In this document: positions 1 to 64,000 of the stretch, piece after piece
Numbering within the stretch: position 1 is the first letter of the stretch
How the letters are laid out: each line of letters opens with the position of its first letter
IMG/VR virus record: IMGVR_UViG_3300021389_000006
Source of the DNA: an uncultured virus (IMG/VR IMGVR_UViG_3300021389_000006)
Taxonomy: Duplodnaviria; Heunggongvirae; Uroviricota; Caudoviricetes
Direction: 5' to 3' (one strand)
Length of the DNA: 64,000 nt
Program-made: the position numbers and the translations under genes
Notes under the pieces: model-generated
Told to the model about the DNA's origin: nothing
Seen by the model: the letters and a program-made list of their open reading frames with translations, nothing else
The model's database searches: none

Positions 1-2
1 TT

Positions 3-254
3 ATCTTTGATGTAACTGATGAAGGAAATGACAACATTCACTTGTTGAAACTTTCTTGGGATAATCAACTTAAGTGGTTCTACCAAAATGGTACTATGGA
101 CTACATGGGAAGAACTCAAGGATTTGCTTCTACTGGTCAGTTTAATGGATATAGAGTATATATGACTCAGACCATGCCGGCTATATGGGTTAAGGATCCA
201 ACCAAAGTTCTTAAAATTGTAATGAGAAACCCTGTAACAGGAGGCTCATTCTAA
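3..254 (+). CDS. Major capsid protein, C-terminal fragment (5'-truncated by window edge), crAss-like
   Basis: The frame is open from position 3 (IFDVTDEGNDNIHLLKLSW...). The C-terminus GYRVYMTQTMPAIWVKDPTKVLKIV resembles crAss-like MCP ends. It is followed by a strong terminator and the usual post-MCP structural block. Confidence 0.7.
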   Translation: MFDVTDEGNDNIHLLKLSWDNQLKWFYQNGTMDYMGRTQGFASTGQFNGYRVYMTQTMPAIWVKDPTKVLKIVMRNPVTGGSF

Positions 255-266
255 GAACTATAATTA

Positions 267-304
267 AAGGGGAGGGGCTAATACCTCCTCCCTTTTTATT
301 TTTA
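267..304 (+). terminator. Rho-independent terminator after MCP
   Basis: Stem AAGGGGAGGGG (267-277) / CTCCTCCCTTT (285-295) with G-U pairs, followed by a T-rich tract. Confidence 0.8.
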
Positions 305-325
305 ACCTTTAAAATATAACTAATC

Positions 326-520
326 ATGGCACTAGATATTAAAAGACAAAATAAAACATATGAGTTTTCAAATTCAAGTGTTTCAAAAATACTTGCTTCT
401 AAAGCTGTTGGTAAAGACATCTTAGCTAGAGACCATGCAGATAATGCAGCAGCAATAGCTGCAGGTTTAGCAAAAGGTGATATATATCACACTACAGGAG
501 CTTTGAAAATAGTTGTTTAA
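326..520 (+). CDS. Small putative virion decoration/fibre protein (64 aa)
   Basis: C-terminal ADNAAAIAAGLAKGDIYHTTGALKIV motif of the type seen at ends of Bacteroidota phage fibre proteins. A-rich leader; lies next to MCP. Confidence 0.55.
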   Translation: MALDIKRQNKTYEFSNSSVSKILASKAVGKDILARDHADNAAAIAAGLAKGDIYHTTGALKIVV

Positions 521-535
521 AAGTCAAAAAACTTT

Positions 536-555
536 AGCAAGGGTAAAACCTTGCT
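536..555. other. Intergenic hairpin
   Basis: AGCAAGG-gtaaaa-CCTTGCT, a perfect 7-bp inverted repeat. Confidence 0.6.
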
Positions 556-577
556 TTAGAAATTAGTAATAATAAAT

Positions 578-593
578 GTACATAATTATGTAC
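578..593. promoter_or_regulatory. Perfect 16-bp palindrome, candidate operator
   Basis: GTACATAATTATGTAC is its own reverse complement and lies about 45 nt upstream of the 338-aa gene. Confidence 0.4.
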
Positions 594-636
594 TTTTGAC
601 TGTGAATAATAATTATTAATTTAAAACCAAAAAAAA

Positions 637-1653
637 ATGAGTGAGTACACTATTGTAGAAAAGTATCAGCAGGAAAAAAAACAATCTGTTGCAGTGCGTC
701 CATTTTTTAATCCTAATAAAGAAAATATGGGATTGGAACAATATGGATTGGCATTACATGATGGAGTATACCATGAAGAATCATTAGCATGTCTAGAGAT
801 GAATGGAGTAAAAAGATATGTTACTGGTTTAAATGAATTTGCACCTGAAGTAAAAATGTTAGCACCTAAGGAGAAAAAAGCAAAGATTAAAGAAATTAGA
901 ACTGTAGTTGCAGAATTAGAAGCATCTCTTGCAGCTAATGTAGTTGATCCAGAAGACAAAGATTTTTGGAACAACTTAACTATTATGAGTCCTAATAATG
1001 ATAAATTTTGGGACAAGATTAGTTTAAGATGTGGTAATGATCCAGTATTCTTAGATCCAGAATTAGATCCATATGATAGAATTAAACTATATGCCATTAA
1101 AGCAGGTGGCTTTTCTATAGTAGCAAAGTCATTAAAAGATGCTAAAGTAAACTCTAAAGGAGTTAAGTTTTATTTAGATACGTTAGAAGAAACGTTAACT
1201 ACTAGAACTGAACTTAGTAAAATAAGAAATAGAGCATTAGTAGAATTACAAAAAATGTATGATGGTAATGCAACAAAGCTTATGTATGTAGCTAAAATCT
1301 GTGATTCAAATAGCACACAGTATAGTAAGTCTACTCCTAATGATGTTATGTATGAAAATATGGATGACTATATTCAAGGTCATGGATCTGAAGGTAATAA
1401 GAAAAAAGCAGCACAAAACTTTTTAGATGTTTCTACATTAAGTATGGAGGAAATAAAAATAAGAGCACTTGTTAAAGACTGTTTATTTTATAGATTCTTA
1501 CTGACTAAAGCAGGGGGATGGATTGAGCCAATGGATAGTGGTATTAGAATGGGTAAAAGACCGTCTGAATGTTTAGATTTTTTAATGGATCCTAAAAATG
1601 AAGAAAGTTTATTATCTCTAATGGATAAAGTTGAACCATATTGGAATGCTTAA
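637..1653 (+). CDS. Conserved crAss-like protein downstream of MCP (gene-75-like, function unknown)
   Basis: 338-aa ORF. Its position right after MCP matches crAss-like synteny. Confidence 0.55.
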   Translation: MSEYTIVEKYQQEKKQSVAVRPFFNPNKENMGLEQYGLALHDGVYHEESLACLEMNGVKRYVTGLNEFAPEVKMLAPKEKKAKIKEIRTVVAELEASLAANVVDPEDKDFWNNLTIMSPNNDKFWDKISLRCGNDPVFLDPELDPYDRIKLYAIKAGGFSIVAKSLKDAKVNSKGVKFYLDTLEETLTTRTELSKIRNRALVELQKMYDGNATKLMYVAKICDSNSTQYSKSTPNDVMYENMDDYIQGHGSEGNKKKAAQNFLDVSTLSMEEIKIRALVKDCLFYRFLLTKAGGWIEPMDSGIRMGKRPSECLDFLMDPKNEESLLSLMDKVEPYWNA

Positions 1654-1665
1654 AAATAATTAAAA

Positions 1666-2367
1666 ATGGAAAATAATACATTACTTATAAAACTTAAGCA
1701 AAGGCTGAATAAGCTTGATAGCCAAGACTATGATAATATAGAATGTTGGCAGTTTGTTGAGGCTTTTAACAAATCACAAGTTGAGTGGTGTAGAAGAAAC
1801 TTACATGGGGGGAATATGTATCAGGAAGGTGATGAGTTATCCAAAAGAAGAGTGGATGACTTGCAACCTCTCCTAATTGAATTATCCCTTACAGGTAATG
1901 TTTTTCCAGATTATTTTGAGACAGACAATTTTCCTGAGGAAACTTATTTAGAATTTAAGAAAGTTACTACACAGGCAAAAGATGACTGTTGTACTCCAAG
2001 ATCAATGACTGTATATTTAGCTGAAGAAGCTAATGTTAATTTAATTATGAGAGATCCCTTAAAGAATCCAGATTTTGAATGGGGAGAAACTTTTTGTACT
2101 ATGCTTGATAACAAGATAAGAATATACAAAAGAAATTTTGATATAGTAAATCCTGTATTAACTTATTATAGACAACCTACATTGATACAAGTACAAGGCT
2201 GTACAGATCCATACACTGGTAATATTAGCTTGAATAATGTTATATGTGAGTTTAAAGATGATTTAGTAGAAGTAATCCTTGATGATACTGCAGCATTGAT
2301 TGCAGGTGATATAGAAAATATGTATCAGCAACAAAGAGGATTGCAGGCTGCTGAAAGAAATAATTAA
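1666..2367 (+). CDS. Putative tail ring / head-tail connector protein
   Basis: 233 aa. N-terminal LKQRLNKLDS...AFNKSQ and C-terminal LTYYRQP...CEF...EVILD patterns are typical of crAss ring proteins; synteny agrees. Confidence 0.6.
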   Translation: MENNTLLIKLKQRLNKLDSQDYDNIECWQFVEAFNKSQVEWCRRNLHGGNMYQEGDELSKRRVDDLQPLLIELSLTGNVFPDYFETDNFPEETYLEFKKVTTQAKDDCCTPRSMTVYLAEEANVNLIMRDPLKNPDFEWGETFCTMLDNKIRIYKRNFDIVNPVLTYYRQPTLIQVQGCTDPYTGNISLNNVICEFKDDLVEVILDDTAALIAGDIENMYQQQRGLQAAERNN

Positions 2368-2459
2368 TATATTGTTTATCTGATAGAAAATCATTATATT
2401 ATTATAGTAACACTGATGTTACAAGCAGAGTAAACTGTTTAAATCTTTTTTTATAACCA

Positions 2460-2479
2460 GTGAGGGTAATGGTCCTCAC
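2460..2479 (+). promoter_or_regulatory. Leader hairpin upstream of the 490-aa structural gene
   Basis: GTGAGG-gtaatggt-CCTCAC ends 15 nt before the ATG at 2495. Confidence 0.4.
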
Positions 2480-2494
2480 ACAAAACAACAAATT

Positions 2495-3967
2495 ATGGCT
2501 TATTTTAATCATGCGTTTAATAAAACGTTTGTTGTGTCTTCAGTAGAGCAAACAGCAGGTACTGCTACTAGTGCTTTAGCTGCTGGTGAATTAGCATTAG
2601 TTGGTGGAAGTGACTGGAAGTCAGTTGCTATCCCAGGTGGTGCTGCTGTTCCAGCTGCATTAACTGCTGGTGAACTAGCGTACATTGTACAAGGTTCATT
2701 TTATACTAAAGATACAATTGGTAACAACCCAGGACATGGGGGTTACAAAGAATCAGTAAAATCTAAAGGGATTAACCCAAGATATCTTACTAGAATGTGG
2801 GCAGCAAACTGTCTTACTGCATCACAAGCAACTGCTAAATTATGTTTAGCATCTGATTGTGCTCCTTGTGGTAAAACGCAGTTTATGAGAATTGATGTAA
2901 AAGGTTCTCCTGCACTTAGATTTTTAAATCACAATGCATATGCAATTGCTGACTCAGCAAATGTATGTTGTGTTGAAGGGCAAGAATATATTGACCCGGC
3001 TTTAATCATTGCTAATATGGCTAAAATGGCTTTAGGTGATCCACTTATCAAACCATTTGTTGCTGAAGCTGATGTAGACGGTGTTGATGCTAGTACATTA
3101 TCAGCTGGTGGTAATGGTTATACAGTATCAACTCAAGCTACTTCTGGTAGTTCTACAGGTTCAGGTGCAACTATTAACATTGTAAGTTTAGGTGTTAGTG
3201 ATGCTATTGCTACTTACTCTATTGCTAGTGCAGGATCAGGCTATGTAGCTGGAGATGTATTAGCTGTAGCTGGTGGTACAGATGGTGCTATTTTAGTAGA
3301 TTCAGTTTCTGAAGGTGGTGTTATTGTAACAACTACTACAGGTGGCGTATCTACTCAAGCAGTTTATAGTATTGCTGAAGTAGTTGATGGAACATATGTT
3401 GCTTCAACAGATCCAAACGGAGCTACTAAGGTTTCTGCATGTGTAGAATTCAAAGGTGCATACGTTGACACTGTATTTGGTAACTGTTCTTTTGACACTA
3501 GAGATCATTTCAATGCTGAGCCTGTAGAGATCATTGTATCTTTATTAGATGAAACAGGTAATCCATGTAATGACTGTGGTGTTGCTTCAGCTACACCAGG
3601 TTCAATGCAACAAACACAAGGTGAAGAAGTAATTAGAGAATTAATTATGTCTGAGAGATACCGTCAGTCTCCTTATAACCAAGGAAATGCTGATAGTGCT
3701 AGAATCAGAGAGATTGAATTATCTGATGAGCTTTTAGCTGCAGTTGATAGAACATCAACATACAGAGCTTATTACGTACAACATTCTGTGCCAAGATTCA
3801 ACAATCCATCAGGAGTGTTTGATAATGACCAGTATCAGTATAAGATCTATGTTAAATGTAGTGATACAGCAGCACAAAATGCTATGGAGGATTTCCTTCA
3901 AGGATTACAAGCATGGGCTAAAGACAATGGGAATAACTTACCTATTGAGGAAAATGCTGTTTGGTAA
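2495..3967 (+). CDS. Abundant structural protein, probable auxiliary capsid protein
   Basis: 490 aa, Ala/Gly/Thr/Cys-rich, with its own leader and terminator. Its position matches the crAss auxiliary capsid gene. Confidence 0.5.
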   Translation: MAYFNHAFNKTFVVSSVEQTAGTATSALAAGELALVGGSDWKSVAIPGGAAVPAALTAGELAYIVQGSFYTKDTIGNNPGHGGYKESVKSKGINPRYLTRMWAANCLTASQATAKLCLASDCAPCGKTQFMRIDVKGSPALRFLNHNAYAIADSANVCCVEGQEYIDPALIIANMAKMALGDPLIKPFVAEADVDGVDASTLSAGGNGYTVSTQATSGSSTGSGATINIVSLGVSDAIATYSIASAGSGYVAGDVLAVAGGTDGAILVDSVSEGGVIVTTTTGGVSTQAVYSIAEVVDGTYVASTDPNGATKVSACVEFKGAYVDTVFGNCSFDTRDHFNAEPVEIIVSLLDETGNPCNDCGVASATPGSMQQTQGEEVIRELIMSERYRQSPYNQGNADSARIREIELSDELLAAVDRTSTYRAYYVQHSVPRFNNPSGVFDNDQYQYKIYVKCSDTAAQNAMEDFLQGLQAWAKDNGNNLPIEENAVW

Positions 3968-3993
3968 TAATTAAAATTATCAACCAAGATATT

Positions 3994-4029
3994 AGAGCAG
4001 GGGAGAAATCTCCTGCTCTTTTATTTTTT
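3994..4029 (+). terminator. Rho-independent terminator
   Basis: AGAGCAGGGGA-GAAA-TCTCCTGCTCT stem with a GNRA tetraloop, then TTTATTTTTT. Confidence 0.9.
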
Positions 4030-4044
4030 ATATGTTCTATTTTT

Positions 4045-4055
4045 TTTGTATATTA
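4045..4055 (+). promoter_or_regulatory. TTTGTATATTA candidate phage promoter motif
   Basis: Exact motif recurring in intergenic gaps: also 12059, 30051, 63643, 63730; variants at 16286 and 58674. Confidence 0.6.
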
Positions 4056-4088
4056 TCTATATAGTATCATTTATTAATAGAATACAAA

Positions 4089-4670
4089 ATGGCAGACAGA
4101 CATATATTAAGTTTAGAAATACCTACAGTATCTAACTGTAATTTACTTTGCATAAAAGATACAAGTCAATATTCAAAGGATTTAGCAGTTGATTGTGAAG
4201 AGTTATTAATTACTTTACCTGGCTATTCTGTACCTGTTTTAATTAAGGTTGATAAAGATTTTGACATGTGTTTAACGGCATGTACACTTGCTTTGCAAAC
4301 CACGGATTGTGGTACAAAACAAGAAAATATACCTGATGGTATATATATCATAAGATACAGTGTATCACCTAATTCAAAGGTATACGTAGAATACAATCAT
4401 CTAAGAGTTACACAATTACTTGGACAATACTATGAAGTATTGTGTGATCTAGATGTACAACCCTGTCAACCTGATTCTGAGAAACAAGAATTATTAGCTG
4501 AAATGAGTTATATAAAAACAATGATTGATGCTGCCGTTTCAAATGCAGAATATTGTCAATCTACAACTCAAGCTATGCAAATATATAATTATGCAAAAGC
4601 CAGATTAAATAAGATTACTTGTCCAACTGGAAATTGTGGATCAGCAAAGAGAGGAATGTATTACGTATAA
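4089..4670 (+). CDS. Cys-rich structural protein (tail hub-like)
   Basis: 193 aa. The IPDGIYIIRYSV beta-strand motif and helical C-terminus are typical of crAss tail hub proteins; synteny agrees. Confidence 0.45.
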   Translation: MADRHILSLEIPTVSNCNLLCIKDTSQYSKDLAVDCEELLITLPGYSVPVLIKVDKDFDMCLTACTLALQTTDCGTKQENIPDGIYIIRYSVSPNSKVYVEYNHLRVTQLLGQYYEVLCDLDVQPCQPDSEKQELLAEMSYIKTMIDAAVSNAEYCQSTTQAMQIYNYAKARLNKITCPTGNCGSAKRGMYYV

Positions 4671-4682
4671 AACCAAAGAATT

Positions 4683-4871
4683 ATGAATAACTGTTCAGTA
4701 TGTGGAAAAAAATTTACGTGTGGATGTCAAAAGACACATGATGAAAATGGAAATGTAATTTGCAAAGGATGTAAAAACTCATCTAAAGCTAAACAACAAG
4801 CTACAGAGGGTAGTAGAAATTTATCTTTAGAACTTGCTAAACAACAAATAGTGAATTTAAAAAATGGGTAA
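4683..4871 (+). CDS. Small Cys-rich (zinc-finger-like) protein
   Basis: CSVC...CGC...CKGC within 62 aa; preceded by an AAAACCAA leader. Confidence 0.6.
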   Translation: MNNCSVCGKKFTCGCQKTHDENGNVICKGCKNSSKAKQQATEGSRNLSLELAKQQIVNLKNG

Positions 4872-5403
4872 ACCTAGAGAAATATCAAATGCAAATCAAG
4901 TAAAGCATGTGGCTCTTGAAAAAAGAATAAGAGTAGAACAGACTTTTGCTAACCAAGCATATGCAAACTTTAAAGAAGTTAAGTTTGGTATTGAAGCATG
5001 TTGTTATACTGATTTTGCTAATGCAGTATTACAAAAAGAATTATGTGATTGGTTAGATAAAAAATCAGATAAGGTTGTTGTTGCAACAGAAGATAAAGGT
5101 GTATTTGTTGAGCCATTGGCAAAAATAAATGTAAAGGCAAGTGTATCTTGTCCGGCTGTTCCTACTAATGTATGTACAGTATTAGATTTAGCAGATATAC
5201 TTGCAAATGAAGCAACGTTTGTACAGTGTTTTGAGATAGCTGCTGCGGTATGGACAATAACACATAATTTAGGGGAGTATCCATCAGTAACAATAGCTGA
5301 CTTAGATAATAATGTAGTGATAGGTGATATAGATTATTTATCTACTAACCAAATAAGAGTATCATTTAGTAATTCATTTGCAGGGTGTGCTTTTTTAAAT
5401 TAA
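4864..5403 (+). CDS. Virion/tail fibre-associated protein
   Basis: C-terminal WTITHNLGEYPSVTIAD...IRVSFSNSFAGCAFLN beta domain common in phage tail-fibre modules. Confidence 0.55.
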   Translation: MGKPREISNANQVKHVALEKRIRVEQTFANQAYANFKEVKFGIEACCYTDFANAVLQKELCDWLDKKSDKVVVATEDKGVFVEPLAKINVKASVSCPAVPTNVCTVLDLADILANEATFVQCFEIAAAVWTITHNLGEYPSVTIADLDNNVVIGDIDYLSTNQIRVSFSNSFAGCAFLN

Positions 5404-5448
5404 AAAATAACAATTAAACAATAATAATAACAATTAAAAATAAATAAA

Positions 5449-7878
5449 ATGGCAATACAATTTTTAGCAGGTATTCAAGTTGATGGGCATATCACGCTTA
5501 TCAACCAGGGTACGTTCAAGAACGCCAGAATTCAAAATGAAACTGCAGATCCAACTGGTGCTAGCTTGCTAGGAGATGGGCAGATTTATTACAATTCTAG
5601 CACAGACAAAATGAGACTCCGTGCAAATGGAGCATGGGTAGATTTTACAACTGGATCAGATTCTAATACAACTTATGAACTATTTGGTATAGGTGGTGTT
5701 AATGGAACAGCAGGCATCCAATTATTAGATAGCGATAATGTAGCTGATAATGTAATAATACAAGGTGATGGTACAGCATCAGCATCCTTAACCGTAACCA
5801 GAGCATCAGGTACAAATACTCTTACAGTTACAACAAATGCTACAAATAATGTTGGTACAGTTACTTCTTTAACAGGAGGAACTGGTATAACAATTACAGG
5901 TTCTCCTTCTACAACACCAACAGTTAATATTGATACTCTAGGTACAAATAATGCAATTGAAGTATTAACTGCTGCAGATCCAGTAGGAACTGATTATGTT
6001 TGGTTCTCAGATGTAAGTGATAGTAATACATTAAGAAAATCACTTATTTCTAATATGCCTGGTTTTGGTAAAGACGGTACAGTTACTTCTATAGGAACTG
6101 GAGCTGGTTTAACAGGTGGCACAATTGTTTCTTCAGGAATATTAGCAGTAGATTATGCAGGTACAGATAACGTTGTATTAGCGGCAGCAGATGGAACATC
6201 TGTTACATTAGCAGGAACTGATAAAGTAATATTTTCTGATGCTTCAGATAGCAATGCTAAATTTGCAAACTTATCTCAAGTAGCAACTTATATTAATGCG
6301 GGTGCAGGTTCTGTAACTTCAGTAGGTGTAAGTGGTGGTAGTACTGGAATGTCCTTTGCTAACTCTCCAATTACTTCTAGTGGTACTATGACAATGTCAG
6401 GTACATTAGACGTAGATAATGGTGGTACTGGATTAACTAGTTATACAGCAGGAGACTTACTATATGCTTCTGGTACATCAACATTAGCTAAAATAGCTAT
6501 AGGATCAACAGGTAAAGTATTAAAAGTAGATAGTAATGGTCTTCCAGCATGGGCTACAGATACAAACACAGGATTAACAAGTGTTGGTATTACAGAAACA
6601 GGTACTGCTCTTACAATTACAAATTCACCTCTTACAGCAAATGGCGATATTAATATTGCAGGTGCAGGTACTTCTAATCAAGTAATTTTAGGTGACTTAT
6701 CCCTTGCTACTTTACCAGTAGATGGTGTAACAAGTGTAGGAAGTGGTTTAGGTCTTACAGGTGGTACTATAACAAGTACAGGATCACTTGCAGTAGATTA
6801 TTCTGCAACAGGTATTATTGGTGATGCTGGTGGAATGTCAGGCAGTGCAGAGGCAGATGATCTAATTTTAATTGGTGATGATAGTGCAGCAGGAGCTGTT
6901 AAAAAGGCTGCTTTAGTTGATATACCACTTGACGTATTAGGTGTACCAAATAATAATGTAGCGTTAGGAAATAATAAAATTACTGGCCTTGCAACTGGTA
7001 CAGCTGGAACAGATGCTGTTAATTTAGCACAAATGCAATCTGCAGTAGCCGGAGTAGGTGTATTCCAAGGTGGCTATAATGCATCAACAAACAATCCTGC
7101 ATTAACAGGAGGAAGTAACGTAGCATTAACACAAGGTGACTTTTATGTTGTAACACAAGACGGAACCTTCTTTACAGAATCACTTGAAGTAGGTGACTTA
7201 ATATTTGCAAATGCAGATATTGCAGCAAGTTCTACACCTTCATTAAGTGACTATACGGTAGTAATTCAAGATCAAAATATTGCTGGTGTAGGTGCAACAG
7301 ATGGGGCAACTGAAAAAGGTGTTGCTGGATTTAGTAATGCTTCTTTTGCTGGAACAGTTAATGGCTTTATTACAATTAAAGCAGGTGGTATTAGTGATGC
7401 TCAGTTAGCAAGTACATTTAATAAAATCATTGGTACTGACTCAGATATTGATACCTCAGGTGTTGATGTAATTGACACATTAACAATGACTGATGGTGTT
7501 ATTACAGCTCATTCTACAAGAACATTACCTGATTCAACTTATGGTGCACGAGGTGTAGCTGAAACAGCAACTCAAACAGAAGTAGATGCGGGTACAGCAG
7601 GACAACAGTTGTTTGTATCACCAGCTACTTTAAAAGTTCATCTTGAAAAAAGAACTTATGTGGCTAGTGGACCAGCAACGGCAACTAGTTCTTTTTCAAT
7701 AACAGCAGGAACACACGGGTTGGGTACAGGACCATTTATTACGCAAGTATACAATGCAGGTGGTTTTGAAGTAAAAGTTCAAACAGAATATAACACTACT
7801 AGTGGTAATGTTGATTTTAGTTGGACAAATAATATTACTGCAAATAGCCTGAAATTTATAATAATGAAGGTAGTATAA
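5449..7878 (+). CDS. Tail fibre protein
   Basis: 809 aa, G/T/S-rich, with repeated GTVTS(V/I/L)xxGxGLTGG.IT..G.L.VDY units, KITGLATGTAGTDAVNLAQM and a C-terminal THGLGT domain. Confidence 0.8.
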   Translation: MAIQFLAGIQVDGHITLINQGTFKNARIQNETADPTGASLLGDGQIYYNSSTDKMRLRANGAWVDFTTGSDSNTTYELFGIGGVNGTAGIQLLDSDNVADNVIIQGDGTASASLTVTRASGTNTLTVTTNATNNVGTVTSLTGGTGITITGSPSTTPTVNIDTLGTNNAIEVLTAADPVGTDYVWFSDVSDSNTLRKSLISNMPGFGKDGTVTSIGTGAGLTGGTIVSSGILAVDYAGTDNVVLAAADGTSVTLAGTDKVIFSDASDSNAKFANLSQVATYINAGAGSVTSVGVSGGSTGMSFANSPITSSGTMTMSGTLDVDNGGTGLTSYTAGDLLYASGTSTLAKIAIGSTGKVLKVDSNGLPAWATDTNTGLTSVGITETGTALTITNSPLTANGDINIAGAGTSNQVILGDLSLATLPVDGVTSVGSGLGLTGGTITSTGSLAVDYSATGIIGDAGGMSGSAEADDLILIGDDSAAGAVKKAALVDIPLDVLGVPNNNVALGNNKITGLATGTAGTDAVNLAQMQSAVAGVGVFQGGYNASTNNPALTGGSNVALTQGDFYVVTQDGTFFTESLEVGDLIFANADIAASSTPSLSDYTVVIQDQNIAGVGATDGATEKGVAGFSNASFAGTVNGFITIKAGGISDAQLASTFNKIIGTDSDIDTSGVDVIDTLTMTDGVITAHSTRTLPDSTYGARGVAETATQTEVDAGTAGQQLFVSPATLKVHLEKRTYVASGPATATSSFSITAGTHGLGTGPFITQVYNAGGFEVKVQTEYNTTSGNVDFSWTNNITANSLKFIIMKVV

Positions 7879-7894
7879 TAACAATTATTAAATT

Positions 7895-7938
7895 GGGGAA
7901 AGCTTAGATATATCAATTTAAGCTTTTCCCTTTTTTTT
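7895..7938 (+). terminator. Rho-independent terminator
   Basis: GGGGAAAGCTTA ... TAAGCTTTTCCC stem followed by T8. Confidence 0.85.
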
Positions 7939-7967
7939 AAATTTAGTATCTTAGCAAAAAAAAGAAC

Positions 7968-10724
7968 ATGGCTATACAATTTATATCAGGCTTATCTGTA
8001 ACAGGAAACAGTGAAATAACTGGTACATTATCAGTTAGTAGTATTACAGCTGATAATAGTACTTATACAGGTATTATGGTATGGGATGGTGGAGTTCTTA
8101 AATATAGAACAAAAGCTCAGATACTTAATGATATTGGTGCTACAGGTAATCTTGGTACAGTAACTTCAGTTACAGTACAAGGTTCATCAGGACTAAGTGG
8201 TAGTGGTACAGTTACTTCTTCTGGTACTATTACTTTAACAAACTCTGATAAAGGTTCAAGCCAAGCTATATATAAAAATATTGCTACACAAAGTGGTACA
8301 GCTACAGCAAATAGTAATAATGATACATTAACTATTACTGGAACAGGTGGAACTACTACATCTAGAAGTGGTGATACAATTACTATAAATTCTACAGATA
8401 ATAATGATAACTATTATGTTACAGGATTAAGTTTCAGTACTAGTGATGGTATTTTAACAGCAAGTAGAAATGGAGGACTATCATCTTTAACTGCGGATTT
8501 AGATGGTAGATATGCTGAAGGTACTGGAGCAAATACTAGAGTAGCATTTTGGACAGGTACTAATTCTATATCAAGTGATTCTGGATTAGTATGGAATAGT
8601 AGTAGTAATTATTTAGGTGTAAATAAAACACCAGGAACACAGGTAGATGTTAGTGGTAATGTTAGAGTAGATGGTTTAGATAATTTTTTATATTTAACTA
8701 GTACAAATGATATATACTCATTTGGATCTAGTACACAAACAATGGCTAATCCACCTAATGCATATTTATGGCATGATTTATTTGCATTTGAATATAATTA
8801 CTCAGTAACACAAGAAACTTATAATGGTACTTCATGGTCTAGTGCTACAGTACAGAATGCATTATTTGCTCAGAAAGAAGATCAATCAGTAGAAGTTATT
8901 AGTAGCAGTAATACAGCCGTTAGATGGACATTTACTGGTACAGCATGGGGTAGTGCATTATTTTTAAATGTTGCTTTTACATATAGTGCTAGTGATATTA
9001 CAAAAGAAATAACTGTAGAATCATCAACAAATAATAGTACATGGACTACTAGATTTTCTGGTACAGCAACTGCAGGTACATCAACTAAAACTTGTAGACT
9101 GACAGGTTATGGAGGAGATAATTATATCAGAGTAACTATACAGAAAGGAACATCTAGTACAAATTCTGTGAGAATGTCTCAAATTAGATTGATGACATTA
9201 AGAGCAGGTGATCAAGGTCAAGGTAGAGAATATGAATTACCTATAACTTGGGATGCAGATAGAAATATAGGAATCAATAAAACTCCATCTAGTTCATATA
9301 GTTATCAATTAAATGTAAATGGTACAGCTGAAATTTCAAGTTATTTACGTTTAGGTGCTGGCGTTAGATTGTCTGAATCAACAGACAGATCTGACTTACT
9401 ATATATTAATAGTGAAACATCTGGTTGGGGAGGTTTACAAATAGGCAATACATCTAATGAGTTTATTTTCTCGTTGATGGGTGATGGCTCTACAGGTGGT
9501 ATTTATGATGATCAACAAGGTGAGTGGCTTTTACAATGGATAGAAAATAGTGAAGTAAGATTATATTATGATGGATCTGAAAGATTAAATACATCTAGTG
9601 CTGGTGTAACTGTAACAGGAGATTTAACTGTTACTGGGGGTGATATAGTTTTAAATGGAACAGGTAGAATAACAGGTGTAGATACTGTATCTGCAAGTAC
9701 TGATGCTGCTAATAAAGCCTATGTAGACAGTGCAGTTTCAGGTGCAGGAACTGTAACAAGTGTTGCTACAGGAGATGGTTTGACAGGAGGAACAATAACT
9801 GGTTCTGGTACCATAAGTGTAGATTATGGTATTAATGGAATAATGAATGATTGTCCTGCTGGAACTGGATCACCTGAAGAGGATGACAGTATAATGGTTG
9901 GATTAGATTCTGCAGGTCAAGGTGAAGCAAGAAAATTTGCAATTGTTGATTTACCATTTACTAATAATCAAGGTGATATAACAGCTGTAACAGCCGGTGA
10001 TGGTTTAACTGGCGGTGGTACTACAGGATCTGTTACTGTAGATGTTCAGTATGGTGGTGGTACAAGTAATCTTATAATGGATGCACCAAATGTAAATAGT
10101 CTTGAAGCAAAAGACTTCTTTTTATATGCAGATTTTAGTAGTAGTAATAAAGTTCATTATACTGATTTAGGTACATTGTCAAGTTTTGTAACAAGTAATA
10201 TTAGTAGTTTTACTAATTTACAGATTACTAATACATTAAGTGTTAGAGGAGCAATTGATCTAGCAGATAATGATATATTACGTTTTGGAACAGGTGATGA
10301 CTGTGAATTCTTTACTAATGGATCTCATATGTATATGGATCTTAACTCTGGTATAGGAAACTTTTATATAAGAGATGGTACTACTACCCGTTATACATTT
10401 GATGATAACGGTAATTTTACAGCTACAGGAAATGTCACTGCGTTTTCAGACGTAAGACTAAAAGATAATATTGAAACACTAGACGGCTCTAAAGTTTTAG
10501 AGATGAGAGGTGTATCATATACTAAAGAAGGAGAAAAAGGATCTGGTGTTATTGCACAAGAACTAGAAAAAGTAGCTCCTGAGTTAGTACATACTATGGA
10601 AGATGAAGATGGTACAAAAGCTGTAGCATATGGTAATTTAGTTGGATATTTAATTGAAGCAGTTAAAGATCAACAAAAACAAATTAATGACCTTAAAGCA
10701 CAATTAGATGGCCTTAGCAAGTAG
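7968..10724 (+). CDS. Tail fibre protein with C-terminal intramolecular chaperone (peptidase S74)
   Basis: 918 aa with the same GTVTSV repeats. C-terminal SDVRLKDNI...GVIAQELEKVAPELV...VAYGNLVGYLIEAVKD S74 signature begins at about 10446. Confidence 0.85.
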   Translation: MAIQFISGLSVTGNSEITGTLSVSSITADNSTYTGIMVWDGGVLKYRTKAQILNDIGATGNLGTVTSVTVQGSSGLSGSGTVTSSGTITLTNSDKGSSQAIYKNIATQSGTATANSNNDTLTITGTGGTTTSRSGDTITINSTDNNDNYYVTGLSFSTSDGILTASRNGGLSSLTADLDGRYAEGTGANTRVAFWTGTNSISSDSGLVWNSSSNYLGVNKTPGTQVDVSGNVRVDGLDNFLYLTSTNDIYSFGSSTQTMANPPNAYLWHDLFAFEYNYSVTQETYNGTSWSSATVQNALFAQKEDQSVEVISSSNTAVRWTFTGTAWGSALFLNVAFTYSASDITKEITVESSTNNSTWTTRFSGTATAGTSTKTCRLTGYGGDNYIRVTIQKGTSSTNSVRMSQIRLMTLRAGDQGQGREYELPITWDADRNIGINKTPSSSYSYQLNVNGTAEISSYLRLGAGVRLSESTDRSDLLYINSETSGWGGLQIGNTSNEFIFSLMGDGSTGGIYDDQQGEWLLQWIENSEVRLYYDGSERLNTSSAGVTVTGDLTVTGGDIVLNGTGRITGVDTVSASTDAANKAYVDSAVSGAGTVTSVATGDGLTGGTITGSGTISVDYGINGIMNDCPAGTGSPEEDDSIMVGLDSAGQGEARKFAIVDLPFTNNQGDITAVTAGDGLTGGGTTGSVTVDVQYGGGTSNLIMDAPNVNSLEAKDFFLYADFSSSNKVHYTDLGTLSSFVTSNISSFTNLQITNTLSVRGAIDLADNDILRFGTGDDCEFFTNGSHMYMDLNSGIGNFYIRDGTTTRYTFDDNGNFTATGNVTAFSDVRLKDNIETLDGSKVLEMRGVSYTKEGEKGSGVIAQELEKVAPELVHTMEDEDGTKAVAYGNLVGYLIEAVKDQQKQINDLKAQLDGLSK

Positions 10725-11133
10725 TGGAACAATGTCTATAGGTGGTACATCTACTAATAGGTCTATTAACTTAGAGCTTGGTTTAGCACAGAATGCTAAT
10801 TCAGGATTAGGTCAAACTAATTTTAGAACATTAGCCGGTGTTGCATCAGGTGCTATAAGCATGGATGATTTTTATGGAAAGTCTGCATCATCATGTACTA
10901 AATATGATAGTAGTGTAGTAAATACTGAATCTGCAGGTGCGGCATGTAAGAGGGAGGTAACTGTTGAATATTATCATGATGGTAGTGGAACATTACCAAC
11001 AACTGGTGATTATGTATATAGTAACAGCGGATGTAGTACGGCTTTATCTAATGGATGGTATAAATTATCAAATAATACTTATATACAAGTAAATAGTGGT
11101 AGAGTTCAAGCTTATGGACCATGTGGTAAATAA
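10708..11133 (+). CDS. Small fibre-associated virion protein (possible adhesin/tip)
   Basis: N-terminus MALASSGTMSIGG...SGAISMDDFYGKS is typical of small proteins encoded after S74 fibres; overlaps the fibre gene stop. Confidence 0.55.
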   Translation: MALASSGTMSIGGTSTNRSINLELGLAQNANSGLGQTNFRTLAGVASGAISMDDFYGKSASSCTKYDSSVVNTESAGAACKREVTVEYYHDGSGTLPTTGDYVYSNSGCSTALSNGWYKLSNNTYIQVNSGRVQAYGPCGK

Positions 11134-11140
11134 ATAAATT

Positions 11141-11662
11141 ATGGCAAAGAAAAAAATAAAAAAGAAAGTTGCTGCTAAAAAACCAGTTATTAAAAAAGCT
11201 GTAGAAAAGAAGCCTGCAATAAAAAAAAGTACAAGGAAAAGAAAGCCTAGTAAAGCTGTTATTTTTAAATTAAAACAAGCTGCTGAGCAAAAACTTAAAG
11301 ATCTTAGAAAAAAAGAAAAACCTTTTATCAGATATTCTTTTCATATTGATTCTATAAAAGTAGATTCACAAAACATATTAGAAGAAATAACATATAACTA
11401 TAAAGGAACTATGGTTATTCCTAAATCACAGAAAGATAACTATAAAGCAGGTACAACATATGTTACTGGTATATTTATTATACCAAGTAATCTTGAATGG
11501 GATGGAAGTACCAAAGACTTTAGTAAAGTATCTAGAAGTAGTATTATAACTTTATTAAAAAACAATATTAGAAAAGGTCATATTGATGGTATGAAAGAAA
11601 TAATTGAAAAAGAATTAATGCCAGAATTTAAAATTATTAAAGATCTTCCTTGGAAATCTTAA
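11141..11662 (+). CDS. Hypothetical protein with a Lys-rich histone-H1-like N-tail and a C-terminal ...LPW domain
   Basis: Begins KKKIKKKVAAKKPVIKKAVEKKPAIKK. The C-terminal domain resembles small proteins often found next to aquatic phage fibres. Confidence 0.5.
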   Translation: MAKKKIKKKVAAKKPVIKKAVEKKPAIKKSTRKRKPSKAVIFKLKQAAEQKLKDLRKKEKPFIRYSFHIDSIKVDSQNILEEITYNYKGTMVIPKSQKDNYKAGTTYVTGIFIIPSNLEWDGSTKDFSKVSRSSIITLLKNNIRKGHIDGMKEIIEKELMPEFKIIKDLPWKS

Positions 11663-11671
11663 ATATTTAAT

Positions 11672-11679
11672 TATCTTTG
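11672..11679 (+). promoter_or_regulatory. Bacteroidota housekeeping -7 promoter box (TAnnTTTG)
   Basis: TATCTTTG matches the established TAnnTTTG consensus, about 30 nt upstream of the ATG at 11711. Confidence 0.45.
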
Positions 11680-11710
11680 TAACTAATAATTATTAAAACC
11701 AATACGTAAA

Positions 11711-11989
11711 ATGGCAAAGTCAAAAACATCTAAAGCAAAGAAAGTTACTGCAAAGGAACTTGAAGCAGTTAAAGATCTGCAAAGTAGAATTAACACGGTT
11801 ATCATGAACATTGGTAATGCAGCGTTAGTTAAGAATCAACTAGTTAATAATCATTCAGAGTTGCAAGCTGAATGGAAAGCTGAAACAGCTAAACTAGAAA
11901 AGAAATATGGAAATGTAAACATCAGTCTAGAAGATGGTGCAATTAGTCCATTAGAAGAAAAGGAAGAAGTTCCTGCTGTAAAAGCATAA
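11711..11989 (+). CDS. Small coiled-coil hypothetical protein
   Basis: 92 aa, helical heptad pattern ending LEKKYGNVNISLEDG; AAAACCAA leader. Confidence 0.65.
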   Translation: MAKSKTSKAKKVTAKELEAVKDLQSRINTVIMNIGNAALVKNQLVNNHSELQAEWKAETAKLEKKYGNVNISLEDGAISPLEEKEEVPAVKA

Positions 11990-12014
11990 TTACTCCCCTC
12001 ATATTTGTTTGTAT

Positions 12015-12061
12015 AAAATTTTTTAAAACCAGCATTAACTTGTTTGGTTTTAAAAAATTTT
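12015..12061. repeat. Perfect 17-bp inverted repeat (hairpin/cruciform) overlapping the promoter motif
   Basis: AAAATTTTTTAAAACCA (12015-12031) / TGGTTTTAAAAAATTTT (12045-12061) with a 13-nt loop. Confidence 0.8.
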
Positions 12062-12069
12062 GTATATTA
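12059..12069 (+). promoter_or_regulatory. TTTGTATATTA candidate phage promoter motif
   Basis: Exact motif ending 50 nt upstream of the ATG at 12119. Confidence 0.6.
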
Positions 12070-12118
12070 TTACTGTATAGTTACAACAGAGTAGTACTTT
12101 ATAGTAAAAAGAACATTT

Positions 12119-14335
12119 ATGATTCCAACAAATTCAAGCGGCACCACAAATGGGTGTGATAATATATCATCTAATTGTGTAGTATGGCAAGGTCCTGATA
12201 TTGCGTGTATAGATTTATGCAGTGGAGATACAATTAGTGAGGTTACAGCTAAGATTGCTACAAAGGTATGTGACATAATTACAAACGGTGTTTCAGCTAA
12301 TCCAAGTTTAACAGGATTAGATATTACATGTTTAAATGTTAGAGGTACAACACCAACTGAGCTTGTACCAGTATTACAAGCAATGGTAAATCAGATATGC
12401 TTGAATAGCACTTCTACTGCTTTACCTAAATCTACACAAGTACAAGATGATCTGCCTATTATGACATTACCTGCATGTTTGCAGTATAATGATGCAAGTG
12501 GGAACCCAGTAACACAACTACGTTTAGATTTATTTGCTGAACTTATAGCAAATCAAGTATGTACTAATTTAGCTAGCATACAAACTATAAACTCTACTTT
12601 AACTAGTTATAGTAATAGACTAGATGTGTTAGAAGCATGTGTTTTACCATGCTCAGGTGCAATTACAGAAGTTCAAATTGTACCAACTTGTGTAACAAGT
12701 ACAATAGGTCAACTAACCAACGTATCAGTAGTAGTATTAGCACTTGAAAGTGCTTTTTGTGCTTTAAGAAATGCAACAGGTACTCCTGCAAATATAAATA
12801 CTGCTATCAATCAAACAACATTAACTGGAGCAAGCCAGTTACTTTCTAATTCTTCTGCTACATATAGTAGTATAAGTGGTTGGTCTAATACAGCTAATAC
12901 ACTAGCTCAAAGTGTTCAGAATGCATGGGTAGTAATAGATGATATGTATGCAGCAATAACAGACATACAAACTAACTGTTGTCCATCAGGATGTGATGGA
13001 ATAACTTTTGCATATACTAGTACATCAGTTATAGGACCAAGTTCAGGTTTAGTTACAGACATAAATATGAATTTTATGAATTCTACTATTCCTTCAAGCT
13101 TTAATGATAGTGCAGGTTTTACTATTGTAACAGTAACAGATAGTTTAGGTGCATCAACGAGTTCTACAATGAGTGTTGCACTTTTACAAAATAATCCTGC
13201 TGGACAAAATGTAAATGTAAGTTCCTTAAATGTAGGATCAGATTTAAATGTAGCAGTACAGTTTAGTGTAACAGATGGTAGTCAAACTTGTGAAGCAAAC
13301 CAAAGTAGTGTAGTGACAGTTCAATTACCATGCCCTTCAACAACATGGACTATGGCACAAACAACAGCAGATGTATCTTTGACAAATAGTTTAGGTAATA
13401 CAGCACAATATGTAATAGAAATATTAGATGCTAATAATATAGTTGTTGATACAGTTACTAAAAACAATCCTGGAGGAACTGTTACTCATCAATTTACAGG
13501 TTTAACACCAGATACAGCTTATCAAGGTAGAGTTACTGTATCATATGGAGGTAATACAAGAGTATGCCCAGTATCAGCAATTGCAACAACAACTGCATCA
13601 GCACCTTGTGCAAATGGTATGGATGTAGCATTTATAATAGATTATAGTAGTTCAATGGGATCACGTATTGATTCTGTTAAAGCAGGTGTAGCTTCACTTG
13701 TAACTACAATAGACAATGCTTCAGGAGCAAATAATTATAGAGTATCCTTAGTAGGAGCTGATGAAGAGCAACAAGCTGCACCTACATATGCTACTTGTAC
13801 AGATTATACAAGTTTACCTGCAGCACAAAAAGTAGCAAATTTAGGATCAACAGGAAAATATCAAATTATTACAGCTTGGGAAATGTTCCAGGTTAATAAT
13901 GGTGCATCATTTACAACTCAATTAAATAAATTAAATAAAGGGGTAGACGGAACATGTATTAATTTAGGAGATGGGGTTGGTATGGCTGAACCTACAGATT
14001 ATGCTGCACAACTTGTAACTGGTTCTGCAAACTTTACAGGAGCATTTAGATCTAATGTAGCTAAATATGTTATAATAATAACTGATGCTTTACCAAGTGG
14101 TACTCAAGATCAATTTAATGCAACTACATGGGCAGGTATTCAATCAATGATTTTAGACGCTAATACTAATGGTATTAAATACTTTATATGTGGACCAGGT
14201 GTACAACAATCTAGTGTAATAGGTGGTTCACAGATTTATCCATGGAGAGAATTAGCAGATCAAACAGGTGGAGCATGGAACCAGTCATCAGATCCAACAA
14301 CTATATCTAATCAAATAATAGCAGGTTGTTCATAA
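12119..14335 (+). CDS. Cys-rich virion protein with FN3-like and C-terminal vWA domain
   Basis: N-terminal Cys-rich region (SSNCVVWQG); FN3-like HQFTGLTPDTAYQGRV; vWA MIDAS DVAFIIDYSSS (from 13622) and YVIIITDALP. Confidence 0.75.
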   Translation: MIPTNSSGTTNGCDNISSNCVVWQGPDIACIDLCSGDTISEVTAKIATKVCDIITNGVSANPSLTGLDITCLNVRGTTPTELVPVLQAMVNQICLNSTSTALPKSTQVQDDLPIMTLPACLQYNDASGNPVTQLRLDLFAELIANQVCTNLASIQTINSTLTSYSNRLDVLEACVLPCSGAITEVQIVPTCVTSTIGQLTNVSVVVLALESAFCALRNATGTPANINTAINQTTLTGASQLLSNSSATYSSISGWSNTANTLAQSVQNAWVVIDDMYAAITDIQTNCCPSGCDGITFAYTSTSVIGPSSGLVTDINMNFMNSTIPSSFNDSAGFTIVTVTDSLGASTSSTMSVALLQNNPAGQNVNVSSLNVGSDLNVAVQFSVTDGSQTCEANQSSVVTVQLPCPSTTWTMAQTTADVSLTNSLGNTAQYVIEILDANNIVVDTVTKNNPGGTVTHQFTGLTPDTAYQGRVTVSYGGNTRVCPVSAIATTTASAPCANGMDVAFIIDYSSSMGSRIDSVKAGVASLVTTIDNASGANNYRVSLVGADEEQQAAPTYATCTDYTSLPAAQKVANLGSTGKYQIITAWEMFQVNNGASFTTQLNKLNKGVDGTCINLGDGVGMAEPTDYAAQLVTGSANFTGAFRSNVAKYVIIITDALPSGTQDQFNATTWAGIQSMILDANTNGIKYFICGPGVQQSSVIGGSQIYPWRELADQTGGAWNQSSDPTTISNQIIAGCS

Positions 14336-14352
14336 AATAAAAAAGAAATAAA

Positions 14353-14919
14353 ATGGCATGTAATTGTACAAAATGTGATCAAAAATGTGGATGTAAAGAC
14401 ACAGCATTAACTAATCCATGTACTTATACGGATTGTAGTGTAGGTAGTGAAAGATGTTCAGATATTCAATGTGCTGAATGTGTAAGCTATTGTGGTACTT
14501 CATTTCAAATTGGAGATGCAAATGCTAGAATTACAATTCAATCTGGAGAAAGACTTGATTCTATTATTCAGAAATATGCAATGATTTTAGCAAACGGATT
14601 AGGTGCTTGTACTTCAAGTGATGTTCAACATGATCCATTTAATGTATACGCAGGGGTTATTACAAAAGATTCTGTTAATGTAATATGGAATGGAATATAT
14701 AGTTCTAGTACAGGATTTAATGTATACATAGACACAGTAATAGCACCAAGCGGATGGGGAACTCCTGTAAATGGAGGTACTCCAATTGTAACTACAATAA
14801 GTAATTATACAATAACCAACTTATTAGCTAGTACAGCTTATAAAGTTAAAGTAGTAGATAATGGTAATTCTGCGGCATGTAAGCCTATAGAAATTCTGTT
14901 TACTACCTTAGCATCATAA
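14353..14919 (+). CDS. Cys-rich virion protein with C-terminal FN3-like domain
   Basis: Cys-rich N-terminus (CAECVSYCG) resembles that of the upstream 738-aa protein; YTITNLLASTAYKVKV is an FN3 signature. Confidence 0.65.
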   Translation: MACNCTKCDQKCGCKDTALTNPCTYTDCSVGSERCSDIQCAECVSYCGTSFQIGDANARITIQSGERLDSIIQKYAMILANGLGACTSSDVQHDPFNVYAGVITKDSVNVIWNGIYSSSTGFNVYIDTVIAPSGWGTPVNGGTPIVTTISNYTITNLLASTAYKVKVVDNGNSAACKPIEILFTTLAS

Positions 14920-14969
14920 TACAACAACAGCAAGTAGTGGTTTGTTGGTTTTCTACTGCAAACGTTGGG

Positions 14970-15004
14970 AGAGACTGGGTTTAAATCCGGTCTCTTTTTT
15001 TTTT
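14970..15004 (+). terminator. Rho-independent terminator
   Basis: AGAGACTGGGT-ttaa-ATCCGGTCTCT followed by a long T run. Confidence 0.85.
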
Positions 15005-15032
15005 GTATCTTTAGCCAAAAATAAAAAAACAC

Positions 15033-16250
15033 ATGGGAAATTTAAAACAGAGAATTATTGAATCTTTAAAATGGAAAAAGCACCCAAGTTATTGTGCAAA
15101 TAAACTAAATATTACTGAGAAACAATATATAAAAATTAAAAAAGAAATATTACAGGAAAGAAAAGAAGAAAGAAAAAGAAGTAAGTTTTTTACAAATGAT
15201 GATGGTCAATGTCAAATTACTGAAGCAGTAGATTTAGAAAAAGGACAAGGCAAACTATCAGGAACATTTGATCATGAGCCTAAGTCTTCTGAAGAAATAA
15301 TAAAACTTTTAAAAATAGATACTAACAAATGGAGATTATCTCAATATTGGAACAAACAAATGGGAGATCATTGGAGAGTATCAGCTTTAGTTACTCAAAT
15401 AAAAAATCCTGAACAACAATTATTTGAGGAGCTTCTTGCAAATTGGAAACCTAAAACATATAAAATACCTAAGTTAAAACCTGCTAAATCTAAAGATCCT
15501 GTGTGTGCTGTAATGTCTTTACAAGATATACATTTTGGTAAGCAAGGTAATGATACTATTGATAAAGATTTTGAAGACACAATTATAAATCTTATGAGTA
15601 GAGCTGCACCAGTTAATTACATTGAGAAAATGTATTTTGTTGTAGGAGGGGATCTAATTAACATGGATACTTTTGAGGGTACAACTACTAGTGGAACTGG
15701 ATTAGATAACTGTATGACTGCTACAGATGCTTATATGCAAGCATTTGATGCAATGCATTGGGCTATAAATTATTTAAAAGCATTTTGTACTGAGCTTGTT
15801 ATAGTCTATGTTCCAGGTAATCATGATAGATTATCTTCTTTTCATTTAGTACATGCTTTATCTAAATCTATAGAGTGTAATCAAATTACTTGGGATATAA
15901 AATATGAAGAAAGAAAAGTTCATGTATGGCATAATAACTTTAATGCATTTGAACATGGTGATAAACGTAGTAAAAATAACCCTTTAATATTTGCTACTGA
16001 GTATCCAAAAGAATGGGGTGCAACTACAAATAGAACATTATTTAAAGGTCATATTCATACAGATAGAAAAGTTGAATATATGACATCTAATGAAACAGCT
16101 GGCTTTGTAGAAAAGACATTACCTAGCCTAGGTAAGGCAGATTATTATCATTATAGCAATAAGTATGTAGGTAATAGAAGATCTGGTAAATTAGAAATTC
16201 AACACCCTACAATGGGTAATATATGTGAGTTAACCTATCAAGCACTGTAA
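15033..16250 (+). CDS. Calcineurin-like metallophosphoesterase
   Basis: All five motifs in order: DIHFG, GGDL, GNHD, HGD, GHIH. Confidence 0.85.
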   Translation: MGNLKQRIIESLKWKKHPSYCANKLNITEKQYIKIKKEILQERKEERKRSKFFTNDDGQCQITEAVDLEKGQGKLSGTFDHEPKSSEEIIKLLKIDTNKWRLSQYWNKQMGDHWRVSALVTQIKNPEQQLFEELLANWKPKTYKIPKLKPAKSKDPVCAVMSLQDIHFGKQGNDTIDKDFEDTIINLMSRAAPVNYIEKMYFVVGGDLINMDTFEGTTTSGTGLDNCMTATDAYMQAFDAMHWAINYLKAFCTELVIVYVPGNHDRLSSFHLVHALSKSIECNQITWDIKYEERKVHVWHNNFNAFEHGDKRSKNNPLIFATEYPKEWGATTNRTLFKGHIHTDRKVEYMTSNETAGFVEKTLPSLGKADYYHYSNKYVGNRRSGKLEIQHPTMGNICELTYQAL

Positions 16251-16252
16251 AG

Positions 16253-16288
16253 ACCTTACTTTTAATTTCATAAAGTGAGGTTTTTTTT
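16253..16288 (+). terminator. Rho-independent terminator
   Basis: ACCTTACTTT / AAAGTGAGGT stem then a T run, abutting the TTTGTAAATTA motif variant at 16286-16296. Confidence 0.75.
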
Positions 16289-16309
16289 GTAAATTATAAA
16301 TATAACTAT

Positions 16310-16876
16310 ATGATCAACAATTTTAAAAAACCCAATCTAAATGCTCCTAGATATAGAGAGAAAAGGTTAGGGTTATTAAATGAAGAAACAATAAGGGAGT
16401 TTAAAGATAAGAAACCTTTATACTCTCATATAGATAATGTTAAACTAAAAAAGATAATAAAACTATATAATAGAAGACTTTGGGAAGCAGTAGTTAAAAA
16501 CAGAAATGGAGTAGAATTACCAGATTCATTGGGTTATTTATTTATAGGAACATGTAAAGCAGCAAAGACAGTAAATACAAACTATGCCTTATCAAAAGAG
16601 TATGGTAAAGTATTACAGAACAAAAACTGGGAAACTGATGGTAATTTAGGAAAAATATTTTATACAAACTATTCTACTAAATACAGATTTAAAAATAGAG
16701 AGTTATGGAGGTTTGTAGCTTGCAGGGATTTTAAAAGGACAGTTGCCAAAGAGTATCCTAAAAGTTGGACTAAGTATGTAGTTATGAAGAACAAATATAA
16801 GGTAGCTCATTTATATGATGAAAACTTTGAAGAAACCAACAAAGCTTTAAATTATTATAATGAATTTGAAAAATAA
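16310..16876 (+). CDS. Basic HU/IHF-like DNA-binding protein of crAss-like tail module
   Basis: Lys/Arg-rich, with an HU-like GVELPDSLGYLFI segment. crAss-like phages carry IHF-like genes beside the tail ring and stabiliser genes. Confidence 0.5.
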   Translation: MINNFKKPNLNAPRYREKRLGLLNEETIREFKDKKPLYSHIDNVKLKKIIKLYNRRLWEAVVKNRNGVELPDSLGYLFIGTCKAAKTVNTNYALSKEYGKVLQNKNWETDGNLGKIFYTNYSTKYRFKNRELWRFVACRDFKRTVAKEYPKSWTKYVVMKNKYKVAHLYDENFEETNKALNYYNEFEK

Positions 16877-16881
16877 AAAAC

Positions 16882-17556
16882 ATGGCAACAATTGGAGAAA
16901 CAATATCTAGAGTCAGAGGACAAGTAAAAGCAGAAGTTCAAGATGCTTTTATTACAGATAGATATATATACAGTCTAATAGAAAAGCATGCACAGTTTTT
17001 AATGAGAAGACAAGACTATGCAAATAAACTATTAAAGTTTAATTCAGTATGGAAAACTTTACCATATGTAGAACTTATTGAGGTAGATAAAATAGAAGCA
17101 CATTGTGCAGGGATTACAAGTGGCTGTACAATCAAACGTACAAAACATAAGTTGCCTTCTATGTTTGAAGGATATTGGGGACCACTGATCCGTACTATTA
17201 GTTCAATAGATGGTTCACAGGAATTACAAGCAACACAACCGGGCACGTATACTTCAATGACTAAATCAACTAGCTTTAAATATAACAACACATTATATTT
17301 TTGGTGGTTAGACGGATATATTTATTGTCCTAATATAGCATGGGATGCTATTAAAGTAGAAGGAGTTTTTGATTCTGATATTACTGCTTGGGATTGTGAT
17401 ACAACAAATGATTGTACTCCAAGATATAAACAAGAAATATATATACCTGAAGCATTATTTGCAGAGATAGAACAACAGGTAGTATCTACTATGATGAATA
17501 CATTAAAAGTTCCTTCTGAAGATTCTGATAATAAACGTAACTTAATGAGAAATTAA
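16882..17556 (+). CDS. Tail ring / structural protein
   Basis: MATIGETISRVR...ITDRYIYSLI N-terminus and YFWWLDGYIY...IKVEGVF pattern; synteny agrees. Confidence 0.6.
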   Translation: MATIGETISRVRGQVKAEVQDAFITDRYIYSLIEKHAQFLMRRQDYANKLLKFNSVWKTLPYVELIEVDKIEAHCAGITSGCTIKRTKHKLPSMFEGYWGPLIRTISSIDGSQELQATQPGTYTSMTKSTSFKYNNTLYFWWLDGYIYCPNIAWDAIKVEGVFDSDITAWDCDTTNDCTPRYKQEIYIPEALFAEIEQQVVSTMMNTLKVPSEDSDNKRNLMRN

Positions 17557-17567
17557 AATAAAAAATC

Positions 17568-18494
17568 ATGGGAGTATCACAAAAATATAGAACGTTCAGT
17601 CAATTAATGGAAGATGTTTCTATTGACTTTTCTAATTATGCATTAGAAGGAATGATAGAACCAGCTCAACTTATTAAAGTAGCTACTAGAGTTAACTATG
17701 ATCTAGGTTTAAAAATACATAGAACAAAAGAAGTTATTTTAGATATAGAGCATGGTAAAGCTCAAATGCCAATGGACTTTCAATATTTAAATTATGCATT
17801 TAGATGTGGCTCTTATTCAATAAATAATACAATGCCTTCTGGAACACATATAGAAACATTTAATGATGTTCCTTATGTACCAGCTCCAGGAGAATCAGGA
17901 CCATGTGAGGACCCTGAATGTAGAGATGTATGTGTAATTAAAACATGTGATGATAAGAATAGTTATCAATTAATTCAAAGAGTTGGACCAAGTAATTTTA
18001 GAACATTTACAGATTGGACTGAATTAAGAATACAAGGGGTAAATGATAAAGTTTGTTATTGTCCTGAACTGGGAGCTCAAGCACCAGATATAGCAGAATT
18101 AAAAGATGGATTTTTATTAACAACATTTAAAACAGGAAAAGTATATATAAGTTATCAAGGAGCTATGGAAAATGCTGCTGGTGAATTACTAGTATTAGAT
18201 CAACCATATTGCAATGAATACTATGAATATGCTATAAAGCAAAGAATACTTGAAAATATGGTATTTAATGGAGAAAATGTTTCTAATCAATTACAGCTTG
18301 TAGAAACAAGATTGCGTGCATCTAGAAATAATGCATTAAGTTTTGTTAATACTCCAAACTTTGCTGAGATGAAAAAGATGTGGGAAGTAAACAGAAGAGC
18401 ACAGTATCATAATTATTATAATATGTTTTTAAGTTATGCACCAATTAATCCTAGAATAGTATCAGGACCTAGAACTACTAGTACAGTTAAATAA
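17568..18494 (+). CDS. Tail tubular / ring protein (P22 gp4-like position)
   Basis: 308 aa with FLLTTFKTGKVYISY; immediately precedes the tail stabilisation gene as in crAss-like phages. Confidence 0.6.
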   Translation: MGVSQKYRTFSQLMEDVSIDFSNYALEGMIEPAQLIKVATRVNYDLGLKIHRTKEVILDIEHGKAQMPMDFQYLNYAFRCGSYSINNTMPSGTHIETFNDVPYVPAPGESGPCEDPECRDVCVIKTCDDKNSYQLIQRVGPSNFRTFTDWTELRIQGVNDKVCYCPELGAQAPDIAELKDGFLLTTFKTGKVYISYQGAMENAAGELLVLDQPYCNEYYEYAIKQRILENMVFNGENVSNQLQLVETRLRASRNNALSFVNTPNFAEMKKMWEVNRRAQYHNYYNMFLSYAPINPRIVSGPRTTSTVK

Positions 18495-18508
18495 AGAGTT
18501 AAGAAATT

Positions 18509-21500
18509 ATGGCAAAAAAACGTACAACTAATTCTGGTAGTAGAAGTAAGGTTCCATCAAAGGGGAGTTCATCAGTACAAACAAATTCCTTTATTAAGGG
18601 GATGAACAAAGACATTACTCCATCTTTGGAAAACAACCAAGCTTGGTGGCATGCACGTAATGTAGTAAATAATTCAGAGGATGGAGATTTAGGAATAATA
18701 GGTAATGAACCATCAAACTTATCTTGTGGTGTTATACCTTATACAGTTATTGGTGCTATACATAGATATGGTGATGAATGGATAGTATATTCTACAGATG
18801 ATATAAATTCTGAAATAGGTACATTTGATGATAGTGAATGTAAATATACAACACTAGTTAACGACACATGTTTAAATTTTTCAACTAAACATTTAATTAC
18901 AGGAGCAGCAAAAGAAAATTTTGATTGTTCATGGCAAGTATATTGGGATGATGGTAATAATCCATCTAGATCTTTAAATATAGATAATATACCATATAAA
19001 CAAGTTCAGGTAGCCGGTATAGATGTTAATGGTGAACCATGTTCAGAGTTTGTAGACTTAGAACCAAAAAAATTAAATTGTGAAAAAATAAGATTAGCTC
19101 CATTGGTAGATACTCCTTGTGTTGAAATAACTAAAGCAACTGATGGAGGAATGTTACAAAATGGATCCTATCAAGTTTTTATAGCTTATGTAGAAAATGA
19201 ACAAAAGGTAACAGATTATATTGGTATTTCAAATGTAATAGGATTGTGGAGTCATGAAGGTACAAGTAGTTCTTTAGATATTTCATTATCTAATTTAGAT
19301 CAAGATTTTTTTTATTATGAAGTAGTATTATTAAGAAGAAATCAAGGTCAAACATCAGCAAAAAAAATAGGTATATATAGTACTGAACAAGATTTTATTA
19401 ATATAGATAATGTTGATGAAAGTTTACCAGCTGTAGATTTAGTTACAATTCCATTGCGTAGTCCTGCATATGAAAAGTCTGAGTCTATGTTTGTTGTAAA
19501 TGATTGGTTGTTAAGACAAGGGCCTACAGAGCAATTTGATTTTAATTATCAACCTTTAGCAAATAACATTAAAGTTAACTATGTAATAAATCAACAACCT
19601 TCTACTTATTATCATTTAGCCGGACCTAAAGTAGGTTTTATGCGTGATGAGCAATATGCATTTTTTATTAGGTGGATATATAATACTGGAGAAAGATCTT
19701 CATCATATCATATACCTGGTAGAGCTCCAGTGATGTATAATACACCATCCGGACCAGAAATGGAAAATGCTATAATTGGTGGACAAAATGTATTAAATCA
19801 AATAGATGGTGAACCGGTTTTTAAAGTATATAATACAGCAGGTGCACCATCACCTGTGAATGAAGTACAACCAGACGGTTCTGTAATTATAGGAAGAGGG
19901 GAAATGGCATTTTGGGAATCCACAGAAAGATACCCAACTAATAGACCAGATATATGGGGGGATTTATGTGGTAAAAAAATTAGGCATCATAAAATGCCTG
20001 ATGAATCATTAGGTTCAGATTTAAGAATAAGTACAACAGAAGGGGATCTAATAAATCTTTTAGGGGTAGAGTTTTCTGATATTGCTATACCATTGTACAA
20101 TGATGGTACACCTATAGAAAATATAGTTGGATATGAAATACTAAGAGGATCTAGACAAGGAGCTAAATCAATTTTAGCAAAAGGTATGTTTAAAAATATG
20201 CGTAAGTATGATATACCTGGTCAAGCTAATTTATTAGGAACTGCCACACAAGGTTTGTATCCTAACTATCCTTACAATTGTTTACAGGATGATGTGTATT
20301 TTCATAAAGGAAAAGCAGGATCTTCAAGAGATCAAAGGTCAGGGTCAACAGATGCTTCATATTGTGGTAACCCAGCTGGTCCTTCACCACAGTGTTCTAC
20401 TAGTTTTACCGATAGTTTAGACTGTTATCCACCTTTATCAGGATACACGGATGATGTATTTACATTTTCTTCTCCAGATTTAATGTTTACTAAACCATTT
20501 TTAAATGCGTATGAAACTAAAATATACGGTGAACAACATGGTCATAGCACTGGTTATTTTAAAGCATCAGAAGATCATCCACAATTTAAATTACTTAGAC
20601 CGGTAGCATCTTCATTAGCATGTTTAATAGGAATTGGATATGCATTACATGCAGTACAAGGTACAACTCATAAAACAGCTGTACCATTATCAGGAAGTAA
20701 TGCTGATGGTAATGCTCCTTTTGTGGGTGTAGTTCCACCTTTAGTATCATCAGGAACTCAACTTATCTATGGTACTTCTATTGGTGTCCAAGCAGGGATA
20801 AGTGCATTATGGAATTTAGTAGTAGATGCACTTATTGATACTGCTATAGATGCAGCAGATTTATATACAGGAGGTGCAACATCCTCAACAGAATTAAATG
20901 CTATAGCAGAATCAAGAGCTTTAAAAGCTGCAATTCCTGGAATGTATGGTGGTGGTTCAGAACTTGGAGCTACATATGATACTCCAGAAAGTGCTATGCC
21001 ATCAGTACTTAGATTTATGGCAGGTATATCATTAGCACAAAAAAATATTGCAATAGGAGGTCAAGAAGTAATTGACTTAATGTATAACTTAATTGATCCA
21101 GCAGATTATGTTTTAAAATATAACTCTAATGGATTTTATAATAATTTTATACCAGCAAATATTAATAATACCTTCCGTGTAAAAAACAGTGATTCCAATT
21201 ATATAGGTTCATCTTTTCAAAGTTTTGACGGAACTAAGTATAAAATAAATAATTTATTTAGACCTAGCACAGTTGCTGTTTCAACTGAACTACCTTTAGC
21301 TGATCCTTTTACAAGAGATGATTCAAGATTTACTTTAGGTGGTAGTGCTACACAAGATTATGGAGATAGTAATTTAATTAATTTCCAAAGACCTTTTAGA
21401 AAAACTATTTCTTCATTATATGGAGCTCTTAAATTTAATTTTGATAATCAATATGGTCAGTTAGATGGAATAAAACAAGTACAAATGAGAGGGTGTGTTG

Positions 21501-24500
21501 AATTATTAGATCCTGAATATGCTGGATTATATACTTCAAAGCCAATGTTTAATGGAGATGTATATATTAATAGATATACTGAGAAATGTATTATGCCTAT
21601 TTTTACAGATTATTTAGTAGGCCAACCTAATGAGTATTCATTTGACTATTCATTATATGTAAATATTCCATACCCTAGATTTTGGTTAGATTCTTCTAAG
21701 TTTGATATAAGTGGTTTAGCCGGTGAAGTTGCATCAATAGGTTTTGCTAGTGGACCTTGGCAAGATAAAGTACCAACAGACAGATATTATTTAGATAGAG
21801 GTAATGATAATTGTCAATCAACTAGTTTATTTGGTTCTATATTTGGGTCTTTTGATACAGGTGGTGATCCAAACCCAGCATATAATATGAGATACGCATA
21901 TATGTATACTCATGTTAATGGGATAAATGAATTTTTTGTTGAGTCAGAAATTAATCTTGCATATAGAGATTGGGAAGATATGCCTGCTAAAAGATTTTAT
22001 GATATATATGAGTATAATGATATAGATGCACTGTTTAATGCAAGTATAGAAAAGAAAGATAATTTTTATAAATATGATGATTCTTTATCTGCATCTAAAT
22101 TTGTTACTCAAATATCTTCTTTTGGTCAAATACAACCCCGTGATTATGATCCTTACGTTGCAGCAAATTGTTATGTAAATTATCCTAAAAGATTAATATA
22201 TTCTTTACAAGCACAAGAAGAATCAAAAAGAGATTATTGGAGAGTATTCTTAAACTTTAATTATAAAGACTTTAAAAATGAAGTAAGTGTTATTAAACCT
22301 ATTAGTAAGAATGGAGCATTGGTGTTTTTCCCATATTTATCTCCTCAATTATTTAATGGAGTAGATACATTAAAATTAGGTTCAAATAATAATGTAACTA
22401 TTGGAGATGGTAAACTATTTAGTCAACCATTCCAAAACGTTGCTAATGCAGACATATCTAATGAATATGGATCATGTGAAAGTTTAAGAGGTGTAATAAA
22501 TACCTCAGCAGGTTTATTTTTTATATCACAACAACAAGGAAAAATATTTCAGTATGCTGGTAAAGGATTAGATCCTATATCTAACAATGGTATGAAATGG
22601 TGGTTTGCTAAATATTTACCATCAAGATTTATAAAGCAGTTCCCTGAATCAGAAAACACAGCATGGACAGATAATCCAGTAGCTGGTGTAGGATGTCAAG
22701 TAATGTATGACTCAGTAGATGATTTGGTTTATTTCATGAAAAAAGATTATCAATTAAAACCTGCTTATGTTGCTGATGCAACTTTTAGTGATACAGCTTC
22801 AAAACCTGTGACTATAACATCTGGAGTTTGGGGATCAATTAATGTTGATATTGGTGATCCAATATATTTTGATGATTGTTCATGGACTGTATCATATGAT
22901 CCAAAAGTAAAAGCATGGATCTCTTTCCATGATTGGCATCCTGAATTAGCATTACCAAGCATTAATCATTTCTTTACTACAAAGACAATAACTGGTACTA
23001 TACCACAATGTCCACCAGGATATAATTTTAATCCTGCTAATGGCTTATGTGAAATAGGTGTAAATGAAACAGTAAATGCAATTATAGATGTAGAAGAAGT
23101 TAATGCATCTGTATCAGGGGGACCACAAGATTGTTTACTAGATATAGTTATTGCAATGGATTGTTCAGGTAGTACAGGTACTCCTAATTATACACCTATG
23201 CAATTTGATTCTGCAGGAAATGTAATTCCAGGTACAGGTGTAATGAACAATACAGATAGAGCTACAGCACAAATGCGTTGGTTAGATGTATTTCTAAATA
23301 ATCCAGCAATAGCTGATGAATTAGCAGCAGGAAATATGCAGATAGGTTTACAAGCTTGGGCAGCAGACGCAGCATGGTGGACAGATCCAGCTGGTGGATA
23401 TACTAACCCAAGTATGGCAAGTGATTTGACTGGTGCTTTTGCATGTGGGTGGATGTCTACTGAAGGCTTTAACCTTACTAATGGTGGTGGAACAAATGCA
23501 CAACAAGCTTTACAACCTAATAACCCTACAACTAGTACAACAGGTGGAGCTTTTACTTTACTAAATAATAAGGCTGATTCTGATTTAGGAGATAGATCAG
23601 GAAACCCATTTTTTAGACAAATAATGATTACTGTTACAGATGGTACAAATGGTACCCCAGCAAACAGTGGACAAATGGCAGTTCTTCAATCACCAAATGT
23701 TATATCAGGAGGAGGTCAAGCAACAAATACAGGAGCTTGGGCTCTTGCTAATTTAGGCAGTAATACTGCACAAGAACTTTATGGGGTATTTTGTAATATT
23801 GGTCCAGGTGCTCCTCCAAATGCAGGAATACTTAATAGTCTTTCTAACACTGTATATTCCGGTGGTCCTGGGCAAAATCAATTTGTTATGGATTCACAAA
23901 ATCAAGCATCTTTAGATGCATCTGCTGCAGCTATTGCAGGAGCTGTGTGTCAAATACCTTATGTATGTGAATGTCCAGCGGGATATACACCAGTATATTT
24001 GAATGCTACATCATCAACATATACAGATGCTAGTGGAACATGTGATGACATAACACCTCCTATATGTAGAAAAGTAACTTGTTCTTGTCCACCTTCTACA
24101 GTAACAGGTGCTACAACAACAATAAGTGGAACATGTCCTGATAGTGCACCTGGTATATTTGATATAGGTGATCCAGGATATATTAATCCTGACCCAAGAT
24201 TGTGTAATTATTTTTATTATGATAGCACACCTGCAAATTATAATGTAGGAGGGTTTTGGAGACACAATGTAAGATGTGATTCATTTGTTAATTTTTATAA
24301 TGTAGATTATCCTTGGGAGATAGATTTAATTTCCAATACTGGTCAAGCTGTTAATACTGTCAGAAGTTTCCAATACCAATTAGAAACATATGTATATAAA
24401 GGAGATCCACAATACAACATGTGTGGTGGAGACAAATGGGAAGATTTAGATTATAATTTTGATGCATCTATTGTGTATAACAATGATCAAGTTTCAGGAT

Positions 24501-24865
24501 TATTAGTTCTAACTCCTCAACCATTCAATAGGCCTTGGGCAAATTTAGATTACCCAATAATAACACCAAACAACATGGAGATTCTTGTATCTAAAGAAGA
24601 ACATAAATTTAGATTTAATCAATTCTGGGATATTACTAATGATAGAGGAGAATTTACAAATGCAGAACAACCAATATTTAATACATCTTGTAACGGGTAT
24701 GTAAGAACATTAAATGCAACTAACCTTAATTACAACAAACCTCAAACACAACGTAAGAAGTTTAGACATTATTCTAATCAAGTTATTCTTAGAAGAAATG
24801 TATCAGGTAATAGAAAGATGTTATTAAGATTATATAATACTAAGTTACAATTATCAATGAGATAA
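18509..24865 (+). CDS. Tail stabilisation / muzzle protein (P22 gp10-like) with inserted vWA domain
   Basis: N-terminal NSFIKGMNKD...WHARN and C-terminal WTVSYDP..KAWISFHDWHP...WRHN...FY motifs of crAss tail stabilisers. vWA DIVIAMDCSGS at 23141-23173. Confidence 0.8.
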   Translation: MAKKRTTNSGSRSKVPSKGSSSVQTNSFIKGMNKDITPSLENNQAWWHARNVVNNSEDGDLGIIGNEPSNLSCGVIPYTVIGAIHRYGDEWIVYSTDDINSEIGTFDDSECKYTTLVNDTCLNFSTKHLITGAAKENFDCSWQVYWDDGNNPSRSLNIDNIPYKQVQVAGIDVNGEPCSEFVDLEPKKLNCEKIRLAPLVDTPCVEITKATDGGMLQNGSYQVFIAYVENEQKVTDYIGISNVIGLWSHEGTSSSLDISLSNLDQDFFYYEVVLLRRNQGQTSAKKIGIYSTEQDFINIDNVDESLPAVDLVTIPLRSPAYEKSESMFVVNDWLLRQGPTEQFDFNYQPLANNIKVNYVINQQPSTYYHLAGPKVGFMRDEQYAFFIRWIYNTGERSSSYHIPGRAPVMYNTPSGPEMENAIIGGQNVLNQIDGEPVFKVYNTAGAPSPVNEVQPDGSVIIGRGEMAFWESTERYPTNRPDIWGDLCGKKIRHHKMPDESLGSDLRISTTEGDLINLLGVEFSDIAIPLYNDGTPIENIVGYEILRGSRQGAKSILAKGMFKNMRKYDIPGQANLLGTATQGLYPNYPYNCLQDDVYFHKGKAGSSRDQRSGSTDASYCGNPAGPSPQCSTSFTDSLDCYPPLSGYTDDVFTFSSPDLMFTKPFLNAYETKIYGEQHGHSTGYFKASEDHPQFKLLRPVASSLACLIGIGYALHAVQGTTHKTAVPLSGSNADGNAPFVGVVPPLVSSGTQLIYGTSIGVQAGISALWNLVVDALIDTAIDAADLYTGGATSSTELNAIAESRALKAAIPGMYGGGSELGATYDTPESAMPSVLRFMAGISLAQKNIAIGGQEVIDLMYNLIDPADYVLKYNSNGFYNNFIPANINNTFRVKNSDSNYIGSSFQSFDGTKYKINNLFRPSTVAVSTELPLADPFTRDDSRFTLGGSATQDYGDSNLINFQRPFRKTISSLYGALKFNFDNQYGQLDGIKQVQMRGCVELLDPEYAGLYTSKPMFNGDVYINRYTEKCIMPIFTDYLVGQPNEYSFDYSLYVNIPYPRFWLDSSKFDISGLAGEVASIGFASGPWQDKVPTDRYYLDRGNDNCQSTSLFGSIFGSFDTGGDPNPAYNMRYAYMYTHVNGINEFFVESEINLAYRDWEDMPAKRFYDIYEYNDIDALFNASIEKKDNFYKYDDSLSASKFVTQISSFGQIQPRDYDPYVAANCYVNYPKRLIYSLQAQEESKRDYWRVFLNFNYKDFKNEVSVIKPISKNGALVFFPYLSPQLFNGVDTLKLGSNNNVTIGDGKLFSQPFQNVANADISNEYGSCESLRGVINTSAGLFFISQQQGKIFQYAGKGLDPISNNGMKWWFAKYLPSRFIKQFPESENTAWTDNPVAGVGCQVMYDSVDDLVYFMKKDYQLKPAYVADATFSDTASKPVTITSGVWGSINVDIGDPIYFDDCSWTVSYDPKVKAWISFHDWHPELALPSINHFFTTKTITGTIPQCPPGYNFNPANGLCEIGVNETVNAIIDVEEVNASVSGGPQDCLLDIVIAMDCSGSTGTPNYTPMQFDSAGNVIPGTGVMNNTDRATAQMRWLDVFLNNPAIADELAAGNMQIGLQAWAADAAWWTDPAGGYTNPSMASDLTGAFACGWMSTEGFNLTNGGGTNAQQALQPNNPTTSTTGGAFTLLNNKADSDLGDRSGNPFFRQIMITVTDGTNGTPANSGQMAVLQSPNVISGGGQATNTGAWALANLGSNTAQELYGVFCNIGPGAPPNAGILNSLSNTVYSGGPGQNQFVMDSQNQASLDASAAAIAGAVCQIPYVCECPAGYTPVYLNATSSTYTDASGTCDDITPPICRKVTCSCPPSTVTGATTTISGTCPDSAPGIFDIGDPGYINPDPRLCNYFYYDSTPANYNVGGFWRHNVRCDSFVNFYNVDYPWEIDLISNTGQAVNTVRSFQYQLETYVYKGDPQYNMCGGDKWEDLDYNFDASIVYNNDQVSGLLVLTPQPFNRPWANLDYPIITPNNMEILVSKEEHKFRFNQFWDITNDRGEFTNAEQPIFNTSCNGYVRTLNATNLNYNKPQTQRKKFRHYSNQVILRRNVSGNRKMLLRLYNTKLQLSMR

Positions 24866-24866
24866 A

Positions 24867-27800
24867 ATGGGAAAGAAAAAAAGCATAGGATTACCTGGAG
24901 GACCAAATGAGTTCTTACAAGATATAACACAGTATATATCTGTAGAAGGTTATAAACGTACTAGCTCTGATATAAACAATCCAGTTAATATTATTGAGTC
25001 AGGAAGTATAACAATGAAAGATGTAGATTTTCCTGTTTATGGTGTAGATAATCTTGGCAATGAACAAATGATGTTGCCTGAGAATGAATACCAATTTCCA
25101 GGTGATATGGTTGTAGAAATACCACAAGCTCAATTAGGAAAACTTGGTAAATTAGCTAAACCTTATGTAAAGAAAGGAATACAACTTATAAAAAATTATT
25201 TTGATGATGGTGTACGTGTTACTGATGACGTAGTTGAAGAAACTCCAAATGCAATGTCATTTTTTTCTGATACTCCTAAAAGATTAAATAGACCACCAGC
25301 TGAAGATTATATTTTTTACAGAAACACAAGTAATCCAGAAAGTATAATGAAACCTCTTGATTTTGCAAATCCTAGAGTGTATTCAAGTTGGAAAGCTCCT
25401 CAAAATTTAAGTTTTTTTACACCAAGTAATTCAGCATTTAGAGATTATGGTGCTCAAAAATGGGGAGCAAAAATTAGACCTAATAATCCTTTTATAGAAA
25501 ATAAAGCAAGAACATATTCAATAGAAGATGTACAAAAAATGATAGATGATGGGCATGATGCTATTATAACTAATAATTATGGTAAGTCAGATATAAGAGA
25601 TGCATATCAAATAATCCCTCTAGATAAAAGTATTATAAGTGAATTAAAAAGATATAAAGAATTAGGTGGTAGTTTACCAAAAGCACAAAAGGGCTTGGGT
25701 TGGTTAAGACCATATGCAAAGAAAGGAGTTAAGTATTTACAAGATCTTTTTCAAACTACGGATGCTGATGCAATATATAGAGGTGTATATTTAAATGATG
25801 AAATAAGAAACTTAGAAAAGTTTTTAGGTAAAACAGATGATGAGATTTTAGAGATTATGGGTACACAAATACCCGGCTCTACAGGTACTATTAGAAAAAG
25901 ACAATGGAATCAAACTATGAATTTTGGTAGAGATTTTGATATGGCAGCAGATCATGTTAGAAAATTTACTAACCCAAATTCAATTTATACATTGGGTAAT
26001 ACAGATGATTTTATTAATGGTCAAAAGTATGTTTTAAAAGTAAAACCTAATCCTGGATTGCGTACTATATCTGCTGAACAGAATAAAAAGTTATATAAAG
26101 AAGTTTGGAACAATACTGGATCTAAAGATTTTAGTTATAAAACTTTTTATGACGCAGGAAATGCAAGAGCATTTGGGCCTGATCTTCCAATAAGAACAGA
26201 AGGTGTAAATGTATTTGATGGAAACTTTCCACAATTTATTGGTGAAGAAGGAGATGTAATGGGTAAACTTATAAAAGCTATTCCTATTAAACAAAAGGCT
26301 GGTGAGATAAGGCAATATAATCCACCAGGATTCTTTGAAAAAGCTGCTGATGTATTAGCTAATCCTTTGACATCATTTGGTTATAGTGTACGTAATCAAG
26401 ATATTCCTGATAATGTAAATGTAGCTAATCCTAACAGAAATATTTATGATTCTATAATAGACATAGTTAATCCTTTTGCTTGGTATCAATATGCAGAAAA
26501 TGCTGATAGAAATTTTGAAGAAGGAGAATATATAGATGGAACTTTTGATGCATTAGGTGCTATACCTGTTATACCTGCATGGTTAGCTAAAGGTAAAAAT
26601 TTTAAAGGGCCAATTAAACAAGCAGTTAAAAAAGTAAAAGACGTAATAAAACCAGCTGATGATATGGTAGAAGTATTTACTACAGATGGTTCTAAGAAAT
26701 TAATGAAAAAAGCAGATGCAATAAGATTAAATAGAATTGAAGATGCTAATGTAAATAATCAAACGTTTGTAAATTATGAGGATGGTAATTGGTTTAGTGA
26801 TGAGATTACTCCATTTTATTTAAATGCAGCAAAAAATAGTTTAAAGCCAGGCTTGCTAAATCCTAAAGATCCTAAAAGATTATTTTCTGTATATCTTGAT
26901 CCAGCAGATGCTAAAGCATTTAATGTATCTAAAGGAGTAGCAACTGAGCGTGCAGCAAATATGAGTGGTGGTATGGGTAATATGCCAATTAACACTGAAT
27001 ATGTGTTACCTCCTTCAATAGTTGGAAAAATGAGAGCTAATGAAGTGGGAAGAGGATATAATACTATGATAGGCAATTCAGAAAGTATTATGCAAAATCT
27101 AACTGACTTCTATAAAAGACTTGGAGGTAGTTTTCAAGATGGTGGCAGTTGGAGAGATATTGAAATAAATTTAGATGGTGTAAAAAAATCTGTAGCTCAA
27201 GCAGAAAGCTTAGGTGGTAAATTAATGAAAAATAAACAATCAACTGCTTCTGGGTTATATGGTCAAAGATTTTCTGAATTAGATAAGTTAGGTTTATATG
27301 ACGGAACTAGAGATGAGTTTATAAAAGATTTAAAAGCTCAAGATGATATATTTACAAAAAGATTGTATGAAGGTTTTGTAGATGAGAATGGTCAAACAAT
27401 TGTAACACCATTAGTAAAAGATGCATATGATCTTACTATAGAGTATAAAGACCAACTAGGAGATAACTGGGATTACTCATATGAAGATATTATTAACCTA
27501 TCTAATTTTTTAGGTAGACAAGGAGCTAGAAAATACTTTGGAGAAGTAATTAGAGATGGTAAAGGTTTAGAGGAAGTTTACCCACATTTGTTTGGAGATC
27601 AAAGAACAAAAGGTAAAGATGGTAAACCTTTAGAAAATAAAACACCAGTACAATATTTAGAGACAAGTAGAAAGTTTTATAAAGCTGGTGGCTCATTACC
27701 AAAAGGTCAGAATGGTAATAGAGAAGTGAATGTAGTTCAACAAGATAATACTAGAGTAGCATTACCTAGGGCACCAAGGTTGCCTTTACAGACTTTACCT

Positions 27801-30020
27801 ATTTTAGAAGATGATCCAAGAGACGCAACAGCTATATTTCAAAATCCTTTTGGAAACTATGAAGATTATGATCCTACAAACTTTATAGTACAACAAGATA
27901 ACACTTATGTAGATTCAACTAAAAGAGGAATACCTAAATATGTTTTAGATGCAATTAGTGAAAATCCAAATTTAACTGAGGAACAAATAGAAAACATTTT
28001 ATTGGCATCACAACAAGATCAAGACATAATGCAAGAATTATCAGTAGAATATCAAGATCCAGTATTAATAGCAGATTTTATTAAAAAATCTAATTACTAT
28101 GCAGAAGGATGGAAAGATATGGCTGAAGCAGATGAATATCAAATACAAGATTTACAAAACATATTAGTAGCTAAAGGATATGATATAGGCAGAACAGGTG
28201 CAGATGGTATTTATGGCAATAGAACATATGCAGCTCATAGAGCAATGGTAGATGATAGTAACCTTGATCCTACTGCTATATCAAGATATTATAAAAAGTA
28301 TTCTAAAGATACATATGATGAAGTAAAATCTATACAAGAAAGATTAATAAAAGAAGGATACATGAGCCCTACATTATTAAATGGGAGAGGTTCTAGTGTT
28401 GACGGTAAGTTTGGTGATCAAACTAGAGCTGCAATAGATGCATATAATACAGATAATTTTGATGAAGATATTAATACAACAGTATTTAATAATATTCCTA
28501 ACAGATTAGATGAGCCAAGATGTGCTGCAGGTATGTGTACTATTCTAGAAAGAAATGATATTCTTACAGAAGCTATTGGTGTAAAATATAAAGATGCTTG
28601 GGATTTATATGAATCTATGGAAGGTGCAGAAAATAGTGAAAGAATATTTAATATATATGATGATGTAGCATTTAAAAATATAGATGAAAATACTCCAATT
28701 GAAGAACTTAAACTAATTACTAATAAAGTAAAAAAGAATAAGAAGAATCAAACTAAAGCTAGTGATTATCAAGTAGGTGATATAGTTGGTATATATTGGC
28801 AAGGTTCTAGTCATCATGCAGAAACATTAGGATCTAAAACGTTTAATACACATAGTGGTTTTGTATCAGATATAAATGAAGATGGTATACCTATTATAAC
28901 ACATAATGTAAACGGTAAGGTTATACAACAACCTTATAATGAATTAACTACTGCATGGATTAGAAGACCTAATGAAGATGTAGAAATAAAATCTACATAT
29001 GAGGTAAGTGATGAAGATGTTAGTATAGACCCAATGGCTATTCCAAACTTAGAAAGAAAATGGGGAACACAATTGAGTCCTGAAAGAAAAGAAATAGTTA
29101 ATAATATTTTAAAAAGAGCAACATATAATTCAACTAAAATACCTGAAATACTAAATTCATCTGTAGATCCTGAATGGTTAAAGACTGCAACCTTTGGTAT
29201 TACTGGTGTTGAGTCAGGAGTTGGAGCACAAGCACCACGTACAGTTGATGAAGCAAGAGGAGAAAATTTTGGACTTCAAGGTATTGCATATGACTTAAAA
29301 GGTAGAGAAGATAGTTCAATTTCTTTAGGTATTGGAAAAACAAAATATGATGCATTAGATAATTTTGCCAGAGAATATTTTAATATTACTGGCCCAGAAG
29401 ATTTATCTGATGATAATAAATCTGTTGATGCAATATCTTATATACTTACAAAGAACTATGAGTTATTTAAAGATTACGCTCAACAGTATCCTTCTTTAGG
29501 TTTAACAGAACAAGACATTAGGAACATGTCAATATTAGCATATAATCAAGGTAGTAATAGACTTATAAATACTGGTAGAGTAGATGATGACCGTACACCT
29601 GAAGAAGAAGTAGCAGCACTTAGAGATTTGTATGAAGGATCTATGGCAGATATAAGTTCTACAAAATATAAGTATTTAGGGCCGGTTGGAGATGTAGCAT
29701 ATTCACTAGCATTAAATACAGGTCTTGAACAACCAGGAGAAAAGTATATATCAAAAGTAAATAACTATATAGAGGATGTATTCCCTGTAAGTTATGCTTA
29801 TTTAAATGAGAGTGATCCATTTCAAGTAACAACTATGGCAAGGGGTGGTGAATATGGAGTATTTAAAAATTATATAATGGGAGATTATGATGGAACTAAT
29901 AGAGAAGTATTTGCAAAAAATTTACATGATAGGCTTAACAGAAAGCATTATAAGCAAGCTAAATCTGCTGGTATGTCTCCTGCTAATTATATCATGACTA
30001 AGATTATTGATAATTCTTAA
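24867..30020 (+). CDS. Polyvalent ejected (cargo) protein: ART-like x3, lysozyme/SLT-like x2, PG-binding x2, CHAP-like amidase
   Basis: PG-binding: LQNILVAKGY...ADGIYGNRT and IQERLIKEGY...VDGKFGDQT. CHAP-like: CAAGM...GDIVGIY...THSGFV. SLT-like: AESLGG...STASGLYG and GVESG...AYNQG. ART-like: YRNT, YRG and LNRIE modules. Confidence 0.7.
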   Translation: MGKKKSIGLPGGPNEFLQDITQYISVEGYKRTSSDINNPVNIIESGSITMKDVDFPVYGVDNLGNEQMMLPENEYQFPGDMVVEIPQAQLGKLGKLAKPYVKKGIQLIKNYFDDGVRVTDDVVEETPNAMSFFSDTPKRLNRPPAEDYIFYRNTSNPESIMKPLDFANPRVYSSWKAPQNLSFFTPSNSAFRDYGAQKWGAKIRPNNPFIENKARTYSIEDVQKMIDDGHDAIITNNYGKSDIRDAYQIIPLDKSIISELKRYKELGGSLPKAQKGLGWLRPYAKKGVKYLQDLFQTTDADAIYRGVYLNDEIRNLEKFLGKTDDEILEIMGTQIPGSTGTIRKRQWNQTMNFGRDFDMAADHVRKFTNPNSIYTLGNTDDFINGQKYVLKVKPNPGLRTISAEQNKKLYKEVWNNTGSKDFSYKTFYDAGNARAFGPDLPIRTEGVNVFDGNFPQFIGEEGDVMGKLIKAIPIKQKAGEIRQYNPPGFFEKAADVLANPLTSFGYSVRNQDIPDNVNVANPNRNIYDSIIDIVNPFAWYQYAENADRNFEEGEYIDGTFDALGAIPVIPAWLAKGKNFKGPIKQAVKKVKDVIKPADDMVEVFTTDGSKKLMKKADAIRLNRIEDANVNNQTFVNYEDGNWFSDEITPFYLNAAKNSLKPGLLNPKDPKRLFSVYLDPADAKAFNVSKGVATERAANMSGGMGNMPINTEYVLPPSIVGKMRANEVGRGYNTMIGNSESIMQNLTDFYKRLGGSFQDGGSWRDIEINLDGVKKSVAQAESLGGKLMKNKQSTASGLYGQRFSELDKLGLYDGTRDEFIKDLKAQDDIFTKRLYEGFVDENGQTIVTPLVKDAYDLTIEYKDQLGDNWDYSYEDIINLSNFLGRQGARKYFGEVIRDGKGLEEVYPHLFGDQRTKGKDGKPLENKTPVQYLETSRKFYKAGGSLPKGQNGNREVNVVQQDNTRVALPRAPRLPLQTLPILEDDPRDATAIFQNPFGNYEDYDPTNFIVQQDNTYVDSTKRGIPKYVLDAISENPNLTEEQIENILLASQQDQDIMQELSVEYQDPVLIADFIKKSNYYAEGWKDMAEADEYQIQDLQNILVAKGYDIGRTGADGIYGNRTYAAHRAMVDDSNLDPTAISRYYKKYSKDTYDEVKSIQERLIKEGYMSPTLLNGRGSSVDGKFGDQTRAAIDAYNTDNFDEDINTTVFNNIPNRLDEPRCAAGMCTILERNDILTEAIGVKYKDAWDLYESMEGAENSERIFNIYDDVAFKNIDENTPIEELKLITNKVKKNKKNQTKASDYQVGDIVGIYWQGSSHHAETLGSKTFNTHSGFVSDINEDGIPIITHNVNGKVIQQPYNELTTAWIRRPNEDVEIKSTYEVSDEDVSIDPMAIPNLERKWGTQLSPERKEIVNNILKRATYNSTKIPEILNSSVDPEWLKTATFGITGVESGVGAQAPRTVDEARGENFGLQGIAYDLKGREDSSISLGIGKTKYDALDNFAREYFNITGPEDLSDDNKSVDAISYILTKNYELFKDYAQQYPSLGLTEQDIRNMSILAYNQGSNRLINTGRVDDDRTPEEEVAALRDLYEGSMADISSTKYKYLGPVGDVAYSLALNTGLEQPGEKYISKVNNYIEDVFPVSYAYLNESDPFQVTTMARGGEYGVFKNYIMGDYDGTNREVFAKNLHDRLNRKHYKQAKSAGMSPANYIMTKIIDNS

Positions 30021-30050
30021 ACCATAAAGATTAGTGAATCTCCTTAATTA

Positions 30051-30061
30051 TTTGTATATTA
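30051..30061 (+). promoter_or_regulatory. TTTGTATATTA candidate phage promoter motif
   Basis: Exact motif ending 10 nt upstream of the ATG at 30072. Confidence 0.6.
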
Positions 30062-30071
30062 ATAATATAAT

Positions 30072-32927
30072 ATGAGCAAAGTGAATTTAAACAAAAAAAG
30101 TGTAAAACAACAAGGTGGTGCAATGATGCAGCAGATGGTTCAACCTCAACAACAACAGGTGGATCCTGCTGTGCAAGAGATTCTTACATACTTTTCTACT
30201 TCACTTGAACAAGGAGGTAAGCCAGAAGAGATTGTTATGAGCCTAATGGAACAGCAAATAGATCAAGGAACTATTGCTGAAGCCTTAATGACAGGAGGTT
30301 ATCAAGAAGAAGATATAACTGTGTTGTTTGAAAATGTAAGATTAATGAAACAACCTAAGCCTGCAACTGCAGCACAGGTTAATGCTAATCCACAAGAACT
30401 AGCTAGAAATGAAGAACTTGCACAAAATCAACAAGGTCCAGTAGCTACACAACCTATGGAAATGGCTAAGTCAGGAATTGAAATAGATCCAAAAAACAAA
30501 GGTAAGTTTACTAGATGGGCTAAAGCACGTGGTATGAGTGTTAAGGAAGCATATAACAAGGTTATGGCTAATACTGATGCTTACCCACCATCTGTAGTTA
30601 AGATGGCTAATTTTGCAAAGAATGCAGCTGGTTGGAAAAAAGAAGAAGGTGGTGAACAAGAAGAGTTCAAACCACACTTTATGTATAAAGGGGATAGAAA
30701 AATAAAAGCTAATGATGTAGCTACTCACTTAAGACTTAAAGATGCAGGTTATGGTCATGAACCACCAAAAGCTCAAAGTGGTTCTGAAATAGATATGCCA
30801 CGTACTATGGCTTATGGGTCAAATGCATATCCTTCAATGGGATACATGCAAGGTGGTGGTGAAGAAGAAGTTGGATTAACAGAAGAACAGAAGAACCAAC
30901 AAGATCAACTGATGCAGTTTTTTGATGCAGCAAACGTTACACTTACAAATCAAGATAATCAGTACATAGGAGGTAAGAAACCTGAGACATCAGATGAAGG
31001 AATTTTAACTACTAAAAATTATTTTAATCCTAATGCTTTTAAAACAGGAAACAATTTTAGTTTAGGTAAAGTAGCTAATGTATTAAATAATGCATATCAA
31101 GATATGTTTGCTGGTGATACAGATGGAGATGGTTTAAAAGATGGTTCATTCCGTGATTGGAAAAATAAAACTATTAATAATAAAATAAATAAAGAGCTTA
31201 ATGCTAACTATAATGTTAAGTTAGATTTATCTGATGAAAATCAAGCAGCAATACAAGCATGGAAAAAACAATATGATATTGAGAATCCAGAAGTAGATGC
31301 ATTAGGTAATCCAGTAGTACAGGAAAATGCAGGTGATGATCCAGATAGAAATAATACTATAGAAATTACTAATACACCAATTCAACAAGCAGAAGAAGAT
31401 TTTAGTAATTGGTTTAATTCTAATATGGATGGTTTAAGTGATGCAGCAAAAGCTACATATGATGCCATAAGAGAAAAGATGAGAAGTGGAAATGATGATC
31501 AAGAAGTGATTGATGAACAAATAACTGTTCAAGCTTATGGATCAGAAATACCTAAAGCATTGTTTGGTTTTGGAAAAAGAGCTAAAAAAGCTAAACAAAA
31601 AATTAAAGATGACCCTATGTCATTTGCAAGATTAATGGCAGGAGATGTTACAGCTGCAACAGCTTTTATGCAACAAGGTGGTGATTTATATAAAGCACAA
31701 TTTAGTGCACCAGAAACAGGAGCTCCTTTTGCAGATCCAATGGATAGTGATGTTGTTGCTGATGATGGCCCATTAAGTTTTCAAGAATGGGTACAACAAG
31801 ATCCTGTTACTAGAGGCACAGCTGATGCACCACAACAATATCAAGCTTATGTTGATGGTTTTAATTCTGATGCTGCACCAGATGTTACTCCAGATGCTAC
31901 TGAAGATGCAGGTGTAGGACCAGCACAACAACGTACTGCTGCAGATTTATATGGAGATATACAAGGACCAGAAGTTACTAAAGATTATGGTGGTCTGGAT
32001 GGTTTTACAGATAGATTAATAAATAGTAATGTAGCAAGAGGATTTGGTAGTTTAAGTAATTTTGCATTTGAAGCAGCTGATTCAATAAATGACTGGTATG
32101 AAGATAAAAATATTAGAGATGCTAAAAATGAACTAAGAGGTAATTTAGTGGCAGATAATATCTATGGAACCAAAACAGATGCCTTTAATAAAAGAGGAAC
32201 GTTTGATGTAAACTCTGGAATAATGGGTAGTGAAGGTGATAGAACTACAGGTTTATATTTAAGCAAAGAAGGTGGAGGAGTTAACAATCCTGGATTTAAA
32301 GCTTTACCTCCTGAAGCACAGCATAATATACTTAGTAATATGGCTTATGGAGGTGCTAAAGGTGCAGAAGCATATCTTGCAAATAGAGATAGAGTTATTA
32401 AAAGAGAAATGGCTAAAGCACAAGATGGCCAAGAAACAGGTAAGAATCATCCTTATTATGAAGAGTACTTAGAAGAGTTTAAAAGTAAAGGTGTTGGAAA
32501 CAAACGTGCACTTAAGATCTTAGAAGAAATGAATATAACTCCAAGAGATACAGCTTTTGTTAATCAATCAAATAACAAAATGGGAGCTAGAATGATGAAC
32601 AACGCAGATGTAGTTACATTTATTGCTGATGATTTATATAATGATGGTTCAGGTAATTATAGTGGGATAGTTAATATGAAAAATAAAATGCCATACTTTT
32701 CTACTCCCCCAGCTAGTAATGGTCAGAGCTATGACTTTTTAAGAAATTTTTACAAAGGTAAAGGAGATAATGTTGTAGAGGTACTTAAATCTAAACAACC
32801 AAATAATGATGCAAGTTTAATGGAATTATTTGGTTTAAAACAACAAGGAGGAGAAATGACAGTTAATGTTGATTCAACAATGTTAGCTAAACTAATTGCA
32901 GCGGGAGCTGATATTGAATTATTATAA
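30072..32927 (+). CDS. Cargo/ejection protein (Q/E-rich, multiple GG motifs)
   Basis: Contains IEIDPKNKGKFT...KMANFAKNAAGWK, a segment typical of crAss cargo proteins, and about 12 xQ/AxGG-type motifs. Confidence 0.6.
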   Translation: MSKVNLNKKSVKQQGGAMMQQMVQPQQQQVDPAVQEILTYFSTSLEQGGKPEEIVMSLMEQQIDQGTIAEALMTGGYQEEDITVLFENVRLMKQPKPATAAQVNANPQELARNEELAQNQQGPVATQPMEMAKSGIEIDPKNKGKFTRWAKARGMSVKEAYNKVMANTDAYPPSVVKMANFAKNAAGWKKEEGGEQEEFKPHFMYKGDRKIKANDVATHLRLKDAGYGHEPPKAQSGSEIDMPRTMAYGSNAYPSMGYMQGGGEEEVGLTEEQKNQQDQLMQFFDAANVTLTNQDNQYIGGKKPETSDEGILTTKNYFNPNAFKTGNNFSLGKVANVLNNAYQDMFAGDTDGDGLKDGSFRDWKNKTINNKINKELNANYNVKLDLSDENQAAIQAWKKQYDIENPEVDALGNPVVQENAGDDPDRNNTIEITNTPIQQAEEDFSNWFNSNMDGLSDAAKATYDAIREKMRSGNDDQEVIDEQITVQAYGSEIPKALFGFGKRAKKAKQKIKDDPMSFARLMAGDVTAATAFMQQGGDLYKAQFSAPETGAPFADPMDSDVVADDGPLSFQEWVQQDPVTRGTADAPQQYQAYVDGFNSDAAPDVTPDATEDAGVGPAQQRTAADLYGDIQGPEVTKDYGGLDGFTDRLINSNVARGFGSLSNFAFEAADSINDWYEDKNIRDAKNELRGNLVADNIYGTKTDAFNKRGTFDVNSGIMGSEGDRTTGLYLSKEGGGVNNPGFKALPPEAQHNILSNMAYGGAKGAEAYLANRDRVIKREMAKAQDGQETGKNHPYYEEYLEEFKSKGVGNKRALKILEEMNITPRDTAFVNQSNNKMGARMMNNADVVTFIADDLYNDGSGNYSGIVNMKNKMPYFSTPPASNGQSYDFLRNFYKGKGDNVVEVLKSKQPNNDASLMELFGLKQQGGEMTVNVDSTMLAKLIAAGADIELL

Positions 32928-32929
32928 CT

Positions 32930-35758
32930 ATGGCAAGAATTAAGATAAATAAATTACCAAAGGGTTTTGAATTAGTTGACGGCAAAGTTCAAGAAGTTCA
33001 GGCTATGCAAGATGGTGGCATGATAACCGGTGATCAAGCTGATTATGGTTTGGTTACAACTCCACAACAATATTACGGAAACACAAACTTTAATAACACT
33101 AAAGATGAAAATGTAAGATATAGTCTTTCAAGTGTACCTAGAGAAAATGCTAATGTAGAAGCAGAAGGTGGAGAAACTGTATTAACAGATTTAAATAATG
33201 ATGGGACATTTGGTCTTTATGATATTACGGGTCCTAGACATAGTAAAGGAGGAGTACCAATGTTTTTACCAGAACAATCATTTATCTATTCAGATACACC
33301 AAAATTAAAGTTTGGTAAAGAAGAAATGGCTGAATTAGATATAGCAGGAGATAGAAAGACACCTGCTAAATTGTCTAAAAGATTTGGATTAAATGATTAT
33401 TATGGTGAATTAGATTCACAGTATGCAGATAATATATCTTCATTAAGTGCAGAGCTCATGTTAAAGAAAAACATGAATGATTTATCTAAGTTAGCTTATA
33501 TGCAAGAATCTAAAAAGAATTTTTCTGATGGTGTTCCATTAGCAGCACATCCTTATTTAATTTCTATAGGTGAAGATCCTATACAATTTACATCACAAGT
33601 AGAACAGATTACAGAACAACAAGCACAACGTGAAGCTATAGCAGCATTGCCGCCAGAACAACAACAGCAACTAATGATGTTGCAACAGTTTATGGCACAA
33701 GCTCAAGAACAACCACAACAAGCACCACAACAAGCTCCAGCACCAGGATCATTTGAACAAATGGAATTAGCTGATGCAAACAATGCTATGATGGCAACTG
33801 CAAAATATGGAGGTAACTTACCAAACTATCAAAAGGCTGGTGAAAAAGCATCTGATTTTGCAAAAGGAAAAGGTCAACAATGGCCTGAAAATGCACAAGA
33901 TCCTACGTGGGATGGTAAGGAATGGGTATTTGAAGATGGCAGAACGTTAAGTATGATGGAAGCTTTAAGAATGGCAAACAAAGTTAATAACGGAGGAGAC
34001 ATTCCAGAAGAGTATAGAGTAGGATATGAAGCACCAAGCAACTCAGAAGAAACAGTAACAGTAACTGATGAGATGGTTAACAATGGAACTGTAACAGATG
34101 TAAATGAAGATCTTAAAGAAGATGTAAACTTAAACTCAGGTAAATTATCTGAAGCTAAAAATCCATATAAAGAAGGTACAGATAACTATAATAAACTTGA
34201 GCAATATAGAAAAGATGGATATGAACTAACTGTAGTTGAAGTAAATGGTAAAAAACAAATTAGAGCGTATAAACCTTTCCAATCAAGATTTAAAGATGCA
34301 GAAAAAGTAGTTGTGCAAGATATTGAAGGAGTTGGTACAGGTGAGACATCTGTTATATCAGCAGATAACCAAGCACAAGGTGAAGTACTAGAAAACTCTC
34401 CTATTGGATCATATAGACCTGGGATTTATTCAGGTGGTAATAGACCTACAAAACAAGGTACTATATATAGCAATCAAGTAGTTGATGGTACATATGATCC
34501 TAGTATAGCAGCAGATCCATCTTCAGGTATATATGCATATGGTAGTTCACAGCTTAAGTCTGAAGAAGGGAAGGCAGACTTTATGAATAGATGGGGAGAT
34601 GTTACTGAACAGATTGAAGGTTTTGATTATAGCAAACCTGCAAATGACCCACAATGGAAAGAGTTCCAGGTATTAGCAGAAGAAACTAGAAAGAAAGAAG
34701 CTGAACAGTTAGGTATACCATATGTACCACATTTTAAGAAACCAGGAGATGAAGGTTATGTACAAGGAGAAGGATATGATGGAGCATTAGGATTCCATAC
34801 TTTTAACACACCTAGGTTAGATGTAGACTTTACATCACAAGATGAACAGTTTATGGATCTTCCTGAAGAACCAAAAGAAGAGTTGGAGATAACTATTCCG
34901 GAAGAACAACCAGCAAAAGCAGAATGGTGGAAACAAGATGAGAATAACCTAAATACATTAATGGGTATTGAAGATGAGTTATTTTTACCTTGGGCACCTA
35001 CTTTAGAAGAGCAAAAGGTTGATTATGTATTAGATGATTACACAGGAAGAGTTAATGCTAACAATGCATCATTAGCTACTATGGCTGATTCATTAGCATC
35101 ATATGGACCACAAGCTTTAGCAGGGAGCAATGTATTTGGAAAAACAATGGATCAAAATGCTAAAGCTATTAATCAAGTCAATACTAATAATGTTAGGACT
35201 ATGAATCAAGTAGCTACATTACAACCTCAATTAGATTTACAAGTTGATGTTAGAAATGCAGCTAAAGATACTAAACTATACGATGATACTATAACAAGTT
35301 TGCAAAATGCACAAAACTTTTCTAATTGGAAAACAGCAAAAGCAAATGAATTATATAATGCAGGTATTACTAATGCCGCTAACACAGCAAATTTAAATGA
35401 TTTATACAGTTATTATGATATAAATCCACAAAGAGCTGGTAGAGTAGAGTGGGGAGATAATGGTAGACAGTTATATAAAGATTCACAAAAACCTAAAATA
35501 GATGATTTTAAAGATTTTTATACAGACCTAAAAGCAGATTTTCCTGATCAAGAACTTGATATGACAGAAGCTCTTAAAGTTTGGGGTAGTCTTGGTGCAG
35601 GTCAAACATTAAATTCTGATTTGACTGTTGGAAGAAATGAAGCAATGACAAATGGTTTACCAGGTTATCCAGGTTCTAATGTGCAAATAACACGTAAGAA
35701 AGGTGGAGGACTAAAGAAATATGCAGTACCATTTTACAGTGGAAAGATGGGTGTATAA
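32930..35758 (+). CDS. Cargo/ejection protein
   Basis: NVEAEGGETV...GPRHSKGGVP...FIYSD...KTPA domain typical of crAss-like cargo proteins; acidic with low-complexity stretches. Confidence 0.6.
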   Translation: MARIKINKLPKGFELVDGKVQEVQAMQDGGMITGDQADYGLVTTPQQYYGNTNFNNTKDENVRYSLSSVPRENANVEAEGGETVLTDLNNDGTFGLYDITGPRHSKGGVPMFLPEQSFIYSDTPKLKFGKEEMAELDIAGDRKTPAKLSKRFGLNDYYGELDSQYADNISSLSAELMLKKNMNDLSKLAYMQESKKNFSDGVPLAAHPYLISIGEDPIQFTSQVEQITEQQAQREAIAALPPEQQQQLMMLQQFMAQAQEQPQQAPQQAPAPGSFEQMELADANNAMMATAKYGGNLPNYQKAGEKASDFAKGKGQQWPENAQDPTWDGKEWVFEDGRTLSMMEALRMANKVNNGGDIPEEYRVGYEAPSNSEETVTVTDEMVNNGTVTDVNEDLKEDVNLNSGKLSEAKNPYKEGTDNYNKLEQYRKDGYELTVVEVNGKKQIRAYKPFQSRFKDAEKVVVQDIEGVGTGETSVISADNQAQGEVLENSPIGSYRPGIYSGGNRPTKQGTIYSNQVVDGTYDPSIAADPSSGIYAYGSSQLKSEEGKADFMNRWGDVTEQIEGFDYSKPANDPQWKEFQVLAEETRKKEAEQLGIPYVPHFKKPGDEGYVQGEGYDGALGFHTFNTPRLDVDFTSQDEQFMDLPEEPKEELEITIPEEQPAKAEWWKQDENNLNTLMGIEDELFLPWAPTLEEQKVDYVLDDYTGRVNANNASLATMADSLASYGPQALAGSNVFGKTMDQNAKAINQVNTNNVRTMNQVATLQPQLDLQVDVRNAAKDTKLYDDTITSLQNAQNFSNWKTAKANELYNAGITNAANTANLNDLYSYYDINPQRAGRVEWGDNGRQLYKDSQKPKIDDFKDFYTDLKADFPDQELDMTEALKVWGSLGAGQTLNSDLTVGRNEAMTNGLPGYPGSNVQITRKKGGGLKKYAVPFYSGKMGV

Positions 35759-35817
35759 ACTTAAAGAGTTTATTTAATACTCTTTGTAAACTTATTAAAT
35801 TATATTAATTTTGAATT

Positions 35818-38800
35818 ATGGCAACATACATTAAAGGAGCAGATACTTACTTACCAGATATTAAACCGTTTACACCGGATTATAAATTCTTGTCTGCAGT
35901 TTTAGAAACAAGAACTGATAAGTATGATGCCAATTTTAAAGCAACTAATGATCTATACAACAAGGTAGTATATGCTGACTTATCTAGAGAAGATAACAAA
36001 ACAAAGAGAGATCAATATGCAGAAACTATAGCACCAGCTATTGAAAAAATTTCTGGTATGGATTTGTCATTACAACAAAATGCAGATAATGCTAGAAGTG
36101 TTTTTGCACCTTTTTATGAGGATGATTTAATTGTAAAAGACATAGTATATACATCTGCATATAGAAAAGAAATGGCACATGCACAACGGTTACTAGATCA
36201 AGGAACTGAAGTTGCTGCTGATAGATATTCTGAGCGTGGTAAAAGAAGCTTGCAATATCAATTAGATGATTTTATAAATGCTGATGCAAGTAAAGCATTA
36301 AATATGAAATTGCCTAATTATGTGCAGAATGTTAACCTATATAAAATGTCTGAAAAGATATTAGGTGAAATGGACCCTCCATTAAAAATGAAAATGGATC
36401 AGTTTAGTGAAGATGGCAATTACATTATTACTAATCAAAATGGTTCACTTGTTACTGGTGCTGCATTACAAATATTACAGCAGACTTTAATGAAAGATCC
36501 AAGAGTACAAGCAGCTTATGCAGATGATGCGTTTGTAGCTAGTAGAGATTTTGCAGCTAATGGTATGCAAGCAGGAGCTTTTCAAACAGTAGAAGAAGGA
36601 CAAAACGCATGGGCTGCTGAAACCATTAATAGAATTAATCAAAGAAATGATCTGGCTATACAAGCAGGGTTAGAAGATCAAGCAAAACAAATTAATGTAA
36701 ATGCTAATTGGGAAAACTACCAAAAACAAAATGGTATAATTCCAGGTTCTGATATGTCACAAGCATTAGAGGAAAACATGTCTGTTGCTGAGGCAACTCA
36801 AGCAGCATTGGATGCACGTATGAATATTAAAAGAGAAGGGCAATTACCTACTAACAGTGTAGATGGCAATTTAAACAAAGCATATAGAATGCTTATGGGT
36901 GCCAATATTGAAACTGATTTAGTAAATGCTGCTATATCTTATGGTGCAAGAGATCAAGAGCACACTATCAGAGTCAATGAAAGAAAGATGATGGATGATA
37001 GGTTTAGATATGACATGGCTAAGATTAGAGCTAATGCAGAAAATGATATGAACTTAGCAAAGTATAAAGCTGATAGAGAAGAAGATTTAGCAGCTAAGAA
37101 AGGTGAGCTTATAGGAAGTCAAGGTAATCCATTAGGAAATGCACTTACAGATACTAGAGTAAACTTTGGTGATGGTACTACTATTACTGGAGCAGTTGAT
37201 GATGATGGTCAGTTAGATCCAAATACTGATTTAATTCAGAGAACTAATGAACAATTCCTAAAAGAAGATGGTAAAATATTTAATGATCAGTTAGAAGATA
37301 GTTTAGCTATGATGCAGCTATTAAATCCAACAGGAGATAATGCTAGCCAAGATCAAACATATGGTGTTACTTTATCTGATGGTTCAGAATATAGAGGTAC
37401 TATAGAAGAGATAAGAAAAAAGCTAAGTACTTCAGCTGAAATAGATCCTGAAGATGAAAATGCCTTACCAGTATATGATCAAAGAGTGGCAGTAGAAAAT
37501 CTATTTGGCCAGTTATCTACAGAGTTTAAAGATACTAGACAAAGAACTCTAGATGATCCATCATTAACAATGGGTACAGATAAAAGAAATCAATATGATG
37601 CATTATATAATAAGGTTTGGGGTCTTAATGGTACAATAAATAAAAGAGATGGGTTAGATCAATTTATGACTACTGCTTTAGATAATCATAAAGCGGCATA
37701 TGATTTATCTGCTGCTGCAGTATTAAAAGAGGATGATGGAGATAATATATATGCTCAAATGGATGAAGCAGGATTCCCTCCTATAATGAATGATAATGGT
37801 ACTCTAATGTCCTATGAAGAGTATGAAGAATTAGTACTTAAAGGAGTTAAAGAAGGTAATATAACCAACCCTAATTTAGACTGGAAATGGGATACAGGTA
37901 CTAACAATGAAGACTACATGATTCCTGCTTATGAAATGGTAAGAGAATATGATCCTATTTATGGAAACTATGTAGAGAGAGCTAAACCAATATATAATAA
38001 GGATGGTTCTAGAGCAAGGATGATTGATGAAAGAGCAGTTAAAGATGAAGCTCAAAGATTTTATCAGAAAAACAGAGATGTATTAAACATGACTTTAACT
38101 TCAGGTAAAGTTGCTAGTGGAGATTTATATTCTACGGCTTATGGACGTAGTGATGCAAAAGGGGTGGATGTTGTTATGGCACCTACTTATGAGTATACTT
38201 TAGATCCACTATCTCCAAATCCTCAAGCAGAAGCAGAAATGGTTCAGCTAATAAACCAATTAAATACATTAGACAATGCTGGTACAGGATATGGTATTAT
38301 ACAAGGAGATATAGATGCAGCAAACTTCTTTGGTTATGATGATGTACAAAGTATGATGCAACAAGATGCAACAGCTATAAAAGCATGGAACTTATATAAA
38401 CAAGATTTAAATACATGGTATAACAATCCTAAGAGATCAAATACTGCTAAAATAGCTCCTAGAGCTACTATACAGTATATGCCATCATATGGTAAGTCAG
38501 ATGATCCTACTAAAACCAATGCAGGATATAGAGTAATATTTAATCCTGAGTGGTTAGCAAGTAAGAAACAAGGAAGTAATACTGCAAGTGGAACTGGCTC
38601 AGAATTTGGTGCATTAACTACTGATGAAATAAACAGTTTAACTGGAGCTAGCTCAGTAGAAGATGGTGTTCAAGGAACTGCAGGTATTAGTTTTATTATA
38701 CCACAAGAGTTTGATGGTAACACTAAGAGTATAGATAACTTATATTATTCAAATGTAGAAACAGCTATACTTGCTGGTAATAATGGATATGCAGAGTTTG

Positions 38801-39063
38801 AGATGCCTGAAGGATTATCACCAACTGGAACTTACAGAGTAATTAAAACAGGTACAAATCAATATAATCTACATTATTCTATTAATACATATGTGCCGGG
38901 TGGTACTTACACAACTAGAACAGAGACACAACCTATTAATATGCAAAATGGATTAAGAGGACTTGATATACATATAGCTAATTTTGATAAATTTTTAAGA
39001 AATAAAAGAGAAGAAAATAGATTGGCTAGGGAAAAAGATAATGCTGAAAACGGACAAAGATAA
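35818..39063 (+). CDS. Large ejected virion protein preceding the RNAP
   Basis: 1081-aa helical protein directly upstream of the virion RNAP, as in the crAss-like three-giant-gene block. Confidence 0.55.
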   Translation: MATYIKGADTYLPDIKPFTPDYKFLSAVLETRTDKYDANFKATNDLYNKVVYADLSREDNKTKRDQYAETIAPAIEKISGMDLSLQQNADNARSVFAPFYEDDLIVKDIVYTSAYRKEMAHAQRLLDQGTEVAADRYSERGKRSLQYQLDDFINADASKALNMKLPNYVQNVNLYKMSEKILGEMDPPLKMKMDQFSEDGNYIITNQNGSLVTGAALQILQQTLMKDPRVQAAYADDAFVASRDFAANGMQAGAFQTVEEGQNAWAAETINRINQRNDLAIQAGLEDQAKQINVNANWENYQKQNGIIPGSDMSQALEENMSVAEATQAALDARMNIKREGQLPTNSVDGNLNKAYRMLMGANIETDLVNAAISYGARDQEHTIRVNERKMMDDRFRYDMAKIRANAENDMNLAKYKADREEDLAAKKGELIGSQGNPLGNALTDTRVNFGDGTTITGAVDDDGQLDPNTDLIQRTNEQFLKEDGKIFNDQLEDSLAMMQLLNPTGDNASQDQTYGVTLSDGSEYRGTIEEIRKKLSTSAEIDPEDENALPVYDQRVAVENLFGQLSTEFKDTRQRTLDDPSLTMGTDKRNQYDALYNKVWGLNGTINKRDGLDQFMTTALDNHKAAYDLSAAAVLKEDDGDNIYAQMDEAGFPPIMNDNGTLMSYEEYEELVLKGVKEGNITNPNLDWKWDTGTNNEDYMIPAYEMVREYDPIYGNYVERAKPIYNKDGSRARMIDERAVKDEAQRFYQKNRDVLNMTLTSGKVASGDLYSTAYGRSDAKGVDVVMAPTYEYTLDPLSPNPQAEAEMVQLINQLNTLDNAGTGYGIIQGDIDAANFFGYDDVQSMMQQDATAIKAWNLYKQDLNTWYNNPKRSNTAKIAPRATIQYMPSYGKSDDPTKTNAGYRVIFNPEWLASKKQGSNTASGTGSEFGALTTDEINSLTGASSVEDGVQGTAGISFIIPQEFDGNTKSIDNLYYSNVETAILAGNNGYAEFEMPEGLSPTGTYRVIKTGTNQYNLHYSINTYVPGGTYTTRTETQPINMQNGLRGLDIHIANFDKFLRNKREENRLAREKDNAENGQR

Positions 39064-39069
39064 AAATAG

Positions 39070-42000
39070 ATGGAGAACCAAAATGACAAGAGCTTTCAGA
39101 ATGACTCTCTAGCTACTACTATACAAGAAACACAAAGACCTTATTCTAGTGTAGTTAATCCAGCAGATGAGAGATTTATTCCTGTTACAGAAATGTTTGA
39201 TAATGCTTATACGCAGATAGCAGATATAAATGCTGTTGATCCAAGCATTATATCAGGTGTTAATAGATTTAAGAATGAGTTAGATCAGTATGGTATACCT
39301 GCTTTAGCTAACTTAGGTGTAGCACGTCCATCTTTAGCTACTGGTACTTTTGATCCTGTTGCTCAACAAAACCCACCTGATAATGATTTTAGTAAGATTC
39401 AAAGAATTTTAAATGATAATGTTTCTGCTGGACCTTCTAATGATATAGAAGCACCACGATTTGTCAATATGAGAAGTGCTCAGTTTGACAGATACTTTAA
39501 TCATTCAAGTTTTAATGATTTAGGTTTTGCACCTTACAGTAATATGGAAGAGTATTACAATGTAAATAGTGATGTGTATGATGACATGTCTAGAATGTGG
39601 GGTCAATGGACTAGTTTGGCTGGCTCAGGATTTAGTAGTGTATATAGATCTATAGGAGATTTATTTGATGGTGATGATTATTTTTATCAACCTGATACAA
39701 CTACTGCATTAGAGTTTGAGGATGCAATGAGAATTGGTAACTCCTCTAGAGATGGGGGTATGGCTTGGACTAACAACCTATTACTAAACTCTGCATATAC
39801 AATGGGTATTATAGGTTCTATTGCTGTAGAAGAGTTAGCACTATTTGCTGCTGCAGGAGTACAAGGTTTTTTAAATCCTGCTTCAGATGCAGTGTTATTA
39901 GCCAGAACTGGAGCAAACCTAAAAAGACTAGCAGTTGAAGGAGCAAGAGTATTTAATGTGTTTAGAGGTATGGAAGCCGGTAGAGACATTTATAGAACTT
40001 TAAAGAGTGCTGACGCAGCAAAAGATTTTTGGTCTGCTGCTAAAACTGGTGGTCAAGTTTTAGGAAATGCATTTGCACCTAATACGTTATATGCACTTAA
40101 GAATTTTAAGACTGCTCAAAATGCAGCACAGAATGGTATTAACATAGCCAAAGCAGCAAATACATTTGGTGGTTTTTATAGAGATGTAAGAGCAGTTAAT
40201 CTAGCATTAGCAGAGAGCAAGCTTGAAGGGGGTATGGTTTATAATAACATTGTAAGAGAAGGTATAGACATATATGAAGCTAAATCAGGAAGAGCTGTTA
40301 CTCCTGAAGAAATGGCTAAGATTACTTCTAAAGCAAGTAAAGCAGCCTTTTATACTACAATGGCTAATGCTCCTATTATATATGCCAGTAACTGGTTTGT
40401 ATTAGGAAATGCAATGGGAGGGTTTAATAGAACTTTAGGTAGAGTTTTTAATGATGCATTTGAAACAGGCTTTAAAACTGTAGTAAAGACTGGAGCAACA
40501 AGAGGTGCGGGTGGTAAATTAATGAAAGATGTCTTTGAAGACGTAGGTTCTAATTTAGCAGGTACTATTAAAAAAGTTAGAGCTGCAGGATGGAAAGGTT
40601 TAGCTGGAAAAGGTGGAGCTGCTATGTTAAGATATAGTGCTTCTAATTTTGCAGAAGGTATACAAGAAGTATCACAAGAAGCTGTAGCAGCAGCAACTGA
40701 AGGATACTTTACAGAGGTTATGAAGGATCCATTGGCTGGTGGTATACAATTAAGGAATGCTTCTATTGCTTCAGGAATGGGATCACAGTTATCTTCAGAA
40801 GGGTTTAGTGTATTTATGTCTGGTTTCTTAATGGGTGGTGTTGTACAAGGACCACAAAAATTATTTTTCCAAGGAGTTCCTTCTATCTATAAGTATGGTT
40901 TAAATGAAGCAGCTTCTGGTTTAGGTTTTGATAAAGGAAGTTTTGGTACTAAAAAACAAACTGAAGCTTGGCAAGAATACAAAACCCAAAGAGATGACTT
41001 TATTAAAACTGTTGTAGATACACACAACACTGCATGGAATAATCAAATAGATGATCCTAACTCATTGTTTGATGAGAATCAATTTAATTTTATGATGCAG
41101 AAGCAGCTTTCTGCAGAGATGAAAGCAGCTGTTAATAATAATGACATGTTTGGTTTTAAGGATGCTCAAGATGCAGCCAAGTTCCAACAAATGTATACTA
41201 TATTTAGTAATGGTACTTCACAAGTTTTTAGAAGTCAGCTTACTGATATGATGACGCTAAGTGATGAAGAGTTATATGAAGCTTATAAAGATGCAGCAGG
41301 AGTAAGCCCTCAAGATATAAAGAACGGAAAGATTAGAGAACGTTTAGGTAAGATGGTAGAAGCCATTGACAAACAAGAAAAAAGCTATAGAGCTAACAAA
41401 GCTAAATTTCCTAACCCATTTGACTCAACCAAGTTCAAAAAGAATACTAATGAATATGTACAAGAAGTATTAAAAGAAAATGCTTGGAATCATGCTAGGT
41501 TTATATATATGTTTACTCAGGATGGTTTTGAAAAAGCTTTAGAAAGATCTAATGCTATATATAGTAAGTTAGAAAATGAGCCTATTTTTGAAAAGATGGC
41601 TGCTAAAGATCTTACTGTACTTCTTAATATGGAAAGTATAGATAAGGAATTAGAAATGCTTAAGGCTGAAATGAAAGTTTTTGCTGATTCAGAACAAAAA
41701 TCAAGAACAAAAGATATAGCTGATAAAGAAGAACGTATTAGTAGATTACAAGCTATTAAAGATATTCTTCAAGATCCTAAATATGCTACTAATCCTAAAG
41801 GAAAAAGAAAAGGTCAGTTTGATAGAAGAAACATCAAAAAATTAAGACCTGCATTTAAAGCTTATGTACAGTACTTAGCAAGAACTCAAGACTCTTTTGT
41901 TAGTGAAGATAATATTGATAAGGCTTTAATAGATATAGTGGATCATATTGCTTTAAGAGGAAGAGCAAGAGTGTATGATAAGACTATTGAATATTTAGGA

Positions 42001-45000
42001 AACCCAGATAGATTTACTGAAATAGTTGATAGACAATATGCATTTGAAAAGCAATATTATGCAAGAATAAAAGAAAATTTTGAAGAAGTAGTAGAAAAGT
42101 ATGTGGGTATAATTGAAGCAAATGAGCTTATAAATCAACTAACATCTATTTCTCCTTCTGTGTTTGCTGATCCACTTGAAACAGCAATGTTCTTAAAGAC
42201 TGGAGATAGTAAACATTTAAAAACTTTTTACACTGCAGATGGACCGGTTACTATGCTTAATGCAGACGGTGCTATGGAAGTACTTAATAAAAAAGTATAT
42301 GAGCAAATAAAGAGTAAGCTTATTAATTATAATGGAATTAAAGAGCAAGATACTACTGAGCAAACTCAACCAAAAGAAAAGACAGAAGATCAAGTTGTAA
42401 ATGAAGCAGCAGCAGACGTAGAAGATACTCTTAATAATATGGGTATAGAAGTGGAATTACCACAGACTAATAATACTCCCATGCTTAATGCTTTACTAGA
42501 AAGAAAATATAGAAAGTATGCTGCAAGTGCTGCTATAATGGGTGACCCAGTATTATCTTTTGAGAAATGGAGAAACACAGAAGAAGGAATTAATTTGCAG
42601 AATGGTTTTAATGCAGTTAAGAAAATCTGGGCTGCTGGTGGAATGACCAATAATCCTGATACTCAACAACCAGAGTATGTGAGTCCTTTAAGTAGGGAGC
42701 AAATACTATCAGAAAATGGATTTCAAGAATGGTCACAAAGCAGAGAAACAATAGAAAGTCCTGATGTAAAAAGAGTATTAGATCAATTAAATCTTACGCT
42801 AGCTGATATATTTATACAGCCGGATGCAGTAGGTGATGAAGGATCTGCAGTATTAGGTGACCAAAAGAAAAAAGTAAAATTAAAAGGATCAACAGCTGCT
42901 ATTATTCAAATTGATACAGTAGATATAAATACAGGAGAAGCAGTTACATATTATAAGGTTACTGACTTGCAAGGAAACAATCTTTCTAAACAGTTGTTAG
43001 ACTTTTTAACAGCAAAAAACAAGACTCACAGTTTTGGATCTTTTAGAACATTAGGTGCTGCTAAAGATGCATTTAAGATTATAGAAGCTACTGCACCAGA
43101 CACAACAGTTTTTCCTTTTGATAATGTAGAAGGTTTGAGTCAAGGGATGATAGTTTATAAAGACAATGAACCATATATCATTTTAAGTAATCCTGGTGAG
43201 GCAGCAAGAGGATATTTAAAAGTTATACCGGCTGCATTAAATACACCAAACAAAAAAGAATTAAAGAGCAATACTATTACTTTAAAAGAAGGAGAGTTTA
43301 AAGGTGTATATGCTCCACAAAAATTAGACACTACAAGATTAAATGCTAATGTAGCAAGGATAGATGTTAATGAACCTGTAACACCATATAAAGCAGTTAA
43401 TGAAGGAGAAGGTTCTGGATCAAATGGAACTGCAGAAGCAAGATACAATGTTATTATATCAGCATTATCAAAAGATGATTTAGCAAACTTAGAGTACGTT
43501 ATCACTGTACCTGAGAATAGTGGAGAAGTAAGTACTAGACAATTTAGTATGGTAGGTAAAGATGGTCAAACATATTTGTCACCTAACCCACTTATAAGAC
43601 TTGCAACAAGTAAGTATCAAATAGGGATAAGAGTTAAAGATCCAGCTGCACAAGAAAAAATATATCAAGCATTAACAAAAGCTAATCTAGCTCCTAACAC
43701 TAATCCAGGAGGTTTTTTTGCATTCTTAAATAATCAGTATGTTGTAATGGAAGACATGCAGGGTAACCCTGTAGATCCACGTAGTATGACTGAAGAGCAA
43801 ATGCTTAATACTATATATCCAGGCGGTGTACAAAACATGTCTAATAAAGAGTTGTTAGATCTAGTTCATAATAACTTTGCATTAAATGCTTTAATAGTAA
43901 ATGAATTAGACTCATTAAACTTGACAGTTGAAAGTGAGCCATATGTATTTGAAAAAGGCTTTGGTAAGTTTGGACTTAAAGTACAAGGTGGTAGAGTAGC
44001 TTATCCAAAAGGAGCACAAGCTGCAAGAAGTGTAAATGATTTAATGTTTACTGACTCAGATTTAAATGGTGGTGTTCTTATATATGATATGAAGTATGAT
44101 GAGAACACTGGAAAAAGAACTGTTCAAACTGTAACTAATTTAGAAGGTGATGCACAAGCTAGATTAAGAGCAGATGTAAAACAGGGCCTTTTAGAGCAAG
44201 GGTTATACAATCAAATGTTAAATGGTACTGATAGATATTATGTAATTATCAAACTACCTAATGGTACTTATGCACCTGTAAATGTTAAATCTAATAGACT
44301 TACTACTCTTGAGATAAGTGAATTATATAATGAGGTTATTGAGAGAGCTCAATTAACTTTAAAAGATAATGCTAAAGGAGAAGATGTTTTATTTAATGAT
44401 AAATGGAATGAAGACTTAGGCAATAGATTATTTATAAGTAATAAGCCAGGTTATATTATTGACTTAGAGGTAAGCCCTTATGGTAAACCACAGTTTGTAC
44501 TAAAAAAGAAATTAGGCAAAGATAATATTGAAGAGATTGCTAGAGTTGAGTTAGATAAAGATAAAGTAAGAGATAAAGAGTTATCTTCAGATCAAAAGAT
44601 TCAGTCTCTTATTAATGACTTTAATAATGATGAAGCGGTAAGAGGAGAAGCAGTAAAAATTTCAGCAGGTAATTTAAGACAATCATTTGCAGATGGTGCA
44701 CCAGTAGAAGAAATACTAGCAAAAACCAGCACTTCTGTTTTACCTAAAGTTATTGAACAACAAAAATTAAGAGTAACTGCTGATGCGGTAGCTATAGAAG
44801 CTTCAAAACAAATTGCTTTTATTAATCCTACAAAACCAGAAGATGTTAAACCTCAACCAAATCCTACTAATGAAGAACTAGGAGATGCAGGTTTAGAAGG
44901 GTTAACAGATGAGGAGTTTGAAGAATTAGTATCTGAAGATTTTGAAAGTGTTAATAATGAATTTTTACAACCTGTAGTTAACAAACTACTAAGAGGCATA

Positions 45001-48000
45001 GATTTAAATACTAGAGAGGAAGCTGTGTTTAAAGCTTTAGAGTCTAAGATAGAGCTATTAGTTTTAAATCAAGGAGGTAGAAATAGTTTGGCAGAAGCAA
45101 CAGAAGTTGTAGAGAGTCCTTTACAAAGAGCTAAAGATGAATTAGATCTATATAAAGAAGAATTACTTGAGGGTGTTCCTTTTAAACAACATGCTAAAAC
45201 ATTAAAAGCAAGTAAAGAATATCAAAGACTACTTAAGAATTACAAAGACTTAGCAAGAATTGCTAATAAAATATTAGAATCAAGTAGAACTCCACAAGAA
45301 GTTGAAGACATTGATACATTTATTGATTGGGCAAGAGTTAATCTACCTGATTATATTTCTGTTGAAAGTTTGCAAAACCTACAAGATAACTTCCAAAGTA
45401 CTAACCAGCGTGTGGGTGCCTTTATGTTAAACATGAGTCACATAGGTAATGGTGTTGAGGGAACTATTTTTACAAGTGCCGTTTCACCATTTAAATATCA
45501 TGAGGCTTTCCATGGTGTGTTTAGAATGTTACTTACTCAAGAAGAGATAGTAAAATACCGTTCTATAGCTAGAAAAGAAGTTAGAGCTAAGCTTAGAGCA
45601 GAAGGTAAAAGCTTTAAAAAAGAATTAGAAATATTCAGAAACTCAGCTAGTACATATACTAATATGACTGAGAAGGAATTACAAAATGAATATTATGAAG
45701 AGTACCTTGCAGATGAGTTTGAGAAGTTTAAGATGGACCCAAAGAGCACTAATGTGGATGCTGAAGTTAAGTCTTTGTTCACTAGATTTATTGAATGGAT
45801 TAAATCTTTATTCAATAATGTTGCACAAGACGAGCTTCAAATCTTATTTAAGAACATTGATTCTGGGAAATACCAACAAGCACAAGTAGCCAAAAATGAA
45901 TTTACTGCAGCTCTGAATGCTGGCCCTATAGTAGCTAATGCATTATTACCATATAGTAGTGAGCAGGTTCAGGATGCAACAGGTAGAGTAAGAACTGGAG
46001 TACTATATCTAAATAGTGATATAGCAAACCCTATGATAGGAAGCATTGCTGCAATGTTCTTGTCTAGAGTAAGACAAATAGAAGGTGAGTATAATCCTAA
46101 AGAAGTATTAGATACATTAATTGAAGACTTCCAAAACTTATACAACCCTAGAAATCCTTCTAATGAATCATTAACAGAAGAACAACTTGCAGAGTTAGAG
46201 TCTATCCAGGATGCGTTTAACATTTATCCAGAAGAAATAACTAAAGCTGTTGTAGCACAATTAAATACTATTGGAACACAAGTTGATGAAGAGCAATTTA
46301 CAATGGATGAGTTTGAAGATTCTACAGGAATTAGAACAACTACTCAATATGGTAAAGATGCATCATTGTCTGGTGGTTTTAATTCTTTATCTACTTTCCT
46401 AAGAGGCTATATAGCTACAACTAACCTTGAAGCTAATGAGCAAGGTGAGGTTATGGATTTATATGGTAACGTTAGCTTAGAGAGTTCTGATCAAAGATTT
46501 GACAATCAACCATTAATTATTCCAGTAGATGCACAGTATGCATATAACGCATTACTTAAGGCTGTTAAAAATACAGAAGATACTAAACAAATTTTAGAAC
46601 AGATGTATGCATTTGGAGTTGATAACCCACATGCAGGTGCAGTAGTTAATAGAATTTTAAACCAAGCAGGTATAAGTCCTGAGACACTATTAAGTAATGA
46701 TCCATTACCAACTAACTTTGTAATGAAAGATCCCGGCTTCTTGCAAGCAGTAATAAAAGGATTTCAAAACTATAGAGTTAACTACATATTTAATGAAAGA
46801 GATGAATATGGTAATGTAAGAGTATATTCAGCTGCACAAAGAGATGATATAAATGCTCAATTAGATAAATGGAATCAAGCCTTTATAAGCAAGAAGAAAA
46901 GATTTAATGACCCTAAAGTAGAAAATCAAATAGAAGTATTACTAGACGGGTTAAGTGATTTGTTATCATCTAAAAAAGCAATAACAAATAAACTACTCTC
47001 TAAAAAAGCTAATCAATATTCTATAGACTTATTTAACTTGACAGGTATTAAGTTAAGTCCTTTATACATACGCTTTAGTGCACTACAAGACAAACCCACA
47101 TCTGTACTAAATGTATCTCAAGCTAGTTTAGTTAGAAATAATGCTGATCAAAAAGGTATAAATAGAGTTGGTATTAATCCTACTGCACAAACAGGACAAG
47201 AATATGTAACTACAGTAGAACAATTAAGACTTGCTATTCAAACAGGTGCAAATATTTTTAGCACACGTAAAGATGGTATGGCTTCTAGATTATATGAGTT
47301 GTCACAAAACAATGCTGCATTTGATGAAACTGTAGGTGCTTCAGTATTTAAAAACCCTAATGGTGATTTAGTATACTCACATCAATTACCTACCTATCAC
47401 TTAAAACAAATAAAAGCTTTAAATAACTCTAGCACTTTTGATCAGTTAATACTTGATGATCCTTATTTAGCTAATAACTATTTATTAAATAGCTCAGCTT
47501 TTAGAAACATGTCTAATAAAAATATGATAATTGTTTCTAGAGTAGCCGGAAGTAAATTAGGTAGAGAGTTAACATCAGAAGAAGATTTAAATGATTCTAT
47601 AAGTGGTATTAAATCTACCTCAACTTATGGTGACTTTACTGCTCAAGAGTTTGCAATCAATATGATAAACAACTACACTGCTTTCTTTAATACTAAAAGC
47701 AATAAAGTAGACCGAGTAGTAGATGCAGAAGGTAATGAAGTAGCTATTGCTCCAGTTCTTATTAGAGTAATGGAAGCTTCTAACACTGGAGACACAATAG
47801 GATTGCCAGTAATAAAAGCTGTTGAGACAGTAAATGGTGAAGTAGTTATAACTGATACAGCAGTTGATATAGTTGTTAATGAAATTGCAACAGAGTTTAA
47901 CAGAATAGTAAGAGAAGGATTAGAACTAAACAATGAATCAAGAAATATAATTGCAGGTTATAATCAGAATGAAAATGGTAGAGCATTTAAATTCCAAAAT

Positions 48001-51000
48001 AATAGACTTTCTATTTCTGAAAAACTTAAACAAGATTTAATTGCAGTTGCTTTAGAACAAACTAAAGCTGGTGAGACTGTAACTTTAGAGAAGGCATTAT
48101 CTTTAATAGATAGTAATATGGCTACTGTCAGAAAAGAAATAAGAGATAATATTGAAATTCAATTTGATGAATTCCAAGATACGTTAGATGAATTAAATGT
48201 AAGGGATCAATTATCTAAATACATTAAAGATGGTTTAACAATAGGACAAGGTGTAGCAAGAAAAGAAACTCTTAAGTCTGCACAACTTCTTAATTTAAAT
48301 TATTTAGAAGAACATAATCTTAAACAAATTTTTATTAATGATTATATAAATACAATATCTATAAACCAAGTGTTATTAGGTGATGAAGCAATGTCATTAA
48401 AAGATCCTATTGATCAAGTTAAAAGAGCTAAGATGCAGAATGCAGCATATTACAATGCATACAGTTCTTTTTCTGCACCACTACTAGGTGTTCAACATAA
48501 TGTAGAGGATATATCTCTAGTTACTTTTGAGGAGCCACAGGGTGTTTCAAGCATTACTGGTAATCCAATAGATAAAGCGGATGCTCAGATGTATATAACT
48601 ACTAAAGCATTTAGATACATGAGGTTTGGTTTTGGTAAACTAACTGAAGCGGAAGCTAAACTTATTGATGCTATTGAAAGTGGTCAAACATTACCTGAAG
48701 GAACATATGATTTAGCTAATAAAATATTTGGTAATGAGCAAGCACCTGTAGGACTAGCAGCTGAACAGAAGTTATTAAACTCTAAAAAATTAGTTTATGG
48801 AGATGGTAAGACATTCTTAAAGATGTCTGCTTTTGTATTAACTCCTCAGTATACTTCAAACTGGGATGCTGTAAGTGAGCAATGGGTTGCTAAACCTAAT
48901 AGAGTAGAACTCCATAACTTAAGAGTTAAACTAGAAGCAATAGAAAAAGGCAAAGAAACTATTAGTATAGCTACTCCTGTTTCTGCATCTAAAATGATGA
49001 AACAGAGAATTAATAATATTGAACAGCTTAGAAATACTAATGAGTTTACAGAGGGAGTTACAACGCTAGATGCTAGGAACATGGGCCTACAAGTTCTAAA
49101 CCCTAGTAACAAACTAGACATTATAGATCCTACACAGATTAAAGAAATCTTAACAGCAGAACAAGATGATAGTGTATTTGTAGAAGGATTGGGTATGACT
49201 GTTGGTGAAATAAGAAAAGCATATAATGATGCTGTGTCAAAAAGAGTAGAGTTAAAGTTTAAAAATAGAAGAAACTTAATATTTACATTAGGTACAGCAC
49301 TAGATGAATTAGCAGTTTCAAGTGAGTCAGGAATGATTACTCCTAATCTTGAGGCATTCTTACAATATGCTATGAATAGTCTTAAGGCTTCACAGTCTAA
49401 TGAAACACTTATAGATTTCTTTTCATCAACAAACGGAATACAAAACTATGATCTTAATAATCCAATAACAGTAAAGAAGTTTGAGCAATTATTCTTAAGC
49501 TACTTTAGTAAAGGTACTTTATCAGAAAGAGCACCGGGGGTTTCATTAACATTAGTATCTGACTTTGGTAATAATGTATATAGAAGAGTATATGAAGTAG
49601 ATGCAAATGGAGTACCAGTAAGATCTGAGGTAATTAGAGAAAAAGTATTTGAAAAGAATCCTGAACCTTTAGTTGAACTTGACTCATTGGTTGAAGGAGA
49701 ACATAATGGTGTGGTTGTATTAGATAGATTAAGAACTGGGTTAATGGAATATACAAACCCTAAAGACAAGAGTACTGCTACAGGTCAGAGATATACAGAA
49801 TTCATGATGCCTGCTCATCACAAAGAAGTAATGGAGCTGGTAGAAGACGGCAGCATGTCAATGCCAGAAGCAATAAGTAAATTATTTGGAGTAAGAATTC
49901 CTACTCAAGATAATCACTCTGCTATAGCTATGAAACTAGTAGACTTTATGCCTGCTTACTATGGATCTAGTGCAATGTTTTCACAAGAACTAGTAGAAGT
50001 ATCAGGAGCAGATTTTGATATTGATAAAGTGTTTGCATTAATAAAAGAGTTTTATGTTAAAGACGGAAAGTTTGTAGAGTATAAACAAGAAGGTAACTAT
50101 GATGAATACTTTAGATACATAAATGAAAGAGTAGTAAAATCAGGAAGTGTTTATGCTGAAGCAGCAAACCTATGGGATGAAGAATCATCTGCATCTAAAA
50201 CTCCTATAACTCTTTCTGAAGAGAATAGTGTTACTGATGCTGGGTTAAGTGAAAGAGGTTTACAAGCCTTAAAAGTATTAGGTCTTCCTATAACTAAAGC
50301 ACAGTACAAATTATATGTAGCTAAACACGGTGTTCCTTATGATGCACCACTAAACAATAAACTTGTAGATCTTAAGTATGCATTAGTATCTAATACTGGT
50401 GTGACGGAAAGTGAATCAGGTGTTCCTATTTCTTATGAGTCAGCAAATACTGATGTATTAAATGATTTATTAGTTGAGTTAGCAAATGAATCACAGTACT
50501 TTAAAGATAAGTTAGAAGAAAATGTATCAGACATCAATAACTTAAACGGTAAGATACTTGCTTTTAAAGCTAATAAAGGTGCATCTATTGGTGCGTTTGT
50601 ATTGCCTAACTTGTATTTAAGTTTATTAACTGAATATAAAGCCACTTTAAAATCTCCAGTTAGAGTTAACGGTAAGTCTTATACCAACTACGGAGTCACA
50701 GTAATGGAGAGTGGTGATAGAAAACAAGATATTAATTCTTCTTTAGTTACTGCAGCAACAGATAATGCTAAAGACCGTTTGATAGGTAAGTTTGGTTTAA
50801 ATAGAAATGCAGCTTCTGTATTAATGAACATGATTGCTTTAGGTATTCCATTAAAGACGGGAGTATTACTTCTTAATAATCCAAAAATACAAGAGCTTTA
50901 TGATACAGCCATAAACAAAAATGATCAGTTTGATGCAGGTATTATTTCTTTAGTTGATGCTGAGATAGGAGATTCCAAAGATAAAGCTATGGTAACAGAT

Positions 51001-52800
51001 AAAATGTTATTAGGAGCTATAAATGGTGAAACAGTAAATGAAACAGCTATCTTAAAGTTGTTTAAGAAAGTCTTGGGGATTACTCAATTTACAGGTAACA
51101 TGGGAGCTGTAACTGGACTTACTAAAGGATTAGGTAAAAGTATTGTAGATGTAAATACAAAAGCAGAAAGCATTGAGAAACTAATGAGCAAAGAGGCTCC
51201 AATAGATTTATATAATATTTATAAAGGAAAAACATTCCAGAATACATATTTAAAAATCTTCTATCAAATTAAAGAAAAACTTCTACCTAGCACTTTCTTA
51301 ACAGCTAGTCCAGAGTTTAATAAAATATCCAATGAAGTATTTGCACAACTTGGTGTAGATAGTATAGAGTTTACAGAAGAAGTAAAAGACAAAGTTAGAT
51401 TAGACATTTTATCTTACTTAACTATTAAGGCATATGATAATCATATGATGAATAATAATAGTAGAAAGGTGGCTACACTAAATAATCAGTTGTTATATCC
51501 ATCACAAGATAGTGAGTCTATTGTAGATGTAGCAGAAAGATTATTAGAATGGGCAGAGATTAATGACCCTAACAACTTCTTTATTATGAATTTCTTAGAT
51601 ATTACTAAGGCTGATAATATAGATAATTCAAGTGGTTTAAATTTAGCTATGGCTAATACATTTAGAAACATTAGCTCTTCTCAAAAATTAGATTTAGTAA
51701 ATGACTTTAATAAATTATATACTAATGTGCAGACTAAAGATGATGCACAAGCAGTAATAAATTATATAATGGTTAAAGATGGATTGCAGTTAGGATATGG
51801 TTCATTATTATCAGCTATAGCACCACAAGTATTAAATGATTATTTAAATGAAGTTGAGTCAGTAAGAAAGACTTTGGAAGGTGAGATAACATTTGATACT
51901 ACATTTGGTATGACTAGAGATGAATTACTAGAAGAATTTAAGGAAGGATATTTATCATCTAATATCACTGGTCCACTATTAGTAAACTATAGTAGAAGTG
52001 AGATTCAACAGCTGCCAAAGAATGTACGTTTAAAAGGAAATGTTTTAACTGTTACATATAAATTAGATCAAGAAGTAAAAGATTACATTAGAATTGCTAA
52101 TGAATCAGAGCTTGGGGGTACAACATATAAAACATATAAAATAGATCCTGATCAAACAGCATTAAGTAGAACATATAGTGAGATTGAAACTCTTGGTTCT
52201 AATCAACAAACACCAATTGGTTTTATGTTTGACACTGCAGAATTTAGTAGACCTACTTATAAAGTTAATAGAGCATATGTAAAAACTAAAAACGGTCAAA
52301 CTACACAAGACAGGCTAATTGATAATATAGGTATTCCTGATGCAAGGCTTGTAGAAGATGCGTTACAAAGTGAAGACAATAATATTGAAGCAACTGATAA
52401 GGGTATAGAAGTTAATGGTGTTAATGTAGCAGATACAAATGCTTTATTAAAAGGGTTGTTAGATAATAGTCAAAATGTAGAAGATCAGATTATTGCTACT
52501 AATAATCTAGAAGATGTAGAGAACAACTTACCAAATATAGATGTAAATGAGCAAGGGCAATATGCAATATTTTTTGAGGAAGCCACTGATGAATCAGCAC
52601 AATTTCCTTATCTTTCTAATGGTTATGATATGTTAATGAGTAATAACCTTAACAAGCCAATCATGCTTGAAAACAATTTGTTTCCGTTAAGTAAGATGAT
52701 TGCAGAATATAATGATAACTTTGTCAAAGATTCATCTAAGACAGAACAAGAAAATCAAGAAGCATTTTTAGATCAATTAAAATGTTTAGGTTTAAAATAA
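39070..52800 (+). CDS. Giant virion-packaged DNA-dependent RNA polymerase (crAss-like) with zincin-like protease domain
   Basis: Catalytic GADFDIDK (DFDID at 50011-50025), preceded by RIPTQ (49894). HEAFH (45499-45513) with downstream EEYLADEF is a zincin motif. Gly/Ala-rich hydrophobic N-terminal region. Confidence 0.9.
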   Translation: MENQNDKSFQNDSLATTIQETQRPYSSVVNPADERFIPVTEMFDNAYTQIADINAVDPSIISGVNRFKNELDQYGIPALANLGVARPSLATGTFDPVAQQNPPDNDFSKIQRILNDNVSAGPSNDIEAPRFVNMRSAQFDRYFNHSSFNDLGFAPYSNMEEYYNVNSDVYDDMSRMWGQWTSLAGSGFSSVYRSIGDLFDGDDYFYQPDTTTALEFEDAMRIGNSSRDGGMAWTNNLLLNSAYTMGIIGSIAVEELALFAAAGVQGFLNPASDAVLLARTGANLKRLAVEGARVFNVFRGMEAGRDIYRTLKSADAAKDFWSAAKTGGQVLGNAFAPNTLYALKNFKTAQNAAQNGINIAKAANTFGGFYRDVRAVNLALAESKLEGGMVYNNIVREGIDIYEAKSGRAVTPEEMAKITSKASKAAFYTTMANAPIIYASNWFVLGNAMGGFNRTLGRVFNDAFETGFKTVVKTGATRGAGGKLMKDVFEDVGSNLAGTIKKVRAAGWKGLAGKGGAAMLRYSASNFAEGIQEVSQEAVAAATEGYFTEVMKDPLAGGIQLRNASIASGMGSQLSSEGFSVFMSGFLMGGVVQGPQKLFFQGVPSIYKYGLNEAASGLGFDKGSFGTKKQTEAWQEYKTQRDDFIKTVVDTHNTAWNNQIDDPNSLFDENQFNFMMQKQLSAEMKAAVNNNDMFGFKDAQDAAKFQQMYTIFSNGTSQVFRSQLTDMMTLSDEELYEAYKDAAGVSPQDIKNGKIRERLGKMVEAIDKQEKSYRANKAKFPNPFDSTKFKKNTNEYVQEVLKENAWNHARFIYMFTQDGFEKALERSNAIYSKLENEPIFEKMAAKDLTVLLNMESIDKELEMLKAEMKVFADSEQKSRTKDIADKEERISRLQAIKDILQDPKYATNPKGKRKGQFDRRNIKKLRPAFKAYVQYLARTQDSFVSEDNIDKALIDIVDHIALRGRARVYDKTIEYLGNPDRFTEIVDRQYAFEKQYYARIKENFEEVVEKYVGIIEANELINQLTSISPSVFADPLETAMFLKTGDSKHLKTFYTADGPVTMLNADGAMEVLNKKVYEQIKSKLINYNGIKEQDTTEQTQPKEKTEDQVVNEAAADVEDTLNNMGIEVELPQTNNTPMLNALLERKYRKYAASAAIMGDPVLSFEKWRNTEEGINLQNGFNAVKKIWAAGGMTNNPDTQQPEYVSPLSREQILSENGFQEWSQSRETIESPDVKRVLDQLNLTLADIFIQPDAVGDEGSAVLGDQKKKVKLKGSTAAIIQIDTVDINTGEAVTYYKVTDLQGNNLSKQLLDFLTAKNKTHSFGSFRTLGAAKDAFKIIEATAPDTTVFPFDNVEGLSQGMIVYKDNEPYIILSNPGEAARGYLKVIPAALNTPNKKELKSNTITLKEGEFKGVYAPQKLDTTRLNANVARIDVNEPVTPYKAVNEGEGSGSNGTAEARYNVIISALSKDDLANLEYVITVPENSGEVSTRQFSMVGKDGQTYLSPNPLIRLATSKYQIGIRVKDPAAQEKIYQALTKANLAPNTNPGGFFAFLNNQYVVMEDMQGNPVDPRSMTEEQMLNTIYPGGVQNMSNKELLDLVHNNFALNALIVNELDSLNLTVESEPYVFEKGFGKFGLKVQGGRVAYPKGAQAARSVNDLMFTDSDLNGGVLIYDMKYDENTGKRTVQTVTNLEGDAQARLRADVKQGLLEQGLYNQMLNGTDRYYVIIKLPNGTYAPVNVKSNRLTTLEISELYNEVIERAQLTLKDNAKGEDVLFNDKWNEDLGNRLFISNKPGYIIDLEVSPYGKPQFVLKKKLGKDNIEEIARVELDKDKVRDKELSSDQKIQSLINDFNNDEAVRGEAVKISAGNLRQSFADGAPVEEILAKTSTSVLPKVIEQQKLRVTADAVAIEASKQIAFINPTKPEDVKPQPNPTNEELGDAGLEGLTDEEFEELVSEDFESVNNEFLQPVVNKLLRGIDLNTREEAVFKALESKIELLVLNQGGRNSLAEATEVVESPLQRAKDELDLYKEELLEGVPFKQHAKTLKASKEYQRLLKNYKDLARIANKILESSRTPQEVEDIDTFIDWARVNLPDYISVESLQNLQDNFQSTNQRVGAFMLNMSHIGNGVEGTIFTSAVSPFKYHEAFHGVFRMLLTQEEIVKYRSIARKEVRAKLRAEGKSFKKELEIFRNSASTYTNMTEKELQNEYYEEYLADEFEKFKMDPKSTNVDAEVKSLFTRFIEWIKSLFNNVAQDELQILFKNIDSGKYQQAQVAKNEFTAALNAGPIVANALLPYSSEQVQDATGRVRTGVLYLNSDIANPMIGSIAAMFLSRVRQIEGEYNPKEVLDTLIEDFQNLYNPRNPSNESLTEEQLAELESIQDAFNIYPEEITKAVVAQLNTIGTQVDEEQFTMDEFEDSTGIRTTTQYGKDASLSGGFNSLSTFLRGYIATTNLEANEQGEVMDLYGNVSLESSDQRFDNQPLIIPVDAQYAYNALLKAVKNTEDTKQILEQMYAFGVDNPHAGAVVNRILNQAGISPETLLSNDPLPTNFVMKDPGFLQAVIKGFQNYRVNYIFNERDEYGNVRVYSAAQRDDINAQLDKWNQAFISKKKRFNDPKVENQIEVLLDGLSDLLSSKKAITNKLLSKKANQYSIDLFNLTGIKLSPLYIRFSALQDKPTSVLNVSQASLVRNNADQKGINRVGINPTAQTGQEYVTTVEQLRLAIQTGANIFSTRKDGMASRLYELSQNNAAFDETVGASVFKNPNGDLVYSHQLPTYHLKQIKALNNSSTFDQLILDDPYLANNYLLNSSAFRNMSNKNMIIVSRVAGSKLGRELTSEEDLNDSISGIKSTSTYGDFTAQEFAINMINNYTAFFNTKSNKVDRVVDAEGNEVAIAPVLIRVMEASNTGDTIGLPVIKAVETVNGEVVITDTAVDIVVNEIATEFNRIVREGLELNNESRNIIAGYNQNENGRAFKFQNNRLSISEKLKQDLIAVALEQTKAGETVTLEKALSLIDSNMATVRKEIRDNIEIQFDEFQDTLDELNVRDQLSKYIKDGLTIGQGVARKETLKSAQLLNLNYLEEHNLKQIFINDYINTISINQVLLGDEAMSLKDPIDQVKRAKMQNAAYYNAYSSFSAPLLGVQHNVEDISLVTFEEPQGVSSITGNPIDKADAQMYITTKAFRYMRFGFGKLTEAEAKLIDAIESGQTLPEGTYDLANKIFGNEQAPVGLAAEQKLLNSKKLVYGDGKTFLKMSAFVLTPQYTSNWDAVSEQWVAKPNRVELHNLRVKLEAIEKGKETISIATPVSASKMMKQRINNIEQLRNTNEFTEGVTTLDARNMGLQVLNPSNKLDIIDPTQIKEILTAEQDDSVFVEGLGMTVGEIRKAYNDAVSKRVELKFKNRRNLIFTLGTALDELAVSSESGMITPNLEAFLQYAMNSLKASQSNETLIDFFSSTNGIQNYDLNNPITVKKFEQLFLSYFSKGTLSERAPGVSLTLVSDFGNNVYRRVYEVDANGVPVRSEVIREKVFEKNPEPLVELDSLVEGEHNGVVVLDRLRTGLMEYTNPKDKSTATGQRYTEFMMPAHHKEVMELVEDGSMSMPEAISKLFGVRIPTQDNHSAIAMKLVDFMPAYYGSSAMFSQELVEVSGADFDIDKVFALIKEFYVKDGKFVEYKQEGNYDEYFRYINERVVKSGSVYAEAANLWDEESSASKTPITLSEENSVTDAGLSERGLQALKVLGLPITKAQYKLYVAKHGVPYDAPLNNKLVDLKYALVSNTGVTESESGVPISYESANTDVLNDLLVELANESQYFKDKLEENVSDINNLNGKILAFKANKGASIGAFVLPNLYLSLLTEYKATLKSPVRVNGKSYTNYGVTVMESGDRKQDINSSLVTAATDNAKDRLIGKFGLNRNAASVLMNMIALGIPLKTGVLLLNNPKIQELYDTAINKNDQFDAGIISLVDAEIGDSKDKAMVTDKMLLGAINGETVNETAILKLFKKVLGITQFTGNMGAVTGLTKGLGKSIVDVNTKAESIEKLMSKEAPIDLYNIYKGKTFQNTYLKIFYQIKEKLLPSTFLTASPEFNKISNEVFAQLGVDSIEFTEEVKDKVRLDILSYLTIKAYDNHMMNNNSRKVATLNNQLLYPSQDSESIVDVAERLLEWAEINDPNNFFIMNFLDITKADNIDNSSGLNLAMANTFRNISSSQKLDLVNDFNKLYTNVQTKDDAQAVINYIMVKDGLQLGYGSLLSAIAPQVLNDYLNEVESVRKTLEGEITFDTTFGMTRDELLEEFKEGYLSSNITGPLLVNYSRSEIQQLPKNVRLKGNVLTVTYKLDQEVKDYIRIANESELGGTTYKTYKIDPDQTALSRTYSEIETLGSNQQTPIGFMFDTAEFSRPTYKVNRAYVKTKNGQTTQDRLIDNIGIPDARLVEDALQSEDNNIEATDKGIEVNGVNVADTNALLKGLLDNSQNVEDQIIATNNLEDVENNLPNIDVNEQGQYAIFFEEATDESAQFPYLSNGYDMLMSNNLNKPIMLENNLFPLSKMIAEYNDNFVKDSSKTEQENQEAFLDQLKCLGLK

Positions 52801-52807
52801 TATAGAT

Positions 52808-55800
52808 ATGGCAAGATGTCCAAATAAAAATACTGCAGAGTATAAAGCATTACAAGATGTATTTCAAACAGAAGTACAAACTAATAATGTTATAAATACA
52901 TGGCAAGATATTAATAACTCAGATAAATTTCCTACTCCGGTAGAAGCTACTGAAATGATTAAAGAACAGAAAGTTGCTTTTGCATTAAAGCAAAAAGAGT
53001 TTGCTGTTAGTCTATTAGATAATTTGCGTAGAGAAAAAATTGGACATACTTATCAAGGACAGTTTCTTATAAATCATTCTAATCCACAAACCAGAGAGTT
53101 TGATGCAATGTTTCTGGATGCAAATGTAAAAAGATTATATAGATACTTAAGAATAAACAATATACCAGCAGACACTATTACATTACAAAAAACTCCTATG
53201 ACATATAGGTTGATTGTTAATGATGATATGTTTACTAACAAAGATATAATTGAGTCATCAAGATCATGGGATACTAATAGATCTAGAGAAGTGGTAATGC
53301 ATTTGAAGAGAATGTTTCCACAAGTTAATGTACAAATGTTAAGTGTATCTAAAGCAGCAGAGATGTTTGCTAACTTCCCAGACTGGAAGAAAAGTAATGT
53401 CAAGTTTAAAGATGTAAAATCTTTCTACGTTGACGGTACTGCATACTTAATTAAAGGTAGAGTTACTGACGAGACAGCAATTGAAGAAATGCTACACCCA
53501 ATTGTAGATGCAATTAAAGTAGATAATGCAGAGTTGTTTAATGGTTTATTAGCAGAAGCTAGTAAATCTTTTCCTGAAATGGTTCAACAAATTAAAGCTG
53601 AGTATAATCAAAACACTAGAAACTTTAGTGATACTGAAAGAGATCTAGAGATTGTTACTCAAGCCCTAACAAGACATTTTAAAAAGGAATATGAAACACA
53701 ACCTACTAAAGGATTCTTAGATAGGGTGAATGAAATGATGGAGTGGTTTATGAATCTTATTGATAATCTAAGTCAATATTTAACTGGTAGACCTTTATCT
53801 GTTAGAGATATAAATCCAAGCGGTAACTTAAGTGATATTGCTAAACTTCTTAATACAGAAGGGATACAGTTTAAATTAGAGAGTAGAGCCAATGGTAAAA
53901 TAAGATTTAGTCTTTCTCCTGAAAAGAAAAAACAAGTTGATCAGGCTTTGTCTGAAGCTAATGGTGTTCAAGCGGAAGTAATTAAAAGTTTATTCCATGT
54001 AGCTAACTCATCAGAAGTTGAGGTCAACTCATTATCTGGTAGTAGATTTAAAACGGATGAAGAAATAAACAGAAAAGATACAGGAGATACTATAGTAATT
54101 CTAAATGAAGAAGACCATACATATTATGATATAACTGATGGTGAACAGTATACATCAGTTACTACAGCAATTAAAGGTACACTTAAAAATCAAGAAGATG
54201 TACAGTTAAATTTAGATATTGGTAATGATGTAGATGCTTTATTAGATGCATTAGTAACTCACCGTAGTGTTGAAGATGTGTTTGATAAAATGAAAATTGT
54301 AGATCTAGAGACTGCTAAATCTGTTTATAATACACTAGAAACTACATTGGCTAATATAATGCCAGAAGGATCTGTAGCACTATCACAAGTTGTAGTGTTT
54401 GATAAACAAACTAAAATGGCTGGTACAGCTGATTTAGTAATTATAGATAAGAATGGTTTTATTAAAATTGTAGATTTAAAGACTACAAAAAATTCATTGA
54501 AGTCTTTTACTACAGAAGATACAAAGGTAGGTAGAAAGCAAACCAAATACTATGATAAAGAATGGGCCCTAAATGAAGATAGTTTATTAAAACAAGCAGG
54601 AATAGATAAATTATCTACCAGAGGTCAACATAACCTACAAGTAAATATCTATAGAAGAATGTTTCAAAACATGGGCTATGATGTATACCAGGGAGATTAT
54701 GCTGCTTCTACTTTTCATTTAGTTGCTGATATTAGTGGTAAAGGAAAGAATCAAAAGTTTAATGGTACTATTAAGTCTGATCAATGGGTAGACCATCCTA
54801 TATCTCAAAATATAGATATGGTAAACATGTTAGTTCCAATTAATCCTGACTCAGCAAAAGCAGATCAGCTTGATGAGTTGACTAAGGATATGGAAGACAA
54901 ACTTATGGATCCTGACATTACTCCAGCTGATGTAATACAAGAAGATGAAAACACAGCTGAAACTGTTACACCAAGACCAGAGCAACCAGCATATGATACT
55001 ATAAGTGGGGTACTAAAGGACTATCAATTATCACTGGTAAATAAGATAGATCTATTAGAAGCAAAAGGAATAGCTAAAGCATCTATATTTATAGACAGAA
55101 CTAAAGATGAAGCTATAGAGCAACTTGCTTCTACTATTGCTTTTATTAATATTGCTATGTCTGAAGGGCCTATAGCAAGATCAACAGCATACTCTGAGTT
55201 ATTACAAGACTCATTAAGACAAATAAGAAAGTTTAGTAAATACATTCAAGATCCAAAAAACTTTGCTAAGCCAGAATACATTACTTATGTATTAAACTTT
55301 GATAAATATATAAAGACATTCCAAGGATTACATAGCATAGAATCAACAGCAGAATTAAATGCTACTCAAAGATCTTTAATTCTTTCTTTAAAAATAGAGC
55401 TCAATAAATTAACAGGTGGTAGTACAGAAAATGGTGGTTTAATAAATGAGGCAATTGATAGTTATGTAAAAGAAGTTATTAGGCTTAAGTCTAATAAAGA
55501 TTTTGGAGGTGAAGGAAGCTACTTTAGTGAAGCAGACTTAGACTTATTATTAAAAGAAGCCTATGATATATCTTCTGCTGATTTATATACTAGAGATCTG
55601 GCTACACAGGGTGTAGAAGGACCAGCAAATAAAGGATCAGGTACTATTCTAGCCTTAATGGATAAAATATACAAAGCAAAAAAACAAGAACTATTAGATA
55701 AAGTTGCAGTAAGAGAGAGCACTATTAAAGCTGCAGGTAATAAGGTAATTAAGTTAACTCCTAATGCTAACCGTAATACTGCATATAACTTCATGTTAGT

Positions 55801-58624
55801 CTTTGATGAAAATGGAGAGTTTACAGGAAACTATGTTAAAAAGATTGGTCAACAATACTATAATAAACAAGAAGAATTGAGAGGTGTGTTATATGATAAT
55901 GATGGTACACCATATCAGTATGAAGAAATATTACAGTCTGATCTAGAAGAGTTGATGAAGACTAAGGAAGGACGTGCAAAAATAGAATACAATAAAGATC
56001 TTGCAGAAAAGAAAGCTAAGTTTAGTGAATTCTTTAGAGCAGAAAGAACAACAGATGGTCAGTATGATACAGGAGAATATCATACATATACTCAAGAGTT
56101 TATGGATGCCAGAGATAAAATGGAATACTATGTTCCTGGTAAAGATGGAAGTCCGTTTGGTAATTGGTATAGAAAACCACGTGTGTCTGATGTTGCATAT
56201 GCTAAATATGAAGCAAAGTATTACAAAGTAAATGAATATACTAAAGCAGTAAGAGTGGATGGTCAACCTACTGGAGCTATAGTACCTGGTCAAACATACC
56301 GCTCACCAAAAGTTAAGTATAGAGTAGCATTAGAAAAAACAAATCCAGTACAAGGTTTATCTATAGATATGACTAGCTCACAGTATAGGAGCATTATGAA
56401 TCCTACTGATGCACTAGGAGTAGCACAAAAAGAGTTCTATCAACTGTATGTACAGTATTTTGAAGATGAACTTCTTGCAATGCTACCACAGAATACAAAA
56501 AATAATATGTTGGGTAGAGTTCCTTTAGTAAGGAATGCTACTATAAACACAATGAAGAAAGAGTCTACTCTTTGGAACAAGCTGTATGCTAGAACAGTTA
56601 GTAGTAAAGCATGGAATATGTTTAATCAAACCTCAACACAAAAAGGTGTAATGGTTGATCCTATATCAGGTTATATAGTAGAACAAATGCCTATCTTCTA
56701 TACTGGTAGACCAAAGGTTGATGGTGAGATGGAGCAAGTAGAAAAAGAAAAGAAAACCTTACAAGATAAGTTTAAAAAGGGAGAGATAACTCAGAACAAA
56801 TATGATATAGATATAGCTGCCATAAATGGTAAGCTAGCTAGACTTAGATCAACTCCTAGTCAAGGAGAAATAAGTACTGACTTAGCAACTAGCTTAATTA
56901 AGTTTAGTGCAATGGCAGAAAACTATGAGACAATGGGGACCATTGATGATACTTTAAATGCTATGCTTAAAGTAATAGAAAAAAGAGCATATAAACCATC
57001 ACCATCATCAGGTCTAGGTTTTGTAGATAAAGTAAAAGGAGCTGTAGGTATTACACCTAAGAGTAAATATGCTAAGAATGATAACACCATAAGAAGAGCT
57101 CAGAAGTGGATGAGCATGGTTTACTATGACAATGAAAACATAACCAAAGGTGCAGCAGATAAAATAGCTGAAGGTATTATACAACTATCATCTTTATCTT
57201 ATGTAGCATTTAACCCTTTTGGTAACTTTAATAACTACTTGATTGGTAGAGTAAACAACAACATAGAATTACTAGCAGGTAGATTTGTAAGTAGAGAAGC
57301 ACAGCTAAGAGCAACAAGAGAGTTTAATAAAAGAGCACTTCCAGATTTAGTTTCAAGAACAGGAGCTGCATTAAAAGATGCAACAGATGTTTTAACATTA
57401 GGTAAAATACCAGGTTTAAAGTCTTCTGAGTATGATCCAAAGAGAGCTAATAGTAAGTATGAGGCTTTTGTTGATATGTTTAGAATGATGGATAAAATGT
57501 CTGAGCTACGTGAACAAGGTGCAGATACATCAGAAGGTAAGACATGGTTTGAAAGAGCATCTGAATGGGGTTATGTAATGCAAGATGCAGCAGAATACAA
57601 TGTACAAACTAAGATGGGTATGGCTGTATTAATGGATACCACATTAAAGAATAGTGCAACAGGTGAGACATTATCTTTATATGATGCTTTTACATATGAT
57701 GCTGCTTCTCATACAAATAAAATTAAGGATGGTTATGATACAGTTGTACTTAAGAATGGAAAAGAAACACCTTACACTGATGAGTTTAGATATGAGCTAA
57801 GAAATAAAATTAGAGAAATCAACAAACAAATCCATGGTAACTATGCTAGAGATGATAGAATGGTTTTACAACAAAGAACGTTAGGTAAGCTAGCTGTTCA
57901 GTTTAAAAAATGGGTAGCACCAGCTATTAGAGCAAGATACCAAAGAGAATACTTTGATGAAAACTTAGGGTGGATGGAAGGAAGGTATAGATCAGCTATG
58001 CAATTCTTTAACTACATGGGTCAGCAAATTAAAAAAGGCAACATGGAGTTTAGTACTTATGGAAAAGGGTTTATGGAAAGTAGAGAAGGCTATGATGGAA
58101 CTGGAGGTAATGCAGACCAACGTGCACAGAATAAACTTTTTGGGTTTTATAGAACTATGGGTGAGATAGCTATAATGTCAAGTGCATTATTAATTAATGC
58201 TATCTTAAGTAATTTGCTAGCAGGTGAGGGAGATGATACTGACTTAGAAAGAAGAATGAAAAACTTGACTAAGTATCAAGTAAACAGACTGTACAAAGAG
58301 ATGGTATTATTTATGCCTTGGTTCCCAGATGGTGGTAAACAAGTGTTCCAGCAATTTGGTAATCCTGTTGCAGCCACAAGAACTTTTGGTGAGTTATCTG
58401 AACTATTAGGAATGACAATGGTAACAGGATACAAAGGATTAAAACTTAAGTCTGGTTTAATTGATGAAGATGATTTCTATTTAGATAGCAGTATAGTTTA
58501 TCAAAGAGGTAAGAAAAGAGGTGAGCTTAAATTATATAAAAACTTTAAAGATGTTTTCCCTATAGTATATAGTATACAAAAATGGGAGTCATATTTAACT
58601 AATGATGATTTCTACATAAAATAA
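52808..58624 (+). CDS. Giant ejected protein with PD-(D/E)XK (RecB-like) nuclease domain and degenerate zincin
   Basis: N-terminal CPNKNTAEYKAL; AGTADLVIIDKNGFIKIVDLKT and a downstream LQVNIY (QxxxY); EEMLH in place of HExxH at 53483-53497. Confidence 0.7.
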   Translation: MARCPNKNTAEYKALQDVFQTEVQTNNVINTWQDINNSDKFPTPVEATEMIKEQKVAFALKQKEFAVSLLDNLRREKIGHTYQGQFLINHSNPQTREFDAMFLDANVKRLYRYLRINNIPADTITLQKTPMTYRLIVNDDMFTNKDIIESSRSWDTNRSREVVMHLKRMFPQVNVQMLSVSKAAEMFANFPDWKKSNVKFKDVKSFYVDGTAYLIKGRVTDETAIEEMLHPIVDAIKVDNAELFNGLLAEASKSFPEMVQQIKAEYNQNTRNFSDTERDLEIVTQALTRHFKKEYETQPTKGFLDRVNEMMEWFMNLIDNLSQYLTGRPLSVRDINPSGNLSDIAKLLNTEGIQFKLESRANGKIRFSLSPEKKKQVDQALSEANGVQAEVIKSLFHVANSSEVEVNSLSGSRFKTDEEINRKDTGDTIVILNEEDHTYYDITDGEQYTSVTTAIKGTLKNQEDVQLNLDIGNDVDALLDALVTHRSVEDVFDKMKIVDLETAKSVYNTLETTLANIMPEGSVALSQVVVFDKQTKMAGTADLVIIDKNGFIKIVDLKTTKNSLKSFTTEDTKVGRKQTKYYDKEWALNEDSLLKQAGIDKLSTRGQHNLQVNIYRRMFQNMGYDVYQGDYAASTFHLVADISGKGKNQKFNGTIKSDQWVDHPISQNIDMVNMLVPINPDSAKADQLDELTKDMEDKLMDPDITPADVIQEDENTAETVTPRPEQPAYDTISGVLKDYQLSLVNKIDLLEAKGIAKASIFIDRTKDEAIEQLASTIAFINIAMSEGPIARSTAYSELLQDSLRQIRKFSKYIQDPKNFAKPEYITYVLNFDKYIKTFQGLHSIESTAELNATQRSLILSLKIELNKLTGGSTENGGLINEAIDSYVKEVIRLKSNKDFGGEGSYFSEADLDLLLKEAYDISSADLYTRDLATQGVEGPANKGSGTILALMDKIYKAKKQELLDKVAVRESTIKAAGNKVIKLTPNANRNTAYNFMLVFDENGEFTGNYVKKIGQQYYNKQEELRGVLYDNDGTPYQYEEILQSDLEELMKTKEGRAKIEYNKDLAEKKAKFSEFFRAERTTDGQYDTGEYHTYTQEFMDARDKMEYYVPGKDGSPFGNWYRKPRVSDVAYAKYEAKYYKVNEYTKAVRVDGQPTGAIVPGQTYRSPKVKYRVALEKTNPVQGLSIDMTSSQYRSIMNPTDALGVAQKEFYQLYVQYFEDELLAMLPQNTKNNMLGRVPLVRNATINTMKKESTLWNKLYARTVSSKAWNMFNQTSTQKGVMVDPISGYIVEQMPIFYTGRPKVDGEMEQVEKEKKTLQDKFKKGEITQNKYDIDIAAINGKLARLRSTPSQGEISTDLATSLIKFSAMAENYETMGTIDDTLNAMLKVIEKRAYKPSPSSGLGFVDKVKGAVGITPKSKYAKNDNTIRRAQKWMSMVYYDNENITKGAADKIAEGIIQLSSLSYVAFNPFGNFNNYLIGRVNNNIELLAGRFVSREAQLRATREFNKRALPDLVSRTGAALKDATDVLTLGKIPGLKSSEYDPKRANSKYEAFVDMFRMMDKMSELREQGADTSEGKTWFERASEWGYVMQDAAEYNVQTKMGMAVLMDTTLKNSATGETLSLYDAFTYDAASHTNKIKDGYDTVVLKNGKETPYTDEFRYELRNKIREINKQIHGNYARDDRMVLQQRTLGKLAVQFKKWVAPAIRARYQREYFDENLGWMEGRYRSAMQFFNYMGQQIKKGNMEFSTYGKGFMESREGYDGTGGNADQRAQNKLFGFYRTMGEIAIMSSALLINAILSNLLAGEGDDTDLERRMKNLTKYQVNRLYKEMVLFMPWFPDGGKQVFQQFGNPVAATRTFGELSELLGMTMVTGYKGLKLKSGLIDEDDFYLDSSIVYQRGKKRGELKLYKNFKDVFPIVYSIQKWESYLTNDDFYIK

Positions 58625-58673
58625 GATTATCAGCCAAATTTGCAGTAAAATTATTTTTTGGGATCAATTAGAT

Positions 58674-58684
58674 TGTGTATATTA
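58674..58684 (+). promoter_or_regulatory. Promoter motif variant TGTGTATATTA
   Basis: One mismatch to the recurrent motif; upstream of the envelope cassette. Confidence 0.5.
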
Positions 58685-58727
58685 TTATATAAACCAGCAA
58701 TAAATTTGAACAAATTAATTCATATAT

Positions 58728-59981
58728 ATGAAAAATTACTTAGTATGGCTGGTTTTTATTTTTCTATTACCCACTAATTCTTATAGTCAACTTATATCTG
58801 ATCCATTATCAGATAAAGAAACTAAGAAACTTAGACAAGGTTTTCAGAGCAAACAATTTTTTAAAGGTCTGTATAATGACTTTTTGAAATATGGAACTGT
58901 TTATGCAGCTGGTGATATAAACAATTCAGTAGAAGCTGATGAGCCAACTTATTTTGTTAGAACTAATCCCAATGGTTCTTTATATTCTATTCCTGAAGTA
59001 ATAGATGTTACTGAAAAATTTCCTTTTGATTATAGATATGGTTTTGGTATACGTAAACTTGCAAGGTTTGGTTATGAAAGAAAACCTAGAAACTACTATG
59101 ATGGTACAGAAGATCAATTAGCTTTTTCTGCACCAACCTCTGCTCTTAAGGGTTTAGAATATCAATTTCATTTTGAGAGAGAAAGATGGAGAGGTGAGTT
59201 ATTTCAAAATCATAGATTCTTTTTAAAGCATACAGGTAAATATAATATAGTTAAGATTGAGTCAAGAGAAGTAGGCAAAATTAACTTAGCTTACCAATCT
59301 GCTGAAGCAAGATTGAGGTTGCCTATAGGCAAAAAAGATAAGTTTAGTGTATCAGCTGGTGTAATCTACCGTACTCATGAGCGTGCATATGGTTATAATC
59401 CAATTGAAATATGGTTGAATGAGCAAGATGAGGATGGCTTTGCAGTAAACCCATGGTACACTTTAGGCTTTGAATATGGTTATGATGACATCTACTTTAA
59501 TGAGACTGATGAGAATGGCAATGAAGTATCTGACTGGTATTGGATAGATCCTGATGGTAATAGAGTAGCAGATACAGACTTAGAGTTTAGAGAAACAATC
59601 TTTAGAGATTTAATGCAAAGATTTAATAGAGAAGCATGGGACTTGTTAGATCCTTTTGGTGAGATTGCACCAATTGTAGGAATGGATTTTTACCATTATA
59701 AGAGTAATTTTTGGATACATGCGTATGCAAATTATATATTACCTTATCATAAATATATAAAAGGAGATGAAGAAGTATCTTATTTAAACAGAAACAACTG
59801 GGGTAAAGGTGGTCTTATGCAAGACTCAGAACTAGAGCAGTGGAGTGATTATTCTTTTGGTACAAACTTTGGCTGGAAGATCAATAAGAACCTAGGTGTA
59901 TTTATAGAAGGAGAATATGCAAAGATGTGGGATAGTGAATTATTCAATACATCTTTTGGACTTAATTATACAATTAAATAA
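58728..59981 (+). CDS. Putative outer-membrane beta-barrel protein
   Basis: Sec signal peptide MKNYLVWLVFIFLLPTNSYS, aromatic-rich alternating strands, and C-terminal FGTNFGWKINKNLGVFIEGEY...FNTSFGLNYTIK resembling a BAM-type terminal strand. Confidence 0.7.
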   Translation: MKNYLVWLVFIFLLPTNSYSQLISDPLSDKETKKLRQGFQSKQFFKGLYNDFLKYGTVYAAGDINNSVEADEPTYFVRTNPNGSLYSIPEVIDVTEKFPFDYRYGFGIRKLARFGYERKPRNYYDGTEDQLAFSAPTSALKGLEYQFHFERERWRGELFQNHRFFLKHTGKYNIVKIESREVGKINLAYQSAEARLRLPIGKKDKFSVSAGVIYRTHERAYGYNPIEIWLNEQDEDGFAVNPWYTLGFEYGYDDIYFNETDENGNEVSDWYWIDPDGNRVADTDLEFRETIFRDLMQRFNREAWDLLDPFGEIAPIVGMDFYHYKSNFWIHAYANYILPYHKYIKGDEEVSYLNRNNWGKGGLMQDSELEQWSDYSFGTNFGWKINKNLGVFIEGEYAKMWDSELFNTSFGLNYTIK

Positions 59982-59990
59982 AAGTAAAAA

Positions 59991-60278
59991 ATGAAAGGAG
60001 CACCTCAAATAGGAGAAGATACTAAAGTAACTTTAGATTTTAAAACAATTGGAATGATAGTAGGATTTGTAATCTCCCTATCAACTATGTGGTTTACACT
60101 TAAAGCAGACATAGCTTTAGCAATGGAAAGACCAGAACCTACAATAGAACGAGTTGAGTATGATTTAAAAGATGAATTAGTAAGACAAACTATAATGGAT
60201 ACGCAAGAGGATGTAGATCTTATTCTAAGCAAATTAGAAAAGCTAGAAGAAAGAGTTTACGAATTGAGCAAAAAATAA
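59991..60278 (+). CDS. Single-TM membrane protein with C-terminal coiled coil
   Basis: TM segment TIGMIVGFVISLSTMWFTL; heptad-like C-terminus VDLILSKLEKLEERVYEL. Confidence 0.65.
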   Translation: MKGAPQIGEDTKVTLDFKTIGMIVGFVISLSTMWFTLKADIALAMERPEPTIERVEYDLKDELVRQTIMDTQEDVDLILSKLEKLEERVYELSKK

Positions 60279-60282
60279 TATT

Positions 60283-60699
60283 ATGAAAAGAATCTTATTG
60301 TTCATTGTAGCACTGTTTATTACAACAACGATACAAGGCCAAGAGTGGCTAAGTGATGATAGTTTTGAAGATGCTATTAGTGGTCAATCAGGTTTTGATG
60401 ATGATGATAACATTGTTGTTGTAGAATTTTGGGCTGAGTTTAATAAAGACAATGCTTTTTTAGAGTGGGAGAGAGTTGCAAAAATTGATGGTGTAAGATA
60501 TTACAGAGCCAACATAGCAGTTTGTCCTGAGCTAAAAGATAAGTTTAGAATTAGAATGGTCCCTACCATACTTATATTTGCTGGAGGGGACGCATTCATA
60601 AAATTCAAAGCTAAGGCAGGACTTGATCTTGTTTGTCCTGTTGATTATCCTAAACTAGTTAGGGCTATAGAAGTAGTTAAGGAAGAAGCAAGCTTCTAA
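60283..60699 (+). CDS. Exported thioredoxin-fold protein lacking CxxC
   Basis: Signal peptide MKRILLFIVALFITTTIQG; VVVEFWAEFN replaces the WCxxC site; the FRIRMVPTILIF cis-Pro motif is retained. Confidence 0.7.
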   Translation: MKRILLFIVALFITTTIQGQEWLSDDSFEDAISGQSGFDDDDNIVVVEFWAEFNKDNAFLEWERVAKIDGVRYYRANIAVCPELKDKFRIRMVPTILIFAGGDAFIKFKAKAGLDLVCPVDYPKLVRAIEVVKEEASF

Positions 60700-62321
60700 C
60701 CTTCACAACTTGAACACTCTAATATATTTCTTGCAAAGTCTTGAGCACTACTCTTGCTAAATTGATAGTATAAAGTTTTAACTCCTTCTTCCCAAGCATA
60801 TAAATACAATTGATTAATTTGTTTAGCAGAAACTGATGGGTCAATCATTAAGTTTAATGACTGTGACTGATCAATATACTTCTGTCTTTGTGCTGCTTGC
60901 AACACAATCTCCTTTGGGGAGATCTCAACAAAAGATTTAAACACAGCTTTAGTTGGAAAGTCAAGGTGTTGTACACTACCATCTTTGCTTAATATAGACT
61001 TCCAAGTTTTATCCGTATTTAATCCGTACTTTTCTAACTCACATTCTAAGAACGGGTTTTTATAGACTGTCTTAGACTTAGCAAGATCCTTAATAAAGTA
61101 ATTAGACTTGATAGGTTCAATACCCATAGACACAGCACCATGTATAAAACTACTAGACTTAGTAGGAGCAATGGCCATAAGAGTGGTATTAGCATAACCT
61201 TCCCTTAGACTGCTGTAACCCCAATCAGTGTGTAACTTTCTAGAGGCTATTTCACTTCTATCTTTAATGGTTCTGAAGATCTCACTGTTTAAACCTTTAG
61301 CTTGTAGTGAGTCAAACTCTATAAGCTTTGATTGAAATAAACTGTGGTATCCAAGAACACCTAAACCAATGGCTCTGTGTTTCTCAGCAAAGTTATATGC
61401 TCTCTTCATTCCAGGCATGGTTTCAGCTTTTATAATAAACTCATCCATTACAGCATTTAGAAAATAAACATATGTTTGTATAGCATCTGTTTCTTTAATC
61501 TCATCCCAGTGCAAAACATTTATAGACCCTAAGCAACAAACAAAAGAATTGTAGCTATCTGTTGGTAATTGGATCTCTGAGCAAAGATTAGATGCAGTTA
61601 TTTCTAAACCTATGTCTTTATATGGTGTATTCTTATTGCTGGTATCTTTAAACATGATATAAGGAAAACCAAACTCAGATCTACGTTGTATAATTTTAGC
61701 CCATATCTTACGTTTCTTTCTATCACCACCTTTCATTTCTTGCATCCATTCATCACCCACGGTTACTCCATACTGTAAATTTTGTATTGGGTTTCCCTCA
61801 GTACCAATATCCAAGAACTCTTCAATATCCGGATGCTCAACAGGTAAGTATACTGCACATGCACCACGTCTAGCTTCAGATTGTTTGCATACATCAACAA
61901 CAGTATCATACATTCTAGCATAGTGTATAGGCCCATCAGCATGACCACCTGTAGATATTACACTACCTCTTGGTCTTATGTTACCTAAGTAAGCACTGGT
62001 TCCTCCACCATATTTAGACATCATACCTATCTCACGTCCTGCATTAAGTATACTATCTAGATTGTCATCAATGTTAGAACCATAGCAACTAATTGGTAAT
62101 CCTTTTTGTTTTCCAAAGTTTATCCATACAGGAGTAGACAGAGAGTAAAACCCTCTTGCCATGTAATCCTCAAACTTTTCAGCAAAGCCTTTTATGTTTA
62201 AATACTTTTCAGCTTTAATAGCTATGTCTTTTATTCTTTGCTCTGGTGTTTCTGTTATATATCCTCTTGATAAAAATGTGCGGCTGTCATCATTAAGCCA
62301 ATAATATTTTTTATATTCCAT
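60696..62321 (-). CDS. nrdA: Ribonucleotide reductase class I alpha subunit (no ATP cone)
   Basis: Motifs PISCY, SNLCSEI, CCLGSIN, AIAPTKSSS, KTLYY and the C-terminal CSSCEG. Confidence 0.95.
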   Translation of the reverse strand: MEYKKYYWLNDDSRTFLSRGYITETPEQRIKDIAIKAEKYLNIKGFAEKFEDYMARGFYSLSTPVWINFGKQKGLPISCYGSNIDDNLDSILNAGREIGMMSKYGGGTSAYLGNIRPRGSVISTGGHADGPIHYARMYDTVVDVCKQSEARRGACAVYLPVEHPDIEEFLDIGTEGNPIQNLQYGVTVGDEWMQEMKGGDRKKRKIWAKIIQRRSEFGFPYIMFKDTSNKNTPYKDIGLEITASNLCSEIQLPTDSYNSFVCCLGSINVLHWDEIKETDAIQTYVYFLNAVMDEFIIKAETMPGMKRAYNFAEKHRAIGLGVLGYHSLFQSKLIEFDSLQAKGLNSEIFRTIKDRSEIASRKLHTDWGYSSLREGYANTTLMAIAPTKSSSFIHGAVSMGIEPIKSNYFIKDLAKSKTVYKNPFLECELEKYGLNTDKTWKSILSKDGSVQHLDFPTKAVFKSFVEISPKEIVLQAAQRQKYIDQSQSLNLMIDPSVSAKQINQLYLYAWEEGVKTLYYQFSKSSAQDFARNILECSSCEG

Positions 62322-62332
62322 GTTGGTTTGGT

Positions 62333-63310
62333 TTAAAAGAGATCATCTAAAGTGATACTCTTACTTTTTTTATTATAATCTATGCTTTTCTTGTAAAAGA
62401 AGTCTCCCTCTTTGGTTCCAGTGATTTCTATATCAAACCACTCTACTGACTTTAGCAAGTCTTTATCTACATCAAAGATTGGTTTCATACCTATCTTTTC
62501 TAATGAGTTATTGAATCTGTTTTTAATAAAGTGACGTATAGTTTTCTTAGATAAAAATTCTAGTTCACCTTTTTCAAATATCCAATCTAGTATTCCACAC
62601 TCAGCTAAATAAGCTTTCTTGCAAGCTGAATCAATTAGATCTTCAAACTCTGCATCAAACCACTCAGGGTTTTCATTCTTTATGATATTTATAATTTCAG
62701 CACCAAAGTTACCGTGTATCTCTTCTTCTTTACTAGTAGCCTCAACAACATTAGATATACCTTTAAGTACATTTTTATCTTTGTTAAAGCTCATCATAAT
62801 TAAGAACTGACTAAATAAACTTACGTGCTCTATAAATAAAGAGAACAGTAAGACAGACTTAGTATACATCTTGTTGTCTCTAGATCTAGTGCCATCTAAG
62901 TACTTCTTTAAGTATTTGATTCTGTTAGCTATAGCAGGCTCTTCAACTACATTTTTAAATTCATCTTCTAATCCAAGAATTCTTAATAGTCTTGCATAAG
63001 CATCTTTGTGTCTTACTTCAGACTCTGCAAATGTAAATCCTACATCACCTATTTCTGTAATAGGCATACGTTTATATAGATCTCCCCAAAAAGTTTTTAC
63101 ATTAACTTCTATCTGTGCAATAGCTAACATGGTCTTTTTGATAACATCTTTTTCCTTTGAGTTAATATTGATCTTAAAATCTTGTATGTCCTCTGTGAAA
63201 TTAAATTCTGTATCTATCCAATAAGAATGTCTTATTGCATCTTTATATTCTAATAATTGTGGGTATTCATAAGGTAGGATATTCACTCTGGGTTTAAAGA
63301 TGTCTTTCAT
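62333..63310 (-). CDS. nrdB: Ribonucleotide reductase class I beta subunit, class Id-like
   Basis: Ferritin-like ligands E68, E98/H101, FIE and EEEIH; Y105 retained; K72 present. Confidence 0.93.
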   Translation of the reverse strand: MKDIFKPRVNILPYEYPQLLEYKDAIRHSYWIDTEFNFTEDIQDFKININSKEKDVIKKTMLAIAQIEVNVKTFWGDLYKRMPITEIGDVGFTFAESEVRHKDAYARLLRILGLEDEFKNVVEEPAIANRIKYLKKYLDGTRSRDNKMYTKSVLLFSLFIEHVSLFSQFLIMMSFNKDKNVLKGISNVVEATSKEEEIHGNFGAEIINIIKNENPEWFDAEFEDLIDSACKKAYLAECGILDWIFEKGELEFLSKKTIRHFIKNRFNNSLEKIGMKPIFDVDKDLLKSVEWFDIEITGTKEGDFFYKKSIDYNKKSKSITLDDLF

Positions 63311-63330
63311 AATGATAATTTATAAGGGTT

Positions 63331-63366
63331 AAAAAAGCTGCACATCCACTGAAGAGTTGTGCAGCT
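63331..63366 (-). terminator. Terminator-like hairpin in the nrdB leader
   Basis: AGCTGCACA (63336-63344) / TGTGCAGCT (63358-63366) is a perfect 9-bp stem, followed on the - strand by a T run that ends 20 nt before the nrdB ATG. Confidence 0.6.
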
Positions 63367-63410
63367 ACTTGGTATATATAATGTAAGAAATTTTGGTTAG
63401 ACAAAAAAGT

Positions 63411-63599
63411 CTATCCTAGTAATTTTACATAAGTGATTGTAAAAAATATAAATCCTAATTCAAGGCCACCCATTTGACGGTATTCATCATCACTGCAAAG
63501 TACTTCACAGTTGATTACTCTGATGCCAAATAGAGTTTCTGTAGGCAATAATTCAAGGCTTATTTTATGCTTGAAATTAAGATGATCTATTTTATTCAT
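63411..63599 (-). CDS. Small hypothetical protein
   Basis: 62-aa ORF with a TAAACCAAA leader and a hydrophobic C-terminus. Confidence 0.5.
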   Translation of the reverse strand: MNKIDHLNFKHKISLELLPTETLFGIRVINCEVLCSDDEYRQMGGLELGFIFFTITYVKLLG

Positions 63600-63642
63600 A
63601 TGATATATGTTTGGTTTAAATGTTTAATTTAGTGCTTAAAAT

Positions 63643-63653
63643 TTTGTATATTA
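63643..63653 (+). promoter_or_regulatory. TTTGTATATTA candidate phage promoter motif
   Basis: Exact motif in the divergent intergenic region. Confidence 0.55.
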
Positions 63654-63729
63654 TATACATAACTTCACTATAGCAGCTTTACAAAGATAACATTTATATG
63701 TATCAATGAGTTGGTTAAGTGATACAAAA

Positions 63730-63740
63730 TTTGTATATTA
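63730..63740 (+). promoter_or_regulatory. TTTGTATATTA candidate phage promoter motif
   Basis: Exact motif ending 30 nt upstream of the ATG at 63770; overlaps the ATACAAA-a-TTTGTAT inverted repeat. Confidence 0.6.
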
Positions 63741-63769
63741 TTTATATAGTGTAAAAAAATAACGTTATT

Positions 63770-64000
63770 ATGTTTAAAAAATTTCTAAATGTACTCTGGA
63801 CTTACAGTCCACAAGATTATTGGAAAGGGCTGTGGTCTAAAACTACTATTGATGAAAAAGCTGAAAAGACTTTAGTAGAGATAGTTAAGAGATATAAACT
63901 AACTGCTACTGAGTTAGCTGATGTTGGTAGAGCAATTAAAGAAGTTGGTAATCAACTTGGTGACGTTGGTGGTGCTGTTAAAGGTAAAGCTAGAAAAGGC
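63770..64000 (+). CDS. Hypothetical protein, 3'-truncated by window edge
   Basis: Open frame from the ATG at 63770: MFKKFLNVLWTYSPQDYWKGLWSKTTIDEKAEK...GKARKG (77 codons, no stop). Not in the supplied ORF track. Confidence 0.65.
   Translation, partial: MFKKFLNVLWTYSPQDYWKGLWSKTTIDEKAEKTLVEIVKRYKLTATELADVGRAIKEVGNQLGDVGGAVKGKARKG

Follow-up and report, generated by a model that had tools for sequence, protein, structure and literature searches.

A compact set of three genes, encoding a predicted outer-membrane beta-barrel (A), an inner-membrane coiled-coil protein (B) and an exported thioredoxin fold without the active-site cysteines (C), was found to be a linked and horizontally mobile unit, which is optional in phages and has been retained by bacteria. 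The folds, linkage, mobility, optional presence and bacterial retention are directly supported by the results presented here. We tentatively propose, as the best of several possible readings, that the trio is an optional trans-envelope module which guards the infected cell or its progeny from further phages, or relays a signal to lysis timing.

The window (the whole stretch of 64,000 nucleotides that was analysed) represents the virion module of a crAss-like phage, as judged by PHROGs matches to virion proteins upstream of the trio, and crAss capsid and ring proteins are encoded in a complete relative (G008). Giant genes of 4,576 and 1,938 aa lie upstream of the trio, nrdAB is convergent from downstream, and the 3' end of gene C overlaps nrdA by 4 nt. 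Within the 1,938-aa gene (window 52808-58624), a PD-(D/E)XK nuclease-like stretch was seen at residues about 427-624. One 14.5-kb contig spans the trio, with 129 differences over 5.3 kb. The three genes are on one strand and, as the first-pass annotation had stated, tightly spaced, with gaps of 9 and 4 nt (Table 1), and all three fit in 2 kb.

Table 1. Positions in the window of the three genes and of the motif that precedes them
Feature	Position	Strand	Basis
Gene A, 417 aa: signal peptide, N-terminal helices and predicted outer-membrane beta-barrel	58728..59981	+	ORF, AlphaFold2
Gene B, 95 aa: single TM helix and coiled coil	59991..60278	+	Hydropathy, heptads
Gene C, 138 aa: exported thioredoxin fold (predicted)	60283..60699	+	Pfam Thioredoxin, E 9e-5
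Conserved non-coding motif, TATATTAT..TATA.ACCA	58673..58699	+	About 50 nt before gene A

The annotation had also placed the genes behind a promoter-like motif of their own, and this claim was upheld in part. The motif upstream of gene A is kept in same-backbone relatives and shares a TATATTA core with sites before virion genes, and it is probably a phage promoter, as a weak variant of the virion-gene motif. When a matrix trained without it was used, it ranked 14/127,962 in the window, but low in two relatives (428/226,366 in G008 and 3,420/232,276 in G002), and a strictly late promoter for the trio was not confirmed. Since the motif is a weak variant and a similar site also precedes nrdB, late timing is unsupported. 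A recurrent TTTGTATATTAT...TATA motif upstream of virion-arm genes (window 2394, 4048, 12062, 16289, 30054, 63646 and 63733), which is kept in G002 and G008, is itself likely to be a phage promoter.

The mature product of gene A was modelled by AlphaFold2 with a mean pLDDT of 86.7, and it contains two N-terminal helices and 12 long membrane strands with alternating faces, as counted from the DSSP line. Strands 2 and 3 are joined by a 31-residue loop (111-141), and strands 7 and 8 by a 92-residue insertion (218-309), which is acidic, rich in aromatic residues and has a net charge of -18; the motifs DEDG, DENGNE and DPDG are located there at residues 234, 261 and 274. The usual topology rule for barrels places the loop in the periplasm and the insertion outside the cell. 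NanC was the best Foldseek match (E 7.5e-6), and EstA, OpcA, NanC, Tsx and others were matched in VIA with Z of 9.3-9.9 and rmsd of 4.5-6.3. NanC (Z 9.5, rmsd 4.6 over 153 residues) and Tsx (Z 9.3, rmsd 5.8 over 185 residues) are tied with unrelated barrels, and with 4-10% identity in the top VIA rows the fold matches hold at class level only. The nearest named clusters in the ESM Atlas are also barrel-type families, and no family was found for A in Pfam, PHROGs, NCBIfam, PADLOC or PDB sequences. With its 12 strands, alternating faces, fold matches and putative export signal, A falls into the outer-membrane barrel class. The signal peptides of A and C were judged from their hydrophobic N-termini and the conserved Gln that follows, and a Gln after the signal fits export in Bacteroidota. 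Among 42 sequences under 70% identity, conservation was highest for lumen-facing residues (0.67), followed by the inner loop (0.57), lipid-facing residues (0.50) and the outer domain (0.47). H217 and H331 are conserved and are candidates for an enzyme site in A. In one complete record, gene A is apparently split in two frames (G019:C1:44172-45243). Further small barrel-like exported proteins were observed in the same gene islands (L048:10486-10911, a homolog of which has a weak OMP_b-brl match; L359:6133-6552; L094:11605-12174).

Protein B is composed of a short N-terminal tail, one TM helix, a Pro linker, a conserved ExxxKDxxxR motif and a coiled coil. Its single hydrophobic segment starts at residue 19, the heptad repeat covers 64-92, K18 before the helix is 96% conserved, and Cys is absent in 155/159 sequences. 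The topology is predicted to be N-in and C-out, and the layout agrees with that of an i-spanin (type II inner-membrane protein with a periplasmic coiled coil), as predicted from hydropathy, the heptads, the Lys and the cytoplasmic-type MshEN fusion described below. The named ESM Atlas matches (DUF2730, DUF7365 and DUF2746, all under 0.9) are leads only; DUF2730 is described as the releasin of Mu (bioRxiv 2024.01.23.576932). Longer B genes were considered as B-C fusions and rejected, as they keep the signal peptide of C, occur on single contigs and sit among obvious chimeras.

The model of protein C is a thioredoxin fold (pLDDT 84.0, Foldseek E 1e-6). In the profile match to Trx, WAEFN aligns to WCGPC and the cis-Pro position is kept, and CxxC is absent from every C homolog of the first 174 loci. 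P94 and N57 are conserved in 100% and 98% of 53 dereplicated sequences, respectively; most C proteins have one or two Cys, and no Cys column reaches 80% conservation. Because C is predicted to be exported and lacks CxxC, it was rejected as an electron donor for the neighbouring RNR. The C of one subclade (L129, L130, L133, L136, L137 and L157) has a lipobox-like Cys in the signal region in addition to the usual Gln site and may be a lipoprotein. The first-pass annotation had described a signal-peptide barrel with an acidic loop, a single-TM coiled-coil protein and a Trx fold with WAEFN in place of WCxxC, and the models and matches agree with all three descriptions.

The three genes are strongly linked. 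When A was used as the query, B and C were present in 77/80 viral loci, and the three misses end inside A. In a larger set of 174 loci, which comprised the A-query loci, distant relatives (about 30% identity) and eight genome-collection matches, all three genes were found in 155, all on one strand. B stands directly before C in all 155, A adjoins B in 73, C adjoins A in 6, and A lies apart in 76. The other 19 A-loci are mostly truncated, and in one (L016) B was removed by the ORF filter; five A-loci with at least 4 kb downstream have no B or C in the flank, and L304 carries B alone. In the reciprocal search with a B homolog, all three genes were present in 75/80 loci and in 54/54 of those with full flanks. 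The earlier proposal of a trans-envelope complex had been made dependent on co-occurrence of the genes elsewhere and on a barrel fold of the 417-aa protein; since both were found, it has passed these two tests. The pairwise distance correlations among A, B and C were 0.34-0.63 over 128 loci and, in 26 close loci, no better than those with NrdA, so the mirror-distance test is weak. A complex prediction with A, two copies of B (36-95) and C as partner gave a score of 0.01, which carries no weight either way. We infer a physical complex of A, B and C from genetics alone.

Judging by neighbouring genes, the trio occurs on crAss-like, myovirus-like and other backbones, among them baseplate-bearing and portal-capsid ones, and A is 56-80% identical across unrelated phage backbones. 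A quick tree, with backbone labels that we assigned from neighbouring genes, has different backbones intermingled in a single starred clade, which is suggestive of transfer. Clustering of the homologs of A gave 2,422 at 90% and 357 at 50%. Although the module is widespread among uncultured phages of the ocean, A, B and C had no match among deposited (cultured) phages.

The trio is also missing from some close relatives. For example, contig L377 corresponds to the trio-bearing G004 in gene order (NrdA 96% identical), and the trio is missing at that site with nothing in its place, although relocation of the trio is possible as the contig is short. In G012 (91% complete; 58,000/58,776 bases read), whose NrdA is 93% identical to that of a trio-bearing relative, A, B and C were not found, nor was any lipoprotein by pattern. 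Among nine records at least 90% complete, most of which were chosen for having no trio near the endolysin, A is present in six (split in one) and absent from three. In bacteria, the trio was found on chromosomal contigs of two Flavobacteriaceae assemblies of the same genus, where it follows a nuclease gene at a shared site (L455:8278-10172; L456:1-1768); in one of the two (G021), the contig is 27.8 kb long and has otherwise housekeeping-type genes, as named from sequence. The dN/dS values of the bacterial copies (0.30, 0.36 and 0.29) indicate purifying selection. Between the two, synonymous divergence is 0.12 in the nuclease and climbs to 1.33 in C, and the bacterial copies nest among phage copies in the quick tree. 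Such copies are rare: 61 genomes of the genus gave 2 strong matches, and among 301 genomes of the family G021 itself was the only one. The bacterial contigs stop within C or 170 nt past it, and a prophage may lie further on. A protective role agrees better than a lethal one with the optional presence of the trio, its transfer and its retention in bacteria, and its absence without a substitute in relatives argues against an essential role in breaking the outer membrane.

In many phages, however, the trio lies beside lysis genes. Of 59 loci that were dereplicated at 90% and had flanks of at least 2.5 kb, 33 have a recognised endolysin in these flanks, always co-directional, and it is adjacent to the trio in 17, compared with a mean of 5.7 and a maximum of 13 in 2,000 shuffles. 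With dereplication at 80%, the adjacency was 10/29 against a shuffled mean of 3.2, and at 70% it was 3/11 against 1.0 (132/2,000 shuffles). The adjacent slot is filled by an M15 peptidase, an amidase or a third, unrelated family, and DUF5675 neighbours were not counted as endolysins. In G004, the trio is inside the lysis cluster, between a small membrane-protein gene and an amidase plus holin, with no lipoprotein gene nearby. Of 48 endolysin-seeded lineages, with seeds from trio-bearing phages, 25 hold the trio, five hold part of it, and 18 have none within 5 kb. Mutual exclusion of the trio and canonical spanins was looked for and not found, as none of these 18 loci showed a spanin pair. This neighbourhood would fit either lysis tuning, as in T4 T/RI, or protection of the progeny. 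At L350:5459-6408 and many M15 endolysin loci, in phages with and without the trio, the endolysin is flanked by series of small and strongly basic ORFs; they are candidates for cationic membrane-active peptides or DNA-binding proteins.

The same neighbourhood is what mainly favours a non-canonical spanin, in which B is the coiled-coil inner-membrane subunit, the barrel and thioredoxin stand in for the lipoprotein of the outer membrane, and the two membranes are drawn together once the endolysin has acted. We consider this rather unlikely. The spanin survey leaves it possible that an OMP could act as o-spanin (PMC6139136), and crAss-like phage lysis is attributed to spanins and lysins in PMC10136315. 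On the other hand, the trio is lost without replacement in close relatives, and the bacteria that keep it show no lysis genes in its vicinity. In the lineage of this window, about 40 kb separate the trio from the amidase (endolysin), the holin is 5-6 kb beyond nrdAB, and no endolysin of the profiled families was found in any of the 26 loci of the MshEN clade described below, in which a 3-TM holin-like gene occurs in 3/26. According to PMC6139136, 507/528 two-component spanins have a periplasmic Cys in at least one subunit and 4% have none, whereas nearly all B proteins have none and most C proteins have one or two. A lipoprotein subunit is also lacking: a strict lipobox was found in only 1/154 C and 1/184 A, and at 10/245 B genes the overlapping lipobox ORF was in all cases C itself, with the Cys in the signal region. 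A lipoprotein-like gene lies inside or adjoins the trio in 39/230 loci. Neither A, B nor C has the u-spanin layout of an N-terminal lipobox and a C-terminal TM helix, and in a few genomes the trio is accompanied by small lipoproteins of this kind of topology. Finally, a spanin role would leave the outer domain of A and the cytoplasmic extensions of B unexplained. Short lipoproteins (62-72 aa) with a C-terminal hydrophobic helix, a u-spanin layout and very short linkers were observed in 6/447 stretches scanned (L176:1262-1480; L314:4786, beside the trio; L410:10682; L413:10296), and they are not conserved in G008.

Distant clades carry additional parts. In one of them, B has an N-terminal MshEN-like domain, which is absent from B of this window and was scored above the cut-off of NF053729 in 7/7 tested. 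The MshEN c-di-GMP receptor is described as tandem 24-residue motifs of the RLGxxLLxxGLLxxxxLxxxLxxQ type (PMC5013675); compared with these, the motifs here are degenerate, with the first Arg replaced by K, T, M or Q and one Gln replaced. Type IV pilin genes directly follow C in 12/26 loci of this clade by a strict motif and in 15 by clustering. In large phages with MshEN-like B (L207-L230; e.g. L220:8712-9601), tandem pilin-like genes were observed, three to four per locus by clustering, and one such gene tested was above the PF07963 cut-off. Near the trio in 7/26 loci of the clade, there is a membrane protein with Popeye and cyclic-nucleotide-binding domains (L228:6992-7639; L088:10764-11417). 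In another distant clade, a Cys-rich secreted protein directly follows A in 76/94 loci of a second set (e.g. L118:7017-7715), without a Pfam or NCBIfam match; we take it to have an LDL-receptor-repeat-like start, acidic beta-rich repeats and a T9SS-like tail. A lipoprotein family of 186-189 aa is found in 25/254 loci, always inside the trio (A-B) or directly after it (L060:7163-7723; L214:7051-7620; L260:5436-6002), and is a possible fourth part.

These exported neighbours, which differ by clade, raise the idea that the trio anchors or exports surface proteins encoded by the phage (pilins, the protein with the T9SS-like tail and lipoproteins) and alters the adhesion of the infected cell. We regard it as improbable, since such neighbours are missing from the window and most of its closest relatives, the neighbours are mutually unrelated, and the plugged 12-stranded lumen would presumably be narrow. 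A solute channel is improbable as well. Here A would resemble NanC or Tsx and admit small acidic or nucleoside solutes in support of phage replication, with B and C as accessories; the ranking of NanC and Tsx among the fold matches, the polar and conserved lumen and the nearby nrdAB in 42/75 close loci favour it, but those matches are at class level only, nrdA is near in 0/70 distant loci, and, as far as we know, channels of the NanC/Tsx type need no inner-membrane coiled coil. Least probable of all is that the trio is not one machine and that a B-C pair and a separately acting barrel are merely co-regulated in an envelope-gene island, as the frequent separation of A from B-C and the modest distance correlations might suggest, because all three are absent together in L377 and G012, were captured together by bacteria, and A is present in every fully flanked B-locus.

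As an optional trans-envelope module, the trio can be pictured as follows, where we infer the export, topology, contacts, timing and defensive role from the features above. A would be folded into the outer membrane with its acidic domain outside, and its inner loop would plug or gate the lumen. C, catalytically inactive, would act as an adaptor in the periplasm and hold its partners in the thioredoxin groove, and B would anchor the chain in the inner membrane and reach the cytoplasm. A chain could thus run from the outer domain through the lumen and inner loop to adaptor C and the single-pass anchor with its conserved or extended cytoplasmic end. The module may serve in defence, either by keeping further phages from adsorbing to the infected cell or delivering their DNA, or by shielding the progeny; receptor blocking that protects progeny has been described (bioRxiv 2024.03.05.583538). 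Alternatively, an outside signal may be passed on to delay lysis, much as in the case of holin T and antiholin RI of T4.

Several features count for the defensive reading. First, the 92-residue outer domain together with the conserved lumen and inner loop of A gives a sensor-like anatomy. Second, one clade has the MshEN-like B and the downstream pilins. Third, the absences in L377 and G012 and the records without A indicate that the trio is optional. Fourth, the genes behave as a unit and have been retained by bacteria. Against it, a receptor-specific blocker would be expected to diverge, yet A is well conserved across backbones; adjacency to the endolysin is equally explained by a lytic role; and the trio has no match in PADLOC. 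The ends of the bacterial contigs, the degenerate MshEN-like motifs, the five A-loci without B or C and the solitary B also count against it. Among the roles that the first-pass annotation had offered, exclusion or receptor masking gained from the optional presence, bacterial capture and outer domain, spanin-like disruption gained from the neighbourhood and lost on several other results, and the nutrient channel was supported least. A more specific version is unlikely in our view. In it, free phage or some other external cue would be sensed by a gated receptor in the outer membrane, and the dead thioredoxin would relay this to a transducer in the inner membrane, which would set the timing of lysis or stop DNA from entering; host c-di-GMP and phage pilins would be wired in by one lineage, and bacteria would have captured the system as a defence. 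If the trio is a defensive or lysis-timing relay, it would affect how blooms of marine Flavobacteriia are lysed; if it is lytic, it would answer how phages without spanins cross the outer membrane, a question raised in PMC6139136.

Compared with known systems, the A-B-C composition is outside the known kinds. In agreement with the first-pass annotation, no description of such a set was found in the literature searched, in which subscription papers were thinly covered, and we know of no established class of phage-encoded barrels that have an inner-membrane partner of their own. Two-component spanins such as lambda Rz/Rz1 share with B a type II inner-membrane protein with a periplasmic coiled coil, they often lie beside endolysin and holin, as the trio does in some lineages, and like the trio they have an outer-membrane-bound partner (PMC6139136). 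In contrast to Rz/Rz1, the trio has three parts, no lipoprotein subunit, no periplasmic Cys in B and an integral barrel with a large outer domain, and it is optional and kept by bacteria. In T4, according to PMC11413866, holin T has a small cytoplasmic domain, one helix and a periplasmic domain, and its partner, antiholin RI, is exported with a cleavable signal; B and C have the same predicted topology of a single-pass N-in protein and an exported soluble partner, and both systems are linked to lysis control, in the trio by its neighbourhood. However, B has only 95 aa, separate holins are present in trio phages, C has a thioredoxin fold, T4 has no barrel partner, and no holin or antiholin family in Pfam, PHROGs or NCBIfam matched B or C. 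Classical thioredoxins (TrxA/TrxC) have the fold, cis-Pro position and profile match in common with C, but C is predicted to be exported and has lost both active-site cysteines in every homolog checked. The 12-stranded barrel fold class is common to A and to NanC, Tsx, autotransporter beta-domains and OMPLA, from which A differs by about 10% identity or less, a high rmsd and the lack of a family match. Superinfection-exclusion blockers such as T5 Llp and the Pseudomonas prophage Zip are, like the trio, optional phage genes acting at the host envelope, and one trio clade is tied to pilins and a c-di-GMP-type domain; Llp and Zip are single small proteins that bind one host protein, whereas the trio is a conserved three-gene set with a barrel of its own.
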